Source of the DNA: Candidatus Nomurabacteria bacterium
GTDB taxonomy: Bacteria; Patescibacteriota; Saccharimonadia; Saccharimonadales; JAGQNJ01
NCBI GenBank assembly: GCA_023898625.1
Contig: CP060231.1
Span: 20,258-84,257, forward strand
Length of the DNA: 64,000 nucleotides
Direction of reading: 5' to 3'
Part shown: positions 1-64,000 of the stretch, piece by piece
How positions within the stretch are numbered: position 1 is the stretch's first letter
Layout: each line of letters starts with the position of its first letter
Translations under genes and position numbers: made by a program
Notes under the pieces: model-generated
The model's input: the letters and a program-made list of their open reading frames with translations, nothing else
Database searches by the model: none
Told to the model about the DNA's origin: nothing

Positions 1-387
1 TTCTAGGATCTCTGCAGATCGCTTCATACGTCGTACGGGCGTCATGCCCTTGTATGCCAAGGGCAAGGCAACGTTTTCAATTGCTGTTAGTTTTGGTAGC
101 AAATTAAAAGACTGAAAAATAAACCCAATATTGTCTCGACGCAACTTTGCGCGTTGATTAGTGCGTAGTTTTGAAGCCGATCGTCCATTCAGCTTATATG
201 TGCCGCTCGTTGGGTGATCTAGTAGCCCAACAATATTCATTAGGGTTGATTTGCCGGATCCACTAGGGCCCATAATTGCCACAAACTCTCCTTTTTCAAC
301 CACAAAATCAACTTCATCCAAAGCCACAGTGGCGGCGTCTCCAAATCCAAATAGCTTACTAACTTCGTTTATTTCTATCAATGGCAT
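1..387 (-). CDS. ABC transporter ATP-binding protein (MacB/LolD/FtsE-like), N-terminal part; 3' end lies outside the window
   Basis: My reverse-strand translation from the ATG at 387 gives MPLIEINEVSKLFGFGDAATVALDEVDFVVEKGEFVAIMGPSGSGKSTLMNIVG (Walker A) ...IGFIFQSFNLLP (Q-loop). It is absent from the ORF track because the window edge truncates it. Confidence 0.85.
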   Translation of the reverse strand, partial: MPLIEINEVSKLFGFGDAATVALDEVDFVVEKGEFVAIMGPSGSGKSTLMNIVGLLDHPTSGTYKLNGRSASKLRTNQRAKLRRDNIGFIFQSFNLLPKLTAIENVALPLAYKGMTPVRRMKRSAEILE

Positions 388-658
388 TATATCTAGTTTA
401 CGCTGTTAATTGAAAAACTCGCAAGAGGTAATGTTAATTTTAGTGTAGTAATTTTTAAGGTGGCAGTTACTGCCAATAAAAAAATAGGATTTTGAGAATG
501 TAATACTTATGGTTTTCTGTTATAATTATCCAAGTCACAAGAGTTAGTTTATGGAACCCGAAGCAATAACAATTACCCTGAATCGTGAGTTATTTACAAT
601 ACTGCACCCTCTATACACTCTCTTATACTTACAATTAATACTAAATTAACCCAAGAGC

Positions 659-3600
659 ATGAATAATCCATCTATTGACGCCAATATTATTCGACAAAAT
701 CGCCCAAAATCAACAAATCGCAAAGTTATTGTGTTGCTAGTCATTTTTCTGCTTACTTTAGGTATTTGTGCAGGTTATCTAACATACAAAAATTCACTAA
801 AATACAGGGAGCTTCAGGCAATTCAGAACAGCATGCAACAAGCACTAGACAATAACACAAACCTTCAAGAAAACGAACTCAATAAAATGGCTCAGGATAT
901 TCATAAACTGCGTCAAGAGCAAGCAGAATTTATCCCAAAGCAATTACAAGATCAATATGATCAAATTCTAAAGAAGCTCGAGCTTTTGTCTCACTCCAAT
1001 AATACCAATGTGGCATCTGTTGCTAGTAATCTACTATTGCAACTATCTAATCAGGCGGGTAGTGGTATATCTGTTGGAGGACCCAATAACACAAATATCT
1101 CAAACTCTGGTGTAATTTCTATAAATAATGCAACGGGTAATATATCTATTCAGGGCACTCCAAATCAAACTACAGTCACCCAAAACGGAAGTACAACCAC
1201 TATCGGTACCACACAAGATATTGCGCCATCCAGTAATCCAACCTTCTCAGGTTTACAAATTAGTGGCACTACAAACACTAATACCTTATCTATTAATTCT
1301 TCTGGCACGCAAAATGGTTATGCAATTTGTGATGCGTCAAATAACTGTGGTTATTCTGGTGCAGGCAGTTCGTTTGTGCAGGGTGGCAATAGCTTCGGAA
1401 ATCCAGCAAACATTGGCACAAACGACACGCAACCGTTAAATGTCGAGACTAATGGCGTTACGAGGCTTAGTATTGACGCAATTGGTAACTCAACCTTTAC
1501 GGGAAATGTTTCATCTAGTGGGACTATATCTGCAAATAATTTGAGCGGTGATGGTAGCGGGGTTACGAACGTAGATGCTACTGCGCTAAATGGCAATACC
1601 GCAGGGAATAGCAACGGACAGATAGCGATAAATAACGGCACAGTAAACACAAACTTGAATGCAGACCTGCTGGATGGACAATCTGGTAGCTACTACCAAA
1701 ACGCTTCGAATATTTCTTCGGGCACTCTTGCCGATGCTAGGTTGTCCGGCAATGTAACTCTGCAAGGCAATAGCTTCAATGGGGCTAATCAGTTAGTACA
1801 GTTGACGGGCGCAGGAGCATTGCCTGTACTCAATGGATCTGCGCTGACAAATATAAATGCCGTAACGCTTGCGGGACAATCTGGTAGTTACTACCAAAAC
1901 GCATCAAATATTAATACAGGTGCACTGTCAGATAGTCGACTGAGTAGCAATGTGCCGCTAAAAAATGCGATAAACACATTCACCAATACGAACAACTTTG
2001 CGGGGATTACATCTACGGGTATATTGCAGGGTGGTTATCAGGTTTGCGATGCCAGCAACAACTGTAACTATGCAACATCTGCGCAGTTTGCTAACGCTAT
2101 TTTGCAAGGTGGTAATAGCTTCGGCACTCAGATGACTATCGGAACAAATGACAATCAATCCCTAGCTATGAAAACCAATGGGTCAATAGCTCTAACCATT
2201 TTGCAAAACGGGGATACAAGCATCGGCACAAATTCCGATCTTGGTCAGCTAGGTGTGGAAAGTACAGCTAGTAACAAAATAACTCTTGTTGTTAAAAAGA
2301 GCGCTAGTCAGTCTGTAAGTATGCAAGAATGGCAAGCTAACAACGGCTCTACTTTAGTAAGGGTTGATAACTGGGGCTCAATTCAGGGCTTTGGTACAGG
2401 AGGCTTCATTGCTTATAACCAACTACAAGCAAGAGGAAATGCACAGCCATACATCACTCTAGGTAATGGCGGTTCAGGCAGTGCTGGTTATGAATGGGCA
2501 TTCACGTCTAATGGCAGGGTGTTTGAGCTGAGGGGAGATCATACTAATGCAAATCCTACGTGGCCAAGACTCTATATGTCGGTAGATAATGTAAATGGCA
2601 CATTAAGCAAATATTCCATTGATCCTACCGCGGTATCAATGATAATTCAAGGGGCGTCTGGGCAAACTGCAAACTTGCAAGAATGGAGGAACAGTAGTAA
2701 TGAGGTGGTTGCTTCGTTAAACTCTATTGGCAATACGCTAACACTAGGAAAAGTATCTACAACGGACCCAAGTTCAACAATAACGCTACGAGGTTCATAC
2801 AATAGTGGTTCAACGACCCTAACTATTAATAGCGGTGGGTCTGATGCAAGTATAATTAGTTCTGGTAGTAGCAATGCCCTAGATATAGGAACGAATAGCT
2901 TTCATGGCCTTATGTTTAGGGCTAGTGGCCAGAGGGTAGGTCAGATCAATTTGCAAGGCATGAGGATAGGTGGGGCTAGCGGTAATCCAGCGGGTCAACT
3001 AGATGTAAATAACCAATCTGCTTCGAGAGTAGGGGCGGTAATAAGAGGGTTTACGGGGCAAATAGCTAACTTGCAGGAATGGAGAAACTCATCAGGCACA
3101 AGTTTGTTGAGTGTTAGTGCAAGTGGTGTCTTGAATGCTCCCGGTCAACTAATAATGATGGAGGGTAATGGCGGCAATACCCGTATTGGCAGTGCAACGC
3201 AACATTTCTCTCATGACAATGGCAAGGGCACATTGCGGTCTACAGATACTGTTGCGTGGTTGCAGTTTACTACTTCTCAGGCTTTAGGAAATGGATTTAG
3301 ACTAGTAGGTTCCGACGGTGCTAGTGATGGAGATTTTGTTATGTACTCATCAGAAAATTTCTTTCAGCAGAACACTATTGAGCGCCTGAGGCTCGTCCAT
3401 GGGGGAGTGTCTGGAGGAGCACTGCAGGTGCGGGGTGTTTCTGGCCAAACGGCAAATTTACAAGAATGGATGTCGTCATCAGGGACAGTGCTTGCCAAGA
3501 TTGATGCATCTGGCAACTTGACCGTAAAGAATGCCACGGTAGAAGGTGCATACATAACATTTAGTAACAATATACGTGGTTACAATGTACCAATAACTGC

Positions 3601-3784
3601 ATCTACGACTTCTCAGTCTGTAACGTTCTCTACGCCACATTCCGATACGAATTATGCTGTATTTTGCACCCCAGATTGGGACACGACTTGCTATGTAAAC
3701 AACAAGACAGTTAACGGCTTTACCCTGAACTTCGGCACAGCAGCCCCTGCCAGTCAAAAGATGGATTGGTTCGTAGCGAGATAG
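659..3784 (+). CDS. Large membrane-anchored surface protein with tail-fibre-like internal repeats
   Basis: 1041-aa ORF with an N-terminal TM helix (VIVLLVIFLLTLGICAGYL) and a coiled-coil-like segment. Internal repeats are 2x GQSGSYYQNASNI..G.L.D.RLS.NV, 2x Y.(I/V)CDASNNC.Y..(Q)GGNSFG...IGTND and 4x G(Q)(T/I)ANLQEW.NSS(G/N)...(L/A)..(V/I)..SG. No enzyme motif was seen. Confidence 0.6.
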   Translation: MNNPSIDANIIRQNRPKSTNRKVIVLLVIFLLTLGICAGYLTYKNSLKYRELQAIQNSMQQALDNNTNLQENELNKMAQDIHKLRQEQAEFIPKQLQDQYDQILKKLELLSHSNNTNVASVASNLLLQLSNQAGSGISVGGPNNTNISNSGVISINNATGNISIQGTPNQTTVTQNGSTTTIGTTQDIAPSSNPTFSGLQISGTTNTNTLSINSSGTQNGYAICDASNNCGYSGAGSSFVQGGNSFGNPANIGTNDTQPLNVETNGVTRLSIDAIGNSTFTGNVSSSGTISANNLSGDGSGVTNVDATALNGNTAGNSNGQIAINNGTVNTNLNADLLDGQSGSYYQNASNISSGTLADARLSGNVTLQGNSFNGANQLVQLTGAGALPVLNGSALTNINAVTLAGQSGSYYQNASNINTGALSDSRLSSNVPLKNAINTFTNTNNFAGITSTGILQGGYQVCDASNNCNYATSAQFANAILQGGNSFGTQMTIGTNDNQSLAMKTNGSIALTILQNGDTSIGTNSDLGQLGVESTASNKITLVVKKSASQSVSMQEWQANNGSTLVRVDNWGSIQGFGTGGFIAYNQLQARGNAQPYITLGNGGSGSAGYEWAFTSNGRVFELRGDHTNANPTWPRLYMSVDNVNGTLSKYSIDPTAVSMIIQGASGQTANLQEWRNSSNEVVASLNSIGNTLTLGKVSTTDPSSTITLRGSYNSGSTTLTINSGGSDASIISSGSSNALDIGTNSFHGLMFRASGQRVGQINLQGMRIGGASGNPAGQLDVNNQSASRVGAVIRGFTGQIANLQEWRNSSGTSLLSVSASGVLNAPGQLIMMEGNGGNTRIGSATQHFSHDNGKGTLRSTDTVAWLQFTTSQALGNGFRLVGSDGASDGDFVMYSSENFFQQNTIERLRLVHGGVSGGALQVRGVSGQTANLQEWMSSSGTVLAKIDASGNLTVKNATVEGAYITFSNNIRGYNVPITASTTSQSVTFSTPHSDTNYAVFCTPDWDTTCYVNNKTVNGFTLNFGTAAPASQKMDWFVAR

Positions 3785-3901
3785 GAATAACATGTTGTCA
3801 TTTCTATTCCACAACATAACGTGTAATGTTACTAGCTGTAAAAAATAAGATTTTGTATATAATATAAACCAGTAACCTAAAAATATAATTAAAGGAAATA
3901 A

Positions 3902-4417
3902 ATGGATCAGATTAGAAAAGCCCATCCACGCAAAGTTACAAATAACGAGAGTGAAGCGTATAGTGCCCAGTCATTTCAAGCACCTCGCAAGCAAACAAAA
4001 GCTAACAAAAAATACCGCTGGATAGTGGTTGCTTTACTGGTGTTACTGTTAATAATAGGGTGTATTGTGGCTAGTTATTTAATGCTATTCAAGAAGAAAA
4101 CAGACACCCATCTCGTAGGCGTTAATAGTGATCAATACCAGGCCTTATTCTTAACTAACGGACAAGTGTATTTTGGAAAATTGTCTCAATTAGATAAAGA
4201 AACTATTAAAATCAACAATATATTCTACCTACAAGTCCAACAACCCGTCCAACCAAAAGACGATAAGCAACAAAACGAAACTCAACTTATTAAACTCGGG
4301 GAAGAGCTTCACGGCCCAAATGACGAGATGTTTGTTAACCGTAGTCAAGTCTTGTTCTGGGAGAACATAAAAGATAACGGCAAGGTTGGAGAAGCTATTA
4401 AATCCTACAATAAGTAA
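3902..4417 (+). CDS. Hypothetical membrane-anchored protein
   Basis: 171-aa ORF with a basic N-terminus and one TM helix (WIVVALLVLLLIIGCIVASYLMLF). No recognisable domain. Confidence 0.5.
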   Translation: MDQIRKAHPRKVTNNESEAYSAQSFQAPRKQTKANKKYRWIVVALLVLLLIIGCIVASYLMLFKKKTDTHLVGVNSDQYQALFLTNGQVYFGKLSQLDKETIKINNIFYLQVQQPVQPKDDKQQNETQLIKLGEELHGPNDEMFVNRSQVLFWENIKDNGKVGEAIKSYNK

Positions 4418-4503
4418 TAGTGACTATAGATTTCGAAACGCATAAATATTGTAGCTAGTATATTTTTCTAAAAGTAAGAATTTATCATATAATACTAGAA
4501 TTC

Positions 4504-4593
4504 GGAGGGGTGCAGGAGTGGTTGAACTGGCACGCCTGGAAAGCGTGTAGGCGGGAAACCGTCTCGAGGGTTCGAATCCCTCTCCCTCCGCCA
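4504..4593 (+). tRNA. tRNA-Ser (anticodon GGA), CCA encoded
   Basis: The acceptor stem pairs GGAGGGG with TCCCTCC. The anticodon stem CACGC/GCGTG carries the loop CTGGAAA. There is a long variable arm, a T-arm GAGGGTTCGAATCCCTC and a 3' GCCA. Confidence 0.9.
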
Positions 4594-4942
4594 TAAATCG
4601 AAACTATTTTTTGCGATAGCGTGGTACTGATTTACTATACAGAATATGCAAGTACTGAATGTGCATTGCATTTATAAGAAAAATGTTTTCAACGTTAATT
4701 AATGACAACCCCGACAATTCCTCGTTTCAAAAAACATTTACTTTTTTGGCATCTTATATGTAAAATCAACCAAGTGCTAGAACTTTCTCATTTAAAACCC
4801 ATAAAACAAAGACAAGATATCTATTTTTTGTGACTTCATGGAACTTAACAGTATACATATCAAGTAAATCTGACTATATAATATGGATGTTTATCTCTTA
4901 GCTACTCGAATATCCCCGAAACAAATTTGATATAAAAATATA

Positions 4943-4987
4943 TTACGCCCAAAACTCACAGTGATATTACTGTTGGTTTGAGCGTAA
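4943..4987 (-). terminator. Rho-independent terminator candidate downstream of the 5026-5427 gene
   Basis: Imperfect inverted repeat TTACGCCCAAAACTCACAGT/ACTGTTGGTTTGAGCGTAA. On the minus strand it is followed by a T-rich run (plus-strand tataaaaatata, 4931-4942). Confidence 0.5.
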
Positions 4988-5025
4988 TACTTTTCTATTC
5001 TTTTAACTTTCAGCGAAGTTATTTG

Positions 5026-5427
5026 TTAGTTTTCTCTCATTTCTTTGCCATGAACGGTGACTGCCCAAATAACAAGCACTCCAATTGTCACCATCATAAT
5101 TGACCAAATTGGGTACACGGGCACGAATAACATATTTGCAATAACACTACCCGTTGCTACTAGCACCGCCACAATTCTTCCATACATATGTCCCTGAGCT
5201 AGTGAACCGGCGGCGAGAAATGCCAATACACCACCAATTGTATGAATCCACCCCCACTGACTATAATCAAACATCCACACTGCATTATTAGTAACAGCGT
5301 ATACGTCATTTTGGAACAAAGCTACAAATCCTGCAATGATATGAAATACCCCGACAATCGCCAATACGATTGAGGCAAAGCCTATCCATCCAGTCCAACC
5401 ACTATCTACATCCTTTTGTTTTGCCAT
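5026..5427 (-). CDS. Small integral membrane protein (four predicted TM helices)
   Basis: The ORF is 5026-5439. I prefer the internal start MAKQ at 5427 because GGAGG sits 7 nt upstream. Hydrophobic segments include WIGFASIVLAIVGVFHIIAGFVALF, GWIHTIGGVLAFLAAG and IVAVLVATGSVIANMLF. Confidence 0.6.
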   Translation of the reverse strand: MAKQKDVDSGWTGWIGFASIVLAIVGVFHIIAGFVALFQNDVYAVTNNAVWMFDYSQWGWIHTIGGVLAFLAAGSLAQGHMYGRIVAVLVATGSVIANMLFVPVYPIWSIMMVTIGVLVIWAVTVHGKEMREN

Positions 5428-5658
5428 AATAACCTCCATTAAATTAATCGAAGAAGAGTAGACTCTATTAAAACATTAGCCCCCTTTCTGTTAATCATAA
5501 AAGTACTACTCACTTCCTAATAAGCAATTATACAACTACATATTATTAATTAATAATGAAAAAATGACTTCAGGGGATACATTTATATATTGATGCATAT
5601 AATTATGTCATGGTATAGTTTTGTTGATTATTGCTATTGGGGCTAGTATTCTAGCAAT

Positions 5659-5976
5659 ATGCCAAAAATACAATTGTCACCAGGTACGGCTCATCAAATA
5701 CCTCCGGATTTAACCAAAGCTCTAAAGGCAAACATAGAAGTGTCAAAGATTTGGAACAATCTAACACCAATCCAAAGAAATGAATGGATTTGTTGGGTTA
5801 TTTCAGTTAAAAAAGAGTCAACCAGAAAAGAACATATAACTCGAGTAATTAAGCAACTACAGGAAGGTAAACGACGCCCTTGTTGTTGGATTGGCTGTGT
5901 TCATCGTACCGATAAAGCTATTAGCCCTTCTGTTAAAAGCATCTTGGAGAAACGCAGTAAACCTCAACAAATTTAG
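5659..5976 (+). CDS. YdeI/OmpD-associated (OmdA-like) family protein
   Basis: 105 aa. LTPIQRNEWICWVISVKKESTRKEHITRVIKQLQEGKRRPCCW resembles the YdeI/OmdA C-terminal signature. Confidence 0.55.
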   Translation: MPKIQLSPGTAHQIPPDLTKALKANIEVSKIWNNLTPIQRNEWICWVISVKKESTRKEHITRVIKQLQEGKRRPCCWIGCVHRTDKAISPSVKSILEKRSKPQQI

Positions 5977-6004
5977 CAAGCTAGTCAAGTGATATAATTA
6001 ACCC

Positions 6005-6637
6005 ATGCGTATCACCAAATATGAACATGCTTGCCTCGACATTCAACAAGATAATACCCGAATCGTTATTGACCCAGGAGAGTTCACAAAATCTTTGATT
6101 GACCTGGATAATATAGACGCGGTAGTCATTACTCATATTCATGGTGATCATTTTAATCAATCACTAATTAACCAGATAATCACCAAAAATCCCAACCTAA
6201 AAATATGGACAACCAGTGAAGTTACTAAATCATTGGAGGATAAGGCTATGGTGGCGAACTTGCAAAATATTGAAAAAATTGGGCAAGTATCTTTAGAGTT
6301 TTTTGGGGAGGAACATGCCGAAATCGACCCAGAAACTCCTGTTGTACAAAATATTGGAGTCTTAATAGATAATAAGCTGTACTATCCTGGTGATTCATTT
6401 ACTGAATGCCCAAAGTCTTTTGAGGTCTTGGCAGTACCCGCATCTGCCCCGTGGCTACGAGTAGGCCAAACTATACCACTTATTAAGAATAGTCAATGTA
6501 AGCAAGTGTTCCCAACACATAACGCTCTTTTGTCTGATGCAGGACACTCAGTAACCAATGTATGGCTAGAAAAGTTTGCCGAACGCTACAATAAAGTCTT
6601 TAACAATCTACAACCAGGCGATACTCTAGAGATATAA
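6005..6637 (+). CDS. MBL-fold metallo-hydrolase
   Basis: HxHxDH motif (VITHIHGDHF) at the expected position near the N-terminus; 210 aa. Confidence 0.75.
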   Translation: MRITKYEHACLDIQQDNTRIVIDPGEFTKSLIDLDNIDAVVITHIHGDHFNQSLINQIITKNPNLKIWTTSEVTKSLEDKAMVANLQNIEKIGQVSLEFFGEEHAEIDPETPVVQNIGVLIDNKLYYPGDSFTECPKSFEVLAVPASAPWLRVGQTIPLIKNSQCKQVFPTHNALLSDAGHSVTNVWLEKFAERYNKVFNNLQPGDTLEI

Positions 6638-6639
6638 AA

Positions 6640-7356
6640 TCAGCAGATTTTCGTGCCAACGTCCTTACCACTGACTACGGCTAGAATATTATTGGGCTTC
6701 ATTGCATCAAAAACTATTATTGGCATTTTATGTTCAAGCGCCAGACCCATGGCGGCTTTATCCATCACCTTAATGTTTATATCTTCAACGGCTTGTTGAA
6801 AGGATAGGTTATTAAACTTTTTTGCATCATTATTATTTGAAGGGTCTTTATCATAAACGCCATCGACCTTGCTGGCCTTAGCTACAATATCGCAACCAAG
6901 CTCAAGCCCAGTCAGTACCGCTGCTGTATCGTGAGTAGAATATGGACGACCAGTTCCACCGGCCACCAACAATATTCGACCAGCCTGCAAATGCTTTTCT
7001 GCCAACCTAAATGAAAAACTCTCAGCAAGTTGCTCAACATAAACATTACTTAAACACCGAGTTGGCAGTCCTTCTGCTTCAAAAATATCAGTTAGAGCCA
7101 TGGCATTCATCAAGCCAGATAGCATGCCCATTTGGTCTGCTGTTACTCTTTTTATATCGCTCTTTCCCGCAAGGGTTGCGCCACGAACCATATTTCCGCC
7201 ACCAACAATAATAACTATTTCAACACCAGTATCCTTAGCGGTGCGTAACTCTTTAGCTAAAAAACGAGCTACATCTGGATCAATACCAAAACCATGCTTG
7301 CCAGCCAATTGCTCACCCGAAAGTTTTAACAAAATCCGTTGATATTGACTACTCAT
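6640..7356 (-). CDS. pyrH: UMP kinase
   Basis: RILLKLSGEQLAG...IVIIVGGGNMVRG...LLVAGGTGRPYSTHDTAA...VDGVYDKDP, colinear with the PyrH family. Confidence 0.92.
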   Translation of the reverse strand: MSSQYQRILLKLSGEQLAGKHGFGIDPDVARFLAKELRTAKDTGVEIVIIVGGGNMVRGATLAGKSDIKRVTADQMGMLSGLMNAMALTDIFEAEGLPTRCLSNVYVEQLAESFSFRLAEKHLQAGRILLVAGGTGRPYSTHDTAAVLTGLELGCDIVAKASKVDGVYDKDPSNNNDAKKFNNLSFQQAVEDINIKVMDKAAMGLALEHKMPIIVFDAMKPNNILAVVSGKDVGTKIC

Positions 7357-7398
7357 TCTTAGTGAGAGATTGTATCAGATAATGATATACTTTGAAAC

Positions 7399-8196
7399 AT
7401 GAAGTTATTCAGCTGGAACGTTAATGGCATCCGCGCAGTTATTCGCAAAGGGGAATTCGAAAAATTTATCAACACTTTTGATCCGGATATCCTCTGTTTG
7501 CAAGAAACCAAGGCGGAACAGGGACAAGCCGAGATTGATCTTCCTCAATACAAAGAATATTGGAATTCATCTCGCACCAAAAAGGGCTATAGTGGAACTG
7601 CTATTTTTACTAAACTAGAACCACTTTCGGTAGTTAATGACATACCCGAGCAGTTTGTTCAAGCCGGGGGGTTAAATGAAGATGACTATGGCCACAGCAA
7701 CGATGAGGGCAGAGTGATAACAGCAGAATTTGCAGATTATTACGTGGTTACCGCTTACACACCAAATGCCAAAGATAACCTATCACGCATTCCACTGCGT
7801 GAACAATGGGACAAAGCACTAACCCTATACTGTGCTGATTTGCAAAAAAACAAGCCCGTTATCTACTGCGGAGATATGAATGTTGCCCACACCGAAGAGG
7901 ACCTTGCCAACCCCAAGCCAAATGTTGGCAAAAAAGGCTTTACCGCCGAAGAGCGCACAGGCTTTGACAACTGGCTGTCCGCGGGCTTCGTCGATACTTT
8001 TCGTATCTTCACACAAGGCAACGGACATTACACCTGGTGGAGCCATTTTGCCAAAAGCCGTGAGCGCAACGTTGGCTGGCGCATCGATTACTTCCTGGTG
8101 TCTGAAGCCCTGAAACAAAAGGTTAAATCTGCAGAAATTCATGCTAATCAACTGGGTTCTGACCACTGCCCAATCAGTATAGAAATTGTTGACTAG
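7399..8196 (+). CDS. xth: Exodeoxyribonuclease III
   Basis: MKLFSWNVNGIRA...ILCLQETK...YCGDMNVAH...WRIDYFLVS...GSDHCPI, the ExoIII/AP-endonuclease motifs. Confidence 0.9.
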   Translation: MKLFSWNVNGIRAVIRKGEFEKFINTFDPDILCLQETKAEQGQAEIDLPQYKEYWNSSRTKKGYSGTAIFTKLEPLSVVNDIPEQFVQAGGLNEDDYGHSNDEGRVITAEFADYYVVTAYTPNAKDNLSRIPLREQWDKALTLYCADLQKNKPVIYCGDMNVAHTEEDLANPKPNVGKKGFTAEERTGFDNWLSAGFVDTFRIFTQGNGHYTWWSHFAKSRERNVGWRIDYFLVSEALKQKVKSAEIHANQLGSDHCPISIEIVD

Positions 8197-8233
8197 TTCA
8201 TGTGTCGAGCATACAATCAAGTTAAGGAGAAAA

Positions 8234-8902
8234 ATGACAAAAAGAAAACACAATAAACAATCTAAAATCAATATAAAAATAATCTTGCTTTTTATTTTAG
8301 GTATAATAGTGACGCTAGGCGTTATTGGACAAATTGTTTTTGATGCGTATTTATGGAATGTTGATAAATTAAATAGTGCATTCGTACTACGAACATCTTT
8401 TAAAGATGCAATTCTTGATGTGGAGGCAACTAGAAATTCCCTTATAGATAGACAAAAGATACCTGAAGCTAGGCTAATATTGCCCAGTGAAACTAATAAC
8501 GGACAAAATATCCGTTATGTCTATTATAGTAAAGATGAAGATCAGCCAGAAACAATAGATATTGGCACTGTCGAACTCACAAACGCAGGAATTATTTCTT
8601 TAAATGGACAGAACGAACACGAAGTTTTGGATAATGTACCGGAATCACAAGCCTGTGCCAGAGGGTTTCATATATATTTCGAGGATCCGAAAGTTCCAGA
8701 CTCAAGTTCGGATAAAAAAGTAGTTGGAGTTAAAAAGCTAGCAGATAATCGAGAAATATATCTGGTACGCGAAATGGATTGCGGGCGAAACCCTAAACTA
8801 ACTCAGTACAACAATTCCGAAGCTCCAAACTTTGACAGAACACCCCGATATCAAATGATGGACGAACTCGAAGAATATCTACTCCAAATCCAGAGCTACT
8901 AG
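8234..8902 (+). CDS. Hypothetical membrane-anchored protein
   Basis: The ORF is 8186-8902. I chose the start at 8234 (MTKRKHNK) because AAGGAG lies 7 nt upstream. One TM helix (IILLFILGIIVTLGVIGQIVF); no known domain. Confidence 0.5.
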   Translation: MTKRKHNKQSKINIKIILLFILGIIVTLGVIGQIVFDAYLWNVDKLNSAFVLRTSFKDAILDVEATRNSLIDRQKIPEARLILPSETNNGQNIRYVYYSKDEDQPETIDIGTVELTNAGIISLNGQNEHEVLDNVPESQACARGFHIYFEDPKVPDSSSDKKVVGVKKLADNREIYLVREMDCGRNPKLTQYNNSEAPNFDRTPRYQMMDELEEYLLQIQSY

Positions 8903-8932
8903 CTAGACAAACGACACATCAACCTTGAGTCG

Positions 8933-9697
8933 TCAAGTTGTATTAGCATTCTTAATTGCGCGATCGACAGAGTACTGTAAGCTTTCGTGCAAATCTGCAA
9001 GCAACACATCACTGTCCTGTCCGGTGTAGATAATTGGGTTGTCCACCCACATCTGCGGATGGCGCTTGTCCCCATCATAAGTAAACCCAATTGGCACTAC
9101 CCCCACCAACAAGTTTGACGCCACACCTCCAAGTACCGCGCATAATCCTGGCTTCAATTCCTGGACAACATCTGGCTGTTCTTTATTACGGGTTCCTTCT
9201 GGGAATATTGCCATGTGTTGACCATTATTTAATTTTTGAATAGAAGTCTGTAGCATTCTATCGGTAGCTTGCCTACGCAAATCAGCATCTTCTTCGCTGA
9301 CATCCTTTTTACGAAATGCCGGAATAGCGCCCATGACGTCTACTCCTCGTCGCAAGACGGGGCGCAATAACTTGCTTGGATGGTGAAATAGTATTTCTTT
9401 GGATTGAATAAACGTGTTGCCAACCATAGGTCGAAAAGTTTCTTCCCGTAGCGCCATAGAACTCACAACATACTGGTCATTATCCGATAAATGATTTAAT
9501 GCCACCACTAGTCGACCATCATTATTCAAAATATCTCTGGCGGTCTGTTGAGCACCTTCAGCGTATTCAACATTTGGGCGAAACATCAAAGACATGGCTT
9601 TGTGACCGATATAAGCCCCGACTTTAGGTTGCTCGTATTGAGCGTAATATTCATAGACTGCTTCGTGATTGCGTAAAGTTACTTCTGGCTTTTTCAT
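8933..9697 (-). CDS. Lysophospholipid (1-acyl-sn-glycerol-3-phosphate) acyltransferase family protein
   Basis: HX4D motif (NHLSDND) and FPEGTR motif (AIFPEGTRNK) in PlsC-family order. Confidence 0.7.
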   Translation of the reverse strand: MKKPEVTLRNHEAVYEYYAQYEQPKVGAYIGHKAMSLMFRPNVEYAEGAQQTARDILNNDGRLVVALNHLSDNDQYVVSSMALREETFRPMVGNTFIQSKEILFHHPSKLLRPVLRRGVDVMGAIPAFRKKDVSEEDADLRRQATDRMLQTSIQKLNNGQHMAIFPEGTRNKEQPDVVQELKPGLCAVLGGVASNLLVGVVPIGFTYDGDKRHPQMWVDNPIIYTGQDSDVLLADLHESLQYSVDRAIKNANTT

Positions 9698-9782
9698 AGC
9701 CTAAGTATATAACCAAATAATTAATATGCAATGAAACAAGAAAAATACAACACTTTGTAATACGATCTGTTACACTGTCAGT

Positions 9783-10493
9783 ATGGAGAAGTTTGCAGTG
9801 TTCGATATTGATGGAACCCTAATACGTTGGCAACTTTATCATGCTGTTGTTAATAGACTGGCCAAAGCTAAAGCACTAAGCGATAATGCTCAACACGAAC
9901 TAAAACAGGCAATGATGAGCTGGAAACGCAGAGAAAATGAAGATGCATTTAAAAACTATCAAAGTAAATTAGTAAAACTTTACGAACAGTCTCTACCTAA
10001 CATAAGCACATCGGTTTTTGACAAACTTATTACTGAAGTAATTAACGAATACAAAGATCAAACGTATATATTTACTAGAAACTTAATTCACCAATTGAAG
10101 TCCAAAGGCTATAAACTGTTCATTATCTCAGGATCCCACCAAGAACTTGTGGAACAAATAGGCAAATATTACAATTTTGATGACTATATTGGAGCAAAAT
10201 ATACCAGAGATAGCAATGGCTTTACTGGAGAGTCTTCGATACCAGCACTTAACAAAGCAAAGTCACTAGAACAACTGATCACCAAACACAAAGTAATCAC
10301 CAGAGATAGTATCGGAATCGGGGACACAAAAAGTGACATCTCAATGCTTGAGATGGTAGACCAACCAATTGCCTTTAATCCTGACAAACTACTCTTTAAT
10401 GTCGCCAAAGAAAGAGGGTGGCAAATTGTTATCGAAAGAAAAAATGTAATTTATAAACTGGATAAGAAAGATGGCGTCTATGTATTGGATTAA
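9783..10493 (+). CDS. HAD-IB family hydrolase (SerB-like)
   Basis: DxDGT motif (FDIDGTLI), SG motif (IISGSH) and a C-terminal GDTKSD acidic motif. Confidence 0.75.
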   Translation: MEKFAVFDIDGTLIRWQLYHAVVNRLAKAKALSDNAQHELKQAMMSWKRRENEDAFKNYQSKLVKLYEQSLPNISTSVFDKLITEVINEYKDQTYIFTRNLIHQLKSKGYKLFIISGSHQELVEQIGKYYNFDDYIGAKYTRDSNGFTGESSIPALNKAKSLEQLITKHKVITRDSIGIGDTKSDISMLEMVDQPIAFNPDKLLFNVAKERGWQIVIERKNVIYKLDKKDGVYVLD

Positions 10494-11256
10494 GCAAACT
10501 AAAGAGGCCCCATCATTTCCAGAACTCATCTGGAATAAGCCAGAAAATAAACTTCATGCTGGTAAATTGTTGATTATTGGGGGTAGCTTGCATGCTTTTA
10601 GCGCACCTTCGACCGCCTTTTCTAAGGCTACTTCAGCTGGAGCTGGGTCAATTAGGTTATTACTGCCGGTTTCAATTAAGAAAACTGTTGTTTCATTGTT
10701 GCCAGAAGCCGATTTCGCACCCGTAACCCCGAGTGGTAGCTTCTCTAAACTAGCATTGAGCCAATTCTTAGAACATAGCACTTGGGCAGATGGCGTGTTG
10801 CTTGCCGGAGATTTTGGAAGAAACAGCGAAACAACCATATTGCTAGAACGATTCATCCAAGAAACCACAAGTCTAGCTATCATAGTCGAGGATGCAGTTG
10901 ACAACCTGATGCATACCCCAAGTTTTGCAAACAACCCAAAAGTTGTTGCTATAACTAACTTTACTCAACTCCAAAAATTAGCCATGAAATTAAAATTCAA
11001 GACTGCCTTTACTTCTGGAATGTCTTTAAGTAGTTTGGCTGAAACTTTGCATGAATTTTCAGAGCAATATTCTATGGCAGTAGTGACAGTGTTTGAGAAT
11101 AATTACATTGTCTCTTATCAAGGACGTGTGTCATCGACACCAATTTCTAGCTCAACTAATACAGGTATAGCTATGGCATCTATATTAAGCGTGTGGGCTA
11201 TCCAAAACCCTAATAATCTTTTTGAGGCGTTGACCACTGTCATAACACAAAGTTGA
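10471..11256 (+). CDS. YjeF C-terminal / carbohydrate-kinase-like protein (divergent NAD(P)H-hydrate dehydratase family)
   Basis: HAGKLLIIGGSLHAFSAPSTAFSKATSAGAGSIRLL resembles the N-terminal signature of YjeF_C proteins. The C-terminal GxGD motif is degenerate. Confidence 0.45.
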   Translation: MASMYWIKQTKEAPSFPELIWNKPENKLHAGKLLIIGGSLHAFSAPSTAFSKATSAGAGSIRLLLPVSIKKTVVSLLPEADFAPVTPSGSFSKLALSQFLEHSTWADGVLLAGDFGRNSETTILLERFIQETTSLAIIVEDAVDNLMHTPSFANNPKVVAITNFTQLQKLAMKLKFKTAFTSGMSLSSLAETLHEFSEQYSMAVVTVFENNYIVSYQGRVSSTPISSSTNTGIAMASILSVWAIQNPNNLFEALTTVITQS

Positions 11257-11301
11257 TGACATACTTTACATTGTTGATTTTTCGTGGTTTAATATATTGT
11301 T

Positions 11302-12279
11302 ATGCAACGACGTGAACCAGCATACAGCAAGTTTAGGCAAGATTTATCTGATAGAAATGTTATAAATCTAAATCGCGTTCTCGAAGGATACGACGGCTTA
11401 GGGTGTGAATACATAACAAAAAGAGATGTTGACACGTACCAAGATCTCGTTGGTGGTAGCTCGGAAGCTGGCCTAGTAATAGCTGGGTCTGTTGCCCTAG
11501 AAATTGCCAGTAAGCCAGAAAATACTGAAGCTCAAAAACTTGAATGGCTAACAAATGCTAATGATAATTGGAGTAGCGTAATTGATAAAGGATCTAGACT
11601 GGGACACATATCAAATTTTGTTATAGAATCTGCAATGCAAAAATCAAGCCTACCGTCTTATATGTCACTTTTACTAAATAGTGAACTGCCGAACACCAAA
11701 GTGATGCAAAAATACTATGCAGATCTATGTTCGGTCGGTAACTGCATGTATGATAAGTTTCAAAATGACTACGCACGAAGAGAATCGGACACTTTCAACA
11801 GCAAACCAGAAGTTATCAAAAGAATTAGACTTGCCGGATTGATCGGAGAGCTTGCTGTTACCATGTTATTCCAACGTTTTGTAAGGAACGAGCTTGGAGA
11901 TAAAGAACAGGTTGCATTGCCTTCATTGTTTTCGCAAGATCGTGGCATAAACAGAAACAGGGGAAGTACAGAAGTTCGTGCTTGGGATGTTACAGTCTTT
12001 CAGCAATTTGATCATGATGATATCGAAACCCCATACCTTATTCAAGTAAAAACAACGAAAAATCATCCAAAAAAAGATAAGTTCCATTACACCAAGGACA
12101 TATCCATGCTTCATATAAAAGAAGACCTGGCAATAAATGACCAAGAAGAACGAAGAGGATTTTCGCCAATTCATATCATTGCTGATTTACTATCAGAGCA
12201 AGAAGGAAGTGATTCGCCATCAACTAAGACTAGACTTGATCAACGAACCGACAAGCTTCTGGATGTAATTAATGACTAG
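11302..12279 (+). CDS. Hypothetical protein with a possible PD-(D/E)xK nuclease-like core
   Basis: 325 aa. In the C-terminal half, GLIGELAV ... AWDVTVF ... YLIQVKTTK matches the E / D / (E/Q)xK spacing of restriction-endonuclease-fold proteins. The N-terminal ~190 aa are unassigned. Confidence 0.35.
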   Translation: MQRREPAYSKFRQDLSDRNVINLNRVLEGYDGLGCEYITKRDVDTYQDLVGGSSEAGLVIAGSVALEIASKPENTEAQKLEWLTNANDNWSSVIDKGSRLGHISNFVIESAMQKSSLPSYMSLLLNSELPNTKVMQKYYADLCSVGNCMYDKFQNDYARRESDTFNSKPEVIKRIRLAGLIGELAVTMLFQRFVRNELGDKEQVALPSLFSQDRGINRNRGSTEVRAWDVTVFQQFDHDDIETPYLIQVKTTKNHPKKDKFHYTKDISMLHIKEDLAINDQEERRGFSPIHIIADLLSEQEGSDSPSTKTRLDQRTDKLLDVIND

Positions 12280-12329
12280 GTACCTATAATTCTTGTGTTA
12301 TTATGCCGACTCTTTGATATAACTAAACT

Positions 12330-13049
12330 ATGCACTCAATAAGCCAAGATAAGCCATCCCCAGAAATTAACGAAGAACAAATTATTGAATTTGAAAGTAG
12401 AATTCTGTTACCTCTTGCAACTAAACTTGGCAGTAATCCAGAATGGTCAGAAGTAACAGCACAGCTTCAATCTTCTACCAAGAATCTAACAGAGCAACTT
12501 TCTATAGAAGCTGGCTGGGATGAGTACTCAGAAAATCTAATCTATTCAATAAATATAGAACAAATTTTTGAGTTTGATGAATTATGGGACGAGAACGTAA
12601 TACGTAAATACATTGATATCGATACAGAAGAATATTATTACCTTGCCGAAACCAATGACACCACTCAGGATGCTTATTTCGCTAATGAAAAACAAACTAC
12701 GAACGCAGACATTGGTTACTATGGGACTGAAACTAGCTACTTGTTTAGTGTTTCGTACGATTGTAAATCGGCTAACGGGCATAAATCTTCATATATAAAT
12801 CTGTATGATGAAGAAGGAATCGCTGTTGATACAGAAATAGTGCATTATTGGGATATTTTATATAAACAACCATCAACAATAGAATTTAATAGATTAGTAG
12901 ATGCAGGAGAGCCATTGTTTGACTCCGAAACTTCAGAAAAGAAGCTTTCAATTATCACGCTACACGACATAGACATAATAATGAATTCACTCAAAAAATT
13001 TAGCCTAGTAGATCCCAAACAAAAAGCCCTCCGCAAACACCTCAGATAA
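12330..13049 (+). CDS. Hypothetical acidic protein
   Basis: 239-aa ORF rich in D/E, with no TM helix or signal peptide and no recognisable motif. Confidence 0.4.
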   Translation: MHSISQDKPSPEINEEQIIEFESRILLPLATKLGSNPEWSEVTAQLQSSTKNLTEQLSIEAGWDEYSENLIYSINIEQIFEFDELWDENVIRKYIDIDTEEYYYLAETNDTTQDAYFANEKQTTNADIGYYGTETSYLFSVSYDCKSANGHKSSYINLYDEEGIAVDTEIVHYWDILYKQPSTIEFNRLVDAGEPLFDSETSEKKLSIITLHDIDIIMNSLKKFSLVDPKQKALRKHLR

Positions 13050-13264
13050 TAATGCTTTAATTACTGTGAATACCCGAACATAGCGACTCTAGCCCTGTGT
13101 AGTATTCTTAGGTACCAAGGCTACAACTAAATCTGAGGATAATAATTACAACGAATCATAAGCTTAAAATGATCAAAAAATAATCGGCACCCTGAGCCAA
13201 TAAACTATATAGATAAATCAAAACTTAATTTTCGGCAAATCAACTATATAGTACAATAGACTAT

Positions 13265-14420
13265 ATGGATGAAAGATTTCCTGTATCGTCTGATGCACAT
13301 GAAGAATTGCCACTTGTTTCATACGGGATAATACGAGATCAAGAAATATTAGAGTGTATTGTAGGGGGGGGAAGTCAAACCAGGCGGTCACGTAGGCATA
13401 CATGGTGTTGAACTTGTAAAACAACATATTAATGACACACCTAGTGAGCCCATAAATGGCGATCAATCTGTCCATCAAATGCTTTCTAGAATAGGAAACC
13501 CTGACGAGTTTGAAAGTATTGGCGCTATTAGAACGAGAAATGATCATTCTGAAGATGCTGAGGATAATGTCGGTATTGGTGGCAAGTTATACTACTTAAC
13601 GAAAGAGCAAAAAAAGAAATTAGACGAATGGGAATTAACCTCAGAGGGCTGGTTTGAGCGTACTGTTGTAGACATCGAACATGCAGATGGTACTATTCAA
13701 CAAGCAGAAACCCATACATTACCCAGTAACGCTAAATTCACAGAAAAAGTGTCTGACGATTCACAAAGACCACTAACAGATACCGAGCGTGTAAAAATCA
13801 AAAAAAGAATCTATGCATATCAAAATCAAGGCAGTCAATCAACTACTCCTGAACATCCTACCAACAGTACAACAGTTAACAAAACAGAATCATACGCACA
13901 TCAACCAACAATCACACAAAGGGGCGTAGAACAAGAAGATATTCCCCAAATAAGGAAAATATTGTCAGAATGGATTAAAGACCCCCTAACAGGAGAGATA
14001 CTTATTGGAGAAATTGACGAGGTTTTGTTAAAAATATCCGATAGCGTATCTGCTCCAGGCGATAGAGAATATATAGTTGCAGAAGATGAATCTGGGAATA
14101 TATTAGGCTTGATGGGCTTAAGAGAGCCTGAAGATGCATTACTCAAACTCGCAACTACGGCCAACCCCATTGAACTAGTTAACGCATATGTATCTAGTGA
14201 CAAAAAGGGGCAGGGAATAGGTAAGTTGCTCCTTGAGAAAATTCAAGAGATTGCAAAAAATAATGGCCATACTGAAATAATACTAAACAGTGGGCCCCGA
14301 TACAGAGAATCTGCATGGTCATTTTATGATAAGCAATTAGGGAATAGGATAGGTGAACTCAAAGATTATTATGGCCCAGGTTTGTCTGCACCCGTCTGGC
14401 ATAAAGTCCTTGCAATGTAA
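13265..14420 (+). pseudogene. GGCT-like (gamma-glutamylcyclotransferase/AIG2-like) - GNAT acetyltransferase fusion gene interrupted by a frameshift in a G8 tract
   Basis: ATG 13265 opens MDERFPVSSDAHEELPLVSYGIIRDQEILECIVGG and stops 12 codons after the G run. The +1 frame continues (GG)EVKPGGHVGIHGVEL...MLSRIGNPDEF... into the supplied ORF 13479-14420. The C-terminus has the GNAT motif QGIGKLLLEKIQEIAKNNGHTEIILN. The LDEWE...WFERTVVDIEH region is GGCT-like. Confidence 0.7.
13364..13371 (+). repeat. G8 homopolymer at the frameshift point
   Basis: Eight consecutive G counted directly in gtaggggggggaagtc. G7 (or G10) would fuse the two reading frames. Confidence 0.9.
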
Positions 14421-14545
14421 CTAAATTTAAAACGCCAGTAAAAATAACAATATAACAACAGAAAAGCATTAAACATCAAACAACCAAAAGAACATAATGA
14501 GGTTATACTATACTCTATCCCATAAAAGACTTTTGAAATAATAAG

Positions 14546-14694
14546 CATACAGAGTAAGCTCTTGCCGTATCACAGAGGGACACCAGCAGAAAACTTTCTT
14601 CAATTTTGCGCCACGAAGTAGCAAGTTGAAGGGCGACACGGAGTGCCGTCCATTGGTGTTTCACGGGGAGAGAAATAGTTTTGGCAACTGTATG
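14546..14694 (-). ncRNA. Candidate structured small RNA immediately 3' of tRNA-Leu (unclassified)
   Basis: A relatively GC-rich island in an AT-rich spacer. On the minus strand, nested helices are CAUACAG/CUGUAUG, UUGCC/GGCAA and ACACCA/UGGUGU. They enclose two hairpins, GGaCGGCAC-UCC-GUGUCGcCC and CUUCAAcUUGC-11nt-GCAAaaUUGAAG. No gene lies downstream on that strand. Confidence 0.35.
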
Positions 14695-14703
14695 GTCTTC
14701 AAA

Positions 14704-14787
14704 TGGTGGGCGAGGAGAGACTCGAACTCTCACTCCGAAGGAACACGATTTTGAGTCGTGCGCGTCTACCAGTTCCGCCACTCGCCC
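14704..14787 (-). tRNA. tRNA-Leu (anticodon CAA), CCA encoded
   Basis: The reverse complement reads GGGCGAGTGGCGGAACTGGTAGACGCGCACGACTCAAAATCGTG...GAGAGTTCGAGTCTCTCCTCGCCCACCA. It has a long variable arm and the anticodon loop CTCAAAA. Confidence 0.9.
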
Positions 14788-14860
14788 AATGGATTCAGAA
14801 AAAAACCAGAGTCATAGACTATTATACAGCAGTTTTATCTGTTAAACTAGCATAAAAGAT

Positions 14861-16012
14861 ATGAGTAAGCAAGATAATACCAGGCCAAGCCACCGAAACG
14901 AACCGGCAGTGAATTTAATACGGTCAAAGATTGATAAACTGTATGACGACGAACCATCCGCCAAGGAAGAAATTGCTGAAGTTGAAACAGTTCATCATAA
15001 ATTATCTAAACACCAAGAATATATGAAGAGCCTGAGCGAATCAGGTCGATCATTAGCCGAAATTCAAACCAAGTGGCATGAATATTATCTACAATTATCA
15101 GACAATGAAAAACACCAAGTTTGGCAAGAATTTTATGCTAACCACCAACGAAAAGAGCAGAAGTCTCAAAAGATCACACAAGATACTGCAGATAAAAGTG
15201 AGATAAAAGTTGTCGAGGCTGACCATACTGAAACTATTGCGGATACCAAGAAAAAGATTATTCATAAGGTTAAGAAAAAAAATACCACCAAGCTTTCGGC
15301 AATTGGGCATTTTAAATCATTACTATTTGGGTTAGGTATGGGAAGTGTTGTTGTCATCGTGCTACTTTTCAGCTTCTTTAACGAAAGATTCATTGCACCA
15401 TTCATAACTCCCAGCAAAAATGTTAGTTCAACTTCAATTATTATCGACCCTAACTCAACCGAAGCAGGGCCTGAGTCAGAAATTATTATTCCTAAAATTA
15501 ACGTTGAAGTACCAGTTGTCTATAATGTTGCCTCAAATCAAGAAAAAGATGTTCAAAAGGGTCTAGAAGGTGGAGTTGTCCACTATATTACAACACCAAA
15601 TCCAGGAGAAAATGGTAACAGCGTAATAGTCGGCCATTCGAGCAATAATATCTTAAATAAAGGAAAGTATAAGTTTGCTTTTGTGTTATTGAATAAATTG
15701 GAGAAGGGCGATACGTTTTCATTGACCAAAAACGGGAAACGTTACACATATAAGGTATATGAAAAAAAGATTGTGAAGCCAACAGATATTTCAGTATTAG
15801 CTAATCAAGATAAACCCGCAACAGTTACACTAATTACTTGTGATCCACCAGGAACATCAATCAACAGACTAATAATTGTAGGTGAACAGATTTCTCCAGA
15901 AATCACCACAAACGTAGCGAGTACAGCAAAACCTGAGTCAACTCAACCAGCCATAATCCCTGGAAATTCTCCATCACTTTGGAGCCGAATTACTAGCATA
16001 TTTTCATCGTAA
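14861..16012 (+). CDS. Sortase family transpeptidase with a long N-terminal cytoplasmic extension
   Basis: TM helix (LLFGLGMGSVVVIVLLF), then a sortase core with the His motif VIVGHSS and the catalytic Cys motif TLITCDPPG. Confidence 0.8.
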   Translation: MSKQDNTRPSHRNEPAVNLIRSKIDKLYDDEPSAKEEIAEVETVHHKLSKHQEYMKSLSESGRSLAEIQTKWHEYYLQLSDNEKHQVWQEFYANHQRKEQKSQKITQDTADKSEIKVVEADHTETIADTKKKIIHKVKKKNTTKLSAIGHFKSLLFGLGMGSVVVIVLLFSFFNERFIAPFITPSKNVSSTSIIIDPNSTEAGPESEIIIPKINVEVPVVYNVASNQEKDVQKGLEGGVVHYITTPNPGENGNSVIVGHSSNNILNKGKYKFAFVLLNKLEKGDTFSLTKNGKRYTYKVYEKKIVKPTDISVLANQDKPATVTLITCDPPGTSINRLIIVGEQISPEITTNVASTAKPESTQPAIIPGNSPSLWSRITSIFSS

Positions 16013-16018
16013 AAACAT

Positions 16019-17497
16019 CTAATTCTTAACTTGTAGACTTGTTTGGTTTAAGTTAAATTTTCCATTATTGTCAGCACTCGCAAAAGAAAAAGCAGTTTTA
16101 TAATCTCTATCAAACATCAGATCGGTATTTGAGTCAACTGACATCAACTTTTGTTGATTTAAGCCATCAAAATCAAAGACCAAAGCTGTTTTGTTGGTTG
16201 AGGAGATTAGCCGGTGACCATCCATCCACTCTGCAGGTCGATCAGTATCGAACTTATCATGAACCTCATATTTAGTCTGACGGTCAGTTTCGGCATCATA
16301 AACCGCAAAATTTTGTCCTGATTGAACAGCGATAATTCTAGTATTGGCCGAAAATGAAACATGCTGTGGATTATTGATTCGGAGAGTACGACCAAAAATT
16401 ATTGCTTTTGGCTTGTCAGAAGAAAGAATCACTAATGGATCCTTGTATACATAGACGCTATTATCTTTTGATGCACCTACCGCCACATACCATGCATCAC
16501 TAAACTTAGCCACGTCTACAAGATAGTTTGAATCAGCAGATAATTTTCTTAATACGTAATCTTTATCTTTAGTCTTCATATGAGCCTCCACCTGTTTTTG
16601 GTTATTCTCTATCGGAGCAACATAGACTAACATATCATCCCCATGCGATTTAAAAGCTAGGGCTTTTGAAACTAATGGCACAAATATTTTTGTTTTTATA
16701 TCAAATTGCTGAAGGAGCCCGTCTGGAGACATATGCAATAACAACTGATCGATCTTGCGATCTTTTAAAGTTACAGCGTAGGGTTTTTGGCCTGTTAAGG
16801 TATTTACATTAATTGATGACTCGGGATTGTCTTTATTGACGATAATAAATTCTACTTGATTATCATAAGTATGCTTCATTAATACGTTTGAATTATCCGT
16901 TGACCATTCAATCATTTCTAGGTTCTGACTCTCACCGGTTGTTAATATGTTTTTTGGTATGACAAAACCACTATTTGGTTTTTCTAAATTGCTAGTATCA
17001 AAGACATCAAATTTAGATATATCGTTTGGATACTGAACGATAATCCATTTTCTGTCAGGACTAGAAGAAACAATATGCGTCTCGGCAGGATACTCCTTGA
17101 GTTTTTTTGTTTCTAGCTTTTCTGGAAACAGAAAAGGATAAGCAAGTCTCTCAACTGAACCACCATCCACACTAAGTTCTTTTTGCCAACTGCGATACCT
17201 ATCCATATTTATAGTTACCCGGTAACGTCCTTCTCGTAAATCAAACTTAGTATCGGTTTTGCCCTGTGTTTTGTACTTATTATAAATGCCCTCGATATAT
17301 GCTGTTGCCCCATCTGGGTGGGAATTAACAAATAATAGTCCGTTTTGCGTAACATTACCTTCGGTATCAAGTCGATATCCAGAGTTTGCAAACAACAACA
17401 CAAGCGCAGACATACTAATAGCTATTGCGACCAAGATATAGCCTACATACAGTTTTATTTTATTGGAGCGTTTTTTGTTTGGGTCAAGAAAATCCAT
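16019..17497 (-). CDS. PEGA domain protein with a C-terminal beta-propeller-like region, membrane anchored
   Basis: N-terminal TM helix, then a PEGA-like segment (LFVNSHPDGATAYIEG...FDLREGRYRVTINMDRYRSWQKELSV), then ~350 aa of beta-rich repeats. Confidence 0.6.
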   Translation of the reverse strand: MDFLDPNKKRSNKIKLYVGYILVAIAISMSALVLLFANSGYRLDTEGNVTQNGLLFVNSHPDGATAYIEGIYNKYKTQGKTDTKFDLREGRYRVTINMDRYRSWQKELSVDGGSVERLAYPFLFPEKLETKKLKEYPAETHIVSSSPDRKWIIVQYPNDISKFDVFDTSNLEKPNSGFVIPKNILTTGESQNLEMIEWSTDNSNVLMKHTYDNQVEFIIVNKDNPESSINVNTLTGQKPYAVTLKDRKIDQLLLHMSPDGLLQQFDIKTKIFVPLVSKALAFKSHGDDMLVYVAPIENNQKQVEAHMKTKDKDYVLRKLSADSNYLVDVAKFSDAWYVAVGASKDNSVYVYKDPLVILSSDKPKAIIFGRTLRINNPQHVSFSANTRIIAVQSGQNFAVYDAETDRQTKYEVHDKFDTDRPAEWMDGHRLISSTNKTALVFDFDGLNQQKLMSVDSNTDLMFDRDYKTAFSFASADNNGKFNLNQTSLQVKN

Positions 17498-17615
17498 ATT
17501 ACTAACTATAGTTATAGCATGAAGGCTGTCCCAAAACTAGACCAAATACTAAGACTTGCGCTACTACCCACAAAAGGGTTATGATTAGAAATAGTACTAA
17601 TCAAGGCGAAAAAAG

Positions 17616-18695
17616 TTGAGCAAACAAAGACAAGATGTTCTGGAAATAAACGGAAAGATTTATGACGCAAAGCTAGGTACCGTTATCTCTGATGCTCGGA
17701 AGTCTTCGGTGTCACATGAACCTAGGCACATTGATGGTTTTGTTGCACCTAAACCTCATACTGTTTTTACTCCTGATAAAACGTCGGATTCTTTATCTGT
17801 TAAGGCAAAACCGACCACTAAACGATCTGGGGCGAACAACCACAGTAGAAACGCTCAAAAATCTACATTATTGATGAGAAACGCCGTAAAAAAGCCGACT
17901 CCAAGCGTTAAACCACCAGAAGTTTTAACTAGGAAATCAAAAAGCACAATACATACAGAACACCATAGTGCTAGTAAACACCAGCGAAGTCCGTTCATTA
18001 GCAAGTTTAACAGTAATGTGAGCCACTTGACTAAGCGCACACAGCACATTGCCGTCACCCCACACCCAGATCATCAGGTGCAAAAAAGCAACCATTCCTA
18101 CAACCATCCACCTACGTCTACTACGCACAAGCCCACTCATTCACAGCACCCACAAAAAACCAGCAAGTCTGAGGAATTATTCACAAAAGCCCTAGAGAAA
18201 GCTCAGCCACCAAAACAAAACATTAAGCATAAAAAGCAAAAAAAACATCGATCAACATTACGTTGGGGTAGTGGGGTGATCGCTGGAGTATTATTGTTTG
18301 GTTTTATAGTGTACCTAAATATGCCGAATATAACCGTAAAGTTTGCCGGTGTTAGAGCGGGTTTTTCTGCATCAATGCCCGCTTACAGTCCGTCTGGATA
18401 TTCATTCCGTGGACCAGCACAATATGAAGCCGGAAAAGTCACTGTTAGCTTTAAGTCAAATACTGATAGTAGATCATACACAATTAAACAAGAGGTTTCA
18501 AACTGGAATAGCCCATCATTGCAAGAGAACTTTTTGGCCAAGAACAATAAAAAGTTCACTACATCACAAGAAAACGGACGTACAATTTATATTTATGACA
18601 ATAATGCAACCTGGGTGAATGGTGGGATATGGTATCAGGTTAATAGCGATTCCTTAAGTAGCGAACAATTAATTAACATTGCTACCAGCATATAA
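17616..18695 (+). CDS. Hypothetical membrane protein with a basic/His-rich N-terminal region
   Basis: TTG start per the ORF track. A low-complexity K/H/P/T-rich cytoplasmic part is followed by one TM helix (VIAGVLLFGFIVYL) and an extracytoplasmic ~130-aa domain. Confidence 0.5.
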   Translation: MSKQRQDVLEINGKIYDAKLGTVISDARKSSVSHEPRHIDGFVAPKPHTVFTPDKTSDSLSVKAKPTTKRSGANNHSRNAQKSTLLMRNAVKKPTPSVKPPEVLTRKSKSTIHTEHHSASKHQRSPFISKFNSNVSHLTKRTQHIAVTPHPDHQVQKSNHSYNHPPTSTTHKPTHSQHPQKTSKSEELFTKALEKAQPPKQNIKHKKQKKHRSTLRWGSGVIAGVLLFGFIVYLNMPNITVKFAGVRAGFSASMPAYSPSGYSFRGPAQYEAGKVTVSFKSNTDSRSYTIKQEVSNWNSPSLQENFLAKNNKKFTTSQENGRTIYIYDNNATWVNGGIWYQVNSDSLSSEQLINIATSI

Positions 18696-18748
18696 GTTAT
18701 TTTTTTGACATATAGTGAATTAGCGTTTCCTCTGTTAATATATAGTTA

Positions 18749-19009
18749 ATGACTATTGAAGCTGGACAAATCACACAAGACGAACAACTACCTAAATCAG
18801 AACAAAATAATACTAACATCGACCATATTATCAATCTCACAAGTGTAGTTACTGCCATTGGAGGCTTAGCAATGTTAGCGGACTCGATTTCTGATTACTT
18901 GCACGATTTATCACCAGCTATCAGTGCCTACGCTGGTACTGTAATGCTTGGGGGAGCGGTAGTGCTAAATCTCTCAAATCATCGTGCAAAGAAGGAAAAA
19001 AATGCCTAA
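18749..19009 (+). CDS. Small hypothetical membrane protein
   Basis: 86-aa ORF with two hydrophobic segments. It overlaps the gltX start region by a few nt. Confidence 0.35.
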   Translation: MTIEAGQITQDEQLPKSEQNNTNIDHIINLTSVVTAIGGLAMLADSISDYLHDLSPAISAYAGTVMLGGAVVLNLSNHRAKKEKNA

Positions 19010-20432
19010 AGTTCGTACGCGTTTTGCGCCAAGCCCAACAGGTTTTTTACACGTTGGAGGAATTCGAACGGCACTCTTTGCCTGGTTAGTCGCTCGTCAG
19101 GCTAAAGGCCAGTTCATTCTACGCCTTGAAGACACTGACCAAAAAAGAGAAGTCCAAGGATCTGCCGAACATTTAATGCAGAGTCTGATAGCCCTTGGAC
19201 TTAATTACGATGAAGGCCCAGATAAACCAGGTGATTTCGGTCCATACCGCCAATCCGAACGACTAAGCATCTACAAAAAGTGGGCCAACAAACTAATAGA
19301 CCAAGGCAGGGCGTACGCAGATCCATATTCCCCAGAGGAAGTACAAGCATTTCGAGAAGAGGCTCAAAAAAACAAAGTTCCATTTTTATATAGAAATCAC
19401 CGACCAGACAACCCTCCAGAATGGGATGGCAGTCAACCGCTAAGATTCAAGTCTGATCCACAAAATTATAAATGGCATGATGAAGTTATGGGCGATCTTT
19501 CAGCCGGGGCAGAAACCATAGATGATTTTATCCTCATAAAGTCCGACGGCTTCCCAACATACAACTTTGCGCATATTGTTGATGATGCAGAAATGAAAAT
19601 TACCCACATTATCCGTGGGCAAGAGTTTATTGCAAGTATGCCCAATTATCTAAACTTATACGAAGCTTTGAGTATTGATAAGCCTATATTTGCCACTATG
19701 CCCCATATTTTAAACGAACAAGGCAACAAAAAACTCAGTAAACGTGACGGAGCTAAAGATATACTGGACTACACTAAGGAGGGCTACTTGCCTGAAGCTT
19801 TGCGTAGTTTTATTGCAACTCTGGGCTGGAATGACGGAACCGAACAAGAAGTATTTGCTACAGACGAACTAATTAAAAAGTTTAGCCTACAAAGAGTAGG
19901 TAAGAGCGGTGCACATTTTGACGAACGTCGACTCAATTGGGTGAATGGTTACTTTATCCGTCAAAAATCTATCGATGAGCTGTATGAACAAGTTGCAAAC
20001 TTCTGGCCAAATTCAGGCGCTAGCCACGACGATTCATATAAGAAACAAGTCCTTAATCTTGTCCAAGAAAGGCTAAAGTACTTCTCTGAACTGCCTGAAC
20101 TAACTAACTTCTTCTTCGAAGATCTACCAATCAACCCTAAGCTTATCAGTGAACATAAACAACTTAAGAAGCTTTCCAAAGACGATATTATAACACTATT
20201 AAATGCCACAAATTCATCTTTGACTGAAAGCGATTTCAGTATTGATGATCTGACCAACAGACTAAACTCTTTACTAACCATAACCCACACTAAACCTGCT
20301 GTGTTGTTTAGCTTAATACGAATAGCCACCACCCAAGCTCCTGCTAGCCCAGCTTTAGCAGAGACAATGCATGTATTAGGAAAAGACCTTTGCCTTAAAA
20401 GGATTAGTGAGCAATTGGACTTCTTGAAATAA
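19002..20432 (+). CDS. gltX: Glutamate--tRNA ligase
   Basis: MPKVRTRFAPSPTGFLHVGGIRTALF (HIGH-type motif) and KLSKRDG (KMSKS-type motif). I chose the start at 19002 because AAGGAA lies upstream; the ORF track starts at 18984. Confidence 0.92.
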   Translation: MPKVRTRFAPSPTGFLHVGGIRTALFAWLVARQAKGQFILRLEDTDQKREVQGSAEHLMQSLIALGLNYDEGPDKPGDFGPYRQSERLSIYKKWANKLIDQGRAYADPYSPEEVQAFREEAQKNKVPFLYRNHRPDNPPEWDGSQPLRFKSDPQNYKWHDEVMGDLSAGAETIDDFILIKSDGFPTYNFAHIVDDAEMKITHIIRGQEFIASMPNYLNLYEALSIDKPIFATMPHILNEQGNKKLSKRDGAKDILDYTKEGYLPEALRSFIATLGWNDGTEQEVFATDELIKKFSLQRVGKSGAHFDERRLNWVNGYFIRQKSIDELYEQVANFWPNSGASHDDSYKKQVLNLVQERLKYFSELPELTNFFFEDLPINPKLISEHKQLKKLSKDDIITLLNATNSSLTESDFSIDDLTNRLNSLLTITHTKPAVLFSLIRIATTQAPASPALAETMHVLGKDLCLKRISEQLDFLK

Positions 20433-20740
20433 CATAACTTTTCCACAACTCAGCAACATCTCAGTTGACATATGTATGTAAGATACTTATGCTATAGTTA
20501 TTGTTAGATAATTAAGTCTAAAAGAACAAACATATAAAAAGGAAAACCCATCATGGCAAGAACAACTAAAGTAGTGAATAAAAGAACTACTAGTAGTAAG
20601 AATAGTAATACAAGCAAGAGTAAAGGGTTCTTTGGTAAGAGTTTTGATTTAAAGAGTAGGAAGGTACAGTTCTTTGTAGTTATTCTTATTGTAGCCATAC
20701 TTGGTGGGGGATACTTTACGTTGAAGAGTTTTGCGGCGAC
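20327..20740 (+). repeat. Leader-module repeat, copy 1 (gltX 3' end + promoter/5'UTR + leader-peptide coding)
   Basis: By direct comparison of the printed sequence, 20327-20465 = 44436-44574, 20433-20740 = 40061-40368 and 20466-20734 = 45730-45998. Confidence 0.9.
20465..20493 (+). promoter_or_regulatory. Sigma70-type promoter candidate of the leader module (present in all three identical copies)
   Basis: TTGACA (20465-20470), a 17-nt spacer and TATGCT (20488-20493), about 60 nt upstream of the ATG. AAGGAAA RBS lies ~9 nt before the ATG. Confidence 0.5.
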
Positions 20741-21254
20741 GACTATTACTGATACTTATACAGTAGCTAACAGAAGACTAAGAAGCGTAAATCTTTCAGA
20801 ATCATTTAGTAGAAATTGCTATGGGAAAATAGTTACTGAACAAGACAAGAATGGAACTCAATCAATTGGTTTAGTTTGCTCGGCAGGAAGCACAGCTTCA
20901 AGATACTCAGTCTCTGCAGTATCGGAAGGTGTCAAATTATTGTCATCCTCAACTCCAAATTACCGATATTGTGCTGCAACTAAGGGCGTTGCTCCTACCT
21001 TGACATTTCAACCAAGATATCAAGATTTATCTGGTGCAACAAATGAAGTTAGGATCACGAATTTTAACTCTGGAGGCTTTACGCCAGTTTGTACAAACTG
21101 GTTTAGTTTTTCCTCTCGAAAAAATCAAAACATATCTGCTTACTTAACAGTAAGTGGTAGTCAAACATCCCAAGCCTTAATATCCGTTAGCAACATCACC
21201 TTAGAAACACAGCCAGTAAATGTACCTACATCACCCGCTCCTACAGGAAAATAA
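20553..21254 (+). CDS. Secreted protein, conserved-leader family member A
   Basis: The N-terminal 63 aa are identical to member C. The hydrophobic helix FFVVILIVAILGGGYF is followed by SFA|A. The unique ~150-aa Cys-containing body ends ISVSNITLETQP plus a Pro-rich tail. Confidence 0.75.
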   Translation: MARTTKVVNKRTTSSKNSNTSKSKGFFGKSFDLKSRKVQFFVVILIVAILGGGYFTLKSFAATTITDTYTVANRRLRSVNLSESFSRNCYGKIVTEQDKNGTQSIGLVCSAGSTASRYSVSAVSEGVKLLSSSTPNYRYCAATKGVAPTLTFQPRYQDLSGATNEVRITNFNSGGFTPVCTNWFSFSSRKNQNISAYLTVSGSQTSQALISVSNITLETQPVNVPTSPAPTGK

Positions 21255-21294
21255 AAAAATAATCTAAATAAAAAATATAGAAAGGAAACCTATC

Positions 21295-21911
21295 ATGGCC
21301 AAAACAACAAAAGTAGTAAATAAAAAAGTACTGTTAGTAAGAATAGCAATACAAACAATGGTAAAGGGTTCTTTGGTAAGAGTTTTGATTTAAAGAGTAG
21401 GAAGGTACAGTTCTTTGTAGTTATTCTTATTGTAGCCATACTTGGTGGGGGATACTTTACTTTTAAGAGTTTTGCAGCGACTGTAGCATATAGCTATAGT
21501 CCAGTGAACAACACGTTAGTCTGTAAGGAAAAGTGTAAAAAAGTAAATGACACTGGTATTGCTAAAAATAGCACTACAGTATTAAGTATTACATCTTTAG
21601 GAAAAGTTGCAGGAAGTTCAAATGCCTACATGGTTGGAGGTGATAAATATCAAACATGTATAGTTGTTAAGGCTCAGGATAACTTATCATATCTTGAAGT
21701 ACAACCATTTGGCGAAAAACCAAACTTGATCGGGCTGTCATCAGCCAATAATACATACCAAAAAGCATGTACTCCACCATGGACAAACTCAACAACTAGA
21801 TATAGAAGTGTTAGTATTTCTGGTGTAAACAGAGGCAAAACACCAATATTAATAGAAAACGTAACCATAGAGAGAGTTACGTTCAACGCAAATGCACCTG
21901 CCCCCAAGTAG
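21295..21911 (+). pseudogene. Conserved-leader family member B, frameshifted in the leader
   Basis: A diverged copy of the RBS and leader starts at ATG 21295 (MAKTTKVVNKK...). It is 1 nt shorter than the intact leader in the Ser/Thr/Asn-rich part, giving a stop at ~21389. The leader sequence resumes in the frame of ORF 21504-21911 (..GFFGKSFDLKSRKVQFFVVILIVAILGGGYFTFKSFAAT..). Confidence 0.7.
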
Positions 21912-22006
21912 TAAATATTCATTTGGGCATTAAATATTGCTAGCTTGAAGTCAATATAATTTTGTATCGTACGCGACATAAAGTACCAAAAATACAACGA
22001 AGTATT

Positions 22007-24631
22007 TCAGCGTAATTGGATAGTCCCGTCACCAACAATATGGCCATCTGAAGAAAGATTTTTTGACCCTGAATCTGAATTATTGAGTTCTTGATCAACT
22101 TTGGTTGACTCTGACTTATTTGTATCTTTGTTTGCCGTGTTGCCACCATTTATCACCGGGCTATCACTGGTTTTTTTTCGTCGTCTAGTTCGTTTGCGCT
22201 TCTTTTTTATAGGTTCCGCGCTTGTCAGGGCTGGAACCACAACCGAGCCTAGTGTTTCGCTGGTCGATTTGATAGATTTTGACACTTTAGGAGTTGATTC
22301 AGTCTCATAATTTACTGTTTGTGGTGGGCTAATAGGTTCTTTGTTTACTGTTGGTTTATGTTTCGATGTTGGCTTAACATATCTATCTTGAACATACTCT
22401 TCTATATCTCGAAGGGGTACCGAATAGGTTTGTCTAGAATAATCAATGATCTCTTGTAAGTTATTACTTCCTGTTTGAGGAGGCAAATTTAGAGAAGTAC
22501 CAGAAAACGCCTGAGCTTTCTCACCACCAATAGTCAAGCTAATCACGAAATTTCTGTTATTCATATGTACCAAATCATGTTCTTCAAATCGTGGCTCAAA
22601 ATAGCGTTGCATCACCCTTGCGTCATCTGCGCCCATCCTGAAGGCAATAGTGGAACCAACGTTACCAAAAACAGCGTCACGAACTTCTTGAGTCATTTGT
22701 GCAATATATTGATTTGCAACGGTTAGACACAGGCCATACTTACGCGCTTCAGACAAGATTGTAGCAAATGAGTCAGTTGCAAAATTTTGAAACTCATCCA
22801 CATATAGATAGAATGGAACTCTGTTTACTACATTATCAATATCTGCACGACTCATGGCGGCAAGCTGTATTTTTGTAACCAAAAGTGAACCCAACAATGC
22901 TGCGTTGTCCTCGCCAACTAAGCCACGAGATAGATTGACAATCAGTATCTTACGTTTATCCATTATCTCTCGAATATTGAAACTACTCTTAGGCTGCCCG
23001 ACAATATTTCGAACAATTGGATTGGCAGTGAAAGCCCCCACCTTGTTAAGTATTGGGGCAACGGCCTCTGTGGCAAATTTATCATTCCAACTGGCGAATT
23101 CTACTGTCCAAAAGTTCTTAACAACCGGATCTTTGACGTAACTTAAAACATCATTTCTGAATGTTTTTTCGGTTAACATTCTAGTAACGTCAAGCATTGT
23201 CGAATCTGGATAATCAAGAAGTGCTAGTAGTGTATACCTAAGAATATACTCCAAACGTGGGCCCCAAGAGTCAAACATTCGCTTCAACACACCAATAAGC
23301 TCAGATGCAGTATGAGTTTTTAGGTTTGGGTCGTTAACCTCCATTGGGTTAAATGCAATAGGGAAGGCAGTATCTGCTGGATTAAAATAAACTACATCAT
23401 TAATTCTAGATTCTGGGATACGTCTCAAGGTATTGATTGCATAGTCGCCATGAGGATCAATCACTGCAAATCCATATGTACTATGAATGTCAGAAATAGT
23501 TAATAACTCAAGTAGCCCAGATTTTCCAACTCCGGTTTGACCAATAATATACAGGTGTCGACCTCTATCGCTCCTAGGCAATCCAAAACTAGTATCTCCG
23601 CCACGAAAATTTGTTACCGCAATAGGACTAACTTGAGCCGGGTCATAACCCTCTGGTGATATGATTGGCAAATTAGCTGGTGGCTCGGCTGTACGTGCCG
23701 ATGCCCATTGCAAAAATGGAGTTTCAACATTTGTGTGCGGAAGGTGAAACAAACTGGCTATCTCTTCGATATTGCAAGCAAAACCAAGCCCCGTAAATGA
23801 ACGGTTACTCAAAATATTGCTACCAGTCGTAAAACTGTGCACTTTTTTTGTGGTAAAACCATTAAGGTTGTTTGAATTAAATTGTTTGAAACTTGCTACT
23901 ATGGCCTGTAAACGCATATTTGCTTCTGTTTCGCTTACGTTTCCTTCGTAAATAACCCTGATCTTAGTCTCATAGGCCAGTTTTTGGCTTTTCTCTTCAG
24001 ATGCCTTTATGCGTGATTGATCAATCGGACTAAGTTGTTTCGAGGGAGACTCATCTACGCCATTAATCAACGCACGAGCCAAACCACCAAAGGAGCTACC
24101 ATTCTGAAGGTTATTTGCATATTTTTGAGCCTTAGAATACCAACTGCTAAAAATAGGCCGTACCAAAAACTGAATTACAGCTCTCTCGTTTTCTTCTAGT
24201 TTGGTTAAAGAAGCTGTAATAGCAGCTAAAGGGTCGACCTCAAAGCTAGGAAAAGTCTTTATTGGCAGGACATCATTGGCTTGCAAAACCACATCAGTAT
24301 ATATATGAGCACTATACTCGTTTCCGTGAGACATATAATCTTCCACTTCGGATATCTGTACTGATGGATATTGAGCATAAACCTGCTCTTCAATATAACT
24401 AACGAGATATTCTGGTAGCCATATATAAAAACCGGTTTGTTTGTGCAGTGCCGCAATCTCAAAACTAAGATGCTCGCGTGCTACTTGCCGAAAAATACCA
24501 GCCTTTTCTTTTAAAAGTAGCCCATGAATACTAGCAAACATTTGCTCAGCGGCCAGCTCCTTCTTGTCATTTGTGCGAGGAACTCGCAGGAGCAAAAGCT
24601 TCGATTGGACAATTGGGGTACTTTGTGTCAT
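22007..24631 (-). CDS. FtsK/HerA/TraD-superfamily P-loop ATPase (type IV coupling-protein-like, DUF87-like)
   Basis: 874 aa with Walker A (IIGQTGVGKSG), Walker B-like (FYLYVDEFQNF) and RKYGLCLTVANQYIAQM, typical of TraD/VirD4/HerA-like ATPases. The C-terminal tail is basic (KKKRKRTRRRKK). Confidence 0.6.
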   Translation of the reverse strand: MTQSTPIVQSKLLLLRVPRTNDKKELAAEQMFASIHGLLLKEKAGIFRQVAREHLSFEIAALHKQTGFYIWLPEYLVSYIEEQVYAQYPSVQISEVEDYMSHGNEYSAHIYTDVVLQANDVLPIKTFPSFEVDPLAAITASLTKLEENERAVIQFLVRPIFSSWYSKAQKYANNLQNGSSFGGLARALINGVDESPSKQLSPIDQSRIKASEEKSQKLAYETKIRVIYEGNVSETEANMRLQAIVASFKQFNSNNLNGFTTKKVHSFTTGSNILSNRSFTGLGFACNIEEIASLFHLPHTNVETPFLQWASARTAEPPANLPIISPEGYDPAQVSPIAVTNFRGGDTSFGLPRSDRGRHLYIIGQTGVGKSGLLELLTISDIHSTYGFAVIDPHGDYAINTLRRIPESRINDVVYFNPADTAFPIAFNPMEVNDPNLKTHTASELIGVLKRMFDSWGPRLEYILRYTLLALLDYPDSTMLDVTRMLTEKTFRNDVLSYVKDPVVKNFWTVEFASWNDKFATEAVAPILNKVGAFTANPIVRNIVGQPKSSFNIREIMDKRKILIVNLSRGLVGEDNAALLGSLLVTKIQLAAMSRADIDNVVNRVPFYLYVDEFQNFATDSFATILSEARKYGLCLTVANQYIAQMTQEVRDAVFGNVGSTIAFRMGADDARVMQRYFEPRFEEHDLVHMNNRNFVISLTIGGEKAQAFSGTSLNLPPQTGSNNLQEIIDYSRQTYSVPLRDIEEYVQDRYVKPTSKHKPTVNKEPISPPQTVNYETESTPKVSKSIKSTSETLGSVVVPALTSAEPIKKKRKRTRRRKKTSDSPVINGGNTANKDTNKSESTKVDQELNNSDSGSKNLSSDGHIVGDGTIQLR

Positions 24632-24696
24632 TTTATATATTATACTATCTTCTTATGTTTACAACAACATTTCTAAAGATATAAATCTTTGATATA

Positions 24697-25875
24697 ATGC
24701 TGGTTATGTTTAAAAAAATAAAAGAATCAAAAACTATCAGCCCCGACGTTAGTGAGTCAAGCTTTATACCGGTTAAAAAGCCGGTCGGAGTAGACTTTAG
24801 TGATGAGAAGAACTCTAAGAAGTTTACTTTCAAAAACCTAACAAAAAAGCAGAAGTTATTAGGAGGATTGTCGATTCTTCTAATTATTATACTGTCTGTG
24901 GGGGCATACTTTATGTTTTTCGACAAAAAGCCCCAACCTGCCACGCCCGTAGCACAACAACCTAAAGTTGAAGAACCACCAAAAACTACCGAACCTTCTC
25001 GGCTTACAGGTATTGAAGTACCAGTAGAATATAACCAGCGCACTGCGACTGGTATGATGATAGAAAATAGTCCTGATGCACGACCGCAATCTGGCCTTAA
25101 AGACGCTGGGGTAGTTTACGAAGCCGTAGCCGAAGGTGGTATTACTAGATTTTTAGCAATTTTCCAAGATAATCTACCAGAATACGCAGGGCCTGTACGC
25201 AGTGTTCGTCCTTATTACTTAGATTTTGTGGTACCCTATGATGCCGGAATATCGCATGTTGGTGGCAGTGGCCCAGCATTACAGCAGATACGAAACGAGG
25301 GTATTAAAGACCTCGATCAAATGATTGCATCGAATTCATCAGCATATTGGCGAGAAAGAAGTAGATATGCCCCTCATAATATGTACACTAGTGTTGTTAA
25401 ATTAAAAGAAATAGAAAAGCAAAAAGGCTGGACTAGCAAGTATGAAGGATTCGTTCGAGGCGGAGAAGACAAGGCCTCAGCAACACCTAATGCAAAAACT
25501 ATCAACATCGATATGTCTAGCGCTAATTATAGAGTCAACTACAAATACGACCCTGCCACCAACACCTATCTGCGTAGCGAAGGGGGCAGGCCTCATATGG
25601 ATGCTAAAAGCAATACCCAACTAGCACCAAAAATCGTAATTGTTCCTATTATCCATAGAACCCAATCTGGTTACTATTCTGTGTACGCTACAGTCGGCAG
25701 TGGCAAGGTGCTCGTATTCCAAAATGGCACCGTAACAGAAGGAACCTGGAGTAAGCCAGACAGAAAAACCCAAATAAAATTTAATGGTGCCGATGGACAG
25801 CCAATAAAACTCGCCCCTGGACAAACTTGGGTAACTCTAGCATCTACTGCCAGTGATGTGACATTTGCGCCATAG
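24697..25875 (+). CDS. DUF3048 (YerB-like) domain protein, membrane anchored
   Basis: N-terminal TM helix, Pro-rich linker, then MIENSPDARPQSGLKDAGVVYEAVAEGGITRFLAIFQ, which is characteristic of DUF3048. Confidence 0.7.
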   Translation: MLVMFKKIKESKTISPDVSESSFIPVKKPVGVDFSDEKNSKKFTFKNLTKKQKLLGGLSILLIIILSVGAYFMFFDKKPQPATPVAQQPKVEEPPKTTEPSRLTGIEVPVEYNQRTATGMMIENSPDARPQSGLKDAGVVYEAVAEGGITRFLAIFQDNLPEYAGPVRSVRPYYLDFVVPYDAGISHVGGSGPALQQIRNEGIKDLDQMIASNSSAYWRERSRYAPHNMYTSVVKLKEIEKQKGWTSKYEGFVRGGEDKASATPNAKTINIDMSSANYRVNYKYDPATNTYLRSEGGRPHMDAKSNTQLAPKIVIVPIIHRTQSGYYSVYATVGSGKVLVFQNGTVTEGTWSKPDRKTQIKFNGADGQPIKLAPGQTWVTLASTASDVTFAP

Positions 25876-26032
25876 TTAAAAAATTATTGCTATAATAAAT
25901 GATAGCAATGCGCGTACTTAGTATTCGGTGCTATTTCTACTCGCAAGCTTAGTTATAGCAACGTCGTGTTGACGGGGACTACCTGGAGCGACAAAAACAA
26001 TTATAAAGCCTTAAAATAAAGGAGTTTTTGTC

Positions 26033-26365
26033 GTGAATCAAAAAAATCAACCGGGAGTAAGTATACACAGTGGTTTTCCAAACCCAGCAACAGACGACAC
26101 TATCACTAGCTTGGATATTAATAAATTAGTCATTAAGCACCCCCTAAGTACTTTTTTTATGCAAATAGAGGGAGACGAGTGGGATAGATATGGCATTTTT
26201 AGTGGAGATATAGCTATAATTGATCGCTCCCTAAAGCTACATCAAACCGACTTAGTAGCTTATTGGTCGGAATCGTGCTTTATTATAGCCAAAGCACACA
26301 ATTTACCAATCGATACAGCCATTTGGGGAGTTGTATCAACCATAATACATAGGTATCGACCATGA
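26033..26365 (+). CDS. UmuD'-like S24-fold protein lacking the catalytic serine
   Basis: GTG start with AGGAG upstream. It is colinear with E. coli UmuD from GFPSPA onward (GFPNPATDD...LDINKLVIKHPLSTFFMQIEGDEW...GDIAIIDRS...FIIAKAH...IWGVVSTIIH). GDSM is replaced by GDEW, while the Lys position (AKA) is retained. Confidence 0.7.
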   Translation: MNQKNQPGVSIHSGFPNPATDDTITSLDINKLVIKHPLSTFFMQIEGDEWDRYGIFSGDIAIIDRSLKLHQTDLVAYWSESCFIIAKAHNLPIDTAIWGVVSTIIHRYRP

Positions 26366-27654
26366 GCAATTCAACATTTGCATTAGTTGATTGCAATAAC
26401 TTTTTTGTTAGTTGCCTGCGGTTATTTCGCCCAGACCTAGAAGGAAAACCTGTTGTGGCATTATCCAGTAACGATGGTTGCGTAGTAGCCAGAAGTAATG
26501 AGGCTAAAGAATTAGGTATCCCTATGGGGGCGCCAGCCTTTAAGTGGCGTCAATTCTTTAAGCACCATGATGTAGTGCAAATGTCTGGTAATTTTGAACT
26601 GTACAGTGATATCTCGCGCCGTATTATTAGCCTACTAACCTCTATAACACCACACGTTGAAGTATATTCGGTTGACGAGTCTTTTCTGGATTTGAGTGAA
26701 CTATTGATAGGTAATCATACCCTATGGGGTAGAGAAATTGCAAAACTAACCAAGCAATGGATAGGCGTACCCGTCTCTGTCGGCATAGCGCCCAGCAAAA
26801 CCCTAGCTAAGCTCGCAACACATCAAGCCAAGAAAAACCCCGAACTACAAGGAGTACTAGATTGGATTAACTTAAGTACCGAAAACCAGCAAAAATACCT
26901 AAAACAAACTCTTGTTAGTGATGTTTGGGGTGTTGGCAGACAATTTGCAGTACGCTTACGCTCAGCAGGAATCAATACAGCTTTTGACCTCTCTACAATG
27001 CGCCCAGCATACGCCCAAAAACTACTTGGAATCCATGGCAGACAATTAGTCGCCGAGCTTAACGGCATATCATGCCACCCACTACAAAAACTACCAAAAC
27101 CCGCCAAAACCATCGCTGTCACTAGAACTTTTGGCCAAGACACAAATAGGTTTCATGTAATCGAATCGGCTCTAGCTAGCTTTACAACAAAGGCTAGTTA
27201 TCGACTACGCGTCAATAATCAACTAACGAGTGAGGTAGGTTTTTTTATCACCACCAGTAGATTCAAGCCAGGATATATAAGCCAAACTGCTAAGATCTGC
27301 CTTGATCAACCGACAGCAGATACGGGGATGCTGATAAACGCAGTAATAAATTCTTTCAAAAAATATTTCAATCCCAAACACAATTATCACAGGGCAGGGG
27401 TTTGGCTAGAAAACCTATCGCCATCAAACAATATTCAAGTTAATCTTCTAGACCAGGATGGTACCGTAAATCAGTGTAAGGAGAGCCGCCGTATGCAAGC
27501 CGTAGACAATATCAACAAACGCTTCGGCAAGAACTCCGTGTATTATGCCAGTGAGCTATTAAACACAAGCTGGCAACCAAAGCACAGTATTGATACCCCA
27601 CGCTACACTACCAGGTGGAATGAGTTACCTAAATTACATTCAAGCAAAAAATAA
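26362..27654 (+). CDS. umuC: Y-family DNA polymerase, UmuC-like (Pol V catalytic subunit-like)
   Basis: FALVDCNNFFVSCLRLFRPDLEGKPVVALSSNDGCVVARSNEAKELGIPMGAP closely parallels the UmuC N-terminus. SVDESFLD is present. A 4-nt overlap with the upstream umuD-like gene indicates an operon. Confidence 0.85.
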   Translation: MSNSTFALVDCNNFFVSCLRLFRPDLEGKPVVALSSNDGCVVARSNEAKELGIPMGAPAFKWRQFFKHHDVVQMSGNFELYSDISRRIISLLTSITPHVEVYSVDESFLDLSELLIGNHTLWGREIAKLTKQWIGVPVSVGIAPSKTLAKLATHQAKKNPELQGVLDWINLSTENQQKYLKQTLVSDVWGVGRQFAVRLRSAGINTAFDLSTMRPAYAQKLLGIHGRQLVAELNGISCHPLQKLPKPAKTIAVTRTFGQDTNRFHVIESALASFTTKASYRLRVNNQLTSEVGFFITTSRFKPGYISQTAKICLDQPTADTGMLINAVINSFKKYFNPKHNYHRAGVWLENLSPSNNIQVNLLDQDGTVNQCKESRRMQAVDNINKRFGKNSVYYASELLNTSWQPKHSIDTPRYTTRWNELPKLHSSKK

Positions 27655-27719
27655 TCTATAGCTATCGCCTGTTGTAAATAACACCTCCTTAAATTGTTGC
27701 TTATTCTTATAGGTCTGGA

Positions 27720-29704
27720 TATCATAAAACCATTAGCGTAATTTAACAAGTCGTTGACGTGGAAACATCAATATAAAACTAAATAAGATCTATCTAATAA
27801 GTTAAATAGGTTCTTATATATAAATAAGAATTTATATATAAAACATAAATAGATACATATACAAACAAGGAGAATAAAACAAATGGTCAAAAACAATCGT
27901 TATCATACTAGATACACTAGTAGTAACAATACAAACAATAGAACAAGTATTATACCCCTAGCTAAAGAACTAGGCTTTGCTCTATTTTTACTAGCTACAG
28001 TACTAATCTTTAGCCCTAAGTCAGCTGATGCTGCTACCTTTAACGTAGCTACTGGGTCTAGCGCGACAAATGCTGACTCCATCTGTCAGCTAGAAGAAGC
28101 CATTGCTAACATTAACGACGGCACAAGAACAAATGCAGACTGTATCGAAACCGGAGCCTATGGCACCGACGATACCATCAACCTGCCTGTTGGGACTATC
28201 GACGGGTCACTATCTGGTTCGGGTCTGGCGCTACTAAACAACTCTACCAAAATCATTGGTCAAGGCAGAGGAGTGTCGGTTGTGGACGATCTTGCTATCG
28301 GCTTATTTGGCAATGGTACAGGTGTTTTGGAAGTAAGTAACCTTACTATGACGGGTGGCGGCGAAGGGGTTGGTATCGGTGGCATAGAAGCAGATGTAAC
28401 AGTAAATAATGTAGATATTGATCTTGAAGGCACAGGAACGACGGCTATTTATACAGAGAATTCTAACCTAACTGTTCGGGACAGCTATCTGCATAATAGC
28501 GATATGAGTGGCTCGGGCATGAGTTTGATGGTAGCCACCGTCATGGGGGGGAGTGGCAGCCGAACGGTAAATATTGATCGCACGACCTTTGCAGATGGAC
28601 CAGCAGGTCTTATGATCCAGGCCGGCTCAGGATTTACACTAAATGCTAATGTCAAAAACTCGACCTTCACGGATTTGCATGGCGATGCAAATTCAATGTA
28701 TCAAAGTGGAGCAGGAATAGGCTTATTTTTGGGCAATAATGCTAGTAACCAAATCAACTACATCACCATCAACAATACCTTCAGTAACATAACTAATACT
28801 GTTGCCGGTTCATATCCAGCAACGGCTATTTTTGAATACGCAGAAGATGGCACCATCACCCACACCGCCCAAAACGATCTCTATACTGTAGGAGATGGCA
28901 CAGCTAATGCAGTGAACTACTATAGATACACAGGCTCTGGCTCTGGTACTCCAACGTTCACCATTAATAGCAACGGCGGTAATATCTCTAGCGACAATAG
29001 CTTCAGCACCTATCTAACTCAGTCCTCTGACAAACACAATCAAACTAGTTTGGCTTCCTTCCTGGGAGTACTCACCGACAATGGTGGAGAAGTACCAACT
29101 CTAGCCCTACAAGAAGGTTCCCCAGCTATTAATGCTGGTACAACTGTATCTGGTATGACAACAGATGCTAGAGGAGTAGCTCGCCCACAAGGTGGAGCCT
29201 TTGATGCAGGAGCCTACGAACTAGCAATGTCTAATCCAGACCCAGATCCTGAATCAGGTAGCTCAGCAGTCATCAACAATCCTAATGGCTCTGGTACTAT
29301 ATCACTAACTGGTAACCCTACTATCCCTAAACGTCCAACCTTCTCTGGAACAACTACACCTAACTCTACTGTCTCAGTAACTGTACACTCAGACCCAGTA
29401 GTCTGTACTGCTACAGCAGATAGTTCTGGTAACTGGAGCTGTACTCTACCTAGTGATCTAGCACCCGGTACTCATACTGTAACCATACAAATCACTAAAC
29501 CAGATAGTTCCACGGAAACCTTAGGGCCATACAGTGTAGTAGTAACTGAAGGACAAGCTACAACCATAACCAGCAATGACAAACTAGCCAATACCGGACA
29601 AAACACTATTGCTGTAGCCCTAGTAGGTAGCCTATTAGTCTTAGCTACTAGTACCCTAGCTATCCTTAAGAAATTCAAAAGACAGAAGAAGTTTGTTGGG
29701 TAGA
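27720..29704 (+). repeat. Mosaic direct repeat, copy 1 (upstream region + surface-protein gene)
   Basis: Identical blocks against 32290-34269 are upstream plus the first ~100 nt of CDS, ~28506-28663 and 28846-29704 (offset 4565). More or less diverged blocks lie between them. Confidence 0.85.
27883..29703 (+). CDS. LAXTG-anchored surface protein: CSLREA-like N-terminal motif, beta-helix/choice-of-anchor-Q-like region, Ig-like domain
   Basis: Signal/anchor LFLLATVLIFSPKSADA|A; CQLEEAIANINDG (CSLREA-like); TDARGVARPQGGAFDAGAYE (choice-of-anchor Q-like). The Ig-like segment is TFSGTTTPNSTVSVTVHSDPVVCTATADSSGNWSC. The C-terminus has LANTG, a hydrophobic helix and KKFKRQKK. Confidence 0.8.
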   Translation: MVKNNRYHTRYTSSNNTNNRTSIIPLAKELGFALFLLATVLIFSPKSADAATFNVATGSSATNADSICQLEEAIANINDGTRTNADCIETGAYGTDDTINLPVGTIDGSLSGSGLALLNNSTKIIGQGRGVSVVDDLAIGLFGNGTGVLEVSNLTMTGGGEGVGIGGIEADVTVNNVDIDLEGTGTTAIYTENSNLTVRDSYLHNSDMSGSGMSLMVATVMGGSGSRTVNIDRTTFADGPAGLMIQAGSGFTLNANVKNSTFTDLHGDANSMYQSGAGIGLFLGNNASNQINYITINNTFSNITNTVAGSYPATAIFEYAEDGTITHTAQNDLYTVGDGTANAVNYYRYTGSGSGTPTFTINSNGGNISSDNSFSTYLTQSSDKHNQTSLASFLGVLTDNGGEVPTLALQEGSPAINAGTTVSGMTTDARGVARPQGGAFDAGAYELAMSNPDPDPESGSSAVINNPNGSGTISLTGNPTIPKRPTFSGTTTPNSTVSVTVHSDPVVCTATADSSGNWSCTLPSDLAPGTHTVTIQITKPDSSTETLGPYSVVVTEGQATTITSNDKLANTGQNTIAVALVGSLLVLATSTLAILKKFKRQKKFVG

Positions 29705-29800
29705 TATACCTCTACACTAGTACATAAAAGTAAGACATACCTCTTTTCAACAACAGAACAATGCTTCAAGTAGTATGGGTTTTATTGTAGAATATAACTA

Positions 29801-31297
29801 ATGGGAAAGAGTGCTAGGCCTAAGACTATTAAGACAAAGTCTGCCAAAACACGTGTCAGTAAACCAAAATCCACTAAGCCAAACAACAAAGAACCAAGAG
29901 TTGTATTACTAGTACCCTTTAGTTCCGAAGATCCTTCAAGAAACCAAATCTGGGGGCATGTTCGCAGTTGGATAAGTCAAACACTGGATTATCCAATGTA
30001 TATCGGCGAGCACTTCCCCAAAACTCCTATTACCTACAATCTTAGCCTTGCACGTAACCAGGCTGGTCATAAAGCTGGCGATTGGGATGTGGCTGTTATT
30101 CACGATGCCGATACTGTCATCAACCCCCAACAAATCAAAGACGGTGTGGCATTAGCTCTAGAAACCGGAGCTGTTGTCTATCCGTATGTAGAGCGTTGGG
30201 AACTAGACTTTAACGGCACCAAAATGCTACTTCAAGACGAAACCAGTGATTGGCAAAAACATATGACCCAATACACCCATACTCAACCACTGGGGGGTTG
30301 CATTATTGTTCGCCGAGATTTGTGGGATCTAGTACGGGGCTTTGACAGTGGCTTTGTAGGTTGGGGTCATGAAGATGGAGCATTTGCCATGGCCTGCGAA
30401 GTACTAAGCGGTAAAAGATTACAAAGAATTCCTGGCAAATCCTTGCACCTAGAGCATGTTCTTGCACCAGCAAAGAAACCAGATAATCCGGTTTATCTAG
30501 CCAATCAAGCACGTATCAAGACATACATGCAATCTACTCGTCAGCCAAATTCCAGAGAACTAATAACAAGGTTACGTGACCAATCTATTAAAACCGACCA
30601 ACAACACGGCATTAATTGGCCTACGGCTAAGGACAACAAAGAAGGCATGAACCAGGCCTTTGCCTTAATGCTACTGACTGACGTAACTAATGTGTTAGAT
30701 AAATACAAATGTACCCACTGGCTTAGTGATGGAACTTTGCTAGGAGCCATCAGAGAAAACGGCTTTATATCTCACGACGAAGATATCGACCTTGGTGTTT
30801 GGGCAGAAGACTTTGACATACGAGTCATTCACGAGCTAATCAATAGATACGGCTGTAACATCTTAAGACTTCAAGGCAAGCCTGATGACGGCATGATTAT
30901 AACCGTAGGCAGAGTTGGTATACACCTAGACATGTTCTTTTATTATCCGGTGGAGAACGACAAGAAGCCTTCCGATAAAATATATTCATGCTTATATACA
31001 TTATTCAAGCCATACAATACTTCCAATAGAGCAAAGCAGTTCGATTGTGAACTTCCTAGCTATAAGCCATTGGTTCGCCACGACTTTGAGGGAAGCAAAT
31101 TTTGGGTTCCAAAAAATGCCAAGGAGCACCTAGTGGCAATTTATGGCCCAGACTGGCGCAAACCGAACAAGAATTGGACCTTTGAAAACGACCAATGCAA
31201 CATGAAGCTTCGTGGAACTATAGAAGATATGACAGCTGATAGGCTAGCCGTTGAGCAATATCTGAAAATACACCCCATTAAACAAAAGCAGAGTTAG
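29801..31297 (+). CDS. Bifunctional glycosyltransferase (GT2/beta-4-GalT-like N-domain) - LicD-family phosphotransferase (C-domain)
   Basis: The N-domain has HDADTV (DxD) and FVGWGHEDGAF (WGxED as in the Glyco_transf_7C type). The C-domain has WLSDGTLLGAIRENGFISHDEDIDLGVW, the LicD signature. Confidence 0.7.
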   Translation: MGKSARPKTIKTKSAKTRVSKPKSTKPNNKEPRVVLLVPFSSEDPSRNQIWGHVRSWISQTLDYPMYIGEHFPKTPITYNLSLARNQAGHKAGDWDVAVIHDADTVINPQQIKDGVALALETGAVVYPYVERWELDFNGTKMLLQDETSDWQKHMTQYTHTQPLGGCIIVRRDLWDLVRGFDSGFVGWGHEDGAFAMACEVLSGKRLQRIPGKSLHLEHVLAPAKKPDNPVYLANQARIKTYMQSTRQPNSRELITRLRDQSIKTDQQHGINWPTAKDNKEGMNQAFALMLLTDVTNVLDKYKCTHWLSDGTLLGAIRENGFISHDEDIDLGVWAEDFDIRVIHELINRYGCNILRLQGKPDDGMIITVGRVGIHLDMFFYYPVENDKKPSDKIYSCLYTLFKPYNTSNRAKQFDCELPSYKPLVRHDFEGSKFWVPKNAKEHLVAIYGPDWRKPNKNWTFENDQCNMKLRGTIEDMTADRLAVEQYLKIHPIKQKQS

Positions 31298-31298
31298 C

Positions 31299-32240
31299 GT
31301 GGATTTATCTAATACCGAGTTCGAGCTCCTTCAGCTGATAGTCCGCAGTAACGGTATTGATGAGTCAAAGATAATTGAGCAGATTCCTACACTAGACCCT
31401 TCAGAAATAAGCAAAGCTATTCTTAGCTTGATACGCAAGAGGTTGGTGCGTCGCACCCAAGACCAAATAGTTGCCAAGCCCCAAGCCCTAGAAGCCCTAG
31501 AGCCTTACCGTGTAAAAAGAGCAGTTATCTTGGGTGCAGGAAAAGGCGAGCGTATGCGCCCAGCAACTAAAGATATACCCAAGCCGATGGTTAAGGTTCA
31601 CAGCAAAAGAATCATAGAAACTCAACTTGATGCCCTAGCAAATGCCGGAATAACAGACATAACAATAGTAAGAGGCTACCAAGGTGAAGTCTATGATTTG
31701 TTACTACCCAAGTACCCTCACATAAAGTTTATAGATAACCCTCACTGGGATACATCTGAGGCTATTGTATCTACACATTTAGCTATAGACTTACTTGCCA
31801 GAGCGTACCTAATAGAAGGAGATCTTTACATAAAAGGCCAAAACGTAATTCGCCCTTACGAATACCATAGTTCTTACTGTGGCATACCAGGAGAGGTAGA
31901 GAATGACTGGCATTTTTATGCTGATAGAAGTATTGGAATTACCCATTTAGCACACGGCTACTCCAACGAATCTCATGGAGCTCCACATAGATTTGTGGGG
32001 ATCATGTACTGGGCACCAGCAGAAGTCAACAAGTTAAAGAAAGATATTGTAGATGTTGTTGCGAGGCCCAATAATCAACATCGTTTTGTAGAATCAGTCC
32101 CGTTCGACAAGCAAACAAGCGAATACACCATCCATGCTCGCCCACTACAAATTAACGATGTTATAGAGATTGATACTCATCAAGAGTTGTGTGACCTCCG
32201 ACGTCTAGAAAAAGAATCTTCAAGACGCAAATATTCTTAA
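31299..32240 (+). CDS. wHTH-like N-domain + LicC-like sugar/alcohol-phosphate nucleotidyl(cytidylyl)transferase
   Basis: GTG start 2 nt after the upstream stop. AVILGAGKGERMRPATKDIPKPMVKVHSKRIIETQLDALANAGITDITIVRGY is the NTP-transferase G-rich loop and fold, as in LicC. Confidence 0.65.
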   Translation: MDLSNTEFELLQLIVRSNGIDESKIIEQIPTLDPSEISKAILSLIRKRLVRRTQDQIVAKPQALEALEPYRVKRAVILGAGKGERMRPATKDIPKPMVKVHSKRIIETQLDALANAGITDITIVRGYQGEVYDLLLPKYPHIKFIDNPHWDTSEAIVSTHLAIDLLARAYLIEGDLYIKGQNVIRPYEYHSSYCGIPGEVENDWHFYADRSIGITHLAHGYSNESHGAPHRFVGIMYWAPAEVNKLKKDIVDVVARPNNQHRFVESVPFDKQTSEYTIHARPLQINDVIEIDTHQELCDLRRLEKESSRRKYS

Positions 32241-32289
32241 TAGTTGTCAAAAATACTATAAGAATTCTTGTGATTCGCTTTGTTTAGAG

Positions 32290-34269
32290 TTATCATAAAA
32301 CCATTAGCGTAATTTAACAAGTCGTTGACGTGGAAACATCAATATAAAACTAAATAAGATCTATCTAATAAGTTAAATAGGTTCTTATATATAAATAAGA
32401 ATTTATATATAAAACATAAATAGATACATATACAAACAAGGAGAATAAAACAAATGGTCAAAAACAATCGTTATCATACTAGATACACTAGTAGTAACAA
32501 TACAAACAATAGAACAAGTATTATACCCCTAGCTAAAGAACTAGGCTTTGCTTTATTTCTACTAGCTACTGTACTAATCTTTAGCCCTAAATCAGCTCAT
32601 GCAGCTACCTTTAATGTAGTTACCGGATCTAGCTCTGCTACTGCTGATGGTAACTGCCAAATAGACGAAGCCATTACTAACATCAATAACGGCACTAGAA
32701 CCGAAGCAGACTGTGTAGAAACCGGAGCCTACGGTACCGACGATACCATCAATCTACCAGTGGGGACTATTACGGGGCCAGGATCAACACTAGAGCAGTT
32801 CTATGATCCGGTAAAGATTATAGGACAAGGCAAAGGAGTGTCTATTCTTGACGGCGCAGGTCTTAGTTTTTATGGAGGTAGTTCTGCTGGAGTGTTCGAA
32901 GCTCGTGATTTTAGTATGACAGGTGGTTATGGAATTACAGTAACAAGCGCTAGTTCCATGACCGTAGACAGTCTAGACATAGATTTGAACGACGCAGCTC
33001 AAGAAGCTATCGCTTCCGAAAACAGTAATATAGATGTCATAGATAGCTATTTGCACAATGGTTCTCTGAGTGGCTCGGGCATGAGTTTGATGGTAGCCAC
33101 CGTCATGGGGGGGAGTGGCAGCCGAACGGTAAATATTGATCGCACGACCTTTGCAGATGGACCAGCAGGTCTTATGATCCAGGCCGGCTCAGGATTTACA
33201 CTAAATGCTAATGTCAAAAACTCTACTTTCACAGATCTGCATGGTGATGGAAATCAATTCTATACGGTAGCTCGTGGTATTGCCGCCGGCTCTGAAAGTT
33301 ATACTGGTACTCAAGTTAGTTACACTACCACAAACAATACCTTCAGTAATATAACCAACACCGTTGCTGGATCATATCCGGCGGCAGCTATCATGGATGT
33401 CGCGGAAGGTGATGGCACCATCACCCACACCGCCCAAAACGATCTCTATACTGTAGGAGATGGCACAGCTAATGCAGTGAACTACTATAGATACACAGGC
33501 TCTGGCTCTGGTACTCCAACGTTCACCATTAATAGCAACGGCGGTAATATCTCTAGCGACAATAGCTTCAGCACCTATCTAACTCAGTCCTCTGACAAAC
33601 ACAATCAAACTAGTTTGGCTTCCTTCCTGGGAGTACTCACCGACAATGGTGGAGAAGTACCAACTCTAGCCCTACAAGAAGGTTCCCCAGCTATTAATGC
33701 TGGTACAACTGTATCTGGTATGACAACAGATGCTAGAGGAGTAGCTCGCCCACAAGGTGGAGCCTTTGATGCAGGAGCCTACGAACTAGCAATGTCTAAT
33801 CCAGACCCAGATCCTGAATCAGGTAGCTCAGCAGTCATCAACAATCCTAATGGCTCTGGTACTATATCACTAACTGGTAACCCTACTATCCCTAAACGTC
33901 CAACCTTCTCTGGAACAACTACACCTAACTCTACTGTCTCAGTAACTGTACACTCAGACCCAGTAGTCTGTACTGCTACAGCAGATAGTTCTGGTAACTG
34001 GAGCTGTACTCTACCTAGTGATCTAGCACCCGGTACTCATACTGTAACCATACAAATCACTAAACCAGATAGTTCCACGGAAACCTTAGGGCCATACAGT
34101 GTAGTAGTAACTGAAGGACAAGCTACAACCATAACCAGCAATGACAAACTAGCCAATACCGGACAAAACACTATTGCTGTAGCCCTAGTAGGTAGCCTAT
34201 TAGTCTTAGCTACTAGTACCCTAGCTATCCTTAAGAAATTCAAAAGACAGAAGAAGTTTGTTGGGTAGA
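32290..34269 (+). repeat. Mosaic direct repeat, copy 2
   Basis: See copy 1. The two antisense ORFs in the track (28485-28670/33047-33232 and 29472-29678/34037-34243) are near-identical, which confirms the identical blocks. Confidence 0.85.
32454..34268 (+). CDS. LAXTG-anchored surface protein, paralog of 27883-29703
   Basis: The first 47 aa and last ~286 aa are identical to the paralog. The central beta-helix region has diverged, with indels. It has the same LANTG sorting signal. Confidence 0.8.
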   Translation: MVKNNRYHTRYTSSNNTNNRTSIIPLAKELGFALFLLATVLIFSPKSAHAATFNVVTGSSSATADGNCQIDEAITNINNGTRTEADCVETGAYGTDDTINLPVGTITGPGSTLEQFYDPVKIIGQGKGVSILDGAGLSFYGGSSAGVFEARDFSMTGGYGITVTSASSMTVDSLDIDLNDAAQEAIASENSNIDVIDSYLHNGSLSGSGMSLMVATVMGGSGSRTVNIDRTTFADGPAGLMIQAGSGFTLNANVKNSTFTDLHGDGNQFYTVARGIAAGSESYTGTQVSYTTTNNTFSNITNTVAGSYPAAAIMDVAEGDGTITHTAQNDLYTVGDGTANAVNYYRYTGSGSGTPTFTINSNGGNISSDNSFSTYLTQSSDKHNQTSLASFLGVLTDNGGEVPTLALQEGSPAINAGTTVSGMTTDARGVARPQGGAFDAGAYELAMSNPDPDPESGSSAVINNPNGSGTISLTGNPTIPKRPTFSGTTTPNSTVSVTVHSDPVVCTATADSSGNWSCTLPSDLAPGTHTVTIQITKPDSSTETLGPYSVVVTEGQATTITSNDKLANTGQNTIAVALVGSLLVLATSTLAILKKFKRQKKFVG

Positions 34270-34283
34270 GTATGGCAGTAAAT

Positions 34284-34358
34284 TGGTGACCTCACGGGGA
34301 ATCGAACCCCGATTGCCAGGATGAGAACCTGGTGTCCTAACCGTTAGACGATGAGGCC
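34284..34358 (-). tRNA. tRNA-Glu (anticodon CUC), CCA encoded
   Basis: The reverse complement reads GGCCTCATCGTCTAACGGTTAGGACACCAGGTTCTCATCCTGGCAATCGGGGTTCGATTCCCCGTGAGGTCACCA, with anticodon loop TTCTCAT. Confidence 0.9.
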
Positions 34359-34486
34359 ATGATATAAATTGTAATATACTTGAGGTTCGATTGGAATCGA
34401 CCCACCTCTGGCGGGCCCGAAACTTCATTTTTGAAAACAAGTTTTCAAAAGAAGATTTCCTTGCAAATTGCCTCAGGCAATTTTCA

Positions 34487-34537
34487 CCCGATTGCCAGGA
34501 TGAGAACCTGGTGTCCTAACCGTTAGACGATGAGGCC
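34487..34537 (-). pseudogene. Truncated second copy of tRNA-Glu (5' ~51 nt only)
   Basis: Identical to positions 1-51 of the intact tRNA-Glu plus 2 nt of 5' flank. The T-arm 3' half and acceptor 3' strand are missing and replaced by unrelated hairpin-rich sequence. Confidence 0.8.
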
Positions 34538-34649
34538 ATAACAGAGGTAAATAATACCACTCGATATAATAAAATTCAAGTTGCATTACATCTTAAAACA
34601 ATAGATACTATTATAAGAATAAGCAAGTAGGTGGGAATAAGAATATTGC

Positions 34650-36401
34650 ATGCAACATCTTCCAGAAAAGTGGTTAAAACGACTTAACTATCTATACATT
34701 GCATATAGTTCTGTTTTGTTACTTTTATATACATACACAGCCTTAGAGCAAGAACGACTAGTCATTGATCCAAACCCAAAGCTAGGAGTAAGTATGGGAT
34801 CGGTGGCATTTGCGATCACAACTCTGATTTATTGCACATTGATCTTACGCATATTTAAGCGATACAATCTATGGCTCGCATATGCAATAGGTTATATGCT
34901 AGCTAGCATAACGAATGCAGTAATAGTAGAACTAACCCTGAATTCTACATCTGCAACCTTGTTCATGTCCATAACGTATCTAATGAGCATTTTGTCTGTA
35001 TGCCTTGGCCCTATACTTGTTTTTGGTACATTAGCAATTTCTGGAGTTATTACTGGCATGGTAATAGCAGGCACGACACCCCCAACTATTTTGGGAGTAA
35101 AAGGAGATGTTGTAGTATATCTAACAAGAACTACCATAGCATTACTCGGGCTATATCTATTAAGAAATAAGTACGAACTATCTAGCCCCAATACTAAACA
35201 AAATTACATTGAGAAATACTTTGTGACTAATGAAGTGGTCAAACTATTGACCAACAGCATAGGAGATGGGGTGATAATTATAGACAACGATGGCGTCGTT
35301 CGTTCTGTTAACCCAACCATAGAAACCCTGCTCGGTAAATCAGCAAAGGATGTACTTGACCTACATTATAGAAGTGTTCTTAATATTAAAAACCCAAACG
35401 AGAGAGACATAGAACTAGACAAAGAACCTGTCATGAAAGCCATAAAAAACATGATACCGGTAAGCGGAGAGTACTCGTTACACAGAGACAAACAATCAGA
35501 ATTATTTATCGATCTGACCGTTTCTGCTATTGCTGATTTAGAAACCAAGACGACATATGGTGCCGTAATTATAGTTCGTGATGTTAGCGAAAAGAAACGA
35601 GAAGAAAGTGCCAGAAGTGACTTTATCAGCACGGCATCTCATGAAATGCGAACACCCGTTGCAGCAATCGAGGGTTATGTTGAGTTGGCATTGAATCCAA
35701 AAGTCAGCAATATTGACCCAAAGGCACGAACGTATCTTGAAAAAGCAAAATCTAGCGCCCAACATCTTGGACGTCTCTTTCAAGATCTACTAGTTAGTGC
35801 GAAAGCTGAAGATGGAAGAATCAGTAATCACCCCTCAGTTATTGAGGTCAGTACTTTACTTGAACAACAAGCCGATAACTCTAGAATGGTCGCAACACAG
35901 AAAAACCTAGAGTTAGAATTTGTAGTTAGTTCAAATCAAGAACCTTCAAAGCATTCAGGATCTAAAATATTAAATCCACTTTTTTATATCTATGCAGATC
36001 CTGATAGGATACGAGAAGTAGCCTCTAATCTTATAGACAATGCAATTAAATATACTACCTCTGGAAAAATTACCTTAGGCGTCACAGGTGATGATGAAGT
36101 TGTGCAGTTTTTTGTAAAAGATACTGGCGTTGGAATGAATTCTGAAGATGTTCCGCATCTATTTCAAAAGTTCTATAGAATCGACAACTCTGAAACTAGA
36201 ACTACAGGCGGTACTGGACTAGGTCTATTTATATGTCGAAAAATAGTTAACCTCTATAACGGTAAGATCTGGGCAGAAAGCGAAAGAGGCAAAGGCACAA
36301 CCTTCTATGTAAACATACCTCGTATGAATACCGGACAAGCCGAAGCAACACTAGCTAGACAACAAAGTCAGACCCAGACAAACCCAAACAATACTGGATG
36401 A
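34650..36401 (+). CDS. Sensor histidine kinase (multi-TM N-domain, PAS, HisKA, HATPase_c)
   Basis: About 5 TM helices; a PAS-like region (DGVIIIDNDGVVRSVNP); the H-box FISTASHEMRTP; N, G1 and G2 boxes (NLIDNAIKYT, KDTGVGM, GGTGLGL). Confidence 0.88.
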   Translation: MQHLPEKWLKRLNYLYIAYSSVLLLLYTYTALEQERLVIDPNPKLGVSMGSVAFAITTLIYCTLILRIFKRYNLWLAYAIGYMLASITNAVIVELTLNSTSATLFMSITYLMSILSVCLGPILVFGTLAISGVITGMVIAGTTPPTILGVKGDVVVYLTRTTIALLGLYLLRNKYELSSPNTKQNYIEKYFVTNEVVKLLTNSIGDGVIIIDNDGVVRSVNPTIETLLGKSAKDVLDLHYRSVLNIKNPNERDIELDKEPVMKAIKNMIPVSGEYSLHRDKQSELFIDLTVSAIADLETKTTYGAVIIVRDVSEKKREESARSDFISTASHEMRTPVAAIEGYVELALNPKVSNIDPKARTYLEKAKSSAQHLGRLFQDLLVSAKAEDGRISNHPSVIEVSTLLEQQADNSRMVATQKNLELEFVVSSNQEPSKHSGSKILNPLFYIYADPDRIREVASNLIDNAIKYTTSGKITLGVTGDDEVVQFFVKDTGVGMNSEDVPHLFQKFYRIDNSETRTTGGTGLGLFICRKIVNLYNGKIWAESERGKGTTFYVNIPRMNTGQAEATLARQQSQTQTNPNNTG

Positions 36402-36470
36402 TAAAAGCACTTATGCTACAATAATGTTAAATATTATGAATAATCAACCTAGGAACAAGAAAGAAAACAT

Positions 36471-37871
36471 ATGTCAAAAGTAATGCTAGTCGAAGACGAC
36501 AATAACTTGCGAGAGATTTACGAGGCACGTCTGGCTGCAGAAGGATACGAAATCATTTCTGCTGCCGACGGTGAAGCCGCGTTAGCATTAGCAATCAAAG
36601 AAAAACCAGATCTGATAATTTCTGACATAATGATGCCCAAGGTCAGTGGTTTTGATATGCTCGATATCTTGCGTAGCACAACAGAGACAAAAGGCACAAA
36701 GATTATAATGATGACTGCCCTTAATCAAGCTGAAGACAAGGCCAAAGCCGAAAGCCTTGGAGCGGACCTTTATCTTGTTAAATCTCAAGTAACCCTTGAG
36801 GATGTCGTACGTTCTGCTAAAGATCTATTAGGCGAAGAAACAACACTTAGTGTAGGAGGAGTACCGGTTCAAGCTCCTGCTCCTACACCTGTTCAAACTC
36901 AGCCTCAACCAGCAAATACCACACCAGTCAACGACAATCAGACCACTGCAATAAATCCACAACCCCAACAAATTACTCCAAACCCACAAGCTCCTGTAGC
37001 TGAACCCCAACAACCTATACCTCAAGCTCTACCGACACAACAAGACATCGCCTCAAATGATGCTTCATCAACCGCCAACGAAGAAAAGGAATTACAACAA
37101 CAAATCCAGCAATACATTAACGAAGCTACAACAGCACCCTTGCCAACACCAAATCCACAACCCCAACAAGCTACTACAAGTGCTCCCACTCCTGCACCTG
37201 CCCAAACTCAGCCTCAACCGGCAAATACCACACCAGCAACGACTCAACCCTCAAACAGCTCTCAACTACCTGTAGCTGATACCACCCCGCAGTCGACTCA
37301 AACTACAACACCCGTTCAGGAGCCACCAACTTCGTTCGCCCAGCCACCTAGCACCCTACAAGCCAACACACCAAACAATGATGGCGACCCCAACAACGAC
37401 AAGCCAGCAGGCGAACAAATTATCAAAAAGAGTGATCCAGCCAATCAAAACGCCAACCAAGAACCAGGAATAGATGCAAGCGTTAGTGGTAGAAAAAAAG
37501 TTATCAATCCGATTAACGATGTCTTTGCGCCCACTAAAAGTATTCTAGACATAGCCAGTAAAGATAGCGGACCAGAAGTTAATACTCCGGAATTCAATAC
37601 TATTGTTACGCCTGATGGAAGTACGCTTTCGGCAGCTCCTACACCTGTTCAAACTCAGCCTCAACCAGCAAATACCACACTAGACACCAGTCAAGTATCA
37701 CAAAATCAACAAGCCCAAGTTATAGCAACTCCAATTACGACCCAAAACTCACAACAAACAGATAACGAATCGCCTATTAACCCACCACTTGTTAACGATA
37801 TTATTGCGCCAAATCAACAGCAAACTGCTCAGCCAACACCAGGACAGCCCCTGCCACCCCCAGTAGCATAA
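36471..37871 (+). CDS. Response regulator receiver domain fused to a ~340-aa Pro/Gln/Thr-rich low-complexity tail (no recognisable output domain)
   Basis: The REC domain reads MLVEDDNNLREIY...PDLIISDIMMPKVSGFD...MMTAL...YLVKS. The tail contains three copies of (A)PTPVQTQPQPANTTP. The 46-nt DNA repeat 36879-36924 is identical to 37635-37680, and a variant lies at ~37191-37237. Confidence 0.8.
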   Translation: MSKVMLVEDDNNLREIYEARLAAEGYEIISAADGEAALALAIKEKPDLIISDIMMPKVSGFDMLDILRSTTETKGTKIIMMTALNQAEDKAKAESLGADLYLVKSQVTLEDVVRSAKDLLGEETTLSVGGVPVQAPAPTPVQTQPQPANTTPVNDNQTTAINPQPQQITPNPQAPVAEPQQPIPQALPTQQDIASNDASSTANEEKELQQQIQQYINEATTAPLPTPNPQPQQATTSAPTPAPAQTQPQPANTTPATTQPSNSSQLPVADTTPQSTQTTTPVQEPPTSFAQPPSTLQANTPNNDGDPNNDKPAGEQIIKKSDPANQNANQEPGIDASVSGRKKVINPINDVFAPTKSILDIASKDSGPEVNTPEFNTIVTPDGSTLSAAPTPVQTQPQPANTTLDTSQVSQNQQAQVIATPITTQNSQQTDNESPINPPLVNDIIAPNQQQTAQPTPGQPLPPPVA

Positions 37872-37885
37872 GATATAATAAATGC

Positions 37886-38545
37886 ATGAGAATCAATAAA
37901 TTTGTTGCTCTAGCAACAGGTATGTCGCGTCGACAGGCCGATAATACCATCGAAGAGAAAGCAGTATTGATTAACAACATACCTGCTAAACATGGCCAAG
38001 AAGTTACAGAATCGGACACTATTAAACTCAATAATCATCAGATCTACATTCCAGAAATTAAACTTTTGCTAATCAATAAACCTATTAATATTGTCTGCTC
38101 TCATAACGGTCAAGGGAGTAAAACCATTTACGATATTATTCCTGATAAATACCGCAACCTAAAGCCGGTAGGCCGTTTAGATAAAGATTCGAGTGGCCTA
38201 CTATTAATGACCAACCATGGTAGGCTCTCGCAACAATTAACCCACCCTTCATTTAAAAAGAGTAAAGTTTACCAAGTAAAATTAGACAGCCCACTATCGA
38301 TAGATGACAAGCAAAGAATAGAAACCGGAATAATTCTAGAAGATGGAGTTAGCAAAATTCAACTCCAAGGTAGTACTAGAAATTGGAAAGTTACAATGAG
38401 AGAAGGCAGGAACCGACAAATCCGGCGAACTTTTAGTGCACTAGGCTATACAGTTATCGAACTGCACAGGATACAAATAGGTAACTATAAGCTTGGTAAC
38501 TTAAAACCCGGGGAATATATAGAGGTTAAAGGTATTGAGGTATAG
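37886..38545 (+). CDS. Pseudouridine synthase, RsuA/RluB family (S4 domain + catalytic domain)
   Basis: MRINKFVALATGMSRRQADN (S4-like) and VGRLDKDSSGLLLMTNHG (catalytic Asp motif). Confidence 0.85.
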   Translation: MRINKFVALATGMSRRQADNTIEEKAVLINNIPAKHGQEVTESDTIKLNNHQIYIPEIKLLLINKPINIVCSHNGQGSKTIYDIIPDKYRNLKPVGRLDKDSSGLLLMTNHGRLSQQLTHPSFKKSKVYQVKLDSPLSIDDKQRIETGIILEDGVSKIQLQGSTRNWKVTMREGRNRQIRRTFSALGYTVIELHRIQIGNYKLGNLKPGEYIEVKGIEV

Positions 38546-38579
38546 ATACTTCACAATATTTGTGATATAATTCAAGTAT

Positions 38580-39989
38580 ATGGCTAGCAAACAAAAAGTC
38601 CCAATCATAGCAATAGTTGGCAGAGCCAACGTTGGTAAATCAAGCATCTTCAATGCTATTTTAGGCAAAAGAGAGGCAATTGTAGCAAACGAACCCGGAA
38701 CAACACGTGACAGTATTTTTGCTAAAGCATCATGGAATAACTCTGACTTTTGGCTAGTTGATACAGCAGGAATCAAAGACCCAGAAGATGATTTCGAGTT
38801 CACGATACAAGAGCAGATAACTCAAGCTTCGGATAGTGCTGACGTGATATGGGTAGTAATTGAATCTAATGTCGCCATAACTGAAGACGATCGCAGAGTG
38901 GCTAAGTTAGCCCTCAAAACCCAAAAACCTGTTTTTCTGCTGGTAAACAAAATCGACAAAGCTCCAAAATCTACCATTGATGACTACAGAAAACTTGGAA
39001 TCAAGAATATTCATTTAACTAGCGCAACTCAAAACAGGGGTATTTCAGACCTACTCGAAGACACGACGGCACAAATCCCTAAAAGCACAATCAAAATGGA
39101 TGAAAATAGAATTCGTGTCGCGCTACTAGGTAGACCAAATGTTGGCAAATCACACCTATTTAATGCTCTTGCTAAAAAACAACAAGCAATCGTCGCAGAT
39201 CGTGCAGGCACAACCAGAGATATCAATCGTACAATAATCCGATACAACAATAAAGAGATCGAGTTTATGGATACTGCTGGTATCCGTCGGAGCGGTCGAA
39301 TAGAAAAGGGAATCGAGAAGTTTAGTGTAATACGCTCGATTAGCGCTATTGAACAAGCGGATATTTGCTTGCTCCTTATGGACGCCAACGAGCTCAACAC
39401 TCAGCTAGACCAAAAGATTGCCGGTATGATTAAAGAAGCCGGCAGAGGACTTATTCTAGTTGTCAGTAAATGGGATAGTATTGATAAGGACGCCTATACA
39501 AGAGATAGTCTAGCACCAGAAATAAAGCATAACTTTATCTTTGTCCCTTGGGCTCCATTAATATTTACTAGTGCTGAAACAGGACAAAATGTTACAAAAC
39601 TTTTTGATATTATTTGTGAAATTTCCGAAAACAGACAAAAATCCTACAAAACTACTGAACTTAATCGTTGGCTTAGGCAAGTAATAGATGCCCATCCTCC
39701 AGCAGGGTTAAAAAATCGTATGCCAAAACTAAACTACATCGCACATGAAGAGGGCAACCCCATACCAAGCTTTAAGGTTTTTGGGTCGCACACAAAGTTT
39801 TTGCACTGGAGTTATAAACGCTATATGGAAAGATTATTCAGGGAAAAATATGACTTAACTGGTACGCCATTAAAATTCTGGTACATAGAAAAGCACGAAA
39901 CCCACAAACACAGCCAAAGCCCCACCAAAGAAAAGAACAAGAGAATCCGCCAGTACGAATACAAGAAAACAAACCACAAACAACTATAA
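38580..39989 (+). CDS. der: Ribosome-associated GTPase Der/EngA (tandem GTPase domains + KH-like domain)
   Basis: Two G1 motifs (GRANVGKSSIFN, GRPNVGKSHLFN), two DTAG motifs and NKID/SKWD. Confidence 0.92.
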   Translation: MASKQKVPIIAIVGRANVGKSSIFNAILGKREAIVANEPGTTRDSIFAKASWNNSDFWLVDTAGIKDPEDDFEFTIQEQITQASDSADVIWVVIESNVAITEDDRRVAKLALKTQKPVFLLVNKIDKAPKSTIDDYRKLGIKNIHLTSATQNRGISDLLEDTTAQIPKSTIKMDENRIRVALLGRPNVGKSHLFNALAKKQQAIVADRAGTTRDINRTIIRYNNKEIEFMDTAGIRRSGRIEKGIEKFSVIRSISAIEQADICLLLMDANELNTQLDQKIAGMIKEAGRGLILVVSKWDSIDKDAYTRDSLAPEIKHNFIFVPWAPLIFTSAETGQNVTKLFDIICEISENRQKSYKTTELNRWLRQVIDAHPPAGLKNRMPKLNYIAHEEGNPIPSFKVFGSHTKFLHWSYKRYMERLFREKYDLTGTPLKFWYIEKHETHKHSQSPTKEKNKRIRQYEYKKTNHKQL

Positions 39990-40060
39990 TATTTCATGCT
40001 ATAAGCGTGCCAAATATCAATAATCACCTAGTTAAATCCATGATGAAAACTATTATCCGA

Positions 40061-40368
40061 CATAACTTTTCCACAACTCAGCAACATCTCAGTTGACATA
40101 TGTATGTAAGATACTTATGCTATAGTTATTGTTAGATAATTAAGTCTAAAAGAACAAACATATAAAAAGGAAAACCCATCATGGCAAGAACAACTAAAGT
40201 AGTGAATAAAAGAACTACTAGTAGTAAGAATAGTAATACAAGCAAGAGTAAAGGGTTCTTTGGTAAGAGTTTTGATTTAAAGAGTAGGAAGGTACAGTTC
40301 TTTGTAGTTATTCTTATTGTAGCCATACTTGGTGGGGGATACTTTACGTTGAAGAGTTTTGCGGCGAC
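40061..40368 (+). repeat. Leader-module repeat, copy 2
   Basis: Identical to 20433-20740. The left boundary is exactly the base after the gltX stop codon in copy 1. Confidence 0.9.
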
Positions 40369-40879
40369 ATCAGACAGCTTAATGCTGATACCAGGAGATT
40401 ATGAATTAGTGAGCGCACATTACTTAACCGAAACCGCACCAGGACTTAAAGCAAACAAGACAGTAACAGAATTAAATCCTGGAGGATCAATCATAATAGA
40501 TCCCACATATAGTCCAGGTGCAAAGAAATTACGTGATTTTCTTGATACAGTGTCTGGCCAGCAGGTAGTTATATGTGCTCTAGTAAGAGGCGTTGATGGA
40601 AGTTATCCTGTTAGAATTGGAGCTAAAGGTTTCGGTCCTGATTATAATCTCGTTTCCAAAACTACACCGTCTTTACCTACTAGTGATTATACCAAGGTGT
40701 GTAGCGATTCAATAACAGTAAGTCCTCAGCGAAAGTGGGGATCAGTGAGTATTACTAACTCTGATGGCACTGGAAATTTTATAAATAGTACTGCTCGGGT
40801 AGGCTACGTTACAATAGAACGGGTTATCACCGCTCCGGCCAAGAATTCAACCCCGTCAACACCTCCACCAAAAAAATAG
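40181..40879 (+). CDS. Secreted protein, conserved-leader family member C
   Basis: Identical 63-aa leader and a unique body ending VGYVTIERVITAPAKNSTPSTPPPKK. Confidence 0.75.
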   Translation: MARTTKVVNKRTTSSKNSNTSKSKGFFGKSFDLKSRKVQFFVVILIVAILGGGYFTLKSFAATSDSLMLIPGDYELVSAHYLTETAPGLKANKTVTELNPGGSIIIDPTYSPGAKKLRDFLDTVSGQQVVICALVRGVDGSYPVRIGAKGFGPDYNLVSKTTPSLPTSDYTKVCSDSITVSPQRKWGSVSITNSDGTGNFINSTARVGYVTIERVITAPAKNSTPSTPPPKK

Positions 40880-40965
40880 GAATCTCTCTTGAGGTGCTTC
40901 ACAAATCAGAGTGGCCTAGACCACTCTGATTTTTGTTGATAGACTACTGGCATGAGTTTGTTTCA
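40862..40965 (+). repeat. 3' conserved module (tail codons + terminator + first 14 nt of pth), copy 1
   Basis: 40862-40965 is identical to 46978-47081. It includes atgagtttgtttca (40952-40965), the start of pth as seen at 47068. Confidence 0.9.
40905..40936 (+). terminator. Rho-independent terminator of cassette C
   Basis: ATCAGAGTGG-cctaga-CCACTCTGAT followed by TTTTTG. Confidence 0.8.
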
Positions 40966-41045
40966 TTAAATTACGGCTAAACACAGTTAATAGATTACAA
41001 TTGACCCCCTACAATAGAAGTGTTCAGAATACATTTTAATTAATA

Positions 41046-42785
41046 CTACTTCTTTACCCAAAAGATTACGACAGGAATCGATGCCTCAGTAAATACATGT
41101 TCTTCGGTATAGTTTTTGCGAATAGCTTCAATAGATTCATCAGAAGTATATATAGAGGTTATCACATATCTAGGGTTATCATTCGTGGATACTGCAGGAA
41201 GGCAGTAATAATCTGATAAACTCTCTTTCTCAAGAAATGCATTCATAATAGTTATGGCCCACTCTTTGAAGCGCTCGCTACGTACAAAATTACATTCAAT
41301 CGCCCCTGCCGGAAGTGTGCTACGATTATCTTTTAGATATCCTATAATATGATCAAACGACTCGAATGTAATCATACCTGGCTTATTCCATCCAATATAC
41401 TGCTTTCCATACTGAGCGCCATCAATATGACCATAAGGGAATAACTTCCAGTAACGATACTGTTCGTGAATTGGAATCAATAATAAAACAACGAGCAATA
41501 ATGCCATAAGTGGCTTTTTTAAATCGCTTGGTTTATCTGGAAGTACATATATAAGCGGTAAATAAAAAAACGGCATTATGAATAGCGGGTACCAAGCTAT
41601 GACATATTTTACCTGAATAAAAACTAGTAGATGTAATAGAATTATCAACAGAAATAGGGCATAACTTTTCATAAAGTCCTTCATTTGACGTCGCCAAACA
41701 ATAATTACCAAGGTACACATCATCATAATTCCTGCAAACAATCCAGTCTTGAACCCAATAATTGTAAAAATATCAGAACGGCTTGGATTGATAAAATTGT
41801 CTACTTTATGCCAGATATCCGACCATTTAAAAATATTCTCGATATTTATAAAATTAAGGTGGATTGGCGAAGAAATAAGAGTTGCCACAAAAGCTGTATG
41901 AACGATAACAATCCATTTGTTAATAAAATTCAGTTTGGTTTTATCGGCTTTTCTACGAAAATATTCAAAAATAAAATAGACAACGTAGTAAAGTATAAGA
42001 ACGCATGCCATAAATACTTTAAATACACTAGGTAATGGCAATAAGTTAATCAGCACGATGATTAACGTAAAAGCTATATTGAGATCCTCGTAAGGCAAAC
42101 CCCAGAATTTGTAGCTGTTGTTCTTTAAGAGAGATTGGCGATTTATGTAGGCATCGTAAAGAAAAATAGACACTAAAATAATCGCACTGAAAAAACGTGA
42201 ACCAATTGCTAAACCAGAAACTAAGCCAAAAATTGCAAACTGATTGATTGTGGTTCTTGACGGGGTATTAAAATTGCTTAAATACAGATACAGCATTAAC
42301 GTACCGAGTAATAATGACAGATTATTGCTGGTAGTCATCGTAAAGATCGAGAAGCTAAACAGATAGGCGCTTGATGCCACCAATACAATGCCGTAGAATG
42401 ACTTTACTTTTGATAATGATAGTCTGAATAGTTTGTAAAGAACATAAAGATAGATACAATGTATGATTATATATAAAATTCGTGTTGCGATTAGTGGGTT
42501 ATCCCCCAATGCTAGCAATATTGGAGCAGAAATAACATGCGGAAAACGTGCTTGGTCCGCTCCACTTGCCTTAGAAAAAAATTCATCAACTTGATCAAAG
42601 TCATTAAGAAACATAGCAAAGTCATCGGGCTCATCGGCAAAATACCCAAGTTTCGTTGTAGCAACAACCTTTACAACCAGACCATAAATGCATAGTACTG
42701 CAATAAATAAGATAAGCAAATTTCGTCTATTGATAGAAAATAGTTTCTTAGCTCTAGTAACAGAGTTAGATATTTTTGATCTCAT
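41046..42785 (-). CDS. Polytopic membrane protein, probable GT-C-fold glycosyltransferase (PMT/ArnT-like)
   Basis: 579 aa with more than 10 predicted TM helices and an acidic motif in the first extracytoplasmic loop ([12 protein letters not shown]), as in GT-C enzymes. It overlaps the upstream FAD-protein gene by 20 nt, indicating an operon. Confidence 0.45.
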
Positions 42786-44427
42786 GATAATCTTCTTCTG
42801 TGTTAATATCCCATATGTTCTTTTTATCTAATACGCCATTTATAATATTATAGACAGCCCTCATAGCAGTAAGCATAGAATGGTCTTGGTTATTATATCG
42901 ATGCATGCCATTACGTCCGACTAAAAACAAATTTTGGTATTTATCGAGATATCGTTGCACAACATCGAAATCCCTATATGCACCGAAATAACCCGGATAA
43001 GCCTTTTTAACACGCACCACCACACTATCAATGACATCTTTTTGCTGAACAAATTCCAACTTTTGCAACTCGTTGATTGCAAACTTTTTAATCTGACTAT
43101 CTTTCATTAACCACAAATCATCGCCTTCGTTTACAAAATACTCAAGCCCAAGCCAAATATTCTTTGGGTTTTTAACCAATGCAGGGCTCCAATTATTGAA
43201 TATTTGAACCCTGCCCACTTTTAGGCCAGGTTCTTGAATATATATCCAATTGTCATCAACCAGCCTTCCTCCTACTGAGAGTTTAGTTTGTTTATTAATC
43301 TTTCCAATCAAAACTCCTACTGTTATAAAGTCACGATATTCCAGGCTAGTCGCAATTTTTTTAACTTGTAAAGGAACAGGATTTCCGTTAAAATTTGTAA
43401 CCAAATTTTTTATAGCTACGCTGGAGATAAAATAATCAGCCTTATGTATTGTTTTTTTGTTAGTTTTTTTATCTAAAACGGTAACGCTCTTAATAATTTT
43501 TTGTTTGTTATTCCAACTAACCACTGGTGTATTCAAGTGTATTTCACCACCTTTTTCGCGAATTGTTTCCGCAACACGTTCCCATAACTGCCCAGGTCCA
43601 TATTTTGGGTAGAGGAACTGTTCGATAAGACTTGTCTCAATATTCTTTTGCTGATAGTCCTGTGATTTTAAGAAAGACATGCTAGATTTAAGAGCATGCG
43701 TTAATACTTTGTGAACACTCAGCCCCTTAATGCGTTGCGCGCCCCACTCAGCACTAATCTGATCGCAAGGCACGCCCCAAACTTTTTCTGTATACTCCTT
43801 AAAAAAGGTTTTGTACAGATTGTCTCCAAATCTATTAATTAAAAAATCTTCAAGAGACACTTCGGGTTTACGTGGAAACATTAAGGCTTTAGCATAACTT
43901 ATCCCCGCTAAACACAATTTACTCAGACCCAGATTCCTAAGCGTACGCACATTAAGTGTAAGTGGGTAATCAAAAAACTTGCCATCATAGTATATACGAC
44001 TCTGTCTCCGTCGAATAAGCATAACATTGCCGTTATTGGAATAGGTAAACTTTGTATTGAGTGAAAGTTGTTTTGAATTATTGTGGTAGTTAATTACTGT
44101 GCTTGAGATACCTCTATCTTGCAATGGCAATACTTCATTCCACCAATCCATAACCACGTCAGACTTAGAAAAGAACCTATGTCCACCAATGTCGATCCTA
44201 TTGCCTTTGTAGTTAACTGTCTTTGATATTCCACCTACTTGATTGCTTGATTCAAAAACAACTGGCTTGACACCTGTTTTATTAAGTAGCTCTAACGCCG
44301 CCGTTAAGCCGGCAGGGCCAGCGCCAACTATAACCACCGTCTTATTATTTAACATACCCTCATGCGCTTTCTGGCAATTATTATGACATATCAAAAAAGA
44401 TAAGTCATTATTATCGTAATGGTTCAA
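42766..44427 (-). CDS. FAD/NAD(P)-binding oxidoreductase (amine-oxidase/UDP-galactopyranose-mutase-like fold)
   Basis: The Rossmann dinucleotide motif [17 protein letters not shown] lies near the N-terminus. The likely true start is MLNNKT, ~25 codons downstream of the ORF-track start. Confidence 0.7.
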
Positions 44428-44435
44428 TATCTACG

Positions 44436-44541
44436 CACCACCCAAGCTCCTGCTAGCCCAGCTTTAGCAGAGACAATGCATGTATTAGGAAAAGACCTTT
44501 GCCTTAAAAGGATTAGTGAGCAATTGGACTTCTTGAAATAA
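44436..44541 (+). pseudogene. gltX 3'-terminal fragment (last ~34 codons + stop), duplicate of 20327-20432
   Basis: Nucleotide-identical to the end of gltX. It has no upstream gltX sequence and abuts the start of the minus-strand FAD-protein gene. Confidence 0.9.
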
Positions 44542-44574
44542 CATAACTTTTCCACAACTCAGCAACATCTCAGT

Positions 44575-45723
44575 GCATAAGTTCAGAAACATATTGGACT
44601 CCTGAAGGCTAGCGATAGCTAGCTGGGAAGGAGTCTTTTTATGCAACAGATATATACTGAATCATTCTTGAGGGGTTATGCTCGTAAGACTATGAGATCT
44701 ATACAAGACATAACCCAACACCCATATAAACATGTAATTGAGCAAAGACTCAAGATAATTCAGTTCTATGATGATTTCGGGGAACAAGCCACCAGACAAG
44801 CTTTTAGCGTAAGTAGGAGCACTGTGTTCAGCTGGAAGAGGCGTCTAAAGGATAACAATGGCTCACTCAGATGTTTAGCTCCAAAGAGCACTGCACCAAA
44901 ACACAAACGCAAGCGAATGGTAGATATGCGTATTACTAACTTTATTCTAGAACAAAGAAGCTTACACCCTAAGCTAAGTAAAGATAAGCTAGCCGTATTA
45001 CTCAAAGATGAGTGTACAGCTTGGAATCTAAAACCACCTTCGGCATCTACCGTAGGTAGAATCCTCAAAGACCTTAAGTTTCAAGGCCTATTACCAAAAT
45101 ATACCAGGTTAACCGTTTCAGGTGCTACCGGCAAACTACTTGAGAAACAAAGTCGTAAGCCAAGACTCAATAAACAACGCAGGAATGGTTATCAGCCTGA
45201 GCAACCAGGAGATATGCTACAGATAGACACTATTGTTAAGTTTATAAACGGTATACGCCGTTATGTACTTACAGCAGTAGATTACAAAGGTAGATTCGGC
45301 TTTGCCTATGGCTATACTAGCCCCAGTAGTACCAACGCAGCAGACTTCCTGAACAAACTGCAAGCTGTTACCCCATTTGAGATCAGACGAGTGCATCATG
45401 ACAATGGTAGTGAGTTCTACAAACACTTCATAAGAGCCTGTGATGAACGAAACATTGAACAGCTCTGGAACTATCCCAAAAGACCTAAGAATAACGGAAT
45501 GGTTGAAAGATTTAACCGTAGCATCCAAGAAGAGTTTATAGACTGGAACCTAGATAATCTAGCCTATGACCTTGAGGATTTCAATAATTCATTGATGGAC
45601 TGGTGTATATGGTATAACACAAAAAGACCACATTATGGACTTGGTTTAAAAAGTCCAATGCAGTACTTACTAGAAGTGTTACAATTAAGCCAACAGGAGT
45701 CCAGAATGTTATGGACGGATACA
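44575..45723 (+). mobile_element. IS481-family insertion sequence (1149 bp) flanked by a 6-bp direct repeat CTCAGT
   Basis: It interrupts the otherwise identical leader module between the positions equivalent to 20465 and 20466. CTCAGT occurs at 44569-44574 and 45724-45729. The imperfect terminal inverted repeats share ..AACAT..GGACTCCTG. It contains a single DDE transposase ORF. Confidence 0.85.
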
Positions 45724-45732
45724 CTCAGTTGA
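44641..45732 (+). CDS. IS481-family DDE transposase (HTH + rve integrase core)
   Basis: GAAGGAG RBS. DDE candidates are LQIDTIV, HHDNGSEF and NGMVERFNRS, and YNTKRPHYGLGLKSPMQY is present. The ORF runs through the right end of the element, and its TGA (45730-45732) lies in flanking DNA. Confidence 0.88.
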   Translation: MQQIYTESFLRGYARKTMRSIQDITQHPYKHVIEQRLKIIQFYDDFGEQATRQAFSVSRSTVFSWKRRLKDNNGSLRCLAPKSTAPKHKRKRMVDMRITNFILEQRSLHPKLSKDKLAVLLKDECTAWNLKPPSASTVGRILKDLKFQGLLPKYTRLTVSGATGKLLEKQSRKPRLNKQRRNGYQPEQPGDMLQIDTIVKFINGIRRYVLTAVDYKGRFGFAYGYTSPSSTNAADFLNKLQAVTPFEIRRVHHDNGSEFYKHFIRACDERNIEQLWNYPKRPKNNGMVERFNRSIQEEFIDWNLDNLAYDLEDFNNSLMDWCIWYNTKRPHYGLGLKSPMQYLLEVLQLSQQESRMLWTDTLS

Positions 45733-45998
45733 CATATGTATGTAAGATACTTATGCTATAGTTATTGTTAGATAATTAAGTCTAAAAGAACAAACATATA
45801 AAAAGGAAAACCCATCATGGCAAGAACAACTAAAGTAGTGAATAAAAGAACTACTAGTAGTAAGAATAGTAATACAAGCAAGAGTAAAGGGTTCTTTGGT
45901 AAGAGTTTTGATTTAAAGAGTAGGAAGGTACAGTTCTTTGTAGTTATTCTTATTGTAGCCATACTTGGTGGGGGATACTTTACGTTGAAGAGTTTTGC
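45730..45998 (+). repeat. Leader-module repeat, copy 3 (right part; left part is 44436-44574)
   Basis: Identical to 20466-20734. Confidence 0.9.
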
Positions 45999-46995
45999 AT
46001 TTACGCCCTTAACGACTACTATCGATACATACAATGGGAAAATTGCTTTTGAGTCTACTACAGTACTCTCTACAAAGGCAAATCCGTGCATGACTACTGG
46101 TCAATATTTCGATGTCAAAAGAGGAATTCGACATGGTGTTGGTTCAGCAAGATATGAAGAAGAAATATTAACACGATTGACTCTACAAGATAATGGAAAT
46201 GTAGTTTTATACGTAAATAATGTCCCGGTTTGGCACACAGCTACTGCTGGATCGGACGGGATCAAATTTTGTGTGCAAACAGACGGCAATTTAGTGCTCT
46301 ATAACAACACTATGACGCCCGTATGGCACACCGAGACTGCAGGAATGAATACCTTAATAAAGACCGATGGCGTAGAACTAAAAATTCTTACAGGTGGAGA
46401 CGATAATGCAGATTATAGTGGAACAAGTGGCCTTGCTTTATCAGGAGTAGCCGATGGATCCTCGCCATATAGTGGCCAATACTGGACAACGATAAATAGA
46501 AATTCACTTACCTCTGTGCACGAATATTTCACCAAAAATCAGAAGCTAAATTCCTTGAACGGCCAATATACTGCTACGTTACAAAATAATGGAAATTTAA
46601 TTGTAGTGCGAAATACAGACAATAAAATAATTTATAGCACTAATACTTCAGGCTCAGGTGCGATTGCCTTAATCTCCTACAATGGCCACGGTGGGATTTC
46701 TCTATTAGGTAAATCCAGAAATGAGGTCTGGAATTCAGACTACGGCATGAATCAAGGCGATTCTGCACATCTATTGGTAATGCAGGATGATGGAAATCTG
46801 GTTGCCTACGGCTATAAGCTCAATGACAATACCCATACCCGATATCCACTATGGACTAGTAAAGACCAACCCCAACCACCGACACCCCAACCACCGACAC
46901 CCCAACCACCGACACCCCAACCACCATCTGCCAAAAATTCTACACCCCAACCGCCATCTGCCAAAAATTCTACACCCCCTCCACCAAAAAAATAG
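45817..46995 (+). CDS. Secreted tandem bulb-type (B-)lectin protein, conserved-leader family member D
   Basis: Identical 61-aa leader. QxDxNxVxY-type motifs are VQTDGNLVLY and MQDDGNLVAY (perfect) and LQDNGNVVLY and LQNNGNLIVV (near). The C-terminus has PPTPQ x3 and PQPPSAKNST x2 repeats ending PPPPKK. Confidence 0.8.
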   Translation: MARTTKVVNKRTTSSKNSNTSKSKGFFGKSFDLKSRKVQFFVVILIVAILGGGYFTLKSFAFTPLTTTIDTYNGKIAFESTTVLSTKANPCMTTGQYFDVKRGIRHGVGSARYEEEILTRLTLQDNGNVVLYVNNVPVWHTATAGSDGIKFCVQTDGNLVLYNNTMTPVWHTETAGMNTLIKTDGVELKILTGGDDNADYSGTSGLALSGVADGSSPYSGQYWTTINRNSLTSVHEYFTKNQKLNSLNGQYTATLQNNGNLIVVRNTDNKIIYSTNTSGSGAIALISYNGHGGISLLGKSRNEVWNSDYGMNQGDSAHLLVMQDDGNLVAYGYKLNDNTHTRYPLWTSKDQPQPPTPQPPTPQPPTPQPPSAKNSTPQPPSAKNSTPPPPKK

Positions 46996-47020
46996 GAATC
47001 TCTCTTGAGGTGCTTCACAA

Positions 47021-47052
47021 ATCAGAGTGGCCTAGACCACTCTGATTTTTGT
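47021..47052 (+). terminator. Rho-independent terminator of cassette D (identical to 40905-40936)
   Basis: Same hairpin plus T-run. Confidence 0.8.
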
Positions 47053-47067
47053 TGATAGACTACTGGC

Positions 47068-47703
47068 ATGAGTTTGTTTCAAAAAAAGACAGTCGAGCAT
47101 AGCCTTAACTTTAGCTTAAAAGGCTCTAAGCACCTACTTATTGTTGGGCTAGGGAACATCGGCAAAGAATACGACACAACTCGCCATAACATAGGATTTG
47201 ATTGTATTGATGCGTTTAAAGAAACTCAAAGCGAATTCGAGCCTTGGCAAAATAAGAAAGCATTGTTCTGTCAAATGAGTAGCGGAACATTTGGGACAAC
47301 TAAAGTAACATTAATAAAACCATCTACACTCATGAATAATAGTGGTCAGAGCGTTCAAGCAGTGTCTGATTACTTTAAAATTCCTGCTAAAGATACATTT
47401 GTGGTACATGATGATCTAGATATCAACTTTGGTCAAATTCGCACCAGAGTAGGGGGAGGTAGCGCAGGGCACAACGGCATTAAGTCTATTATTTCACATA
47501 TTGGGGATGGCTATGGTCGAGTTAGAGTAGGTATTATGGGTGAAAAGCCAGAGCAAATGGACACTTCAGATTATGTGTTAGCAAAATTTAGTAATCTAGA
47601 GCAAAAAGATATAAGCAAACTGACTCGAGAAGTTTCGAGTATCTTGATCGAGTTAATCTACAGAGGCGAACTTTATCCAGAAACTAGAAATTTTATGTTA
47701 TAA
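47068..47703 (+). CDS. pth: Peptidyl-tRNA hydrolase
   Basis: LIVGLGNIGKEYDTTRHNIGF and HDDLD...GGSAGHNGIKS, Pth family motifs. Confidence 0.9.
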   Translation: MSLFQKKTVEHSLNFSLKGSKHLLIVGLGNIGKEYDTTRHNIGFDCIDAFKETQSEFEPWQNKKALFCQMSSGTFGTTKVTLIKPSTLMNNSGQSVQAVSDYFKIPAKDTFVVHDDLDINFGQIRTRVGGGSAGHNGIKSIISHIGDGYGRVRVGIMGEKPEQMDTSDYVLAKFSNLEQKDISKLTREVSSILIELIYRGELYPETRNFML

Positions 47704-48280
47704 GTTCAAGCCCTGGCTGTTTAATGTCAAGTATTAATAAACTCCTCTCGTCAGATCCGATTCCTAAATGAAAAACCTGTTTAAGGCTACGCTCGGAAAC
47801 GTTACTATGTAAATTTTGCCTGATAACTATCACATCTCCCTGACCATATGTTGTTAAGAACTTTGGGTATTCTGTAAACTCGCTAAAAGTATCATCATCT
47901 GCACCAAAAAAAGCAGAATTTCCATCAAAAGGTATTAAAGCGGATACCCCTGTTAGTGTAGATTGGTCTATATGCGAAATCGGTTTTGGGTCGTCACTAG
48001 TAAAAGGTGCGAGCGTTTCCGTACTTACATCCACATAAGTACGATCTTCAAAACGCGCAGAATCAAGCCTTAACACCTCAAATAACCCTCTTACTTCAGG
48101 AATATATTCTTGTAGTAGCATTAAGCTTAGAGGAGTACCATTATTTAACTTTTCCAGACTCTCATCGCTTATTACTTCACTAAATTTAACAACACAATTG
48201 ACTACACAACTTAATATTGCACTATCTGTAAATGTGTCATACTCTGACGCAAATTCAGCCTTATATACATCTTTTCGCAT
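47693..48280 (-). CDS. Hypothetical acidic protein
   Basis: 195-aa ORF with no TM helix and no recognisable motif. Its start lies ~20 nt downstream of the ncRNA terminator. Confidence 0.4.
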   Translation of the reverse strand: MRKDVYKAEFASEYDTFTDSAILSCVVNCVVKFSEVISDESLEKLNNGTPLSLMLLQEYIPEVRGLFEVLRLDSARFEDRTYVDVSTETLAPFTSDDPKPISHIDQSTLTGVSALIPFDGNSAFFGADDDTFSEFTEYPKFLTTYGQGDVIVIRQNLHSNVSERSLKQVFHLGIGSDERSLLILDIKQPGLELIT

Positions 48281-48302
48281 AGTAAGTAACTCTTCTTATA
48301 AC

Positions 48303-48668
48303 AAAAAACGGCCTACAGAGGGGGTGGGCACCGCTGTAAGCCGATTTCTGGACTCAAACACAAATCATATGCTTAAGTCTCAAAAAACACCCTTCAACCC
48401 ACCCCAGCGAAACATCAGCGTACAACTCCACTAGGTACCTGTGTCTCTTAGTTGCAAGCAACCAAGAACCGTTTAGGCTCACTTTGAAAAACGGGTTTAG
48501 TTAAAGGGGTTAGTCTGTTTTAGAGCGTTACCATAAGGTAAAGCTAAATAAGTGGAGGGTAACAACTTAACTAGCGCGCTCTAAAACAATCTAACGTAAT
48601 ATCTTGGATAACCAAGATGTTAGAATGGGGGTATAAGGTACGTAAAATCCTAAAACAGGACTTACGGG
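48303..48668 (-). ncRNA. Orphan structured RNA, ~365 nt, with RNase P RNA-like motifs (identity unresolved)
   Basis: Minus-strand promoter: TTGACA (48702-48697), 17-nt spacer, TAAAAT (48679-48674). Terminator: GGCUUACAG-15nt-CUGUAGGCC + U6 (48342-48303). The internal structure is dense, e.g. an 11-bp GUUUUAGAGCG/CGCUCUAAAAC helix (48587-48517) and UCUAAC-AUCUUGG-UUAU-CCAAGAU-..-GUUAGA. GUAAGUCC (48665-48658) and GGCUUAC (48342-48336) could form a P4-like helix with a bulged U. AUAUGAUUUG...CCAGAAAUCGGCUUAC resembles CR-IV/CR-V spacing. No P1-P3 equivalents were found. Confidence 0.5.
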
Positions 48669-48717
48669 TTGCTATTTTAGCAAAATTGTTTCATTATGTC
48701 AATACTATTTAACGAAT

Positions 48718-49590
48718 TTGTTTATTATGCAAAAAGATTATAAATACCATAAGCTCAATAGTTCAGAGTTGCCAGAGAAGTTTAACTCGATAGATCCGTT
48801 GCCAAACACAATATACTATTGTGGCGGAGATCTATTGACAAACCTAGAAAAGCCCACTGTTGCCATAGTTGGCAGTCGAAAACCTACAACCTACGGTAGA
48901 GAAGTTACCGAAATGTTTACACGTGCACTAAGTTCTAAAGGAATTGTCATAGTCAGTGGCTTAGCACTAGGAATTGATAGCATTGCCCATAAAACATGTG
49001 TTGAATCTGGTGGTCAAACTATTGCAGTTTTGCCATGTGGTCCTGGGTTAATTTACCCAAGTAGCCACCGATCACTAGCGCAACGGATTATAGAACTTAA
49101 CGGAAACCTGTTAACTGAATATCCAGAAAATTCACCAGCATACAAACAGAATTTTATAGCCAGAAATCGAATAATTAGTGGCCTAGCAGATATTGTTATC
49201 GTTACCGAAGCAAATGAACGTAGCGGAACATTGCATACTGCTAATTTTGCGCTTTCTCAAGGCAAAACAGTTATGGCGGTACCTGGACCAATAACAAGTC
49301 CGTATAGCAAAGGCACTAACAACCTAATTAAAGCAGGAGCTATTCCATTAACAGAACCTTCAGATATCTTTTTTAAATTAGGAATGCGTGAATCTAGACC
49401 ATCAGAAATCACTGCCAATAATCAAGAGGAATACACAATATTAACACTTCTATCTCAAGGGGTTCGTGATGGTCAAGAACTTCTAGACAAAAGCCATCTT
49501 GAACCACAAATATTTAATCAAACATTAACGATGTTAGAGATTAACGGAAAAATTAGGGCTTTAGGCAATAATCAGTGGACTAATCAGTAA
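48718..49590 (+). CDS. dprA: DNA processing/protecting protein DprA
   Basis: PTVAIVGSRKPTTYGREV...GLALGIDSIAHK...RNRIISGL...SGTLHTANFALSQGK, DprA Rossmann-like motifs. The start is uncertain (TTG 48718 or ATG 48727). Confidence 0.88.
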   Translation: MFIMQKDYKYHKLNSSELPEKFNSIDPLPNTIYYCGGDLLTNLEKPTVAIVGSRKPTTYGREVTEMFTRALSSKGIVIVSGLALGIDSIAHKTCVESGGQTIAVLPCGPGLIYPSSHRSLAQRIIELNGNLLTEYPENSPAYKQNFIARNRIISGLADIVIVTEANERSGTLHTANFALSQGKTVMAVPGPITSPYSKGTNNLIKAGAIPLTEPSDIFFKLGMRESRPSEITANNQEEYTILTLLSQGVRDGQELLDKSHLEPQIFNQTLTMLEINGKIRALGNNQWTNQ

Positions 49591-49664
49591 AACTTGCAAA
49601 ATTTCAAAATATAGCATAATATCACGCTTTGGTATCAACTAATTTCTGGTAAACTTAAGCAAGT

Positions 49665-51953
49665 ATGAGCAAAAATTTAGTAATAGTAGAGAGCCCGGCT
49701 AAAGCCAAAACTATCGAAAAATTTCTTGGCAAGGATTTCACCGTAAAAAGTAGCATGGGACATATCAGATCACTACCGAGCAAAAACGGCAGTGTTGATG
49801 TTAAGAATAAATACGCTCCGATTTATGAAACCGATCCAACCAAGAAAAAGATTATTTCCGAATTAAAAAAGGCCAGCAAAACTGCCAAAACAGTCTGGTT
49901 AGCAAGTGATGAAGACCGCGAAGGAGAGGCTATTGCCTGGCACTTATCTGAGGTACTCAAACTAAACCCTAAAACAACTAAGCGTATTGTCTTCCACGAA
50001 ATAACCGAACCTGCCTTAAAGACGGCAGTTGCGAATCCTCGTGAAATTGATATTCCGCTTGTCGAAGCGCAACAAGCAAGACAATCTCTTGACTACTTAG
50101 TAGGCTTTGAGCTTAGCCCAGTATTATGGAAGAAAGTCAGACCACAACTAAGTGCCGGACGAGTCCAAAGCGTTGCTGTAAGACTTGTGGTAGAACGCGA
50201 GAGAGAAATCACGGATCACAAGCCACAATCCACCTTTAAGCTAGTAGCCACTCTTAAAACGCCATCTGGTCAAAATTTACCAGCCGAGGCACCTACCAAA
50301 TTCAAAGACGTATCAAAAGTAAACAAAACTCTAGAAGACTACCTAAACAGTACTTTTGAGGTAACTAGCGTTGAGCAGAGACCCGGTAAACGCAACCCAA
50401 GCGCACCCCTAACTACCAGCACCCTTCAACAAGAAGCTAGCAATAAGATTGGGTACAGCCCCAGGACAACCATGCAACTAGCTCAAAAGCTTTACGAAGC
50501 TGGACATATTACATACATGAGAACAGATTCAGTTAATCTCTCACAAACAGCCCTAGATGCTATGTCGAACTACATAAAAAATGAATATGGCACAGATTAC
50601 CTCGAGTCTCGTACCTTCAAGACGAAAAGCACTGGGGCTCAAGAAGCTCACGAGGCCATACGACCAACCGATATAACCAATCTCGATGCTGGAGCTGACG
50701 CTCAACAGAAAAAGCTATATCAACTAATTTGGCGACGAACCTTAGCCACCCAAATGGCTCCTGCCAAAATCGAAAAAACTATTATATCCATTAAGCCAAG
50801 TAACAGCAAAGAATTACTTGAAGCCAAAGGAGAAATAGTAGTTTTTGATGGATTCTTGAAAGTTATCGGCAAAAAGAACGATGACACTATACTTCCACCA
50901 ATTAGTAACGGAGAGTCGCTTACGCTAACAGAGGCAGTTGCAACCGAAACCTTAAGCCGTGGACCAGCTAGATATACAGAGGCATCTTTAGTGAAAAAAC
51001 TTGAAGAAATGGGCATCGGTCGACCAAGCACTTATGCTAGCACTATTAGTACCATACAGACCAGACAGTACGTTGAAAAAGGAGATATTGCCGGCAAAGA
51101 AACTCAAACATTAATCATATCACTCAAAAACAACAAAATATCTCAAACCACTCAAACAATTGAGTATGGTAAAGATAGTAACAAGCTACACCCGACTGAT
51201 ACCGGAAAGGTAGTTACTGACTTCTTAGTAAAACACTTTGCAGACGTAATGGACTATGATTTCACCAAAGATATAGAGGAAGAACTCGATCATATTGCCG
51301 AAAAGAAAAAGGGAAGAGAAGAGGTACTTGACCATTTCTACAAACCGTTTCACAAATTAGTTGTGGCTAGTGAAGATATTTCTCGCGCAGAGGCTACGCA
51401 AACGAGGCAAATAGGCAAAGATAAAGACGGTACACCTATATTTGCAAGATTTGGGCGATTTGGACCAATGCTTCAGCGCGGAGAACAGTCAGATGACCCC
51501 AAGCCAACATTTGCACCTCTACCTAAGGGAGAAACCATAGAAAGTGTTACACTAGAACAAGCCTTAAAGATGTTTGAATTGCCGAGAATCGTCGGGAACA
51601 CTAAGTCTGGCGAAGAAATAATTGCTGATATTGGGCGATTTGGGCCATATATCAAAATAGACAAGACCTACGTTTCTCTTAAAGAGCCTTACGATCCTTT
51701 CACTATTAAAGAGAAAGAAGCAATTGATCTATATAAAGAAAAATTAGTTCAAATAGAAAAACGAAATATTGCAGATTTCGGAACTATAAAGATTCTTCTT
51801 GGTCCTTATGGACCATACATAACGGACGGCAAGAAGAATGCTCGAATACCCAAAGATATTGACCCTAAAACAATATCAGAAAAAGAAGCTACAAAGATGT
51901 TAGCAGATGCACCAGAAAAAAAACGAAAATTCTCACGTAAAAAAATAAAATAG
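49665..51953 (+). CDS. topA: DNA topoisomerase I
   Basis: TOPRIM LVIVESPAKAKTIEKFLG..., DEDREGEAIAWH and the active-site region HITYMRTDS. The C-terminal repeats lack Cys (FARFGRFGPM / IGRFGPYIKI / LLGPYGPYITDG). Confidence 0.92.
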   Translation: MSKNLVIVESPAKAKTIEKFLGKDFTVKSSMGHIRSLPSKNGSVDVKNKYAPIYETDPTKKKIISELKKASKTAKTVWLASDEDREGEAIAWHLSEVLKLNPKTTKRIVFHEITEPALKTAVANPREIDIPLVEAQQARQSLDYLVGFELSPVLWKKVRPQLSAGRVQSVAVRLVVEREREITDHKPQSTFKLVATLKTPSGQNLPAEAPTKFKDVSKVNKTLEDYLNSTFEVTSVEQRPGKRNPSAPLTTSTLQQEASNKIGYSPRTTMQLAQKLYEAGHITYMRTDSVNLSQTALDAMSNYIKNEYGTDYLESRTFKTKSTGAQEAHEAIRPTDITNLDAGADAQQKKLYQLIWRRTLATQMAPAKIEKTIISIKPSNSKELLEAKGEIVVFDGFLKVIGKKNDDTILPPISNGESLTLTEAVATETLSRGPARYTEASLVKKLEEMGIGRPSTYASTISTIQTRQYVEKGDIAGKETQTLIISLKNNKISQTTQTIEYGKDSNKLHPTDTGKVVTDFLVKHFADVMDYDFTKDIEEELDHIAEKKKGREEVLDHFYKPFHKLVVASEDISRAEATQTRQIGKDKDGTPIFARFGRFGPMLQRGEQSDDPKPTFAPLPKGETIESVTLEQALKMFELPRIVGNTKSGEEIIADIGRFGPYIKIDKTYVSLKEPYDPFTIKEKEAIDLYKEKLVQIEKRNIADFGTIKILLGPYGPYITDGKKNARIPKDIDPKTISEKEATKMLADAPEKKRKFSRKKIK

Positions 51954-52142
51954 TTTATTTAACAACTTTTTTCCACTTTTTGCACCTCTATTAAGTAATA
52001 ATATTGTTATTTCAATAATAGGCGTATTTGTCTATTTGGTGCTATAATATTAATAGACTAGTGATGCTTGACGTGGCATTGTCATTAGGTTATAATATAT
52101 TTTATCAGCTATCTTAATAAGTTAATTAACAGGGAAGTATAG

Positions 52143-53183
52143 ATGTCAAACGATGTAACTATCAATATGGAGCAAATAATTAAAGATATTCTTGCTACCA
52201 TCGAAAAAGAGCGAGAGCGAGAAATAATTTCAAGACGATATGGTCTATTTGACCGAAAGGAAACTCTAGAACAAATTGGCGAACTTCTAGGCATTACCAG
52301 AGAAAGAGTTCGACAATTAGAAAAAGCTATTATTACCAAAATGAAATATCAGGCAGAGCAGGGCAACCTGCCCCACGTCGATGCGGTTAGCACACAAATA
52401 CAAGACATCTTAATCAAGCACGGTTTCATTCAGAGAGTTACAAAACTTTCCGACAACCTAATAAGCCAAAATTCTAAAGTAGACCAATCTAGAGTTGCAT
52501 TTATTGCGACTTTATCTCCAAAATTGACCATAGTTGACGAGAATGATTCATATTATCAAGCAGTTGCTTCATCAGAAGAATATAAGAGCAGTAAAGACGT
52601 TTCGAAAAATGTTGATGAAGTTGTTGCACAAATTAAAGCCAACAAAAAACCACTAAAGATTAGTGACCTATCAAAGAGCTCCAAAATTAAGAACACTTCA
52701 AAACTTTCAGCTCTAGCTGAAACCTCTAAGCTCTTGTCTCATCTCAATGGTGAGTGGGGATTATCAAAATGGCCAACTGTTAACCCAAAGAATATTCGCG
52801 ATAAAATATATGTAATTCTTAAAGAAAATGGCAAACAGATGCACTTCAGTGAAATTTCTAAAAAAATAAAGCAGTCTGACTTTAAGCGTAAAGATGTTAC
52901 AACTCAAGCTATACATAACGAACTTATCAAAGACGATCGCTTCATACTAGTAGGGCGCGGTATCTATGCTCTAAAAGAATGGGGATTCAAGAAGGGAACT
53001 GTGTCAGATGTAATAACCGACATTCTTAAAAAAGCCAATGAGCCATTACATCGTGATGAAATTGTCAAACAAGTTCTCCAAAATAGATACGTTAAAGAAA
53101 CGACCATCCTATTAAACCTTCAAGGGAAAAAACAGTTCAAACGAGTCGCAAAAGCCACCTACGCCCTTGCTGAAACAGACTAA
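52143..53183 (+). CDS. Sigma-70 region-4-like HTH protein with C-terminal HARE-HTH-like domain
   Basis: ISRRYGLFDRKETLEQIGELLGITRERVRQLEKAIITKM is sigma r4-like. HFSEISKKIK...IHNELIKDDRFILVGRGIYALKEWG is HARE-HTH-like, as in RpoE-delta. Confidence 0.6.
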   Translation: MSNDVTINMEQIIKDILATIEKEREREIISRRYGLFDRKETLEQIGELLGITRERVRQLEKAIITKMKYQAEQGNLPHVDAVSTQIQDILIKHGFIQRVTKLSDNLISQNSKVDQSRVAFIATLSPKLTIVDENDSYYQAVASSEEYKSSKDVSKNVDEVVAQIKANKKPLKISDLSKSSKIKNTSKLSALAETSKLLSHLNGEWGLSKWPTVNPKNIRDKIYVILKENGKQMHFSEISKKIKQSDFKRKDVTTQAIHNELIKDDRFILVGRGIYALKEWGFKKGTVSDVITDILKKANEPLHRDEIVKQVLQNRYVKETTILLNLQGKKQFKRVAKATYALAETD

Positions 53184-53188
53184 TTGCC

Positions 53189-53842
53189 ATGGTAGCATCA
53201 GCTAGTGAATTACCTCCGTCACAAAACCATAAAACAGGTTCGTGGCTACACTTTGATTACCCTCTTGATAAATCTGACCTAAGACAAATATCGTCCTTGT
53301 TGGGTCAGATGGGGCTGTCATATGAATATATCGAGAACCCAACCCAAGACACCTACAACCCTGATAGCCAAATTGATAGAATTAACCGTTATGGTTTCAG
53401 GTTTACTGATATAAACTCTGAAGATGACTATATATTTAGAGAACATTTTGACTACCTAGCAGAGACTAACCCTTCACTATCACCTAAAAATTTCAGCAGA
53501 CTATTTAACTATCTAGTTGATGGAGCAGGTGATACCAACTTAACAATGTTTAGTAACGAGGAAGGGCAAAACGGCAGATTCATACAACAACGACCAGTGT
53601 CGCCATTACCAGGCATACGGCTAGTCGATCGTATAGATTTTGGAATAGGACAATATACTTCAGACAAAATTCTTGAGCCACGCACACGAATAATTGCACG
53701 TTACGGAATACGAGTAGACACTCTACTTGGCACAATCATACATCATGATAAGCCCCAAAAAGGGATATTAAGAGAAGGTAGCAAACGCAACCAGTCAATA
53801 TCTATTCTTATACAGCGATTATCCGAATCAATCAAAACGTGA
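53189..53842 (+). CDS. Hypothetical protein
   Basis: 217-aa ORF, 5 nt after the upstream stop. No motif recognised. Confidence 0.4.
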   Translation: MVASASELPPSQNHKTGSWLHFDYPLDKSDLRQISSLLGQMGLSYEYIENPTQDTYNPDSQIDRINRYGFRFTDINSEDDYIFREHFDYLAETNPSLSPKNFSRLFNYLVDGAGDTNLTMFSNEEGQNGRFIQQRPVSPLPGIRLVDRIDFGIGQYTSDKILEPRTRIIARYGIRVDTLLGTIIHHDKPQKGILREGSKRNQSISILIQRLSESIKT

Positions 53843-54226
53843 ACATTTTGTGAACATTGATATATTTTTAAAATAATCAATATAGACGATAAGACTTATA
53901 AGAGTATATCAAAATGTATATCTATGCTATATAAGGGGATTACAAATAATCATAAACAAAGCAAGGACGTGGAATCAACGAATGATAATTGAAAAATACA
54001 ATAGGTAAAGAAGTGCAAAATACGGACATAGCAATCATGTCGCACAATGTATATTTTGCGACTTTCGTATACGTGCGACAGTTGTTATTCATACGCCTGC
54101 AATATGAGTAGGGCAATACAAGAAACAGTATCTATGCATAATATCCACTCTTTGTTAACCATACACCCATAAAAATACACACATTATATTGGTTAGGCTA
54201 ATATTTAGTAGTCTAGATCGTTGTAA

Positions 54227-54253
54227 TTATCCACAAACTCAGACTTATCCACA
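54227..54253 (+). promoter_or_regulatory. Two perfect DnaA boxes (TTATCCACA) in direct orientation
   Basis: TTATCCACA at 54227-54235 and 54245-54253, inside a ~690-bp non-coding AT-rich region (53843-54532). A near box ATATCCACT lies at ~54141. Confidence 0.5.
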
Positions 54254-54532
54254 GTCTACATTTGCATTTCTGCGTTTTTGTGTTTGTGTATATATTTTTC
54301 ACGTTCCCCTACTTTTCACGGATATTTGCTTTTTTTGCGTTTCTATGTGTTATTTAGTTTTTTTATTATTTGTCTGGATATCTGGTACTGAACATATTAC
54401 GAACATGTAGGGTAGAGGCATTTGGGGGTAGCATCCGATCTTTTTTTATGGGATGATTTTTTACTTACAATCGCTGGCAATAATTTGTTTGTTGTTTGTG
54501 CTTTTCATATTGTAATTTAGGAATTAGCCTTC

Positions 54533-55441
54533 TTACTTATAGAATACTCTCTCCCCTACTCTCACATCAACATACTCATTTGGAGTTTTCTGTTGGCTCT
54601 CTAATCTTTGTATTAACGCAATGAATGCACCCGCCTGTTGTTTAGGATCCTCTAGAACATTAAACTTAATATAGTACTTTCGCCCCACAAGCTTAACGTG
54701 CAAATCGTATGGACTTTTTGGAATAGTTAATGACTCTACCTCATAACCTTGTTTTTCAAGCTGTTCTACGACATTACTTATAAACAAGGCTTGTTCTTGT
54801 GGTAACGCTGGCTTGCCTACTTCTAAGGCGACATTAGACTCATCACGAACAGTTCTTAAACCAAGTTTGGAAATATGGTCGACGTCACGCACATCTAGTA
54901 ACGCCACCCCATTTACCCCAATTACATATGAATTCTGGCCAGAGTTTAATATAAATCCTGGTTTAGTAGTTTGCAAGACTACTGTAGGCCTACGCGCTAT
55001 TATCGGCAACGACACAGAGACCGCTGAAACCTCTGGAAATTGCTTCTTCATCTTATTAATTAAGCCTTGACTATCAAAAGTGAGTTTTAGTCTATTTATC
55101 GGTGAAGAGGCTATAAACTGCTCTGCGCTTGATTGATACGTGGTCTTATCACGCAGAAATAGTGAATCGCTCGATTTCGTTGTAATTCGTACACTGCTAT
55201 CAACTGTTATCATAAAAAATAAACCAACCATGGCGATAAATACCATAATCAACCATGGTAAATGCTTAATTTTTCGGGGTTTAGGTCGTGTTTGAGATGC
55301 GTTTTCTCTGTTAGCGTCCCTATTTCGTCCAACCTCCCCTGCTCTTTCTAGCCTTTTACTAGAATATGAATAACGAGTCTGGGTTGAACTCGGCAGTGGA
55401 GTTCTTTCACGAGTAGGCGTTTTTTCCTTTCGAATTCTCAT
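54533..55441 (-). CDS. ftsQ: Cell division protein FtsQ/DivIB-like (TM + POTRA-like)
   Basis: Basic N-terminus, one TM helix (LPWLIMVFIAMVGLFFMITV) and position immediately after murG in the dcw cluster. Sequence similarity is weak; the call rests mainly on context and architecture. Confidence 0.6.
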   Translation of the reverse strand: MRIRKEKTPTRERTPLPSSTQTRYSYSSKRLERAGEVGRNRDANRENASQTRPKPRKIKHLPWLIMVFIAMVGLFFMITVDSSVRITTKSSDSLFLRDKTTYQSSAEQFIASSPINRLKLTFDSQGLINKMKKQFPEVSAVSVSLPIIARRPTVVLQTTKPGFILNSGQNSYVIGVNGVALLDVRDVDHISKLGLRTVRDESNVALEVGKPALPQEQALFISNVVEQLEKQGYEVESLTIPKSPYDLHVKLVGRKYYIKFNVLEDPKQQAGAFIALIQRLESQQKTPNEYVDVRVGERVFYK

Positions 55442-55450
55442 GGATAAAGT

Positions 55451-56599
55451 TTACTCCTTTGTTCTTTCCGAAGATATTTCTTCCAGTAAATCGACAATTT
55501 TGGGTACAGCACCAGATGGATACGCCTTTGACAAATTCTCTGCCATTTCACGACTTAACGAATGATTGTTCATTAGTTTATCTATAGCGGATAATAATTT
55601 ACCTGGGTTATTTCTTAAAGTATCTTGTTGAATAACCAACCCTGCCTTCACCTTTTGAATTAGCTGAGCATTCTTTAGCTGATGTCCGTCAGCTAGCTGA
55701 GGCGCTGGAACCAATATCACAGTTTTATGTTGAGCGGCAAATTCAGCGATTATACTTCCAGCTCGTGAGATAATTACATCCGAGGCACCAGAGTATCTAT
55801 ATAAATCATCAATATACTCGACCGTCTTATAACGTGTATTATCAATTGGCAAATCATTGCTTGTCCAGTTGCCTGTTTGATGAATAACATATAAATCTTT
55901 GTTGGCAATCAGGGCATGACTCACACTAGCAATCAAATCATTAAGTTCTTTCGCCCCCTGGCTACCACCGGTAATCAGGATCAATTTTGCATGTTTGGGA
56001 ATATCTAATTCTTTACGATATTGAAGCCTGAGTTTTGTTGTTACTTTTTTGAAATCTTTCGATATTGGTATCCCAACCTGTACGATTCTGTCAGGATCGT
56101 AATTATATGCTGCTTTGTTCATTGCTACGGCATGTATAGTAGCCCACCGTCCAATTATCCGATTTGCTAAACCAGGTGTTGCATCAGAATCATGTGTGAT
56201 GAAAGGTATTCCCGATAATCTACATCCAATACCACAAGGTACCCCAACAAATCCACCCTTAATAAACACAACCCTCGGCTTATATTTACTTATCAACATA
56301 TATGCCTGAAATATGCCTACAACTGTCCTAAATGCGTCACGAATATTCAAGAATAATGTATTAAAATCTAGAAGCCTCTCAGCCATAGACTGATTTGGGT
56401 AACGACGGAATTTACCAGCATTAATCTTAAATACTTGGTCTATCTCCGAAGCAGATTCTAATAAATGCGCAAAGTTTGTACTTTTGTCTACTACTGCAAT
56501 GATATGCGTTTTTGAGTCTCTGGATTTAAGCTCTTGAGCGACGGCTAACAGGGGCAGGATGTGACCTCCTGTTCCCCCACCGACTAGCATTACTGTCAT
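55451..56599 (-). CDS. murG: UDP-N-acetylglucosamine--N-acetylmuramyl-(pentapeptide) pyrophosphoryl-undecaprenol GlcNAc transferase
   Basis: MLVGGGTGGHILPLLAVA and ITGGSQGA motifs. Located in the dcw cluster. Confidence 0.9.
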   Translation of the reverse strand: MTVMLVGGGTGGHILPLLAVAQELKSRDSKTHIIAVVDKSTNFAHLLESASEIDQVFKINAGKFRRYPNQSMAERLLDFNTLFLNIRDAFRTVVGIFQAYMLISKYKPRVVFIKGGFVGVPCGIGCRLSGIPFITHDSDATPGLANRIIGRWATIHAVAMNKAAYNYDPDRIVQVGIPISKDFKKVTTKLRLQYRKELDIPKHAKLILITGGSQGAKELNDLIASVSHALIANKDLYVIHQTGNWTSNDLPIDNTRYKTVEYIDDLYRYSGASDVIISRAGSIIAEFAAQHKTVILVPAPQLADGHQLKNAQLIQKVKAGLVIQQDTLRNNPGKLLSAIDKLMNNHSLSREMAENLSKAYPSGAVPKIVDLLEEISSERTKE

Positions 56600-57776
56600 G
56601 GCTATCTCCTCTTTTTTTACTAACTCGATAGTTCGTATAATGCGATATATTAAACACCAGCCCTAGACCCGCAGTTACAAAAATTAAACTACTACCTCCA
56701 TAACTTATAAATGGTAAAGTTATGCCTTTTAACGGAAGTAAGCCAACCATGGCACCTACATTAATCATTGTCTGGAAGCTAAACCAAACCAAAACTCCGA
56801 CTGCGATTAATCTAGTGAAGTCATCAGGTGATTTTTCGGCAATCTTAGCAATCCTTGCAAAAAGCGCCGTAAATAGCGCCAATAAACTAACCGTTCCAAT
56901 AAAACCGAATTTTTCAGCCAATATGGCAAAGATAGAGTCATTGGCGGCCTCTGGCAAATAACCATAAGCCTGTACGCTTCTCGCTAAGCCCAAACCAAAA
57001 ATACCACCAGAACCAACTGCGATTAATGCTTGACAAGTTTGATATCCCGATCCCTGGCAATCTGCTGATGGATTCAAATATGTTTTAACCCGCTCTCGTC
57101 GATATGGAGTAGCTCCAATCACGATGAACGCACCGACCATAATGATTACAGCAACGAGCAAGATTCGCTTCATCGGCAATCCAGCCACAAACGCCATTGA
57201 TCCGGTCATGGCGACCATAACAGCGGTTGATCCTAGGTCACTTTGAAGAACTGCGACAACAAATCCTACAAGCATTAATGCGATAATTAATGGTCTGAAT
57301 GTGCTTTTAAAGTCATTGAGATTACCCTGCTTAATTCTGTCCGCAAAAAAGAATGCTAGCCATATTAATAGCGTAAATTTTATCAGTTCTGCTGGCTGGA
57401 ATGATAACCCTCCTATCTGAATCCAACGATATGCGCCATTAACCTGATCTCCAAACAGTCGAACAATAATTGCTGAAATTGCAGAAGCAATAATAAGTGG
57501 TTTTTCGAGGTGTCTCCATGAATTAAGCGGGAACTTCCCGACGAAAAAAAATACACCAATACTCAAAAAAACAGCCAATAATTGACGATTAATAAAGTAG
57601 TTATTTGGAACATGTTTCTGAGCTACTAAAGCAGGACTAATTGCAAAAAGCACTATTAACCCAACTACAACTAAACAAATCGCCAGCAATGGTAAAATGT
57701 AGTCCGGGCGATGACGACGCTGTATTGTCTGATCAAATGAGGCCGAGGCAAAAGAACGTCTGCCTGGAACATACAT
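56526..57776 (-). CDS. ftsW: Peptidoglycan glycosyltransferase / cell division protein FtsW (SEDS family)
   Basis: SEDS motifs (QPAELIKF, SDLGSTAVM, PEAANDSIFA, LPLKGITLPFISYGGSS). I chose the start MYVPGRR at 57776 (TAATG overlap with the mraY stop) rather than the ORF-track start at 57872. The 3' end overlaps the murG start by 74 nt. Confidence 0.88.
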   Translation of the reverse strand: MYVPGRRSFASASFDQTIQRRHRPDYILPLLAICLVVVGLIVLFAISPALVAQKHVPNNYFINRQLLAVFLSIGVFFFVGKFPLNSWRHLEKPLIIASAISAIIVRLFGDQVNGAYRWIQIGGLSFQPAELIKFTLLIWLAFFFADRIKQGNLNDFKSTFRPLIIALMLVGFVVAVLQSDLGSTAVMVAMTGSMAFVAGLPMKRILLVAVIIMVGAFIVIGATPYRRERVKTYLNPSADCQGSGYQTCQALIAVGSGGIFGLGLARSVQAYGYLPEAANDSIFAILAEKFGFIGTVSLLALFTALFARIAKIAEKSPDDFTRLIAVGVLVWFSFQTMINVGAMVGLLPLKGITLPFISYGGSSLIFVTAGLGLVFNISHYTNYRVSKKRGDSHDSNASRWGNRRSHPAPVSRRSRA

Positions 57777-58819
57777 TAAAAATATCCTCCAACGGCGAAT
57801 ATTATTAACCCAATAACTGCAACTACTTGTCCCAAAATCCAAAAACGCATGGTTACCTTTGTCTCGGGCCAACCACTCGCCTCAAAATGATGATGAAGTG
57901 GTGACACTTTAAAAATCTTTTTTCCATTCCTTAATTTTTTTGAAGTAATCTGTAATATTACAGATCCTGTCTCAACAACGAATATTAAGCCAATGATTGG
58001 TAATAGCGTAACCGTATCAGTAAGCATGGCTACTACACCCAAAGCAGTACCTAAAGCAAACGAACCAACATCACCCATAAAGAATCTCGCTGGAAAAATA
58101 TTAAACCAAGTATATGACAATAAACAGCCAACGACGGTCATACAAAATCCAGCTAAACCATATCGTCCTTCTAAGAAGGATATAATTGCATACACCCCAA
58201 AAGCGATTGATGTTAAGCCCCCGGCTAGGCCATCTAGTCCGTCTGTGATATTTACGGCATTAGCTGTTGCAACAACAACAAGAATAAATAGAGGAATTAT
58301 CAACAAGCCCAATGTCCACTCACCAACAAAAGGTATATGTATCGAGTTAACATCTAGCTTAAAAAAGAAGAACCAACCTCCAATACTGGCCACCAGTATG
58401 GTCAGCAACAGTTTAATCTTGGACGGTAATCCAGCAACACCTGCCCCACTACCTCTAACGTTAATAATATCGTCCAGCAGTCCTATCATCCCTGCTCCCG
58501 CAAATGCTGCCAACGGTAACCAGGTTTCGCTACGCTCTAAGTTTAATAGAATAGTTACGATAGTTACCGCAAGCACAAAAACAATACCAGCCATTGTCGG
58601 AATATGACGCTCGTGTTTTTTAGCGTGAAGCTTCGAGAACATTTTGGCCTTCTCGCCAGTTACTGTGGTGCTCCTAGGCTTCTTCCACCATTCCCATTTA
58701 TACGCCATATTTGTATATATGGGCGTCAATAACATGCTAAGAATAAACCCGATAAATCCTAACCCAAGAATCCTGATAACTGTACTTGTATTTACTGTAA
58801 TGTCTATAGTTGGTGCCAT
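57776..58819 (-). CDS. mraY: Phospho-N-acetylmuramoyl-pentapeptide transferase
   Basis: PTMAGIVF, GLLDDIINV, NAVNITDGLDGLAGG and SPLHHHFE motifs. Confidence 0.92.
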   Translation of the reverse strand: MAPTIDITVNTSTVIRILGLGFIGFILSMLLTPIYTNMAYKWEWWKKPRSTTVTGEKAKMFSKLHAKKHERHIPTMAGIVFVLAVTIVTILLNLERSETWLPLAAFAGAGMIGLLDDIINVRGSGAGVAGLPSKIKLLLTILVASIGGWFFFFKLDVNSIHIPFVGEWTLGLLIIPLFILVVVATANAVNITDGLDGLAGGLTSIAFGVYAIISFLEGRYGLAGFCMTVVGCLLSYTWFNIFPARFFMGDVGSFALGTALGVVAMLTDTVTLLPIIGLIFVVETGSVILQITSKKLRNGKKIFKVSPLHHHFEASGWPETKVTMRFWILGQVVAVIGLIIFAVGGYF

Positions 58820-58839
58820 ATCGTTATGTTTAGTATACC

Positions 58840-60600
58840 TTAATTACTCTTTGGCAACACGTTAAAGTTATCTATCAGCATATTCGCAGTTGCACTAAAT
58901 ATTGGGCCAGCACCTTTTGATCCAGCATAGCCCGGAACTTTTGGTTCATTCACTCTTACAACTATCACATACTCAGGCTTATCACCCCCTACAAAACCAG
59001 TAAAACTCCCATTATAACGATCACCGTAATAACCTCCGTCAGGTTTTGCAATCTGGGCTGTACCAGTCTTGCCACCCACCATATAATTTGGTCTTAGATT
59101 AAACCCGTAAACATGGTGATTTTTATTGATCAAATTCACCATATTATCCCGAACAGTATCACTTGCAACCTGACTAACCACACTTTTCTCTACAACTTCG
59201 GGCTGAACCTTCTTAGTTTTACCATCAGCGCCAATCATTTCATCAACTAATCTCGGTCGATAGTATGTGCCTCCGTTGAGAACACTTGATAATGCTGCAC
59301 CCATTTGAATTGGTGTAGCCATCATGCCCTGGCCAAAAGATGTATTTGCATATCTAATATTTAACCCATAACCATCATTTGGATCTGGAATCAAACCAGC
59401 AGATTCATAACCTTGCTCAATGCCAGTTTTTTGAGAAAATCTGTATTTATTAACCATGTAATCGTGCCAAGTTGATCGTGCCTTTTCGTTAATTGACCCT
59501 CCGCCCATTTGCATCAATAGCCAGGTTGCTCCAGTATTAAGAGATAACCTCAATATATCCGCTAATGTCCTCTGTCCAGGCCCGCCAGACTCCTCGACGT
59601 TAGTAATGGTTTCTCCATCAACTTTCACGGAATTTGAGTCATAATAAGTAGAATCTGGTCTTACAGCACCCTCCGTCAGGGCGGCGGCCATAGTGAGTGG
59701 CTTCATAACCGAACCGACCTCGTATGCATCGCTAACATTTGTGTTATTAAAAACGTTTGCATCTTCTACATTGTAATATTCCCCAGGATTATACGTTGGA
59801 TAATTTGCCATGGCTTTTATTGCTCCCGTATATGGATCCATAACATAAACACCGCCAGATTTGGACTTTGCGTTCTCAAGACCAGTTTTTAAGATCTCTT
59901 CGAGTTGTTGTTGCATAGACATGTCAATGGTTAGCACGACTCTTTTGCCGTCTTCAGGATCTTGAATTACGTTATCTTTGTTAGCTACTAGTGGCACACC
60001 GCTCGCATCAGTAATTGCCTTCAATTGCCCAGGCTTACCTCGTAGCTGAGAATCCAACGCTTGCTCTATGCCATACTTCCCTTCTCCATCATTATTCACA
60101 AAACCAAGTAAGCTTGCGGCCATTTCGCCTTGAGGATATGTTCTATACGACTGATCACGCACACCAATACCTTTGATGTCTAACTTTTCAATCTGTTCTT
60201 TTTGGTCCTTGTTCAACTTTTTTGCCAGAATAACATATCTAGAATCGACATTTAGTTGCTTTTCGATGTCTTGCACCTGACCCCCGATGATCTCCTGTAG
60301 CTTCTTAGCGCTTTCGGGTTTATTTTTTACATATACTGGATCGGCAAAAACAGTATATTTGATCTCGTTTAATACAATTGGGACAGTTTCCTGGCCATTG
60401 TGAGCTTCTATTATTCCCCTTTTTGCGGGTATTTGATATTCCTTATATTGGCCACTTAAGGCCGTAGCCTTATAGTAATCATGTTTAATAACCTGAAGAT
60501 AAAATAGCCTGATGATAAAAATTGCAATGATAATAACAATAAGTCCGAATCCAAAACGAATTCGAAAAAGATACTGATTAGAATCTTCTGATAATTGCAT
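58840..60600 (-). CDS. ftsI: Penicillin-binding protein 2B/FtsI-type transpeptidase
   Basis: N-terminal TM helix, a PBP dimerisation region, and transpeptidase motifs SVMKP (SxxK), SLN (SxN) and KTGT. Confidence 0.88.
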   Translation of the reverse strand: MQLSEDSNQYLFRIRFGFGLIVIIIAIFIIRLFYLQVIKHDYYKATALSGQYKEYQIPAKRGIIEAHNGQETVPIVLNEIKYTVFADPVYVKNKPESAKKLQEIIGGQVQDIEKQLNVDSRYVILAKKLNKDQKEQIEKLDIKGIGVRDQSYRTYPQGEMAASLLGFVNNDGEGKYGIEQALDSQLRGKPGQLKAITDASGVPLVANKDNVIQDPEDGKRVVLTIDMSMQQQLEEILKTGLENAKSKSGGVYVMDPYTGAIKAMANYPTYNPGEYYNVEDANVFNNTNVSDAYEVGSVMKPLTMAAALTEGAVRPDSTYYDSNSVKVDGETITNVEESGGPGQRTLADILRLSLNTGATWLLMQMGGGSINEKARSTWHDYMVNKYRFSQKTGIEQGYESAGLIPDPNDGYGLNIRYANTSFGQGMMATPIQMGAALSSVLNGGTYYRPRLVDEMIGADGKTKKVQPEVVEKSVVSQVASDTVRDNMVNLINKNHHVYGFNLRPNYMVGGKTGTAQIAKPDGGYYGDRYNGSFTGFVGGDKPEYVIVVRVNEPKVPGYAGSKGAGPIFSATANMLIDNFNVLPKSN

Positions 60601-60622
60601 AGTTTATTGAAATATTATGTGA

Positions 60623-60970
60623 TTATTCTTGGATCGTGGCGCTTGGAGCAACTGATACAAGCTGATTTGCTTGCTCACTTGTTTTAACTCGCTCTAAAGA
60701 CTGCAGCCTTGCCGATGCAACCTCTAGTTCATCGTGTTCCTGTTGTAGACTGGTTTGTTGCTTGTTAAGTTCATTTAGCTGATAGCCAAAGGTATTTGTC
60801 TTGGTCACCTGCGTTAAATATAGCAACCCCAATAAACATGCTAACACAATTAATATTATTGTGTTACTTACAGGCCCTATTGCCTTGTCTTTAGACTTGA
60901 ACGTCGTTACATTTTGATTGCGTCGCATGTATTGACCGCGTCCAGATGCTAATGTGTTTGAATATGTCAT
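60623..60970 (-). CDS. ftsL: FtsL/septum-formation-initiator-like small bitopic protein
   Basis: 115 aa with one TM helix followed by a coiled-coil (LNELNKQQTSLQQEHDELEVASARLQSLERV). It lies between rsmH and ftsI. Confidence 0.55.
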   Translation of the reverse strand: MTYSNTLASGRGQYMRRNQNVTTFKSKDKAIGPVSNTIILIVLACLLGLLYLTQVTKTNTFGYQLNELNKQQTSLQQEHDELEVASARLQSLERVKTSEQANQLVSVAPSATIQE

Positions 60971-61122
60971 TTTTGTATTTATATTTTGTGTTAAGTTTGT
61001 ATTCTGGTGCTCCTACAGCTTTTTTGGCCGTAGGAGCGGTTCGTGCTTACAAAACTTTTACTTTGATCTTGTACGCACGGGAACTACTTTTTACCGTTAT
61101 TGGCATGTTGTCCCCTTTCTTT

Positions 61123-62016
61123 TTATTTTTTCACTGCGACTCTTAGCTTTGCACTACGAGCACGCGGATTGAAAACTAGTTCATCTTGGCTTCCAGTGAT
61201 TGGTTTTTTTGTTAATAGGTTAAGGCTCGCATCATACTGATTTGCTCCATATTCGAGAAAAATCTGTTTGACTATACGATCCTCCAAACTCTGAAAGCTT
61301 ATAACAGCCAACCTTCCCCGGGGATTTAATAGTTGTATCCACACCGGTAAGGCTGTTTTAATTTGAGCAAGTTCATCGTTCACGGCAATTCTCAACGCCT
61401 GGAATGTCCTGGTTGCTGGATGAGTTTTATGATTTATCCTGCCCCTGTAAACACGCTCAACGATTAATGCGAGATCCGTTGTTTTTTGTACTGGCCTACT
61501 ATTTACTATTGCATGCGCAATACGTTTCGATTTTGGATCTTCACCATAATCTCTAATGATTTTCGATAAATCTTGCTTATTATAAGTGTTGACGATATCG
61601 TCAGCAGTTAGTGGCACAGATTCATCCATCCTCATATCTAGTGGACCCTCATACTGAAACGAAAATCCTCTATTGGCATTGTCGAGATGTGGCGACGAAA
61701 CGCCCAAATCTGCCAGAATCAAATCAAATCGTCGGCCTTTATCTAACAACTCTTGAGAAGTTTTTGAAAAGTCACCCTTGATTATCTCTGGGCTTTTTTT
61801 TGGAAAGATTTTTTGGAGTTGAGAAATCGCATTTTGATCACGATCTATCAATACACTTCCTTCCGTTTGACCTGTAATATTCAGGATTGCTTCCGCATGT
61901 CCGCCATATCCCGCTGTCGCGTCTAAGAGTTTATCACCCTTCTCTGGAGCAAGATATTTTAGAACTTCTCTGAGCAAAACTGGATAATGTTGGTTCGATT
62001 GGTGATTGCTTACCAT
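61123..62016 (-). CDS. rsmH: 16S rRNA (cytosine1402-N4)-methyltransferase
   Basis: HYPVLLREVL...DATAGYGGHA...DLGVSSPHLD...SFQSLEDR, RsmH/MraW motifs. Confidence 0.92.
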   Translation of the reverse strand: MVSNHQSNQHYPVLLREVLKYLAPEKGDKLLDATAGYGGHAEAILNITGQTEGSVLIDRDQNAISQLQKIFPKKSPEIIKGDFSKTSQELLDKGRRFDLILADLGVSSPHLDNANRGFSFQYEGPLDMRMDESVPLTADDIVNTYNKQDLSKIIRDYGEDPKSKRIAHAIVNSRPVQKTTDLALIVERVYRGRINHKTHPATRTFQALRIAVNDELAQIKTALPVWIQLLNPRGRLAVISFQSLEDRIVKQIFLEYGANQYDASLNLLTKKPITGSQDELVFNPRARSAKLRVAVKK

Positions 62017-62044
62017 TTTTTTATTTTACATTTTTGTTTTTGTA

Positions 62045-62288
62045 AGGTCACCTATTCAGTAGTCAACTTTTTGTTTTTTTCGTTTTTGTTTTTGTTTGAC
62101 CGCAAAGTTTTTGTTGTAGAAAGCTTATGAGTATGATCGGGGTAGATCATGCTTATGCCTTTTACTAACTTTGCAGTTTGAGAGACTTTTGTGTGAGGTG
62201 GAGTTTTGGGAGGTGTTTTATGAAAGGTACTAAGGTTTTTTTAGTGGTTAGCCTTCAATCCACGTGTTGACTACCGAATAGCTGACCT
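62045..62288 (-). repeat. 23-bp inverted repeat pair enclosing 198 nt in the mraZ-rsmH spacer
   Basis: Arms lie at 62045-62067 (AGGTCACCTATTCAGTAGTCAAC) and 62266-62288 (GTTGACTACCGAATAGCTGACCT), with 21/23 positions complementary. On the minus (operon-sense) transcript one of the two mismatches becomes a G-U pair. Confidence 0.7.
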
Positions 62289-62351
62289 CAAGCATCGTAT
62301 TAATGCCAGATTACTACTATTATTTGTTAATGTGCTGTGGGGTTCAACCAA

Positions 62352-62705
62352 CTACCCGGCCTGGACTCGCCAGTACCGACCTGCTCGGACGGCCACAATA
62401 TTTTTACGAATACCAGCATAGTCTAACAAATGCTGTTCGATTGTGACTCGACCTTGCTTAGTATCTATGCCACTCTCTACCTTACCAAACCGGAACTGAA
62501 CATTAAGGTCAGCTACACGTTCATCAAGGATGCTTCCTTGTAGCTGCGGTTCAACCTGTTCGTCCCAAACACTTTTGGGGTAGATATGCAGATACTGCTT
62601 AAATCCACGGGTAACGACTACTCCGCTCTCAAACTCGGCTCGAAGTTCGGCTGGTATTGTCAGCCTTCTCTTGTCGTCAAGTTTCCTTTCGAAGTAATCC
62701 ACCAT
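62352..62705 (-). CDS. mraZ: Transcriptional regulator MraZ (short form)
   Basis: KLDDKRRLTIPAELR and a second SpoVT/AbrB-like half (DTKQGRVTIEQHLLDYAGI). First gene of the dcw cluster; 117 aa. Confidence 0.8.
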   Translation of the reverse strand: MVDYFERKLDDKRRLTIPAELRAEFESGVVVTRGFKQYLHIYPKSVWDEQVEPQLQGSILDERVADLNVQFRFGKVESGIDTKQGRVTIEQHLLDYAGIRKNIVAVRAGRYWRVQAG

Positions 62706-62776
62706 ATGAATTTATTTGGTCTCTTATTATTAATATTCTCTCGTGGTTGTTTTTATTTTTTGTTCTACGATGGGTT

Positions 62777-62823
62777 ACCCACGTTTACCCACTAACATGA
62801 GTCTACAACCCACCAGTACCCAC
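62777..62823 (-). promoter_or_regulatory. Four phased GTGGGT boxes upstream of mraZ (candidate MraZ operator)
   Basis: ACCCAC on the plus strand starts at 62777, 62787, 62808 and 62818, giving spacings of 10, 21 and 10 bp. The minus strand reads GTGGGTACTG GTGGGTTGTA ... GTGGGTAAAC GTGGGTAACC, 70-120 nt upstream of the mraZ ATG. Confidence 0.6.
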
Positions 62824-62941
62824 ATGCAAGTACTTTTTTTACTTTTTACGATTATTCATTAAGTTATCCACAGATGTCCATCCAAAAAAATAACTCGCCA
62901 CTACATCTAGTGTGACGAGTTAACATGAATACACAATCGTT

Positions 62942-63325
62942 TTAATCGCCGTTTTGATTCTGCTGTTTTTCTAATTGTTCGATCTCTTGGTCTGTCATCG
63001 GGATGTTTAGCTCATCTCCTGGATTAATTATACCGTCTTGTGCGGCAGGAGAATTCTCAATGATTTCATCTCTTATATCACGATAATCTACATGGTCTCC
63101 AATACTACGTGCAACATCTACGGCATATTTATTAACTGTATCCCCTGGCTCGACGATCACTGGGTGTGTAGGTCGTGGTTCGTCCTCAGACAAAACATTA
63201 TTTACTGCAGACCCAAGACCAACAGCCGATACTGCAAGAATCCCAAGGGCTATAGCACGACGAATGATCGCCACCTCTTTAGTCTTCGGTGGCTCTTTTG
63301 AAAATATTCTGTCATCTTGCTTCAT
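62942..63325 (-). CDS. Small membrane-anchored LysM-like domain protein
   Basis: TM helix (AIALGILAVSAVGLG), then VIVEPGDTVNKYAVDVA....INPGDELNIP, a LysM-like pattern. Confidence 0.5.
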   Translation of the reverse strand: MKQDDRIFSKEPPKTKEVAIIRRAIALGILAVSAVGLGSAVNNVLSEDEPRPTHPVIVEPGDTVNKYAVDVARSIGDHVDYRDIRDEIIENSPAAQDGIINPGDELNIPMTDQEIEQLEKQQNQNGD

Positions 63326-63362
63326 ATTGACAATATAGCATAAGCGTGTCTATTTGTCAATG

Positions 63363-64000
63363 TTATTTTAAAGCTCTGATCCGCTTCACCTCTGTCGCGA
63401 ACCATTTTGCGCTTGGCCTAATGGTGCGTTTCATGGTTTTTCGGTCAACTTCTACTAGCCCAAATTTAGGCCACCAACCATAAGCCCATTCAAAATTATC
63501 AAGCAAGCTCCAATGATAATAGCCAACTAACTGAACACCCTCGCTCAAAGCCTTTTCCATAGCAATGATCGTTTCCTCTATCCACCACCGCCTATACTGG
63601 TCTTTGCTATCCGCTACACCGTTTTCGGTAATAATAATCGGTTTACGATATCTAGCCCACACTCTTAATAATAATGGGTACAAGCCCTCAGGTTCCATGT
63701 ACCAGCCTAAATCATTGGTCGGTAACTTGGGATTCTCTCGTTTGTTAATCCTATAGTAATCCGTAAAGTAATAATTAAATCCGATAAAGTCTTGATATTT
63801 ACTAATACGATTATAAAACCACCAATTCCAGAAAAACCTCATCCATTTAGTCATCATCTGGTCAAGAAGATTATGCGGTCTTTTAGCCTGAATATTAGCT
63901 AGTTGTTGAGCAATTCCGATGTTTAAGCTTGGCTTTTTTTGCTTTAATACCTTATAGGCTATCTTGTGAGCTCTGGCAAGATTTAAGTAAACCACCAAAG
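63363..64000 (-). CDS. Glycoside hydrolase family 1 (beta-glucosidase-like), C-terminal part; 5' end outside the window
   Basis: IIITENGVAD (nucleophile Glu motif) and YYHWSLLDNFEWAYGWWPKFGLVEVD, the GH1 C-terminal signature. Confidence 0.85.
   Translation of the reverse strand, partial: LVVYLNLARAHKIAYKVLKQKKPSLNIGIAQQLANIQAKRPHNLLDQMMTKWMRFFWNWWFYNRISKYQDFIGFNYYFTDYYRINKRENPKLPTNDLGWYMEPEGLYPLLLRVWARYRKPIIITENGVADSKDQYRRWWIEETIIAMEKALSEGVQLVGYYHWSLLDNFEWAYGWWPKFGLVEVDRKTMKRTIRPSAKWFATEVKRIRALK

Follow-up and report, generated by a model that had tools for sequence, protein, structure and literature searches.

The DNA analysed here, which we call the window, is a 64,000-nt stretch of a Saccharibacteria (TM7/CPR) genome. 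Within it, 437 bp, close to the 440 bp first estimated, separate a hypothetical open reading frame of 195 amino acids (47693-48280, minus strand) from dprA (48718-49590, plus strand). On the minus strand this gap holds an RNA gene of about 365 nt (48303-48669), whose promoter (48674-48702) comprises the -35 box TTGACA (48702-48697), a 17-nt spacer and a TG-extended -10 box TAAAAT (48679-48674). A promoter scan bore out this site, which the original prediction had called near-consensus: 11 of 12 consensus positions match, in addition to the TG extension, and the promoter is kept in all 104 distinct upstream regions of the family. Among these, the -35 box reads TTGACA in 84 and TTGACT in 15, the spacer measures 17 nt in 91, and the TG extension is present in 97. 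The -35 box is separated by 16 nt from the start codon of dprA, an inverted repeat (TTGC-N7-GCAA) spans the -10 box and +1, and we infer from the promoter only that the RNA begins at 48669 +/- 3.

At its 3' end the RNA carries a 10-bp stem (48343-48334 with 48318-48309) containing one U-G pair and followed by a run of six U (48303-48308), which marks the end of the transcript. The terminator had been described beforehand with the same U6 and G-U pair, but with a stem of 9 bp. It does not appear in the list from our terminator scan because the scan was limited to loops of at most 8 nt and this loop is longer. At least five U occur within 10 nt after the stem in 95 of 97 members. Suitably spaced -35 and -10 boxes and a GC-rich hairpin with a U-run, the features of an independent bacterial RNA gene, are all present, and as far as sequence can tell this is such a gene, with its own near-consensus sigma-70 promoter and its own hairpin and U-run end.

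Gene neighbourhood and distribution

In nearly all loci that bear the RNA the order is pth, the RNA on the opposite strand, dprA and topA, with the RNA and dprA back to back; the position between pth and dprA-topA is held almost without exception. Departures include three loci in which the RNA adjoins topA and dprA is missing (L130, L158, L178) and two in which it is located apart from both genes (L219, L013). Beyond the 3' end of the RNA most loci have a convergent pth, which directly touches the RNA in several of them (for example L004, L025 and L039), and no gene is conserved downstream across the family loci. One locus (L027) contains a degenerate second copy of the RNA 3' end 50 nt downstream; the RNA gene is possibly a target of integration.

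Homologues were gathered with nhmmer. A family HMM found the RNA in all Saccharibacteria dprA loci for which upstream DNA was available and in none of 18 loci from other phyla, and as far as we have seen the family is limited to Saccharibacteria (class Saccharimonadia, CPR/Patescibacteria). A further 120 metagenome loci were recovered by an exact pattern of the 3' loop, and 92 of them contain the RNA. Since the loop itself served as bait, its apparent invariance in this set is inflated; in 42 members recovered through dprA, without selection for the loop, it is kept with at most one or two changes. The collection comprises 99 distinct full-length members of 318-660 nt (median 396), in which 70 positions are at least 97% and 114 at least 90% conserved, so the spacer is indeed kept in relatives across Saccharibacteria. 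With one match per locus, the RNA is presumably single copy. Saccharibacteria are episymbionts of ultra-small size whose reduced genomes encode few ribosome-biogenesis factors; as the RNA occurs in every Saccharibacteria locus inspected, it has been retained despite strong genome reduction.

Neither in the window nor in 35 distinct homologous loci did the RNA match Rfam 15, at gathering or at relaxed E-value. The known classes suggested at the outset, RNase P, tmRNA and others, thus went unmatched, as did 6S, SRP and raiA, and we found no description of this Saccharibacteria RNA in the literature.

Fold and conserved elements

A 370-nt stretch covering the gene folds with a minimum free energy of -131.8 kcal/mol, compared with -90.5 +/- 5.9 for shuffled sequences (z = -7.06; 0 of 100 shuffles were as good). 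As conserved core we recognise the 5' hairpin, a C-rich linker, a long helix (11-13 bp) bearing the UGUUACCCUCC hairpin, a long-range helix CCCUUUAAC/GUUGAAGGG and the 3' hairpin. Compensatory changes were found in several helices, namely in the 5' hairpin H1, the H3 helix, the long-range helix, the 3' hairpin and the stem below the C-rich loop, and the shuffle and slide controls were negative.

H1 (CGUAAGUCCUG-UUU-UAGGAUUUUACG, 48641-48666, minus strand like all elements below) contains GUAAGUCC. Every member folded has a hairpin at this position, with a median of 10 bp, while the stem varies from species to species (86 distinct sequences out of 89), as in GUAAGCAUGA/CCAUGCUUGC and GUAAUCCACA/UGUGGAUUAC. 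RNAalifold on a plain MAFFT alignment gave 0 pairs here because bulges break the register, and per-sequence folds were used in its place. The adjoining linker UACCUUAUACCCCCA (48626-48640) is conserved and single-stranded, and no pairing partner was identified for it. Next comes H2 (48590-48624), made of UCUAAC, a variable hairpin and GUUAGA. Its GUUAG may pair instead with a downstream CUAAC (48513-48509): two members with AUUAG/CUAAU (L013, L064) are missing the upstream strand and speak for this downstream partner, and the sequence of another member (L126) speaks for the upstream one.

The H3 domain (48516-48589) is a helix, UUGUUUUAGAGCG/CGCUCUAAAACAG, around two hairpins; the 11-bp helix GUUUUAGAGCG/CGCUCUAAAAC of the original prediction is real and covaries. 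Across 54 sequences pre-filtered for register, 94.2% of cells are paired in H3 with its GUUAG/CUAAC extension, and both sides change in 10 of the 18 pairs. No shuffle out of 500 scored as high for the composite structure as a whole, and slid controls reached at most 59.5% paired. The inner hairpin presents an invariant apical loop of 11 nt, UGUUACCCUCC (48554-48564), with ACCCUCC in all listed members. Its closing stem, AAGU/ACUU in the window, covaries (CGAGU/ACUCG, CUAGU/ACUAG, AAGA/UCUU). The second hairpin, UUACC-UUAU-GGUAA (48529-48542), is short and variable, and in other members its site is taken by a domain that can reach about 120 nt and includes a conserved UAGUAUA...GCAAUUGCUUAAGCUA motif.

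The long-range helix, whose 5' strand CCCUUUAAC lies at 48500-48508, is paired in 99.8% of cells of the same pre-filtered set. Its pair 54/64 is C-G in 43 sequences, G-C in 9 and A-U in 2, and a U-G pair is kept in 47 of 54. It encloses a variable multi-hairpin 3' domain (48406-48499) in which an in-house covariation scan found a GUGAG/UUCGC helix. A T-loop-like hairpin, CCCR-UUCAAYG-UGGG, was considered as a core feature and discarded, being present in only 14 of the 99 members. An optional hairpin at 48351-48382, which carries a string likened to RNase P CR-IV (AUAUGAUUUG), is missing from about half of 22 aligned members.

Between the variable 3' domain and this optional hairpin runs a G-rich strand, GGGGUGGGUUGAAGGG (48390-48405). 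Its 3' half (48398-48390) belongs to the long-range helix, and its 5' half, GGGGUGGG (48405-48398), is complementary to CCCACCCC in the loop of the 3' hairpin. This complementarity had been pointed out before and is present; one member (L013) is without GGUGGG. Both sides are almost invariant and so show no covariation. We infer only that a pseudoknot, GGGUGGG/CCCACCC, may form there: the G-strand beside the long-range helix would pair with the 3' hairpin loop and stack two helices in one core, so that the terminator hairpin would join the fold.

The 3' hairpin (48309-48343) combines its 10-bp stem with an invariant apical part, CGGUGCCCACCCCCU (48333-48319), which has no other match in the window. 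The true apical loop is the 9-nt UGCCCACCC (48330-48322), and in divergent members a 4-bp extension lies beneath it. Over 77 sequences the hairpin is 94.4% paired, with 224 cells showing changes on both sides, at 11 of its 12 pairs, and no shuffle out of 500 did as well. G-U combinations far exceed A-C, at 29 versus 2 in this hairpin and 99 versus 15 in the other helices, which fixes the strand of the RNA; the argument for the minus strand that had been drawn from a single G-U pair therefore holds family-wide. Insertions of 100-300 nt occur at the tips of several peripheral helices, a pattern typical of old functional RNAs.

A 3' hairpin shared with phages

About 45 phage or metagenome contigs, from uncultured phages, also carry the 17-nt top of the 3' hairpin, mounted there on unrelated stems (7-12 bp). 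In the loci checked, these hairpins point the same way as the genes around them. Some separate a portal gene from scaffold/capsid genes, others stand upstream of terminase or end a small RNA, among them terminators of small promoter-driven phage RNAs. An attP reading was rejected for most of them because of these gene positions and because their stems do not match the host stems. An Rfam scan of 18 phage or hairpin-only loci gave no family for the hairpin, and a search of cultured phages returned chance 16-17-mers only. One full-length member of the RNA family resides on an IMG/VR contig, beside genes for RecT, an exonuclease and a methylase. A hairpin top common to the host RNA and to phage contigs points to a shared recognition module, and phages of the same hosts may have copied the hairpin onto their own transcripts.

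Candidate functions

We consider it probable that the gene encodes a structured noncoding RNA that stands alone, is present in a single copy and defines a family confined, as far as seen, to Saccharibacteria. The option of a new RNA class, listed last in the original prediction, is the one that fared best: the family is conserved, syntenic, covarying and absent from Rfam 15. Its sequence features are best explained by a structured RNA that acts in trans and represents a new class. It would most likely be a component of an RNP or a binder of other RNA, its invariant single-stranded C-rich elements could serve as recognition surfaces, and the 3' hairpin might double as terminator and as a portable module of recognition or stability.

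A different role for the C-rich loops (ACCCCC, ACCCUCC and CCCACCC) would be that of a riboregulator, which binds G-rich sites such as ribosome-binding sites by base pairing, in the manner of the C-rich-loop sRNAs RsaE and RoxS, or which titrates a protein like the decoys CsrB and RsmZ. In favour of this, the RNA has three C-rich elements that are single-stranded, invariant and alike in form, CCUCC is identical to the anti-Shine-Dalgarno core, and the 3' hairpin is portable like chaperone-binding terminators. However, the only complementary G-rich site in the window is the RNA's own G-strand, and a tertiary-looking, conserved architecture of about 400 nt goes far beyond what known base-pairing sRNAs need. 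Shine-Dalgarno sequences are weak in the window, with AGGA upstream of 14 of 48 genes and GGAGG upstream of one, so mimicry of the anti-Shine-Dalgarno by the CCUCC loop is left unsupported. For complementarity between loops and rRNA, the fetched loci offered no rRNA genes. On balance we regard this role as unlikely.

Bolder and rather unlikely is the idea that the RNA forms the core of a Saccharibacteria-wide ribozyme or RNP machine, of a kind not yet known, that reads the 9-nt UGCCCACCC loop as a tag copied by phages. The tag, on its short irregular stem, would be recognised through the G-strand or by a dedicated protein, and phages would place it on late-gene transcripts and small RNAs in order to plug into the machine or to escape it. 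A related proposal, in our judgement improbable, is a new ribozyme or RNA-only assembly that recognises UGCCCACCC-tagged transcripts or uses the quasi-palindromic loop GGUGCCCACC to form a homo-oligomer. In its level of conservation and its pseudoknot-like architecture the RNA compares with catalytic or ornate RNAs, the G-strand is complementary to the loop tag, and phage transcripts share the tag without a cis partner (GGGUGG or GGUGGG occurs within 400 nt of phage hairpins 5 times, against 4.9 expected). The proposal is nevertheless conjectural throughout: the G-strand should be taken in cis by the RNA's own loop, and neither a cleavage site nor a conserved flank came to light around the phage hairpins.

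We give equally little credence to the view that the RNA acts mainly as an antisense or by transcriptional interference on the plus-strand pth...dprA-topA unit, its strong promoter firing against pth-borne transcription right next to the dprA start and thereby gating a competence gene. The back-to-back arrangement with dprA would suit such a role, the plus strand inside the RNA gene yielded nothing promoter-like for dprA, and the conserved inverted repeat across the -10 box might serve as an operator. Yet selection has acted on the RNA's own fold, as covariation and the excess of G-U over A-C attest, interference would not need 70 near-invariant loop positions, and there are the members without dprA or apart from both genes.

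One option in the original prediction was a strongly diverged or reduced RNase P RNA, with P4 formed by GUAAGUCC and GGCUUAC and with CR-IV- and CR-V-like strings near the 3' end; this we now hold to be very improbable. Size and complexity fit, since RNase P RNAs (RF00010/RF00011) also have about 350-450 nt, a strong promoter of their own, one gene per locus, a conserved core with variable peripheral helices and at least one long-range helix. Neither the window nor the flanks in relatives, covered to about 10 kb at most, gave an RNase P match. For Nanosynbacter, a low count of annotated RNAs suggests that one of rnpB, ffs and ssrA goes undetected. One complete genome has only 2 ncRNAs in the PGAP annotation (PMC8830319), and RNase P RNAs of CPR bacteria frequently score beneath Rfam cut-offs (PMC8172020). 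The authors of the latter study did, however, recover RF00010-like RNAs in Saccharimonadia genomes (PMC8172020; the supplement is without RNase P coordinates).

RNase P models, by contrast, matched nothing, whether the window was scanned at the gathering score, 48200-48800 at E<=10, the whole window at E<=5, or the homologous loci, where E<=10 was likewise allowed. A scan for the canonical motifs (GGAAAGTCC with ACAGAAN3-4GGCTTA) over 1.5 Mb of fetched loci gave chance matches within genes only. Even organellar RNase P RNAs and those of archaeal type T retain CR-I (GGAAAGUCC) and CR-V (ACAGAANNNGGCUUA); neither is conserved in this family. The look-alike strings do occur in the window, but few of the 99 members share them: GUAAGUCC is found in 10, GGCUUAC in 8, AUAUGAUUUG in 1, CCAGAAAUCGGCUUACAG in 2, GGUAACGC in 2 and ACAGACUAACC in 12. 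The segment proposed as CR-I, which would supply the 5' strand of P4, belongs to the variable hairpin H1 as its 5' arm, and the one proposed as CR-V, instead of reaching back to CR-I, covaries with the adjacent 3' arm. Both supposed P4 strands thus pair locally, with covariation, and only 4 of 89 sequences, those of the window and of its three closest relatives, show complementarity of at least 7 nt between the two. P1 from joined ends, P2 and P3 are missing, as had already been noticed, and the ends of the RNA are two separate local hairpins, so that the P1-P4 topology is absent as a whole.

That the RNA is a long cis leader, attenuator or riboswitch of the 195-aa gene is scarcely credible: the reading frame does begin 22 nt past the U-run on the same strand, and hairpin and U-run could attenuate, but a homologue of this protein, in which no Pfam domain was found, follows the RNA in only four other loci (L002, L003, L006, L175), convergent pth abuts the RNA elsewhere, no conserved same-strand position upstream of a regulated gene exists, and the RNA is conserved far past the range of the gene.

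Among known systems, raiA, OLE, ROOL and GOLLD resemble the Saccharibacteria RNA in being stand-alone, single-copy, multi-helix and pseudoknot-like, with many invariant nucleotides. They differ in their conserved sequences and in their hosts, raiA and the others being found in Bacillota or Actinomycetota, and no Rfam model of theirs matches it. Like raiA, which neighbours comFC, it has a competence gene, dprA, beside it, and both RNAs have one site at which some members carry a small hairpin and others a large domain with an internal conserved motif (PMC10861870). The raiA model (P1-P8 with two pseudoknots) matched neither the window RNA nor a member with the large domain (L028) at E<=10, and raiA RNAs typically do not have the terminator hairpin that is always present here. 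With tmRNA (ssrA) the RNA has in common its size, its richness in pseudoknots, a neighbour in translation quality control (pth) and possible use as an integration target (compare the second 3' end in L027). Unlike tmRNA, it has no tRNA-like domain from paired ends and no conserved tag reading frame; ARAGORN reports only 3 tRNAs in the window, and no Rfam tmRNA model matches. The 6S model (RF00013) found no match either, the fold being multi-branched with a long-range helix and not rod-like; functional mimicry of a promoter, as by 6S, may occur. Chaperone-dependent sRNAs of the Hfq or ProQ/FinO type (for example RocR-RocC), phage-encoded ones included, also use a 3' hairpin and U-tail as a module across host and phage transcripts, whereas the module described here is an invariant 17-nt hairpin top, more than a shape with a U-tail, and the RNA body is far bigger and more structured.

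Read, as we prefer, as a stand-alone RNA family of Saccharibacteria, the gene joins what is to our knowledge a rare kind, that of large bacterial RNAs which combine long-range structure with many invariant nucleotides. Nearly all large RNAs that we know to have been solved proved basic in function, as in the ribosome, RNase P, tmRNA, SRP and the guide RNAs of IscB. The RNase P-like strings of this gene could mislead annotation in the CPR, whose genuine RNase P RNAs are difficult to find. Cultivated, genetically tractable Saccharibacteria exist, and the RNA offers a testable entry to the biology of the CPR, with the phage-borne hairpin tag as a built-in clue.

An RNA gene between pth and dprA

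The 437-bp spacer between the 195-aa open reading frame (ORF; 47693-48280) and dprA (48718-49590) carries on its minus strand a promoter, TTGACA-17 nt-TAAAAT with a TG extension (48702-48674; 11/12 matches), and a 10-bp hairpin (48343-48309) followed by U6. The ~365-nt stretch folded at -131.8 kcal/mol, as against -90.5 +/- 5.9 for its shuffled versions (z = -7.06). Promoter, strongly folding stretch, hairpin and U6 are thus all present, and the original prediction had described the spacer correctly. Genes in the neighbourhood are pth (peptidyl-tRNA hydrolase; 47068-47703, plus strand) and those for DprA and topoisomerase I; no Pfam domain was found in the 195-aa protein. The -35 box lies 16 nt from the dprA start codon, and we found no promoter-like site on the plus strand within the RNA gene. 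An inverted repeat, TTGC-N7-GCAA (TTGCTAAAATAGCAA; 48669-48683, minus strand), conserved across the family, covers the -10 box and start site and could be an operator common to the RNA and the divergent dprA.

Relatives of DprA (96-44% identity) all came from Saccharibacteria (TM7, CPR) genomes. With the window RNA as the nhmmer query, the RNA was found in 42 of their loci, and a profile built from these matches detected it in every Saccharibacteria locus with DNA upstream of dprA and in none of 18 loci from other phyla. One outcome that the original prediction had named as refuting it, a spacer not conserved in relatives, is thus not what was seen. Scanning public metagenomes by hairpin-loop pattern yielded 120 loci, 92 of them with the RNA family. 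The order pth (plus), RNA (opposite strand), dprA, topA recurs in nearly all loci. The 99 distinct full-length copies have an estimated median length of 396 nt (range 318-660 nt), varying through insertions at several helix tips; after profile alignment, 70 positions are conserved in at least 97% and 114 in at least 90% of them. Because metagenome copies were picked by the loop pattern, invariance of the loop is inflated; dprA-derived copies, chosen without it, differ in the loop by no more than 1-2 changes.

Signals for autonomous expression are widespread too. A -35/-10 pair occurs in 104/104 distinct upstream regions, the -35 box being TTGACA in 84 and TTGACT in 15, with a 17-nt spacer in 91/104 and the TG extension in 97/104; at the other end, 95/97 members have at least five U among the 10 bases past the 3' stem. 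Only four other loci have a homologue of the 195-aa gene downstream of the RNA; elsewhere the convergent pth lies beyond the RNA 3' end, directly abutting it in several loci (e.g. L004, L025, L039). Therefore, the RNA is not a leader or attenuator of the 195-aa gene, which was one of the readings offered earlier. By its signals it is an independently transcribed gene, present throughout the lineage, and its product is structured and has a conserved core.

Some copies carry large additions with the core blocks intact: well-folding insertions of ~300 nt before the long-range helix (L014, L103) or ~200 nt inside the long helix H3 (L017), a large peripheral insertion in a 727-nt extracted segment (L010), and an extended UCUAAC/GUUAGA helix, H2 (L011). 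Reduction and divergence appear to have gone furthest in L021, L013 and L064. At locus L027, a degenerate second copy of the loop and 3' arm (UGAUGCCCACCCCCUCCGGAGA; 2478-2493, minus strand) follows the RNA's own 3' hairpin (2527-2542) after ~50 nt. It looks like a partial duplication from an element integrating at the 3' end of the RNA gene, resembling those at tRNA and tmRNA genes.

Covarying helices and the RNase P reading

G-U combinations far exceed A-C (29 vs 2 and 99 vs 15), which identifies the minus strand of the window as the functional one. Among 77 distinct sequences, 94.4% of cells in the 3' hairpin stem are paired and 11/12 pairs have changed on both sides (224 such cells), a result reached by 0/500 shuffles; slid controls attained at most 53%. 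For H3 with its extension and the long-range helix CCCUUUAAC/GUUGAAGGG, 54 sequences that had been pre-filtered for register were combined in one alignment; it is 96.1% paired, 13 pairs have changed on both sides, and again 0/500 shuffles did as well. The 5' hairpin folds in every member (median 10 bp) despite 86 different sequences among 89, and the stem closing the invariant loop UGUUACCCUCC covaries as well (CGAGU/ACUCG, CUAGU/ACUAG, AAGA/UCUU). Comparing homologues thus bore out several helices: the 5' and 3' hairpins, H3, the long-range helix and the loop-closing stem.

The 3' half of a G-rich strand, GGGGUGGGUUGAAGGG, pairs with CCCUUUAAC, and its 5' half is complementary to the 3' hairpin loop (CCCACCC). 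Since both of its partners are invariant, this second contact is an inference; through it, two helices would be stacked to form a single core. L013 is without the G-run. The divergent members L013, L064, L021 and L033 reveal the "15-nt loop" to be a 9-nt loop, UGCCCACCC, on top of a 4-bp extension that includes a C-U mismatch, and the extension pairs vary (A-U/A-U, U-A/G-U, C-G/G-U). GUUAG has two possible partners: L126 favours the upstream UCUAAC, and L013 and L064 (AUUAG/CUAAU, without the upstream strand) favour the downstream CUAAC.

The original prediction had also seen RNase P hallmarks here. We found no match to any RNase P family at gathering score in the window, at E<=10 on the 600-nt region around the RNA, at E<=5 across the whole window, or in any homologue scanned. 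The hallmark strings proved peculiar to the window and its nearest relatives, occurring in 1-12 of 99 members (GUAAGUCC in 10, GGCUUAC in 8, AUAUGAUUUG in 1, CCAGAAAUCGGCUUACAG and GGUAACGC in 2 each, ACAGACUAACC in 12). The proposed 5' and 3' strands of P4 are the 5' arms of the local 5' hairpin and of the 3' hairpin, respectively; both covary with these local partners, and a complementary run of at least 7 bases between them exists in only 4/89 sequences. We retain a very slight chance of an RNase P RNA because CPR forms are diverged (PMC8172020), PGAP annotation of a complete Nanosynbacter genome (PMC8830319) lists no more than two ncRNAs, and 1.5 Mb of fetched loci, when scanned for motifs, yielded no true rnpB. 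ARAGORN found no tmRNA, and the 6S, SRP, raiA, OLE, ROOL, GOLLD and HEARO models gave no match. With the RNase P motifs set aside, the earlier observation stands. A new RNA class is the one reading of the three to survive: Rfam 15 does not contain the family, and the RNA is undescribed in the literature searched.

Other features were recorded along the way. A tRNA-like match at 34468-34537 (minus strand), 110 nt from tRNA-Glu (34284-34358), scored 27.9 bits against a gathering score of 29 and was not called by ARAGORN; possibly it is a tRNA of degenerate or unusual form. Four near-identical plus-strand segments (~20706, 21447, 40334 and 45970) encode an N-terminal hydrophobic stretch (...VAILGGGYFTLKSFA...), the signature of a family of paralogous proteins, secreted or membrane-bound; in one paralogue (45817-46995) a D-mannose-binding lectin domain is accompanied by a PQPPT repeat at the C terminus. 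Locus L007, a Patescibacteria MAG, contains a cyclic-di-GMP-II riboswitch aptamer (48-130, plus strand; 54 bits, just above gathering score) ~3 kb from dprA.

The hairpin top in phage contigs

The 17-nt top of the 3' hairpin (GCGGUGCCCACCCCCUC) recurs in 40 IMG/VR viral contigs (L187-L226) and ~10 further metagenome contigs (L075, L085, L098, L123, L128, L132, L133, L136, L163, L173), for example at L190 2868-2885(+), L221 8009-8026(-) and L216 7758-7775(+). Unrelated stems of 7-12 bp support it in ~45 of these contigs; chance matches in GC-rich coding DNA are without a stem. In the loci where the two were compared, the hairpin is co-oriented with the flanking ORFs. In L190, L198, L199, L203 and L210 it has a portal gene plus small ORF on one side and the scaffold and major-head genes on the other; L221 has it upstream of a terminase gene, and in L085 and L219 it is near RecT genes. 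In L216, L200 and L226 it serves as terminator of small RNAs with their own sigma-70-like promoters. GGGUGG/GGUGGG partners within 400 nt of phage hairpins were at the level of chance (5 observed, 4.9 expected). The motif was found in no cultured phage, and no Rfam family exists for it.

At the end of one 38-kb IMG/VR 'viral' contig, L219, the host RNA family has a full-length member (7963-8378, plus strand), which adjoins RecT-like, exonuclease-FtsK and DNA methyltransferase genes and is not beside dprA or pth. There is a second hairpin on the opposite strand, at a distance of 1.1 kb (6863-6878). Either a prophage neighbours the RNA gene here, or a phage carries a copy of the RNA. Therefore, at least some hairpin-bearing elements belong to Saccharibacteria. 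Another hairpin-bearing phage contig, L191 (9128-12020, plus strand), has an array of 16 tRNA genes; it also matches the tmRNA model over 75 nt (53 bits), a match that seems to comprise a tRNA-like domain only.

Possible role of the RNA

We propose that the RNA works in trans, either by binding RNA or as the RNA component of an RNP, and that it would use its invariant single-stranded C-rich elements (ACCCCC, ACCCUCC, CCCACCC). A simple base-pairing role is less attractive, since the window holds no complementary target for these elements and GGAGG-type ribosome-binding sites are rare. We give lower weight to interference with the pth-dprA-topA unit, to a C-rich decoy or riboregulator, and to a new ribozyme or RNA assembly. 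In the trans-acting RNA that we favour, the 3' hairpin would be terminator and recognition or stability module at once. The hairpin may be a portable RNA module recognised by a lineage-specific factor, either a protein or the RNA's own G-strand. By size, conservation and architecture, the RNA joins a small group of large bacterial RNAs without an assigned function, and its phage-borne hairpin tag offers a direct experimental entry point.
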